Below, piece by piece: positions 1 to 20,000 of a stretch of DNA of 20,000 bases. A program made the position numbers and the translations under genes. The notes beneath the pieces are model-generated. The model was given only the letters and a program-made list of their open reading frames with translations, was not told the origin of the DNA and did not search any database. Every line of letters starts with the position of its first letter. The stretch's first letter is position 1. Source of the DNA: an uncultured virus (IMG/VR IMGVR_UViG_3300025120_000039) (lineage: Duplodnaviria > Heunggongvirae > Uroviricota > Caudoviricetes); the IMG/VR virus record IMGVR_UViG_3300025120_000039; one strand, 5' to 3'.

Positions 1-78
1 TTTCAACAAAGTATTATAATCAACCTCTTTATTTAGATTCTCTACTATTTCGCTTATGTAATTTAATATTCTTGCCAT
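1..78 (-). CDS. hypothetical protein, 5' part only (runs off window edge)
   Basis: ATG at 78, 2 nt after the stop of 81..323; frame open to base 1 (MARILNYISEIVENLNKEVDYNTLLK). Confidence 0.7.
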   Translation of the reverse strand, partial: MARILNYISEIVENLNKEVDYNTLLK

Positions 79-80
79 AT

Positions 81-323
81 TTAATCGTTCAATGTAACTT
101 CAATAGAAGAAATAGCATCCTCTACTCTATAAACACCCATTGGGCTATATATGTTAGTTATAATTGTTTCTATTAATTCTACCTTACTATTGTCATTATC
201 TATCTGCATACATATATTAGGAAATCTATTAGCATCTAATCGGCTTAATTTCTCTACTATTTCTGAAACAATAGCTTTCTTTTGCTGAATGTTTTTTATG
301 CTATATAATTTAGGTAAATTCAT
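81..323 (-). CDS. hypothetical protein (80 aa)
   Basis: TAATG 1-nt overlap with upstream ORF; operon packing. Confidence 0.75.
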   Translation of the reverse strand: MNLPKLYSIKNIQQKKAIVSEIVEKLSRLDANRFPNICMQIDNDNSKVELIETIITNIYSPMGVYRVEDAISSIEVTLND

Positions 324-592
324 TATTTTATGTATTCAAGGTTTAATTCTCCTTTATCATTTAATACCCAATACTTGTTTTCAGGTCCTTTACATAAAGG
401 CAAGGTTTTAGTAAACTTCTTAAAATTTAAGGGCTCTGTTTTAATAGCATCTAAATCTCTATCTGTTTTACCAATTAATTGTCTTTCTTGATAACCTATA
501 ATTTCTAATTCTGAAGCATCACTTGCTTCTAAAAAATCTATTGAAGTATTTTCAGTTGTATCTATTTTAAAATTTGGTGCTATATAAGCCAT
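323..592 (-). CDS. hypothetical protein (89 aa)
   Basis: ORF track; tight same-strand packing. Confidence 0.75.
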   Translation of the reverse strand: MAYIAPNFKIDTTENTSIDFLEASDASELEIIGYQERQLIGKTDRDLDAIKTEPLNFKKFTKTLPLCKGPENKYWVLNDKGELNLEYIK

Positions 593-603
593 ATCTATTT
601 ATT

Positions 604-1077
604 TTAATAACATTCGTTTTGTATTTCTTCCATCTTATCAATTGAAGAATATATCGTATCTATTTCCGCTTGACTATTAGCAAAATTTAAGTCATTGTAT
701 AATTTTTCAAGCTGCAACTTTACAAATTTGCAATGTGCATTTCTAATGTTAACTTTAATTTCATCAGGAACACCTCTTTCATCAAAAGGATGTGAATACC
801 AAATATTTCCTGAAGGGTCAAACTTATCTATTGTATCTCCTAATGGTAACTCAGGTGTATCTTCTCCATCAGTATTATCTTCTACCGGTTCTTCATTTAT
901 GTTAGCTGAATCCGGTGTATTTTGATTTATATTGGCACTATCGGGGTTTCCAACAGACCATACAGAAGTATTAGCATTAGGGTCAAAAACCTGACTACTT
1001 AAACTTGAATTGCTTGAATATCCGCTTGAAACTGATAAACCTCCTCCCGATTGATTAAACCATAAATCTTTTTTCAT
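604..1077 (-). CDS. hypothetical protein with Ser/Asn-rich low-complexity N-half and helical C-terminus
   Basis: 157 aa ORF; internal duplication PDSANIN x2; 5-nt gap from upstream gene. Confidence 0.75.
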   Translation of the reverse strand: MKKDLWFNQSGGGLSVSSGYSSNSSLSSQVFDPNANTSVWSVGNPDSANINQNTPDSANINEEPVEDNTDGEDTPELPLGDTIDKFDPSGNIWYSHPFDERGVPDEIKVNIRNAHCKFVKLQLEKLYNDLNFANSQAEIDTIYSSIDKMEEIQNECY

Positions 1078-1082
1078 ATTAA

Positions 1083-1793
1083 TTATTTTTTAAATACTAT
1101 TGCCTCATAAGATAAATACTCTAAATCTTTATCTTTAAATTGTTTTACTATTTTCATTCCTGCTAATTTTTCCAATTTTTCAAACGGAATATCATTGCTT
1201 GGCGAATGAATAACTACTAAGAATCCATTTTCATTTACAAAATGTGAACCTCTTTTTATGTAATATTCTAAGGGAGATAATTCTCCAACCTCTCTATTAT
1301 TATCTATAGATTTATAAAAGGTCATTTCATCATCAGGTTGTGTTATAACAATATTATATTTTCTTGAGGAATTAGTATTGCATACTGCGAAATACTGCGA
1401 TATATCTCTTTCAAATGAATTAAACAATCCTTTTTCGTTTCTTTCTTGACAAACAAATTCTGTTACTCTTTTGCATACATAATCTAAATTATATGCACTT
1501 ATGGTAGTGTTTTTAGGTGCTGCTTCTAATATTTTACCTGCACCGCTATTCGTGTGTAATAGGCTAACAGGAGCCGGTAACTGCTTATCACCTTCAACTG
1601 AGTAATTTATTATTTGACCTCTAAACCATTCCCAAATATCTTTTATAAGTTTATTAGATAATATAAAGTCATTACATTTACTATACCTTTTTAAAAAAGA
1701 TAATTCTTCTTGAGATGCATAATAACTTTCAGGATATGATTTAATTATCCTTTCTATTCTATCATCTATAGTATTTTCTTTTTTAATTTCCAT
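1083..1793 (-). CDS. SAM-dependent DNA amino-methyltransferase-fold protein, probably catalytically degenerate
   Basis: Motif order matches N6A MTases: SLLHTNSGAGKIL (cf. VLEPSAGxG), AYNLD (cf. AxEID), YNIVITQPDD (cf. FDxVIGNPPY), YYIKRGSHFVNENGFLVVI (cf. FIxRxLxLLKxGGxLxFI). Confidence 0.6.
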   Translation of the reverse strand: MEIKKENTIDDRIERIIKSYPESYYASQEELSFLKRYSKCNDFILSNKLIKDIWEWFRGQIINYSVEGDKQLPAPVSLLHTNSGAGKILEAAPKNTTISAYNLDYVCKRVTEFVCQERNEKGLFNSFERDISQYFAVCNTNSSRKYNIVITQPDDEMTFYKSIDNNREVGELSPLEYYIKRGSHFVNENGFLVVIHSPSNDIPFEKLEKLAGMKIVKQFKDKDLEYLSYEAIVFKK

Positions 1794-2846
1794 TTATTTT
1801 TCTGATTTAACCATATCTATGTAAACTTCTTTTATGTTTTCATCGCTTCTAACCCAAGGTGCTCTTTTTTCTAACACTTTTCTACTTCCTTTTGCCGTTA
1901 CCCATATTTGTTTAGTAGGTCCATATTTCTTATAGTTCTTAAACTCCATATCATCTATAAACATATCACTAAAAAATATCAAACACATTTCATAGTCAGG
2001 GTTTTCTTTTTGTTTTGTTCTTTCAATATCACCAAGTTTTCTGAATGCTCCCTCAAAATTCGTTCCCCCTCCTCCGTGATAAATAATTCTTTTATCTACA
2101 TCTTTCAAAGGTTCTTCTGCATTTGGTACACCAAATTTTGGGTCTTTGTCATAATCACTCATTTTACAATCATCACATACCCACATTTGCCCTGAATACT
2201 TTTTTGCTAAATCAGGTATGAACTGCGATAAAAGGTCTAAAAACGAAACCCCTGCCTCTGTATAGCTTCCCATACTTCCGGATTGGTCAAGCAAAACAAT
2301 AACTTCTTTGTCATCATCTATTACTTTTGACTTTGCCTTTCTAAATACTGCTATACCTTGAGAAATATATGTTTGGGCTCCTTCATAATCTATGTTTTTT
2401 CTTCCCATTTTAGGTAAGCCTATTAACTCTCCTATACCTGCTTCTATTTTACTAAACCACTCAGGCTCTCCTCCTTCACTTTCAGGAACTGCCATACTGC
2501 CTATTTCTCCACCTTTTCCTTCTCCTATTGCATCCGGAGGTAGTATATACTCTCCATCGGGAAATTTTATTTTGTTGCTTAAAATCTCAGCTTTTATTTC
2601 ACTAACATTAAACTCTGCCTCTCTAATATCTTTTAAGTCTTGAGCAGTTAACTGTTCGTTTTCATTAAAAGCATTTTTTTCAATTGAACCACAAGAATCA
2701 GGCATATCTGCCGTAATAGGATTAAGTATCTTATTTTGGGCTTTTATATCATCTTTTAGCCTACCAACAAGACCTTCAAGATTTTCATTTAATCCTGAAA
2801 TAATATCATTATATTTTTCTTCTTTTTGCTTGTAATTCATTACCAT
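1794..2846 (-). CDS. vWA-domain protein (DUF2201 C-terminal/vWA-like) with N-terminal coiled coil
   Basis: MIDAS motif VLLDQSGSM, GGGGTNF, LIFFSDM. Confidence 0.85.
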   Translation of the reverse strand: MVMNYKQKEEKYNDIISGLNENLEGLVGRLKDDIKAQNKILNPITADMPDSCGSIEKNAFNENEQLTAQDLKDIREAEFNVSEIKAEILSNKIKFPDGEYILPPDAIGEGKGGEIGSMAVPESEGGEPEWFSKIEAGIGELIGLPKMGRKNIDYEGAQTYISQGIAVFRKAKSKVIDDDKEVIVLLDQSGSMGSYTEAGVSFLDLLSQFIPDLAKKYSGQMWVCDDCKMSDYDKDPKFGVPNAEEPLKDVDKRIIYHGGGGTNFEGAFRKLGDIERTKQKENPDYEMCLIFFSDMFIDDMEFKNYKKYGPTKQIWVTAKGSRKVLEKRAPWVRSDENIKEVYIDMVKSEK

Positions 2847-3055
2847 TTATTTTGGGGACAATTTTGTCCTCTTAATGCAGTTTTTGCTTTTAAAATACAC
2901 CCACAAGTTAGTTGTCTACCACTTCTATCGTATTCAGGTCTTAATAAAGTTCCACAAGTAAGTCCAACTCCAAAAGTCTGTTTTGAATAGGGACATCTTG
3001 CACAGATATTTAACCTGTCTTGTGCCGTTAATTCTCTAGGTGTGTTATTCCACAT
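2840..3055 (-). CDS. small Cys-rich putative metal-binding protein (DUF6171-like)
   Basis: RLNICARCP...CG...CGCILKAKT...CPQNKW pattern typical of a widespread small phage/bacterial family. Confidence 0.7.
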   Translation of the reverse strand: MWNNTPRELTAQDRLNICARCPYSKQTFGVGLTCGTLLRPEYDRSGRQLTCGCILKAKTALRGQNCPQNKW

Positions 3056-3059
3056 ACTA

Positions 3060-4631
3060 TTATTGTTTTAATTCTTCTAACTCTTCTAATGCAACATCTA
3101 TATACATCATCTCTTCTTGTGTCAACTTATCTTTATGCTTTAACTTAATACTATTAAAATTGTCTATTGACTTATTAATGTTTTTTGTTAAGTTGATGTC
3201 TTTTATTTTTTCCTCTAAATCTTCTTTTCTTTTTGTTTGTTCTTCTGTCCAATCAGGAATATCATTAGCATCAAAATCTGACTCTTCCTCTTTTTCATTT
3301 TCTCCTTTTCCCTCTGCCTCTCCTTCTCCTTCTCCTTCTGCTTTTTCTTCTCCCTCTTCTTCGTTTACTTTGCTATCTCCTTCATTTTCATCTTGTTCCG
3401 TGTCTGACTGCGAACCTGAGCCTGAGCCATCTTCTACATCCTCATCTTCATCCTCACTTAACTCATCTGACCATACACCATCTCCTTGATTATTTCCATC
3501 TACTCCTCCGTTTAATAAATCCTCAAGTATTTCTTCTTTTTCTTTAATTATATCTTCCGGAGTTTTGTTTTCATCACCTTTTCCATCTGCACCTTCTCCA
3601 TCTCCACTTTCTCCATCTCCACTTTCTCCATCTCCACTTTCTCCATCATCATCATCTCCTCCTGAATCTCCTCCTTGACCTTCATCTCCATCATCATCAT
3701 CTCCGTATTCTCCTTGTTGCCCTTCTTCTTCAGGTATAGCTGATATTATTTGTGATTTAGTAAATACTCCAAGTAAATCTCCGCTTGTCGTTAGTTGCAT
3801 TCTTGATTCTTTTACTGCATCCATTAACGAATTGAATTCTTCTTCACTTATACTTTCTACAACATAATTTCCTTCTTCATCTATATCTACTATTTTGCCG
3901 GGGTCACCATTGTAAGGAGATTCGTTTGTATTAATTATTACATAATCTCCTATTTCAAAACCTTTTGGCTCTTCTTTATCTTGCTCCTTATCATTCTCTT
4001 GCTTTTGTCTTTTATTAGCTTTATTAAATTTATTAGCTATAATCCACCACTCAGGAATGTAAGGGTTATCCTCATCGTAAGGCAAATCAATCTTACCAAA
4101 TTGTTCTTCAGGAACTAAAAGAGATTGGTCTTTGTCCTTAAAATTCATACACTTATAAACCTCTAACAATCCGCTTCTACTTAGTTGGTCGTTTATTCTG
4201 ATGTCCATACAACAATTAGCATTACGAACATCACTAAAAGGCATTGTAAGTAAGCAATCTCCCCTTAATATATGACCCATTTCGTGTCTAAATGCGGCTT
4301 TCATAGCAGGTTCCCAATAGCACATATATTTAGTAAATGTTGGATAGCCTATATAAAATCTTTTTTTCTTTCTTGAATATGCTGAGTAAAAAGTAGTGGC
4401 TTTTGGGTCATAATAAAGCAATATATCATTTGGTATCATTCCTGCTTCTCTAATCAAATCATCAAGAACACCTAATCTAAATTCATCAGATATTCTTTTT
4501 AAATTTTGTGTAATTCTAGCCGAACTATTTTTTAATGCCTGAAATTTAAATTCACCAATATCATCTTTGGTACTTTTCATATAAAAGTCCCAAAACTTAC
4601 CCCAATCAGTATAATACTTATGTTCTGACAT
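3060..4631 (-). CDS. putative zincin metallopeptidase (DUF2201 N-terminal-like) with KOW/SH3-like segment and long acidic Gly/Asp/Glu tail
   Basis: RHEMGHIL (HEXXH) followed by ANCCMDIRINDQL (cf. NxAxDxxIN); FEIGDYVII..PYNGDPGKIVDI KOW-like; acidic low-complexity C-half. Confidence 0.8.
   Translation of the reverse strand: MSEHKYYTDWGKFWDFYMKSTKDDIGEFKFQALKNSSARITQNLKRISDEFRLGVLDDLIREAGMIPNDILLYYDPKATTFYSAYSRKKKRFYIGYPTFTKYMCYWEPAMKAAFRHEMGHILRGDCLLTMPFSDVRNANCCMDIRINDQLSRSGLLEVYKCMNFKDKDQSLLVPEEQFGKIDLPYDEDNPYIPEWWIIANKFNKANKRQKQENDKEQDKEEPKGFEIGDYVIINTNESPYNGDPGKIVDIDEEGNYVVESISEEEFNSLMDAVKESRMQLTTSGDLLGVFTKSQIISAIPEEEGQQGEYGDDDDGDEGQGGDSGGDDDDGESGDGESGDGESGDGEGADGKGDENKTPEDIIKEKEEILEDLLNGGVDGNNQGDGVWSDELSEDEDEDVEDGSGSGSQSDTEQDENEGDSKVNEEEGEEKAEGEGEGEAEGKGENEKEEESDFDANDIPDWTEEQTKRKEDLEEKIKDINLTKNINKSIDNFNSIKLKHKDKLTQEEMMYIDVALEELEELKQ
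3595..3647. repeat. 15-bp tandem repeat (tctccatctccactt x3.5) encoding GDGES repeats
   Basis: Three exact copies at 3595, 3610 and 3625 plus a partial copy, inside the acidic linker. Confidence 0.9.
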
Positions 4632-6916
4632 TATAGCTTTTCAATTAATTCTTTTAATCTAACTCCATTTCCTGATTCCTTCATTCTTTCGTTTAAACTT
4701 CCTTCATAGAACCTATTAAGTATTGATTTAACTCTAGGGTTTTTAAAGAAATTCATTACTTTTTCTGATTCCCCTCCATTTTTACTTTCTTGTAAAAACT
4801 TAATATATTTTTCGTTATCTGCTAAAGTTGAATCAAAAAATGATGCGAAAGCACCCATAAAGTAATATCTAATATAAAGGCTTAAAGAAAGTGAGTTTTC
4901 ATAATTGTTTAGTCCGTATAATCCACTTTGCTCTTGACTTTTTCTTTGAGCAGGTTTCATACCTCTTAACTTAGATTTAGTTTCACCATACATCAGTTTT
5001 TCTGTCTGTTCAGCATCTACTTTAAGAGTATGTGTTTCAATTTCACCTTCTTTATTTAAAAACTTTTCAAAAAAGTTATTTACTTCTAAAATTTGCTTTG
5101 TAAATAAATCGGAATCTATTTGAGTATCTCCTCTAAGATTTATCATTATTTGCTGATATATAAAAGGAATCATTTTATCTCCTACATTTGCTAATTGGTC
5201 ATAATTTCCTGCTTGATTTTCGTTAGATGCTTGAATATGTGATAATGCGTTTAATGTCCAAGAAGTTAGCTTTGATGGATTTCCATTAGTTTGAGCATAG
5301 CTATTTGATAACTCTAATTGAAGATAATTGAAGTAATCCTTTTGATAATCTTTAAATGATAGTGCAATTTCGTTTCTCAATCTCATTACAGGACTTATAT
5401 TTCCACCTCCTACTTTTGATGCTCCTGCTAATGATGCCCCAAAACTTTCCTCATCACTCTCAGTATATAATTCTTCAGCTAAACATAGCCATAATGCACC
5501 TAAACTTTCATAATAGTTTTTTAATCCGGGGTCACTTTTATAATTTGACTTTCCTCCAAGATAATTATCTCTCCAAATCATTCCCCAAGCAGTATCATTA
5601 AAAACCTTGTCATCATTTGACAAAAGCCTTACTGCTGATGACATATCTCCTCTTGCCTTTCCTAATATTTTTTGAAAATATGAACTAAAGTTTTGATAAA
5701 AATAATTTCCACTTCTATCTCTTTTATTTAGCATTTTTGGTAAAAAGCTATATTGCCATTGTAAGTTAACTTCATCAAGAAAAGCTACTTTCTTTAGTAG
5801 CAATGAAACATCCATATCATTAGGACCAAATTTATCTACACAATCCATTACTTTGGTTGCATTTTTATCCGGTGGATATAATGCCATTGTGCTTCTCATA
5901 ATTATTTGACAAAATCTTCTAAATAGTGCTTCCTCAATATCATTAGTGGCATTTGCTATTCCAACTATTCTACAATCCATTAAAGGCAATCCTTTAGATA
6001 CTTGAGAACGAACTAAATCTGCCATATTACGATAATCTCCATAATCAACATCTAATGGAATTGGCATTCCCTTTTTGTTGTTTATTTCTTTCATTGTCCA
6101 ACTTTTCAATGTTCTTTCACGAACAATATGTAACAATGGTGCATATTTTTCTTTTTCGTGTTCACTTACCTTATCTAACTCATCAAGTATTAACCAATAA
6201 TTACCATAACCTAAAATAGTACACAAATACATACATAAGTCCCGTATATCATCTCTTCCTGCTTCTAACGCATCTAATGTGTACTCGTATGCAGTTTCTG
6301 CCTGTACTGCCGTTTCAGGACTTCTTTTGAACACAAATTCTTTTGAATTTAATATTTCACGAGTAGTAGCATCTGATAAATTGTTTTTTCCACTATCTAC
6401 CAACTGAGCACTAACCTCTTGTTCGCCTTCAGGATAATCTAATTCCATCAATGCTATTAATATTTGATGAAGTATTTTGTATGAATAAGAAAATTTTGTT
6501 TGAGGTTTATCATAAACCTTTATGTAGTTGTCAAAAATTGTTTGACCATTTGCTACTTGCGTAGAAATTGTACTACTATTTGGAAACCAATAAGGTTTTA
6601 AGAATTTTAAAATATCTTCTCCTGTTCTTATTTTTTTACCCTCACTATCTCTTTCTGTATCGTAATCTTTACTAATTAATTTTGCTAATCCTTCTATGTT
6701 TTCAGGCTTTTCTGAACCAATGTAAAGCATAGATGAAGGAAGCCTCCATTTTTCTGTAATTTGTAATAAAGTATAAGACTTACCAATTGATGATTTTCCT
6801 ACAATTAAAACAGGTATATCATATCTTACGAGTTGTAAAATAGTTTTTAGTGTTTCGGTTCCTATTTTATCTTTTTCAATTCTTAAATTTTGTATTTCTT
6901 TATTGTCCCGTGCCAT
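4631..6916 (-). CDS. MoxR/AAA_5-like AAA+ ATPase with ~125-aa insertion and long C-terminal extension
   Basis: Walker A PVLIVGKSSIGKS, KPYWFP, Walker B LILDELDK, sensor-1 RIVGIAN, Arg finger IEEALFRRF. Confidence 0.85.
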   Translation of the reverse strand: MARDNKEIQNLRIEKDKIGTETLKTILQLVRYDIPVLIVGKSSIGKSYTLLQITEKWRLPSSMLYIGSEKPENIEGLAKLISKDYDTERDSEGKKIRTGEDILKFLKPYWFPNSSTISTQVANGQTIFDNYIKVYDKPQTKFSYSYKILHQILIALMELDYPEGEQEVSAQLVDSGKNNLSDATTREILNSKEFVFKRSPETAVQAETAYEYTLDALEAGRDDIRDLCMYLCTILGYGNYWLILDELDKVSEHEKEKYAPLLHIVRERTLKSWTMKEINNKKGMPIPLDVDYGDYRNMADLVRSQVSKGLPLMDCRIVGIANATNDIEEALFRRFCQIIMRSTMALYPPDKNATKVMDCVDKFGPNDMDVSLLLKKVAFLDEVNLQWQYSFLPKMLNKRDRSGNYFYQNFSSYFQKILGKARGDMSSAVRLLSNDDKVFNDTAWGMIWRDNYLGGKSNYKSDPGLKNYYESLGALWLCLAEELYTESDEESFGASLAGASKVGGGNISPVMRLRNEIALSFKDYQKDYFNYLQLELSNSYAQTNGNPSKLTSWTLNALSHIQASNENQAGNYDQLANVGDKMIPFIYQQIMINLRGDTQIDSDLFTKQILEVNNFFEKFLNKEGEIETHTLKVDAEQTEKLMYGETKSKLRGMKPAQRKSQEQSGLYGLNNYENSLSLSLYIRYYFMGAFASFFDSTLADNEKYIKFLQESKNGGESEKVMNFFKNPRVKSILNRFYEGSLNERMKESGNGVRLKELIEKL

Positions 6917-6919
6917 AAT

Positions 6920-7510
6920 TTATTTTCTTATTATTAATTTTTCACAACTATCATTCAATTCACTTATTTCAAGCATTGATGCCATACATTCATCATCTAA
7001 GCACTCTATATTCATAATAGCCCCATCCTTTTTTGATGAATCAATTACCGCTTGAGTGTAATATTTGTATGTATGAGTGTTGGAAAAATCTTTATCTAAC
7101 TTAAATTTATCTATATTTAATAAATTAGAATTTTTGTAATTGGGTTTTGTATTTAATTGACCTATTTTTTTGTTTTCTCCGCCATCATTAACATAAAAAT
7201 CATATTGCCCACAAGATTTTGCATACCTATCGCAAACTTGAGGCTCATACATCATTCCGCCTTTTCTAAACATTGTTATTTTGGCTCCTTTGTCAAAACT
7301 TACTCCATTTCCATCAATTTCGTTTATTGCTGATGCAATTTCCCTTGGTGTTCCTTCAACTTTGAATTTTCTGTCATCAGCCATAGATTTCTTGTTGATT
7401 ATGGCTTCTCCACCCTCAACTTCTATTTTTTGACCCGTAGACTTTACTGTCATTGGTATTCCCCCATCTGCGTGTGATGGTCCTTCTGTAAATCCTCCTT
7501 TTGCTCTCAT
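6920..7510 (-). CDS. protein with N-terminal GPSHxxGG...EGGE motif domain and possible degenerate GNAT-like C-terminus
   Basis: AKGGFTEGPSHADGGIP...IEVEGGEAIINKKS motif, recalled from Bacteroidota phage virion/tape-measure-associated proteins; second FRKGG motif; C-terminal KIGQL..LNIDKFKLDKDFSN..AVIDSSKKDG. Confidence 0.6.
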   Translation of the reverse strand: MRAKGGFTEGPSHADGGIPMTVKSTGQKIEVEGGEAIINKKSMADDRKFKVEGTPREIASAINEIDGNGVSFDKGAKITMFRKGGMMYEPQVCDRYAKSCGQYDFYVNDGGENKKIGQLNTKPNYKNSNLLNIDKFKLDKDFSNTHTYKYYTQAVIDSSKKDGAIMNIECLDDECMASMLEISELNDSCEKLIIRK

Positions 7511-7517
7511 ATTAAGA

Positions 7518-7525
7518 CAAAAATA
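7518..7525 (-). promoter_or_regulatory. Bacteroidota-type -7 promoter element (TATTTTTG) for the AAA/vWA operon
   Basis: Matches TAnnTTTG, 7 nt upstream of the ATG at 7510; a divergent TATATTTA lies at 7539-7546 on + ahead of 7613. Confidence 0.5.
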
Positions 7526-7612
7526 TGAAATTTATTCGTATATTTACCCCGGAATTAAAACAAGTTTTTTAGTGAATTTAGGAAAACTTGAAAAATAAAA
7601 AAATATATTTTT

Positions 7613-7834
7613 ATGAAAAATGGCAAAGTTTTACCCTCACAATTTACTACAGATAAAGGAGAAATATCTCCAATAAGCATCGCATTTTTTGGATTAACTC
7701 TTGCGGTTATATTTTACCAACTTACCTTCTATAGAAAGTGGTTAAAGTCTATTGACCACAGTAAAGATTTGGAAGATAGAGTGGCTAAATTAGAGAAGCA
7801 AAAGCAAGAAAATAATATAACTATTGTTTCTTAA
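7613..7834 (+). CDS. small single-pass membrane protein with C-terminal coiled coil
   Basis: Lies in an otherwise non-coding gap; A-rich leader; TM ISIAFFGLTLAVIFYQLTFY, then DLEDRVAKLEKQ. Confidence 0.7.
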   Translation: MKNGKVLPSQFTTDKGEISPISIAFFGLTLAVIFYQLTFYRKWLKSIDHSKDLEDRVAKLEKQKQENNITIVS

Positions 7835-8057
7835 TATTTTTCAACTTTTCAGACAAAAATAAGTAGCCAAAAACCAAAATAATTACTGAAGAATATATAC
7901 ACAAAGCCACTAAATTATATAAAAAAAATATACCACAAAGGGGTATAAATATCCACGGATTCTTAATAATACTAGGCTTAACGCAAAATATTTGAGGAAA
8001 TAATATTTTCTTAATTGTTATTTTAGATAATAACATTTTTAGCTTTTTAATCAACAT
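7821..8057 (-). CDS. small membrane protein
   Basis: Hydrophobic C-half; overlaps the end of the glycosyltransferase gene. Confidence 0.55.
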   Translation of the reverse strand: MLIKKLKMLLSKITIKKILFPQIFCVKPSIIKNPWIFIPLCGIFFLYNLVALCIYSSVIILVFGYLFLSEKLKNIKKQ

Positions 8058-8871
8058 TATTGCTTGTTTTTATAAGTTCAATTTGTAAAAAACCATTAAC
8101 CCACATTACAGTTGCCTTATCTCCGGGCTTATAATTATTAAAATCCTTAACTATCCTTTCAATACTATTTTCTGATTTTGGCACCTGATTAAAGGATGTG
8201 TTATTCAACTTTCTTCTTAAACTTTCTTCGTTCTTTCGTATGTATGAATAATGATGCATTTTTATATCCCTTCTATTAAAAATATGAAAATCTTTGCAAT
8301 CAATAGTTCTAGTAGGGTCTAGTATCAAAGGGGTTAAGCCTACACCATAGTTTCTCTCATCACATTTAACTATAAAAGACATATATCCCAAGTTCATAGT
8401 TCTTTGCTTGGTTTCTTTCATAAAATTTTTCTGAGAAATAATCAGATTTCTGTTTTTGTAATAATTATCATAAGAAACATAGGTTGTATCATAATCATTT
8501 TCAATTACTTGATTTTTAGCCCATTTAAATTCATCAGGGACAAAAATTTCATCACAATCCATAGTTATATGATGTGAGCAATTTGCCACTTTAACACAAA
8601 TATCTCTTCCAATATTTCTTTTTATTACTTCATTTAACTCTCCCTTGTGCCTTCCCTGTATTTCTTTTGGATTATAGAGGTATAAATAGTCTATTAAGCC
8701 TCTGCTCTTCAAATCATAGAGAAAGGGCTCTAAATCCTCCCTAAACTCTCCAAAATTAGATGTATTCTGATATACAATACATATAAAATCTACACTATCT
8801 CTAATTTTAGTAATTGACTCCTCTAAAAGTTCTTCTCCATCAAAAACATTATAACTTACTCCTAATCTCAT
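8047..8871 (-). CDS. GT-A fold (GT2-like) glycosyltransferase
   Basis: N-terminal YNVFDGEELLEESI..IRDSVD, E..KRN, DxD motif MDCDE, MHHYSY. Confidence 0.75.
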   Translation of the reverse strand: MRLGVSYNVFDGEELLEESITKIRDSVDFICIVYQNTSNFGEFREDLEPFLYDLKSRGLIDYLYLYNPKEIQGRHKGELNEVIKRNIGRDICVKVANCSHHITMDCDEIFVPDEFKWAKNQVIENDYDTTYVSYDNYYKNRNLIISQKNFMKETKQRTMNLGYMSFIVKCDERNYGVGLTPLILDPTRTIDCKDFHIFNRRDIKMHHYSYIRKNEESLRRKLNNTSFNQVPKSENSIERIVKDFNNYKPGDKATVMWVNGFLQIELIKTSNNVD

Positions 8872-8872
8872 T

Positions 8873-9277
8873 TTATTGCCTATTTGGATTATCTAAAATT
8901 GAATTTTTTACATTATGTTGAGTAACAACTTCTCCGGTATCTTCTATGTAATATTTATGTTTCTCTTCCATCCCATACTCATTTGTTATTTTCTTTATAG
9001 GAAATCCTTTTCGTTTTACTAATATTATCTTTTCTGCAATTATATCTGTAAAATATCTAGTTGTGTTGTCTTTACCTAATCTAGGGTTACTTCTTATTCT
9101 AAACCATATTTTTACAAAGTCCTCAGCTTTATATTCTTTTTTAACAACATCGGAAAAATGATAGTAAAATAGTATTGATATAAAATATTGCTTTTTGTTT
9201 CTGCTCTTAACTAATACAATATTTGTTATATCCTTAGTTATTTGATTTAAAGAATGTATTTTACCCGATACTATCAT
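8873..9277 (-). CDS. OB-fold single-stranded DNA-binding-like protein
   Basis: MIVSGKI...ISILFY...VKIWFRIRSN...RYFTDIIAEKI resembles the SSB/DUF3127 strand pattern; replication-module context. Confidence 0.55.
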   Translation of the reverse strand: MIVSGKIHSLNQITKDITNIVLVKSRNKKQYFISILFYYHFSDVVKKEYKAEDFVKIWFRIRSNPRLGKDNTTRYFTDIIAEKIILVKRKGFPIKKITNEYGMEEKHKYYIEDTGEVVTQHNVKNSILDNPNRQ

Positions 9278-9278
9278 A

Positions 9279-9680
9279 TTATCTTTTCATAATTTCATCT
9301 AATTCCAAATGTGGACATTCATAATGCTTATTTAATTTATCAATAAAAGAAGTTTCTTTTCCGCAAATTTCACATTGATTTTGAGGGATTAATTTTACAT
9401 ACAATGATAATATGGTTTCTATATCAGATTTGTTTATTACCATCCCATCATCGCTTTCTGTGATAAATTCTCTCATAGGTACTTCAAGAGAATCCATTAC
9501 AAATTTATTAAAATAGGCTATTGGACATATTTTATCTTTTTTTATTTGTGCCTTATCATTGCTTATAGCCCAAAATATTCGCCACAATTCTTTTTTTTCA
9601 TCTGCTAATTGCTCAAACCTCTCCCACTCAGGTATTCCAATCTCTTTATTTATTATTACTGTTAACCTCGATTCACTCAT
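9279..9680 (-). CDS. hypothetical protein with C-terminal CxxC..H..C..H putative Zn site
   Basis: CEICGKETSFIDKLNKHYECPH. Confidence 0.7.
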   Translation of the reverse strand: MSESRLTVIINKEIGIPEWERFEQLADEKKELWRIFWAISNDKAQIKKDKICPIAYFNKFVMDSLEVPMREFITESDDGMVINKSDIETILSLYVKLIPQNQCEICGKETSFIDKLNKHYECPHLELDEIMKR

Positions 9681-10527
9681 TATTCATTTTTTTAGTTATC
9701 TCTTCTTCCAAAGATAAATTATTTTCTAAAATAAATTCATAATAATGAAACAAACCTAAATTCTTACATATTCTAATTACTTTATCCTGTTTTCCGGAAG
9801 CATCATTTAATATATCTTCAATCTGATTAGCAAACTCATTTTTTAAGTGCTTCTGTTTTTCATTTAGTTTCTTTTCTCGTATATCTTCAACCGCCATTTT
9901 TCTAGCCTGTTCTAAGATAATTGCTTTCGTTTCTTTATCAATATCAATTACTCCTAGTTTAGATAGAAAATCATATGCTATATATCCAAAATGGTTATAT
10001 TTTGGCTCTTCTTTAAAATTATCAAAACCCTCTAATATGTTTTCAACTAGCATTTTTATTTTTTCTTCCTCATTTGGCTCTGCGGCTTTTCGTTCCAAGG
10101 CAGCAATTTCATTTCTATAATCAATAATGTATTTCCCATTATATCGCTTGTAAGCATTAATAATTTTAGATATATATATAACACTAAAAGATTGATAATG
10201 GTCTGCCTCGATGTCTAATTTACCTGCCGTAGCCAAACTAAAAGCATTATCTATCTCCATTAATGAGAAACGATAGAAGTGTTCTGCTATATATTCCACA
10301 AGCATTCTAATTTCATCATCAGTAGGTAAGGGCTTAACTCCTGTTAATACCGCCCACTTAATAATTAATTTGTGAAGATTTTGAAATTGCTCATTTTTAT
10401 CTTCAGCATCAAAAAATGTTGCTATTTTTCTGTCAAAATATGCCTGTACTATTTTTTTATTTTCGGGTGTCCAATCCTGTATAATCTGTGGTTGAAGCCC
10501 CTTTGACTGCGTTACTAATTTGTTCAT
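9673..10527 (-). CDS. hypothetical protein, putative replication partner (helicase loader-like) of Bacteroidota phages
   Basis: FSLMEIDNAFSLATAGKLD..HYQSFSVIYISKIINAY resembles genes that follow initiator genes in Bacteroidota phages; position. Confidence 0.5.
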   Translation of the reverse strand: MNKLVTQSKGLQPQIIQDWTPENKKIVQAYFDRKIATFFDAEDKNEQFQNLHKLIIKWAVLTGVKPLPTDDEIRMLVEYIAEHFYRFSLMEIDNAFSLATAGKLDIEADHYQSFSVIYISKIINAYKRYNGKYIIDYRNEIAALERKAAEPNEEEKIKMLVENILEGFDNFKEEPKYNHFGYIAYDFLSKLGVIDIDKETKAIILEQARKMAVEDIREKKLNEKQKHLKNEFANQIEDILNDASGKQDKVIRICKNLGLFHYYEFILENNLSLEEEITKKMNNE

Positions 10528-11182
10528 ATCTCTGTTTTTGTTTTTTATTAATTGGTTGTTCTTTTAATTTCATTAAAATATTTGATAAACTTGAGTTTAT
10601 ATCAGATAGCTTTACCCTATTGCGATTATAATCATCTAACTTATTCCAATTGTTAAGAATATATTCCCAACTTAAAAGCACATTTTCATCTAACTCTAAA
10701 TCATTTAAATCTGAATTCTTCTTTTTACATTGCTTGTTCAAAAATTGAATAATAGATTTCATTGCTTTTCCCTGCATACCATCCATCTTACTTCCTACAC
10801 CGGTATGTAAAGTGCAAAAACCATCATATTTATCTACCATTTTAGCATATAGAGTGTTGGTCTTTGGCTTTGCTCTTTTAGAAACCGTTTTGGGTTCACT
10901 TTTAGACCGTTTACGAACCACTTTGGGTTCACTAACAACATCTAACAATCTGATGTGTAATGAGTTAGAAATCCATTTATAATCCATTTCCAAACCACTA
11001 ACTGACACACCATAGTCCACAATTCTTTTTAAAGTTGATTTAGGAACCTTATATTTTGAAGATATTTCATACAAATATATAATCGCCCTGTTATCATCAT
11101 CAAGGCGAGAGAATATATAAGCCCATACTAACACATAGTTATTGGGTTTAGATATTAGTTTTTGTATAAATTTATTATTCAA
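10457..11182 (-). CDS. putative phage replication initiator (N-terminal wHTH, basic linker, C-terminal helical domain)
   Basis: TTG start; LYEISSKYKVPKSTLKRIV HTH-like; basic repeat-containing linker; lambda O-like layout. Confidence 0.5.
   Translation of the reverse strand: MNNKFIQKLISKPNNYVLVWAYIFSRLDDDNRAIIYLYEISSKYKVPKSTLKRIVDYGVSVSGLEMDYKWISNSLHIRLLDVVSEPKVVRKRSKSEPKTVSKRAKPKTNTLYAKMVDKYDGFCTLHTGVGSKMDGMQGKAMKSIIQFLNKQCKKKNSDLNDLELDENVLLSWEYILNNWNKLDDYNRNRVKLSDINSSLSNILMKLKEQPINKKQKQRYEQISNAVKGASTTDYTGLDTRK
10889..10933. repeat. direct repeat tttgggttcact x2 (33-bp period), iteron-like
   Basis: Exact 12-mers at 10889-10900 and 10922-10933, each preceded by aacc. Confidence 0.7.
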
Positions 11183-11205
11183 GGGTTGGTGTGTTTAGAT
11201 AGGTG

Positions 11206-11589
11206 TTAGAGTTCTTCAAGCGAAGATTCATCTTCCTTAAACAATACATTATTTATTACGATTTCCATATTATCTTTCATTTGCTCTTTATTAGAAGGTA
11301 TAGTTGCAGAATCTAGGGTTTCAGTTCTTTTTTCAAGACCTTTTAGATACTCCGGCTTTAATAATTCCATATCTAAACTATCAGACTCAACTATTGATTG
11401 AGGTTTTACCTTTAAGACATTGCATATTTTAACCAATGTGATAATATGATAATTTAATTTTTTTCCGTTAACTATCTCACTTAATGCATATTGACCGATA
11501 GGAGTTTCATAAATCTTTGCTATTTTATCATAAAGTTTCTTTTGTGATATATTTCTTTTCTTTAATAGCTTCTTTAATTTAGTTTCCAT
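11206..11589 (-). CDS. Cro/C1-type HTH transcriptional regulator (HTH_26-like)
   Basis: LKKLLKKRNISQKKLY...LSEIVNGK...TLVKICNVLKVKPQSIV. Confidence 0.85.
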   Translation of the reverse strand: METKLKKLLKKRNISQKKLYDKIAKIYETPIGQYALSEIVNGKKLNYHIITLVKICNVLKVKPQSIVESDSLDMELLKPEYLKGLEKRTETLDSATIPSNKEQMKDNMEIVINNVLFKEDESSLEEL

Positions 11590-11590
11590 A

Positions 11591-11956
11591 TTATTTACTT
11601 TTATTTTTATCTGATTTTATGTTTTCAAATGTGAATAATTTGTCATCATCTCCTTTATTGTGAGATTCTAACATTTTCTTTTGCTTCTCTTCAAATTCCT
11701 CTTTAGTAAGTTTTCTTTCTACTTTTTTATATTCTTTAGATTTCTCTTCTAAGACATTATGGTCTATTTTTTCTAGTGTTTCCAATACAAATGTCATATA
11801 CTCAGTTTGTATAGCATATAGCTTACCCTCTTTGTTCCTGAAAGGAAATGTATTGCTTTTAGCTTTTATAGCTTTATTGTAAACATTTATTAATTCCTCA
11901 TAATTATCTTCCGTAATATTTAGACCTATTTTAAGTTCAAATTCTCTTTTCTTCAT
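11591..11956 (-). CDS. hypothetical protein; N-terminus paralogous to 13412..13582
   Basis: ITEDNYEELINVYNKA..NTFPF. Confidence 0.75.
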   Translation of the reverse strand: MKKREFELKIGLNITEDNYEELINVYNKAIKAKSNTFPFRNKEGKLYAIQTEYMTFVLETLEKIDHNVLEEKSKEYKKVERKLTKEEFEEKQKKMLESHNKGDDDKLFTFENIKSDKNKSK

Positions 11957-11978
11957 TTTTGTTTTTTTATTGATTTTA

Positions 11979-11986
11979 CAAATATA
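11979..11986 (-). promoter_or_regulatory. Bacteroidota-type -7 promoter element TATATTTG
   Basis: Exact TAnnTTTG in the intergenic gap, followed by A-rich leader AAAAAAACAAAAATG. Confidence 0.65.
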
Positions 11987-12010
11987 ACATTTATTTTTAA
12001 AAATAATATT

Positions 12011-12322
12011 TTATTCTTGTTTGATTCGTTCTAATTCACTTTTAAATACTAATTCTCCCAATTCAATATTGCAACCTGTTTTAATTTTACCGTAATATGC
12101 CGGTTCGGTTAAATTGAATATATCATCCGACACCTGTCTTAGCATAAATGCTAGAACTGCCGGTACATATTGTCTATTTCTCCATTTATCTCCAAATACT
12201 TCATAATCTCTTCTTAAAAGATGAATTTTAGGATTTTCATCTCCATATTTATCTTTAAAATATTGACTTTTTGTTTTAATTCTGTAAACACCTTCTTTTT
12301 GAATTTTTAATTTATTTTTCAT
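12011..12322 (-). CDS. hypothetical phage protein (103 aa)
   Basis: ORF track; overlaps upstream gene. Confidence 0.75.
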   Translation of the reverse strand: MKNKLKIQKEGVYRIKTKSQYFKDKYGDENPKIHLLRRDYEVFGDKWRNRQYVPAVLAFMLRQVSDDIFNLTEPAYYGKIKTGCNIELGELVFKSELERIKQE

Positions 12323-12530
12323 CTCCTTTTGATATTTTTAAAGATATATAATTTAACGACTTATTAAGCATACTTTTGTATTTATACTCTGTCAATACAT
12401 TAACTAAAAAATCTTGAGATATTACATCAATTGGACTTGATTCTCCTATAAAACAAGATGATTGTTTCATTTCTTGTTCTAATATCATATGTTCTAATAT
12501 GTCTTTTGGTATATCTATCTCTATTTTCAT
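12312..12530 (-). CDS. hypothetical protein (72 aa)
   Basis: ATGA overlap with rmlB stop. Confidence 0.7.
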   Translation of the reverse strand: MKIEIDIPKDILEHMILEQEMKQSSCFIGESSPIDVISQDFLVNVLTEYKYKSMLNKSLNYISLKISKGDEK

Positions 12531-13405
12531 AATATTTCTTTAATGAATTCAAATAAGGATTTAGTTATTTTAGGTTTTTGAAAATGTGTTCCTAGAGTAT
12601 ATCTAACATCGTGACCTAATCTATCTTCTACATATTTAAACTGTGCCGGTTTTTTGAGCAAATCACCTATGTATTCTATAATATCAATATTTTGCATTGT
12701 ATCTCCACTACCAATATTAAATGTCCCCAATTCGTGAAGCATTAATTCAAATACTTGATTTACATTATCTTCAACCCAAATCCACTCTCTTACCTGCTTA
12801 CCATCTCCATAAATAGGAATTGGCATACCTTCTTTTAGATAGTGCATAATTTTAGGTATGAACTTTTCTTTATGTTGTTTAATACCAAAATTATTGCAAG
12901 TTCTAGTAATCACATAAGGAATACCATAAGTATGACCACAACTATATACAAGCATATCTGCTGATGCTTTAGTAGAAGAATAATAGGATGAAGGATATAA
13001 AATATTTTCTTCATAAGATGCTTCTACATCTAAATTATCTAAATCTCCATAAACTTCATCGGTTGATATTTGAACAAACTTTTTAAGATTTTTATTCTTT
13101 CTTGCTAACTCAAGAAGATTAAATGTTCCTTCAACATTGGATTTTAAAAATGGCTTTCCATCTTTTATAGAACTATCTACAGATGATTCTGCTGCGAAAT
13201 TTACTAAGTATTCATAATTTCCCAAATCTTCTGCTCTAACATCACATATATCCTTTACAAGTAATGGTGTGTCTTTGGGTATATTTGATTTGTTTGCGGC
13301 ATAAGTCAACTTATCTACCACTAAAACCTCATATCCTTCTTTTAAACATAAATTTACGAATGATGAACCAATAAATCCACATCCTCCTGTTATGACTATT
13401 TTCAT
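12527..13405 (-). CDS. rfbB: dTDP-glucose 4,6-dehydratase
   Basis: ITGGCGFIG, DKLTYA, FAAESSVDSSI, ISTDEVYG, YSSTK, GDGKQVREW, DRLGHDVRY. Confidence 0.93.
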   Translation of the reverse strand: MKIVITGGCGFIGSSFVNLCLKEGYEVLVVDKLTYAANKSNIPKDTPLLVKDICDVRAEDLGNYEYLVNFAAESSVDSSIKDGKPFLKSNVEGTFNLLELARKNKNLKKFVQISTDEVYGDLDNLDVEASYEENILYPSSYYSSTKASADMLVYSCGHTYGIPYVITRTCNNFGIKQHKEKFIPKIMHYLKEGMPIPIYGDGKQVREWIWVEDNVNQVFELMLHELGTFNIGSGDTMQNIDIIEYIGDLLKKPAQFKYVEDRLGHDVRYTLGTHFQKPKITKSLFEFIKEIL

Positions 13406-13411
13406 TTTGTA

Positions 13412-13582
13412 TTATTTTTTCGATTGTGTCTTTAATTTATAAAATTCAATAAAATATTTTGCGAAATCTGTAACTACTTCCTTTCCATAAAACATAAAAG
13501 TTTTCACTCCCGTATGTTTTGCTTTTTTATATAATTTGAGAAATTCTTCATAGTTATCATTTGTAAGGTGTGTTTGATTCAT
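13412..13582 (-). CDS. small hypothetical protein (56 aa), absent from the ORF track
   Basis: MNQTHLTNDNYEEFLKLYKKAKHTGVKTFMFYGKEVVTDFAKYFIEFYKLKTQSKK; fills the rmlD-rmlB gap. Confidence 0.8.
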   Translation of the reverse strand: MNQTHLTNDNYEEFLKLYKKAKHTGVKTFMFYGKEVVTDFAKYFIEFYKLKTQSKK

Positions 13583-13584
13583 AT

Positions 13585-14256
13585 TTATTTATTTAAGAAG
13601 TTATTCATTTTAGTTAAATTCATACTTGTGTCGTAAGGAACATAACTAGGTTTTTCTATTATTTTTTTGTTTGGAGCAATTTTATATAAATTTTTAGTTC
13701 CTGTTCCAACATTAAGTAGCCCAATTGCATTTTTTTCAATTAATTGTACTAATAAACTAACTATTTTATCTACTGTATCTCCACTTGTAATAACATCCCA
13801 TACTTCATCATATGGAAAAGGGTAAGGCTTGTGAGATAATCTACATATTAAATGATTTGAATTGGTTTGATTTATATATTCATCAGCAAGTAATTTTGTA
13901 TAAGAATACCAATTTTTTGCCGGTATCGGCATTTCATCTTCTGAAGTGACAGGAAGATTATTTGCATAAACATAATCAGTTGAAATATGTATTAATTTTA
14001 TATTCAGCTTTTCACATATATCGCTAAGTTCACAAGCAAATCTATAATTAACTTTATAGTGATTGTCTTTATTTTCAGAATAAGTTTTGGTGTCAGCTAT
14101 ACAATTAATTACTGTTTCATATTGGCTTATTATTTTTGTTAAATCATTTATATTTTCAATATCTAATGAATTTAGCTTTCTTGAGTAAATATCCCAATTA
14201 GTCTGTTTTTTTAATTCAGAACCTAATAATCCATCTCCTAATATTAATTTATTCAT
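13585..14256 (-). CDS. rfbD: dTDP-4-dehydrorhamnose reductase-like SDR
   Basis: LILGDGLLG, VINCIADT, LIHISTDYVY, YSYTK catalytic YxxxK. Confidence 0.8.
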   Translation of the reverse strand: MNKLILGDGLLGSELKKQTNWDIYSRKLNSLDIENINDLTKIISQYETVINCIADTKTYSENKDNHYKVNYRFACELSDICEKLNIKLIHISTDYVYANNLPVTSEDEMPIPAKNWYSYTKLLADEYINQTNSNHLICRLSHKPYPFPYDEVWDVITSGDTVDKIVSLLVQLIEKNAIGLLNVGTGTKNLYKIAPNKKIIEKPSYVPYDTSMNLTKMNNFLNK

Positions 14257-14380
14257 TTATATTTTTATTTGATTTAATCTCTCCGCAATCTTCACATTTT
14301 TCTTTATATGGGGAAATTAAATACCCACATCCACATTTCCATATATTATCAACAATTGATTCAGTTATTATTTTACTCAT
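14249..14380 (-). CDS. small Zn-ribbon protein (43 aa, RanBP2-like WxCxC..CxxC), absent from the ORF track
   Basis: MSKIITESIVDNIWKCGCGYLISPYKEKCEDCGEIKSNKNINE; ATGA overlap upstream and ATGAATAA overlap with the rmlD start. Confidence 0.75.
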   Translation of the reverse strand: MSKIITESIVDNIWKCGCGYLISPYKEKCEDCGEIKSNKNINE

Positions 14381-15042
14381 ATATCCAATTTTAATTGACT
14401 TATGAATAAGGGTTCCACTTTAATATCTGCTCTATTTTTAACACCTGTGTACTCGGTTGCTTTAACTTTTTTTATTTTTAATGCTATTCTCCATATGCTT
14501 TTACAGTCTAATACATCAACAACTTCAACTTTTCTCCAATGACATAATCCCCAAATTGCAAATTGAGTTGTAATTGTTTCTATATTAGGATTGTGCTCTC
14601 CATAATAAGAAATCATATGTGCTCTTGTTATTCCATTTAATATATTTACATATGGTTTGGGCATAGTAACAAACATATATCCATCTTCAATTAGCATAAA
14701 AATATCAGGAAAAAATCTATTTGGAAAACCATATGGGTCTAAGTCAATAATATCATATTTTTTCTTTTCAGAAATCAAACGATGAAACAAAATATAACTA
14801 TCTCCGGTTTTTTTATATTTTTTATCATAAGCATCAACTATTCCAAAATTTTGATAATGTTTAGTTAAATTTTCCCTACCACAAAACAATTCCAAAATGT
14901 TATATTTTTTGTTTTTATCCAAAACACTATAAATTTGATTGATTTTTTGGTCAGGATGATGAACTTCATCAGAATTTTCTTTTTGTTTTTTCCTTACTAC
15001 ATCGTGCCTTAATGCTCTGTATGTTTTGTCCATATTTTTCAT
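14377..15042 (-). CDS. SAM-dependent methyltransferase with DLDPYG motif (Trm1-like/amino-MTase-like)
   Basis: ILELFCG motif I, YDIIDLDPYGFP; start moved to ATG 15042 (ATGA overlap with upstream stop) rather than 15189. Confidence 0.75.
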   Translation of the reverse strand: MKNMDKTYRALRHDVVRKKQKENSDEVHHPDQKINQIYSVLDKNKKYNILELFCGRENLTKHYQNFGIVDAYDKKYKKTGDSYILFHRLISEKKKYDIIDLDPYGFPNRFFPDIFMLIEDGYMFVTMPKPYVNILNGITRAHMISYYGEHNPNIETITTQFAIWGLCHWRKVEVVDVLDCKSIWRIALKIKKVKATEYTGVKNRADIKVEPLFISQLKLDI

Positions 15043-15383
15043 TTTAAAAATATTTGAATACAAATAATAAAAACTGCTAAAATTATACAAAGAAAGGTTT
15101 TCATAGTTATAGCTTCTCCCATATAGTAGTAAGTAAGCCCTGCATATGATAAAATACCTACTGCGAATCCGACAAACTTTATTGACCATAACATTCCATC
15201 AAAATATTGATATAAATATCTTGTAGCATATATAAAACAATAAGAAATTGATGAACCAAATAATATTGATAATAGGAGAGGGTTTTTTTCAAACCACTTC
15301 CAAAGAAATTGCCCATTTGTTTGAAACCAAATAAGTATATTTCCTATAAAAAATAAAGCAAGACCCAAAAATAATTTGTTCAT
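15039..15383 (-). CDS. 4-TM small membrane protein (DMT/SMR-EamA-like)
   Basis: Four hydrophobic helices; YYMGEAITMKTFLCIIL resembles the DMT 'GE.ls' motif. Confidence 0.65.
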   Translation of the reverse strand: MNKLFLGLALFFIGNILIWFQTNGQFLWKWFEKNPLLLSILFGSSISYCFIYATRYLYQYFDGMLWSIKFVGFAVGILSYAGLTYYYMGEAITMKTFLCIILAVFIICIQIFLK

Positions 15384-15384
15384 A

Positions 15385-15669
15385 TTAATTTTCCCTTCTT
15401 TTTAGAAATTGGTCAACAGAAATAGTATTATTATATAAAAACTTCTTTTTATCCAATATTGATTTATATTCTTTTACTAGATTTTTAGATAACTCTTTTA
15501 TCTCATCATATTTTATATATATAGGCATAATAACATCTATAGGTTTTTTCTTTCTATTTTTTTTAATTGAATCCATTAATGCCTTTTTTCTTTTTTTTTC
15601 TGCTTTTATATGTTTTTTATGTAATAAATGAGAATTCGATTTATTTCTTTCTTTTTCCTTTGTCATCAA
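15385..15669 (-). CDS. basic hypothetical protein
   Basis: Lys-rich ORF filling the gap between neighbours. Confidence 0.6.
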   Translation of the reverse strand: MMTKEKERNKSNSHLLHKKHIKAEKKRKKALMDSIKKNRKKKPIDVIMPIYIKYDEIKELSKNLVKEYKSILDKKKFLYNNTISVDQFLKRREN

Positions 15670-16129
15670 TAATATTTGGGTTTTGTTTTATAGTTTGCTT
15701 AGTTATCAAATCTTTTAACTTGGTAGTAGACCAATTATGTGAACGACTTGTGTATATAACTTTTGGTGGCAAATCATCTCCTGTAAACGGGACAGGTTTT
15801 CCATCATTTCCTATATAATCTTCTCCTAATATTCTTACATCAGGCTTCCAAAATTTTATTAGATTATATAATTCTTCTTCGTTTTGATATGTATATACTT
15901 CATCTATATATTTTATAGACATAAGTGCTTTATATCTATCATAAAGAGGTATAACGGGCTTATACTTGCTTTTGCGGTGTTCTGATGGGTCTTTTTGTAA
16001 AAAGACTATAAATCTATCACAATGTCTTTTTGCTTCTTCAAAAGTGATTATATAGCCGGGATGTAGCAAATCAAAGTTTCCGGCAGTAAATCCTAAAATT
16101 TCTTTATTTCTTGAATCCATATTTATCAT
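15641..16129 (-). CDS. TagD-like (glycerol-3-phosphate cytidylyltransferase family) nucleotidyltransferase
   Basis: GFTAGNFDLLHPGY, LMSIKYIDEV, PDVRILGEDY, RSHNWSTT; true start may be ATG 16120. Confidence 0.85.
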   Translation of the reverse strand: MINMDSRNKEILGFTAGNFDLLHPGYIITFEEAKRHCDRFIVFLQKDPSEHRKSKYKPVIPLYDRYKALMSIKYIDEVYTYQNEEELYNLIKFWKPDVRILGEDYIGNDGKPVPFTGDDLPPKVIYTSRSHNWSTTKLKDLITKQTIKQNPNIIDDKGKRKK

Positions 16130-16985
16130 ATTTATTAATTATAAAAGGTGTGTAATCAGATGTGTAGTTTAATAATATATTATGATTTATATATTTTTCT
16201 TCATTTGCTTTAAAATCATACCATTCTAATTGCCTTGCTTTTAGTCCTGTAAATTCTATATAAAAACTTTTATAATCATATCCGTGTTTATCTAATATTT
16301 CAGTTGCTATTTTTTTCTTATCTCTATCAACATAAACACAGTCAGTCAACCACATATAAAAACTATCTCCTAATGCGTGGGCAATTTCCATCATAACTTC
16401 AGCAACATAATTTATAATAGCCCAATAGAACGGGCTATATTTATTTTTATATTCCCAATTAGTATCAGTTGATTGAAGTTTACCGTTTTTATATGTTTCT
16501 ATAGTTTCGTGTTTATTTAAACTTCCTATACTTGCCAATAAACCCAATTTATTTTCTTTTCTTTTTTCCCAACCCTTTTTATATAAATCTTCATTTATAA
16601 ATCCAAGATTATATGCAGTTTTAAAATAACAAGCATTTATGTCAATGGCATTAGTTAATTCGCTTGGATTTCTATTTATTGCATTTTCTATTTGCATAAA
16701 ATTATATAGAACAAGTTTCGGTCTATATTTAATTTTTGGAATTGGTTGTTTACTTTCTATATAATTATCTATATTTCTGCGAACTGCATTTACCATATGA
16801 ACTCCGGGAAGTATATCACTTTTTTGATGACCAAAATATAATCTTTTACTTTTATCATCTTTTTGGTTAAATATAATTTTCCGTGTGAGTCCACTACTCA
16901 CAACTTGAAAACTTGTCTTATTATCTTGTAATTTATTTAAATCAGTTTCAAACCTATTTAAATAACCTCCCCTTACAGTTGTCAT
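16104..16985 (-). CDS. stand-alone family-B DNA polymerase-like palm/fingers protein (no exonuclease domain)
   Basis: Motif A-like AIDINACYF, motif B-like K..LLASIGSL, motif C-like YMWLTDCVYV; only 293 aa. Confidence 0.6.
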   Translation of the reverse strand: MTTVRGGYLNRFETDLNKLQDNKTSFQVVSSGLTRKIIFNQKDDKSKRLYFGHQKSDILPGVHMVNAVRRNIDNYIESKQPIPKIKYRPKLVLYNFMQIENAINRNPSELTNAIDINACYFKTAYNLGFINEDLYKKGWEKRKENKLGLLASIGSLNKHETIETYKNGKLQSTDTNWEYKNKYSPFYWAIINYVAEVMMEIAHALGDSFYMWLTDCVYVDRDKKKIATEILDKHGYDYKSFYIEFTGLKARQLEWYDFKANEEKYINHNILLNYTSDYTPFIINKYDKYGFKK

Positions 16986-17004
16986 ATAAAATTTATATAA
17001 AAAG

Positions 17005-17169
17005 TTAAATAGATTTTGCTTCTATTTTTATTAAACTATAAAACTTAGTTTTTATATTTAAAAGCATAATTAATACTTCATCCATATTATATGCATCATA
17101 TACTTTTTGTATATCATCATCTTCATATGTTATTTTATATTTTTTTTGTGGTGTGTTGTACTTTTTCAT
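17005..17169 (-). CDS. small hypothetical protein
   Basis: Likely start ATG 17169 after the A-rich leader AAACAAAAAATG; alternative start 17205. Confidence 0.6.
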   Translation of the reverse strand: MKKYNTPQKKYKITYEDDDIQKVYDAYNMDEVLIMLLNIKTKFYSLIKIEAKSI

Positions 17170-17238
17170 TTTTTGTTTATTTATTAAATTGTATCTGTTT
17201 ATCATTTTTTTAAGTTTACTATTATATAAAAATTATAT

Positions 17239-17358
17239 AAAAAAGAGAGATGTATTACCGAGTCAAAATATTACTCAAAAATATAAAACCCCGGACTTAT
17301 ACCTCACGGAATATTTAACAATTTATCAAGTTGCTAATTATATAAGTCATCTCTCTTT
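17239..17358 (-). ncRNA. structured intergenic RNA element / long-loop terminator
   Basis: 11-bp perfect inverted repeat aaagagagatg (17242-52)/catctctcttt (17348-58) closing inner stems (GACTTATA/TATAAGTC; CC-GTGA-GG; GAGT/ACTC), followed by a U-tract on minus. Confidence 0.55.
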
Positions 17359-17363
17359 ATATA

Positions 17364-17639
17364 TTAATTTATTTCGCTTCTATCACAAATAAGTGCATTA
17401 CCAACTATATAGTCGTGTTCATTTGTAAGTTTTCTAAAATGATATGTAGCGACATCATTAATTGACTTGTTATTTAGCTTTCCTTCTTCATCTATTATCA
17501 TAATATATTTATCTAGGTAAACAAATTCTACCATAGAACAATCAATAATTTTATATAATTCTTGTAATGTAAATGTTTTACCGTTTTCAGGTTTAACATC
17601 AATAGGTTCAGTAACATTAATTTTAAATAATTTTGCCAT
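17364..17639 (-). CDS. DUF3846-like protein
   Basis: FTLQELYKII..MVEFV..MIIDEEGKL..INDVAT..DYIVGNALIC. Confidence 0.8.
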   Translation of the reverse strand: MAKLFKINVTEPIDVKPENGKTFTLQELYKIIDCSMVEFVYLDKYIMIIDEEGKLNNKSINDVATYHFRKLTNEHDYIVGNALICDRSEIN

Positions 17640-17685
17640 TTATAAAGTTTTTATGTGTGAAGTTGATTTTGATTTCATATATACA

Positions 17686-17717
17686 CAAATATATAATTAT
17701 TTTTAAAAACATAGCAA
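17686..17717 (-). promoter_or_regulatory. Bacteroidota-type promoter (-33 TTG / -7 TATATTTG)
   Basis: TATATTTG at 17693-17686 and TTG at 17717-17715, 21-nt spacer. Confidence 0.65.
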
Positions 17718-17792
17718 TATATTTTAGGAAATGTGAATGCCCTAGTGATTTGAGCAAAAAAAAATATATAAAAAAGTAAATTTTATAAATGT

Positions 17793-17822
17793 AAAAGGGC
17801 TCAGTATTAACCGAGCCCTTTT
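17793..17822. terminator. rho-independent terminator, potentially bidirectional
   Basis: aaaagggctc-agtattaacc-gagccctttt, perfect 10-bp inverted repeat. Confidence 0.8.
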
Positions 17823-17877
17823 AGGGAAATCAAAATCCACATTAATTAATAGCGGACAAGGGATTGTCCTTGTGGAG
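17793..17877 (-). ncRNA. candidate ~85-nt small RNA
   Basis: TATATTTG at 17888-17881 upstream; nested stems TCCACA/TGTGGA and GGACAA/TTGTCC; ends at the terminator hairpin; no evident coding ORF. Confidence 0.6.
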
Positions 17878-17880
17878 ATT

Positions 17881-17888
17881 CAAATATA
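17881..17888 (-). promoter_or_regulatory. Bacteroidota-type -7 element TATATTTG driving the candidate sRNA
   Basis: Same octamer as at 11979 and 17686. Confidence 0.6.
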
Positions 17889-17955
17889 CATATTTTTATT
17901 TATATAAAGAATTATAAAATTTATATATGAGTAACAATAAAAATTATATAAAAAA

Positions 17956-18336
17956 TTATATATAAGGTTTATATGACTTATGTTCTTTTATATCAGAATT
18001 AGAATTATGATTTATTATATTTTTTATATTCATTCTTTCATCATTTGTTATATAAACACTTCGTGCTAATTCTATAAAAATATCATCGAATTCTTTATTC
18101 CTTTCTTTATCTCTAATATCATCTTCTATTTTCCATAGCTTATAATTTATTTTATATATATCATTATATAATTTTGCTAATTCTTTATTTAAAAATTTAT
18201 TATAAATAATAAGTAATAAATTATATTCTTTATTTATATCAATTAATTTTTTTTTATTTTTTATTTCTATTTTTTTTATAGAAAGTATTGATAGTTTGTC
18301 TATAACTTCTCCAAGTGATACGGGTATGTTTATCAT
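17956..18336 (-). CDS. DUF6165-like protein
   Basis: IPVSLGEVIDKLSILSIK...INYKLWKIEDDIRDKE...FIELARSVYITNDER..IK..IN...EHKSY. Confidence 0.85.
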   Translation of the reverse strand: MINIPVSLGEVIDKLSILSIKKIEIKNKKKLIDINKEYNLLLIIYNKFLNKELAKLYNDIYKINYKLWKIEDDIRDKERNKEFDDIFIELARSVYITNDERMNIKNIINHNSNSDIKEHKSYKPYI

Positions 18337-18536
18337 TTTATTATTTTTTTTATATAATCTTTTATATAATTACTAAAGTGTTTTAATAATTCATTCTCTC
18401 TTTTTAATGGTAATTTAAATATATAAAATAGAATTGTATATATAAAAACTACAAACATCAAACCAAACGGAATAAAAAATGCTATTATATAAATAGCTAT
18501 TAAAATTTTATCTTTTTTATTTAATTTGGATTTCAC
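18333..18536 (-). CDS. small membrane protein
   Basis: GTG start; hydrophobic hairpin with PFG; ATGA overlap with the downstream gene. Confidence 0.6.
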   Translation of the reverse strand: MKSKLNKKDKILIAIYIIAFFIPFGLMFVVFIYTILFYIFKLPLKRENELLKHFSNYIKDYIKKIIK

Positions 18537-18556
18537 TTATATATTTTTATTTATAT

Positions 18557-18632
18557 AAAAAATGGGGAGGTTTCAAAAAACTAAAAACATTTAATACTGA
18601 TTAATTTGGCAATATGCCATTCCTCCCCATTT
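18557..18632 (-). ncRNA. structured intergenic element / long-loop terminator
   Basis: 11-bp inverted repeat aaatggggagg (18560-70)/cctccccattt (18622-32), inner hairpin TGGCA-3nt-TGCCA, U-tract after the stem on minus. Confidence 0.55.
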
Positions 18633-18648
18633 ATATTTTATTTATATT

Positions 18649-19047
18649 TTATTTTAAATTGTTTATATAATTATATCTTTTTTTTTCATCTTCAATAGAA
18701 TCCTTTTTTGTATAAATATATAATTCTCCTTCATCAATAAACCAATCCAAAATTTCAGGGTCATTATTTAAAGAGTCTATATTTATTTCTTTATATAATT
18801 TTGGCATAACTCTTACACTATCTCCATTAAAAATTGTTGATTGACTATTTGCCGGTTTTTGTATAATTTGAAATTTGGGATTTGCTATAGATTCTTTAAC
18901 ACTATTATGTTTCTTTATAAATTTTTCTATATGTGTTAAATCGTTTGTATTAAATTTTACTAATGCATATATACTAATTGCAATACAAATAAAATATATT
19001 AGAGCAATTAAAAATATACTATATAGCTTTTCTATTTTCTTTTTCAT
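18649..19047 (-). CDS. membrane-anchored hypothetical protein
   Basis: N-terminal TM helix followed by a soluble domain. Confidence 0.7.
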   Translation of the reverse strand: MKKKIEKLYSIFLIALIYFICIAISIYALVKFNTNDLTHIEKFIKKHNSVKESIANPKFQIIQKPANSQSTIFNGDSVRVMPKLYKEINIDSLNNDPEILDWFIDEGELYIYTKKDSIEDEKKRYNYINNLK

Positions 19048-19169
19048 TTATATTTTTTGAATTGCTTTTTATATATATATCTTTTATTTTACTTTGTTTT
19101 TTTTCAAAATCAAATTCTCTAAAATAGTTTTCGTTTAAAAATTTTAAATATTTATTTTCTCTTTCCAAC

Positions 19170-20000
19170 TTATAGATTTTTTATTTTTCTTTCCAAATCT
19201 GCTATCTCATCATTTATATTATCCATTTCATTACGAAACTGTATATATGTAAGTTGTTTATCTTTTAATGCAATAGCAATACTACTTTGTATTTCTCTTA
19301 AAGCAGTTATTTGTTTTATATATTCTCCTTTTTCATCATAGCTTAATAAATCTCCTATTGGACCCGGAAGAGAAGGAGTGGTCTGTGATGGTGTTTGTGG
19401 AATTGGTGCTACAGGAGTTTGTTTTATTCCACTTCCTGAGCCAATGGCTCTTAACACAAATATATATATACCTTTTGATGGGTCACTATTTGCTTGGTCA
19501 TATTCAAACTCATAATATGTTGACTTTGCTTTTACCGCCTGTCTGAATGAAATATTGTTATATAGCTTTTTATATTTTCCTATAATTTGAGAATAAGGAA
19601 AACTCATATTTGGTATTGATGGAGTGACAATTCCTAAATCTAATTGTATTGTATCATTTAATCTAAAATATGCCTGACTAAACCCTGCGGTCATTTCATC
19701 TTCAAATTGATACCAAGGTATTCCTAAAGTCAATGAAGGAGGAAATTGTCTTGTTCCTGCATTCTGTATCACTATTCTATTGAATTGGGGAATTAATACT
19801 GAAAGTGGGTAATTTGAGTAATTATCTCTTACTCTTCTATATTCTTTATATAAATCTTTTCTCTTTAAAGGAGTTCCTGCTTTCTTATAATAATCACTTA
19901 TAGCCTTAACAATACTTTGATAGCGGTTTTTATCGCCCTGAGTTTTCAGTTTAAGGGTCTTTCTACGACCTTTCTGTAATTTCCCTTTACTATCTCTAGT
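19170..20000 (-). CDS. hypothetical protein, 5'-truncated by window edge; Pro-rich linker and C-terminal coiled coil
   Basis: Frame is open from 20000 (TRDSKGKLQKGRRK...) through the GTG at 19772 to the stop at 19170. Confidence 0.8.
   Translation of the reverse strand, partial: TRDSKGKLQKGRRKTLKLKTQGDKNRYQSIVKAISDYYKKAGTPLKRKDLYKEYRRVRDNYSNYPLSVLIPQFNRIVIQNAGTRQFPPSLTLGIPWYQFEDEMTAGFSQAYFRLNDTIQLDLGIVTPSIPNMSFPYSQIIGKYKKLYNNISFRQAVKAKSTYYEFEYDQANSDPSKGIYIFVLRAIGSGSGIKQTPVAPIPQTPSQTTPSLPGPIGDLLSYDEKGEYIKQITALREIQSSIAIALKDKQLTYIQFRNEMDNINDEIADLERKIKNL

Follow-up and report, generated by a model that had tools for sequence, protein, structure and literature searches.

A candidate tandemly encoded small RNA predicted to dock on the 5' end of the adjacent DUF3846 message in a virus of a Bacteroidota-type host

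Does the compact, hairpin-rich unit that precedes the DUF3846 gene in the 20,000-nt stretch of viral DNA analysed here (the window) encode a small RNA, and would such an RNA act on the beginning of the next message? A sequence-only reading of positions 17640-17888 had proposed both, in the manner of a type I antitoxin or a phage timing switch. The window belongs to G000, a 65,258-nt virus record whose minus strand carries nearly all genes; the sRNA and DUF3846 units, their flanking genes and the structured RNA after DUF3846, all described below, lie on that strand. A Shine-Dalgarno-like word precedes only one of its 85 ORFs. The box TATATTTG occurs seven times on the minus strand of G000, six times outside ATG-started ORFs, which leave 6.7% of the record free; since one of these six boxes (11079) falls within a TTG-started ORF, five intergenic copies out of seven is the safer count. 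The primary promoter box of Bacteroidota is described as TAnnTTTG at -12 to -5 (PMC9723704), and Bacteroidota-type mRNAs as being devoid of Shine-Dalgarno sequences (PMC6847099). Because Shine-Dalgarno-like words are rare and a box of this type is mostly intergenic, the record fits a Bacteroidota-type host, which is a predicted type only.

One metagenome scan returned 21 loci, of which the 18 syntenic ones were used and the distant, non-syntenic L028-L030 were left out. The close relatives are metagenome assemblies, including Tara, and the runs holding most of the stretch are marine. DUF3846 identity among the 18 relatives ranges from 54 to 100%. Together with the window they make 19 loci in six lineages: A (the window and L010-13), B (L014-16), C (L017-18), D (L019-21 and L027), E (L022-25) and F (L026). 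Lineages A and B form a starred clade in the trees, while the two trees place C differently, neither time with a star.

A candidate small RNA gene upstream of DUF3846

The predicted RNA of about 87 nt (17876-17790) follows a TATATTTG box at 17888-17881, a -7 promoter box of Bacteroidota type that precedes the unit in all 16 loci carrying it. This box, the hairpin region at 17876-17836 and a second TATATTTG at 17693-17686 are found on the minus strand exactly as first read, and the terminator is confirmed with a 14-bp stem at 17823-17792 instead of 17822-17793. In the conserved fold a stem P1 (W-CCAC/GUGG-W; in the window UCCAC at 17876-17872 and GUGGA at 17840-17836) encloses the hairpin P2 (17869-17854), made of five pairs that never vary (GGACA/UGUCC) and an invariant UCCC loop (17863-17860). 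An internal-loop strand of P1 (17853-17841), in which only GCU is common to all lineages, leads back to the P1 3' strand. Beyond P1 lies a predicted single-stranded seed (17835-17826) containing the invariant UUUGAUUUC and the core UUGAUUUC (17833-17826), followed by an intrinsic-terminator-like hairpin of 13-14 bp whose A-run and T-run could serve both strands. The predicted +1, taken as the fifth base past the promoter box, coincides in 15 of 16 loci with the 5'-most base of P1. In the exception, L019, the proximal box has decayed and the predicted start is shifted upstream.

A covariance model (R1), built from eight of the sequences that it then recovers, scores the unit at 72-106 bits in 16 of the 19 loci and matches nothing else in the 35 sources searched; of the three loci without a match, L023 is truncated upstream and the other two are lineage C (L017/L018). 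Promoter, fold and terminator are kept in these 16 loci, spread over five lineages, which supports the claim of a self-contained small RNA gene, and at the sequence level the unit, with its own promoter and intrinsic terminator, overlaps no other gene. It is present in a single copy in G000. Beyond chance-level rows, Rfam gave no match for the window (E<=5) or for five loci (E<=10).

The unit folds with a z-score of -6.55 (none of 200 shuffles equal), a value due mostly to the terminator. In an alignment of eight distinct sequences pairing extends to 96.7% of cells, whereas slid controls reach 32-52%. Changes on both sides occur at four of 23 pairs, one in P1 and three among the 13 terminator pairs; the P1 closing pair alternates between U-A and A-U among lineages. 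P2 shows no variation and consequently no covariation support, and the count of covarying pairs alone does not exceed that of shuffles (154 of 500). Since, in addition, the alignment was fitted to the model, P1 and P2 are only modestly supported. A competing fold that would sequester the seed lies 0.9 kcal/mol lower in the window, although it is not conserved; opening the seed costs 0.5 kcal/mol there, and 0.1-1.2 kcal/mol in all six representatives (37 C).

The distance between the upstream DUF6165 gene (17956-18336) and the sRNA promoter varies by lineage from 11 to 137 nt, and the unit keeps its own promoter despite insertions of 127-137 nt that separate it from that gene in some D, E and F loci. 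L022, L024 and L025 carry a 133-nt insertion with its own hairpin past the DUF6165 stop, and L021, L026 and L027 a different one of 127-137 nt. In L020 (98-113), as well as in L021, L026 and L027, the sRNA is preceded by a tandem pair of promoter boxes 8 nt apart. Four RNA runs of the 21 listed were compared as assembled contigs, a form in which short RNAs are lost; positions 17818-17868 are uncovered and parts of DUF3846 and of the region downstream are covered, a pattern that weighs neither for nor against the sRNA. Taking the conserved architecture and the models together, it is very probable that a real sRNA gene lies at 17876-17790.

Predicted pairing with the start of the DUF3846 message

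The predicted target, a 91-aa gene (17639-17364, ATG at 17639; PF12957, E 8.5e-11), is preceded in all 19 loci by its own TATATTTG box (17693-17686), which places the predicted +1 at 17681. An AT-rich spacer (17789-17694; 96-104 nt in all seven representatives) with a conserved upstream promoter element, TTTTTAAAAATA, separates this box from the sRNA. The same element (window 17694-17740 and 11986, G000:C1:30335) lies upstream of several TATATTTG boxes and not of the sRNA promoter, a distribution that suggests two promoter classes or the site of a phage regulator. The target site GAAAUCAAAAUC (17676-17665) occupies +6 to +17 of the message, and its core GAAAUYAA (17676-17669) is found in 17 of 19 loci.

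The 12-mer GATTTTGATTTC (17837-17826) on the sRNA side is the exact complement of GAAATCAAAATC (17676-17665), both at the places first given, and the 12-mer occurs nowhere else in the 65,258-nt contig; a post-hoc composition estimate gives a chance of about 1e-5 for such a match in a 42-nt leader. The complementarity of the proposed 12-nt seed therefore stands, but its length as a free strand does not: two of the nucleotides, 17837-17836, sit in the conserved P1 stem, so that the free seed pairs 10 nt in the window.

Across lineages the core always begins at mRNA +1 to +6, yet it lies 17-39 nt from the AUG in leaders that are otherwise unalignable. Because the distance to +1 is fixed while that to the AUG varies, the site appears to track the transcription start and not the ribosome site. 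Over five lineages seven of the eight core columns are invariant, against none of the 12 columns that follow; the single core change, C to U in lineage E, retains a G-U pair. The sequence-only reading had staked itself on conserved complementarity between the sRNA and the start of the neighbouring message, and for the 8-nt core this conservation is borne out. The leaders are short and open (26-47 nt, with a site-opening cost of 0.2-0.9 kcal/mol at 37 C). With P1 intact, the predicted duplex of 8-11 bp reaches -8.6 to -10.8 kcal/mol at 37 C and -12.8 to -16.5 at 15 C. Its first pair falls at the predicted +1 in five of seven representatives and at +4 or +6 in the remaining two; the distance from its end to the AUG is 16-40 nt, and it enters the -20 to +20 initiation region in just two of five lineages.

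The specificity of this pairing was compared with several backgrounds. Dinucleotide-shuffled leaders paired as well as the cognate one in 7 (A), 11 (B), 115 (D1), 193 (D2), 5 (E1), 13 (E2) and 25 (F) of 2000 trials, D being the weak lineage. Among 85 leaders that of DUF3846 is the best (-12.9, against a mean of -5.0 and a standard deviation of 2.5), and it also ranks first among 13 promoter leaders, the next reaching -7.5. In genome-wide tile scans the site lies outside the top 15 of 6,522 and the top 14 of 13,046 tiles, other G-rich sites scoring higher. We found the core after no other intergenic TAnnTTTG box in G000 or in the loci examined, and a promoter box followed by GAAATYAA occurs 211 times in 61 Bacteroidia genomes (about 3.5 per genome), compared with 114 for the reversed control. 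Since no other phage box has the core and it is rare after Bacteroidia boxes, GAAAUYAA does not appear to be a general start motif.

Apparent compensatory changes, which the sequence-only reading had suggested seeking in related phages, are few and lie outside the core. At the seed edge an A-U pair (lineages A and B) is replaced by C-G in E, a single event, and lineages D and F have the sRNA of E without its change; at position -1 a U-A pair in B corresponds to A-U in D2, an apparent double change that is again a single event. Changes that keep a G-U pair are seen in B and E, and no compensatory change occurs inside the core. What the alignments reveal between seed and site is co-conservation and not covariation, the core being nearly invariant on both sides. 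A functional pairing of some kind between the sRNA and the DUF3846 leader is nevertheless probable on this evidence and that of the folding models.

Whole-molecule cofolding extends the contact farther along the leader, where the P1 3' strand and the internal loop pair across the start codon. In the window GCUAUU, from the internal-loop strand, pairs with AAUGGC at the start codon (17640-17635, paired to the sRNA in the dimer with P 0.93-0.96), and an AUGUG/CACAU helix also forms, in which the P1 3' strand exchanges its partner for the leader. The latter corresponds to the ATGTG/CACAT extension that had been noticed: CACAT is indeed present at 17657-17653, while the exact form is confined to lineage A (5 of 19 loci) and needs P1 to be open. 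The lineage B cofold has ten pairs on either side of a bulged U of the AUG. In shuffles that held the core and the coding start fixed and randomized the rest of the leader, the second contact was equalled in 14 (A), 7 (B) and 3 (B2) of 300 trials, in 202, 149 and 147 for D, 30 and 25 for E and 94 for F; in the modelled dimers, extension beyond the core is above leader shuffles in A and B, and the start-codon contact is not in D or F. Shuffling the internal loop had a clear effect in B only (1 of 100; A 18, D2 16, E2 25, F 29). The favoured A/B dimer covers the AUG (P 0.77-0.99 at most positions) and leaves 3-5 nt of the 5' end unpaired; in E1 and F hardly any pairing of the AUG is predicted.

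Lineage C retains DUF3846, with no unit within about 3 kb in L017 or L018 when filters were off (best score 11.3 bits), and its leader departs from the core precisely where the two G-C pairs would lie. Since the position of C in the trees is unstable and unstarred, we infer a loss of the sRNA there and no more than infer it. This leader (L017:2519, L018:804) binds the type-2 sRNA in silico at -14.4, more strongly than any cognate type-2 pair (4 of 200 shuffles equal), in a pairing that spans the start codon, which weakens any argument from correlated loss. Such pairing may reflect an sRNA elsewhere in the genome, a vestige or chance. A different palindromic hairpin is found in the spacer of this lineage.

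A proposed repression and its alternatives

The reading we favour, at a probability of about 0.45, is that a tandemly encoded sRNA represses DUF3846 in trans, by docking on the 5' end of its message. A host-sigma promoter would drive an RNA of about 87 nt ending at its own terminator, whose exposed UUUGAUUUC seed, between the P1/P2 hairpin and the terminator, would dock on the first 8-15 nt of a message starting about 195 nt downstream. In the clade of the window, P1 would then open by strand displacement, and its G/U-rich 3' side would cover C/A-rich leader elements and the AUG. In other lineages only the seed duplex at the 5' end is supported and repression would have to act from afar, through masking of an enhancer or an S1 site. 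Translation of DUF3846, and probably also of the co-transcribed polymerase-like gene, would drop as the sRNA accumulates, setting a dose or timing limit on the early operon. From the sequence, its conservation, the predicted structure and the complementarity we infer transcription, the RNA ends, pairing in vivo, action in trans, the negative sign and the timing role alike; a limit on the early replication operon is plausible. Structure within -20 to +20 is reported to be inhibitory in Flavobacterium (PMC6847099), GibS is described as repressing near start codons in Bacteroides, for which that source gives no Hfq or ProQ homologue (PMC7366714), and repression through masked upstream enhancers has been documented (PMC3879156, PMC7534054).

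In the main rival reading the same pairing would have the opposite sign, the sRNA capping the mRNA 5' end against 5'-end-dependent decay and thereby raising expression of DUF3846 and the polymerase-like gene. That the site follows the transcription start, with a duplex at +1 in five of seven representatives and ending 16-40 nt from the AUG, speaks for protection, and FasX on ska and RoxS on yflS are described precedents (PMC4691137, PMC5419742). Against it, the A/B dimer covers the AUG while leaving the extreme 5' nucleotides free, RoxS counters RNase J1 whereas the B. thetaiotaomicron nucleases listed in the source include RNase G and not J (PMC7366714), and lineage C has gained no 5' hairpin after sRNA loss. 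We regard a protective role as unlikely.

Unlikely, too, is a real sRNA with its main role elsewhere, on host mRNAs reached by the same seed or the UCCC loop, or on a protein, for which the DUF3846 leader would be a secondary target or a titrating sponge. Conservation is stricter in the seed and the P2 loop than in the site, as in multi-target sRNAs, UCCC loops are reported to pair in other sRNAs (PMC4691137), and the 211 Bacteroidia occurrences of box plus core exceed the 114 of the control. These occurrences are few per genome, however, and a conserved G-rich partner was looked for in neighbouring genes and none was found.

The two elements might instead meet in one molecule: a read-through RNA would pair seed with site and so silence its own translation or, as a variant, short 5' DUF3846 products would bind the nascent upstream RNA and tune termination. 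Pairing in cis is indeed predicted with P 0.95-0.98 in six of seven read-through folds. The seed abuts the 5' arm of the terminator, with whose AGGG the CCCU of the P2 loop could form 4-5 bp, the site spans +1 to +15, the size of abortive products, and IsrK (PMC4825925) and T7 phi10/Tphi (PMC2952870) are described as precedents. Yet DUF3846 has its own promoter in all 19 loci and lineage F lacks the cis pairing; a 13-14-bp terminator should beat a 4-5-bp alternative, and the seed, unlike in Tphi, lies outside the terminator stem. We hold either version to be improbable. Very doubtful, in turn, is the idea of a start-transcript sensor, in which the seed would read the first 8-15 nt made from the downstream promoter, including abortive products; if true, it would provide feedback on the DUF3846-polymerase operon through 5'-end capping or tuning of terminator read-through, a promoter-to-promoter RNA loop keyed to +1 and not to the ribosome site.

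An incidental match between an unrelated conserved sRNA and a leader kept for initiation or translation has equally little probability. The phages are fairly close, with branch lengths below 0.15 for the 293-aa neighbour protein, and G/U-rich strands pair readily with A/C-rich leaders, as the leader background and lineage C illustrate. The leaders are otherwise divergent in sequence and length, however, the core stands at no other phage promoter and is rare after host-type boxes, and the 12-mer is unique in the contig.

Very improbable as well is a DNA-level inverted repeat, whether looping operators or the ends of an invertible segment carrying the DUF3846 promoter. The site overlaps +1 like an operator, and the seed-to-site distance is 153-162 bp in all seven representatives, but without a single helical phase. 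Moreover, the orientation is the same in the 16 loci with both elements, substitutions are of the G-U type, fine in RNA and mismatched between DNA copies, one copy occupies just the stretch that a structured RNA leaves unpaired as a linker, and no recombinase was found among the neighbours scanned.

A leader-peptide attenuator is scarcely credible: an 11-codon ORF (ATG 17843-17841) runs through the terminator 5' arm to a stop in its loop in five of six translated sequences, despite a 1-nt indel, but it is absent in lineage B, where a stop precedes the frame. Its start codon, TTG in D and E, lacks an A at -3 and borders on P1, whose pairing explains its letters. RNA-guided DNA targeting of the Cas9, Cas12 or TldR type was rejected, there being no fixed PAM by the site and no suitable scaffold; the seed region may resemble Bacteroidota type II-C CRISPR repeats, and Rfam gave no such match.

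Known systems, neighbouring genes and wider searches

The C4 RNA of P1 and P7 is a relative of the CI type of RNA from P4. P4 CI is described, like the RNA proposed here, as a structured phage small RNA making a short pairing with a same-strand neighbouring transcript, its CI/seqA/seqC pairing controlling early or replication genes (PMC4825925). It is processed from the transcript that it controls, with premature termination, whereas here the sRNA has its own promoter and terminator and the mRNA is separately promoted; the C4/CI family moreover belongs to a different host phylum, and the present RNA has no Rfam C4-type match and two stacked stems plus a terminator in place of a cloverleaf-like fold. 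IsrK of the Salmonella prophage Gifsy-1 is likewise reported as short, terminated and acting in trans on an RNA of its own locus (PMC4825925), but it activates a structured read-through isoform, while the leader here is short, open and has its own promoter. With FasX-ska and RoxS-yflS our candidate shares a predicted site at the extreme mRNA 5' end (+1 in five of seven, +4 and +6 in the others); those RNAs are chromosomal, unlinked to their targets, C-rich in their seeds, associated with Firmicutes nucleases and stabilising, in contrast to a U-rich seed, an adjacent phage gene as target and an A/B pairing that can cover the AUG.

GcvB and SgrS are Hfq-dependent. For both, repression is described as a masking of leader elements rich in A/C or AU (PMC3879156, PMC7534054), as proposed here. 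GibS of Bacteroides thetaiotaomicron also pairs in trans without Shine-Dalgarno or Hfq according to its description, although it is long and unstructured with a 30-50-nt 5' seed for start-codon regions (PMC7366714), whereas the present RNA is compact and its seed, 9 nt long, is internal. P22 sar, lambda OOP and aQ are presented as phage RNAs limiting a neighbouring regulator (PMC12197685), as in our proposal, but are encoded on the opposite strand with long perfect complementarity, compared with a tandem, same-strand arrangement and 8-14 bp here. The sRNA and DUF3846 units both lie on the minus strand, 150 nt apart, and the former is thus not a cis-encoded antisense RNA.

IstR-1, OrzO and AgrB are type I antitoxins with non-overlapping genes, and type I toxins are small membrane peptides (<60 aa), as a rule hydrophobic, with a long structured leader by which translation of the primary transcript is blocked. 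An sRNA gene lying beside its target, with a short match to the leader of the latter, recalls these systems, but the target here is no small hydrophobic peptide and has no long structured leader, and it may persist without its sRNA in lineage C, where none lies within about 3 kb. Because DUF3846 is modelled as a 91-aa globular alpha/beta protein and its leader of 26-47 nt is open, the likeness to a type I antitoxin first suggested must be abandoned. As a working likeness the closest are P4 CI or IsrK with a FasX-like site; with no Rfam match, its own promoter and a same-strand target, the RNA is a member of none of these.

The modelled DUF3846 fold (pLDDT 95.6) had no Foldseek match in the PDB at E<=0.001; the best VIA-align hit, HEN1 residues 220-329 (Z 5.2, rmsd 2.7, 79 aligned), is below the trusted level. 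BFVD and the ESM Atlas returned just DUF3846 or unnamed proteins, and PADLOC gave no match. A Pfam note reportedly connects the family with anti-restriction. In the literature searched DUF3846 received a single passing mention (PMC10343443). The 293-aa gene farther downstream (16985-16104) is probably co-transcribed with DUF3846, since it abuts it in lineages D and E. Its product, polymerase-like as a lead only, has invariant D-x-N-x-C and W-L-T-D-C motifs like those of a very small family B polymerase palm, an Atlas neighbour at 0.90 with PF03175 in 10% of members, large unnamed viral clusters and no PDB sequence match.

IMG/VR scanned with the DUF3846 protein gave only nine distant, non-syntenic loci, and scans with a DUF3846 alignment or the 293-aa protein gave none; one distant match was found among GenBank phages. 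Two sRNA patterns matched 1 and 35 IMG/VR stretches, all 36 of them chance matches without the architecture. The species genomes contained no DUF3846 relative and three sRNA pattern matches, all chance. Across 151 Bacteroidia genomes the RNA model gave 11 weak matches (23-31 bits), the five inspected being terminators. One Bacteroidia genome carries some six tandem 42-nt units between two convergent terminators (L073:1220-1480), which are unrelated. This RNA is undescribed in the literature searched on Bacteroidota phage sRNAs and phage trans-acting sRNAs, a body of text poor in subscription papers and without supplements. Catalogues of motifs that Rfam has yet to include could contain it. The main text of a 2025 phage-sRNA review contains neither "Bacteroid" nor "Flavobacter", its table of 38 RNAs lying outside that search (PMC12197685).

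By its sequence, then, this would be an undescribed phage sRNA with a probable adjacent target, and within the literature searched such control of the next gene's message start has probably not yet been described for viruses of this host group. Hosts of the Bacteroidota type have neither Shine-Dalgarno pairing nor Hfq, and in their viruses it would be a new RNA family whose target is named, adjacent and open to testing. Because its natural alleles span seed-only pairing, seed plus start-codon pairing and sRNA loss, they let one ask how sRNA control at the 5' end works without Shine-Dalgarno sequences. A dedicated control would also mark DUF3846, a widespread phage protein, as dose- or time-critical.

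Several further observations concern the surrounding DNA. Directly after the DUF3846 stop, 17360-17240 is predicted to fold as a multi-stem RNA with a U-run and a closing helix of 10 bp. Only L010-L016 keep this fold, in which one C-G/G-C double change and one G-U/G-C change are seen; it had no Rfam match and no IMG/VR pattern match. As a weak hint, 17198-17349 falls under one RNA contig at a depth of 16, against 2-4 for others in that run. Elsewhere in the window, three minus-strand genes at 1794-6916, encoding an ATPase (weak PHROG match) and then two proteins, one containing a long acidic linker and the other a DxSxS motif, resemble by eye a MoxR/vWA-type trio. In G000, C1:19483-20232 and 22515-23333 encode a beta-rich protein of 249 aa without a Pfam match and a 272-aa P-loop ATPase with weak DUF87/AAA_22 matches, among many proteins with a single membrane anchor; inspected by eye, these suggest a candidate non-tailed virus of jelly-roll type, although the Atlas taxa are Uroviricota.
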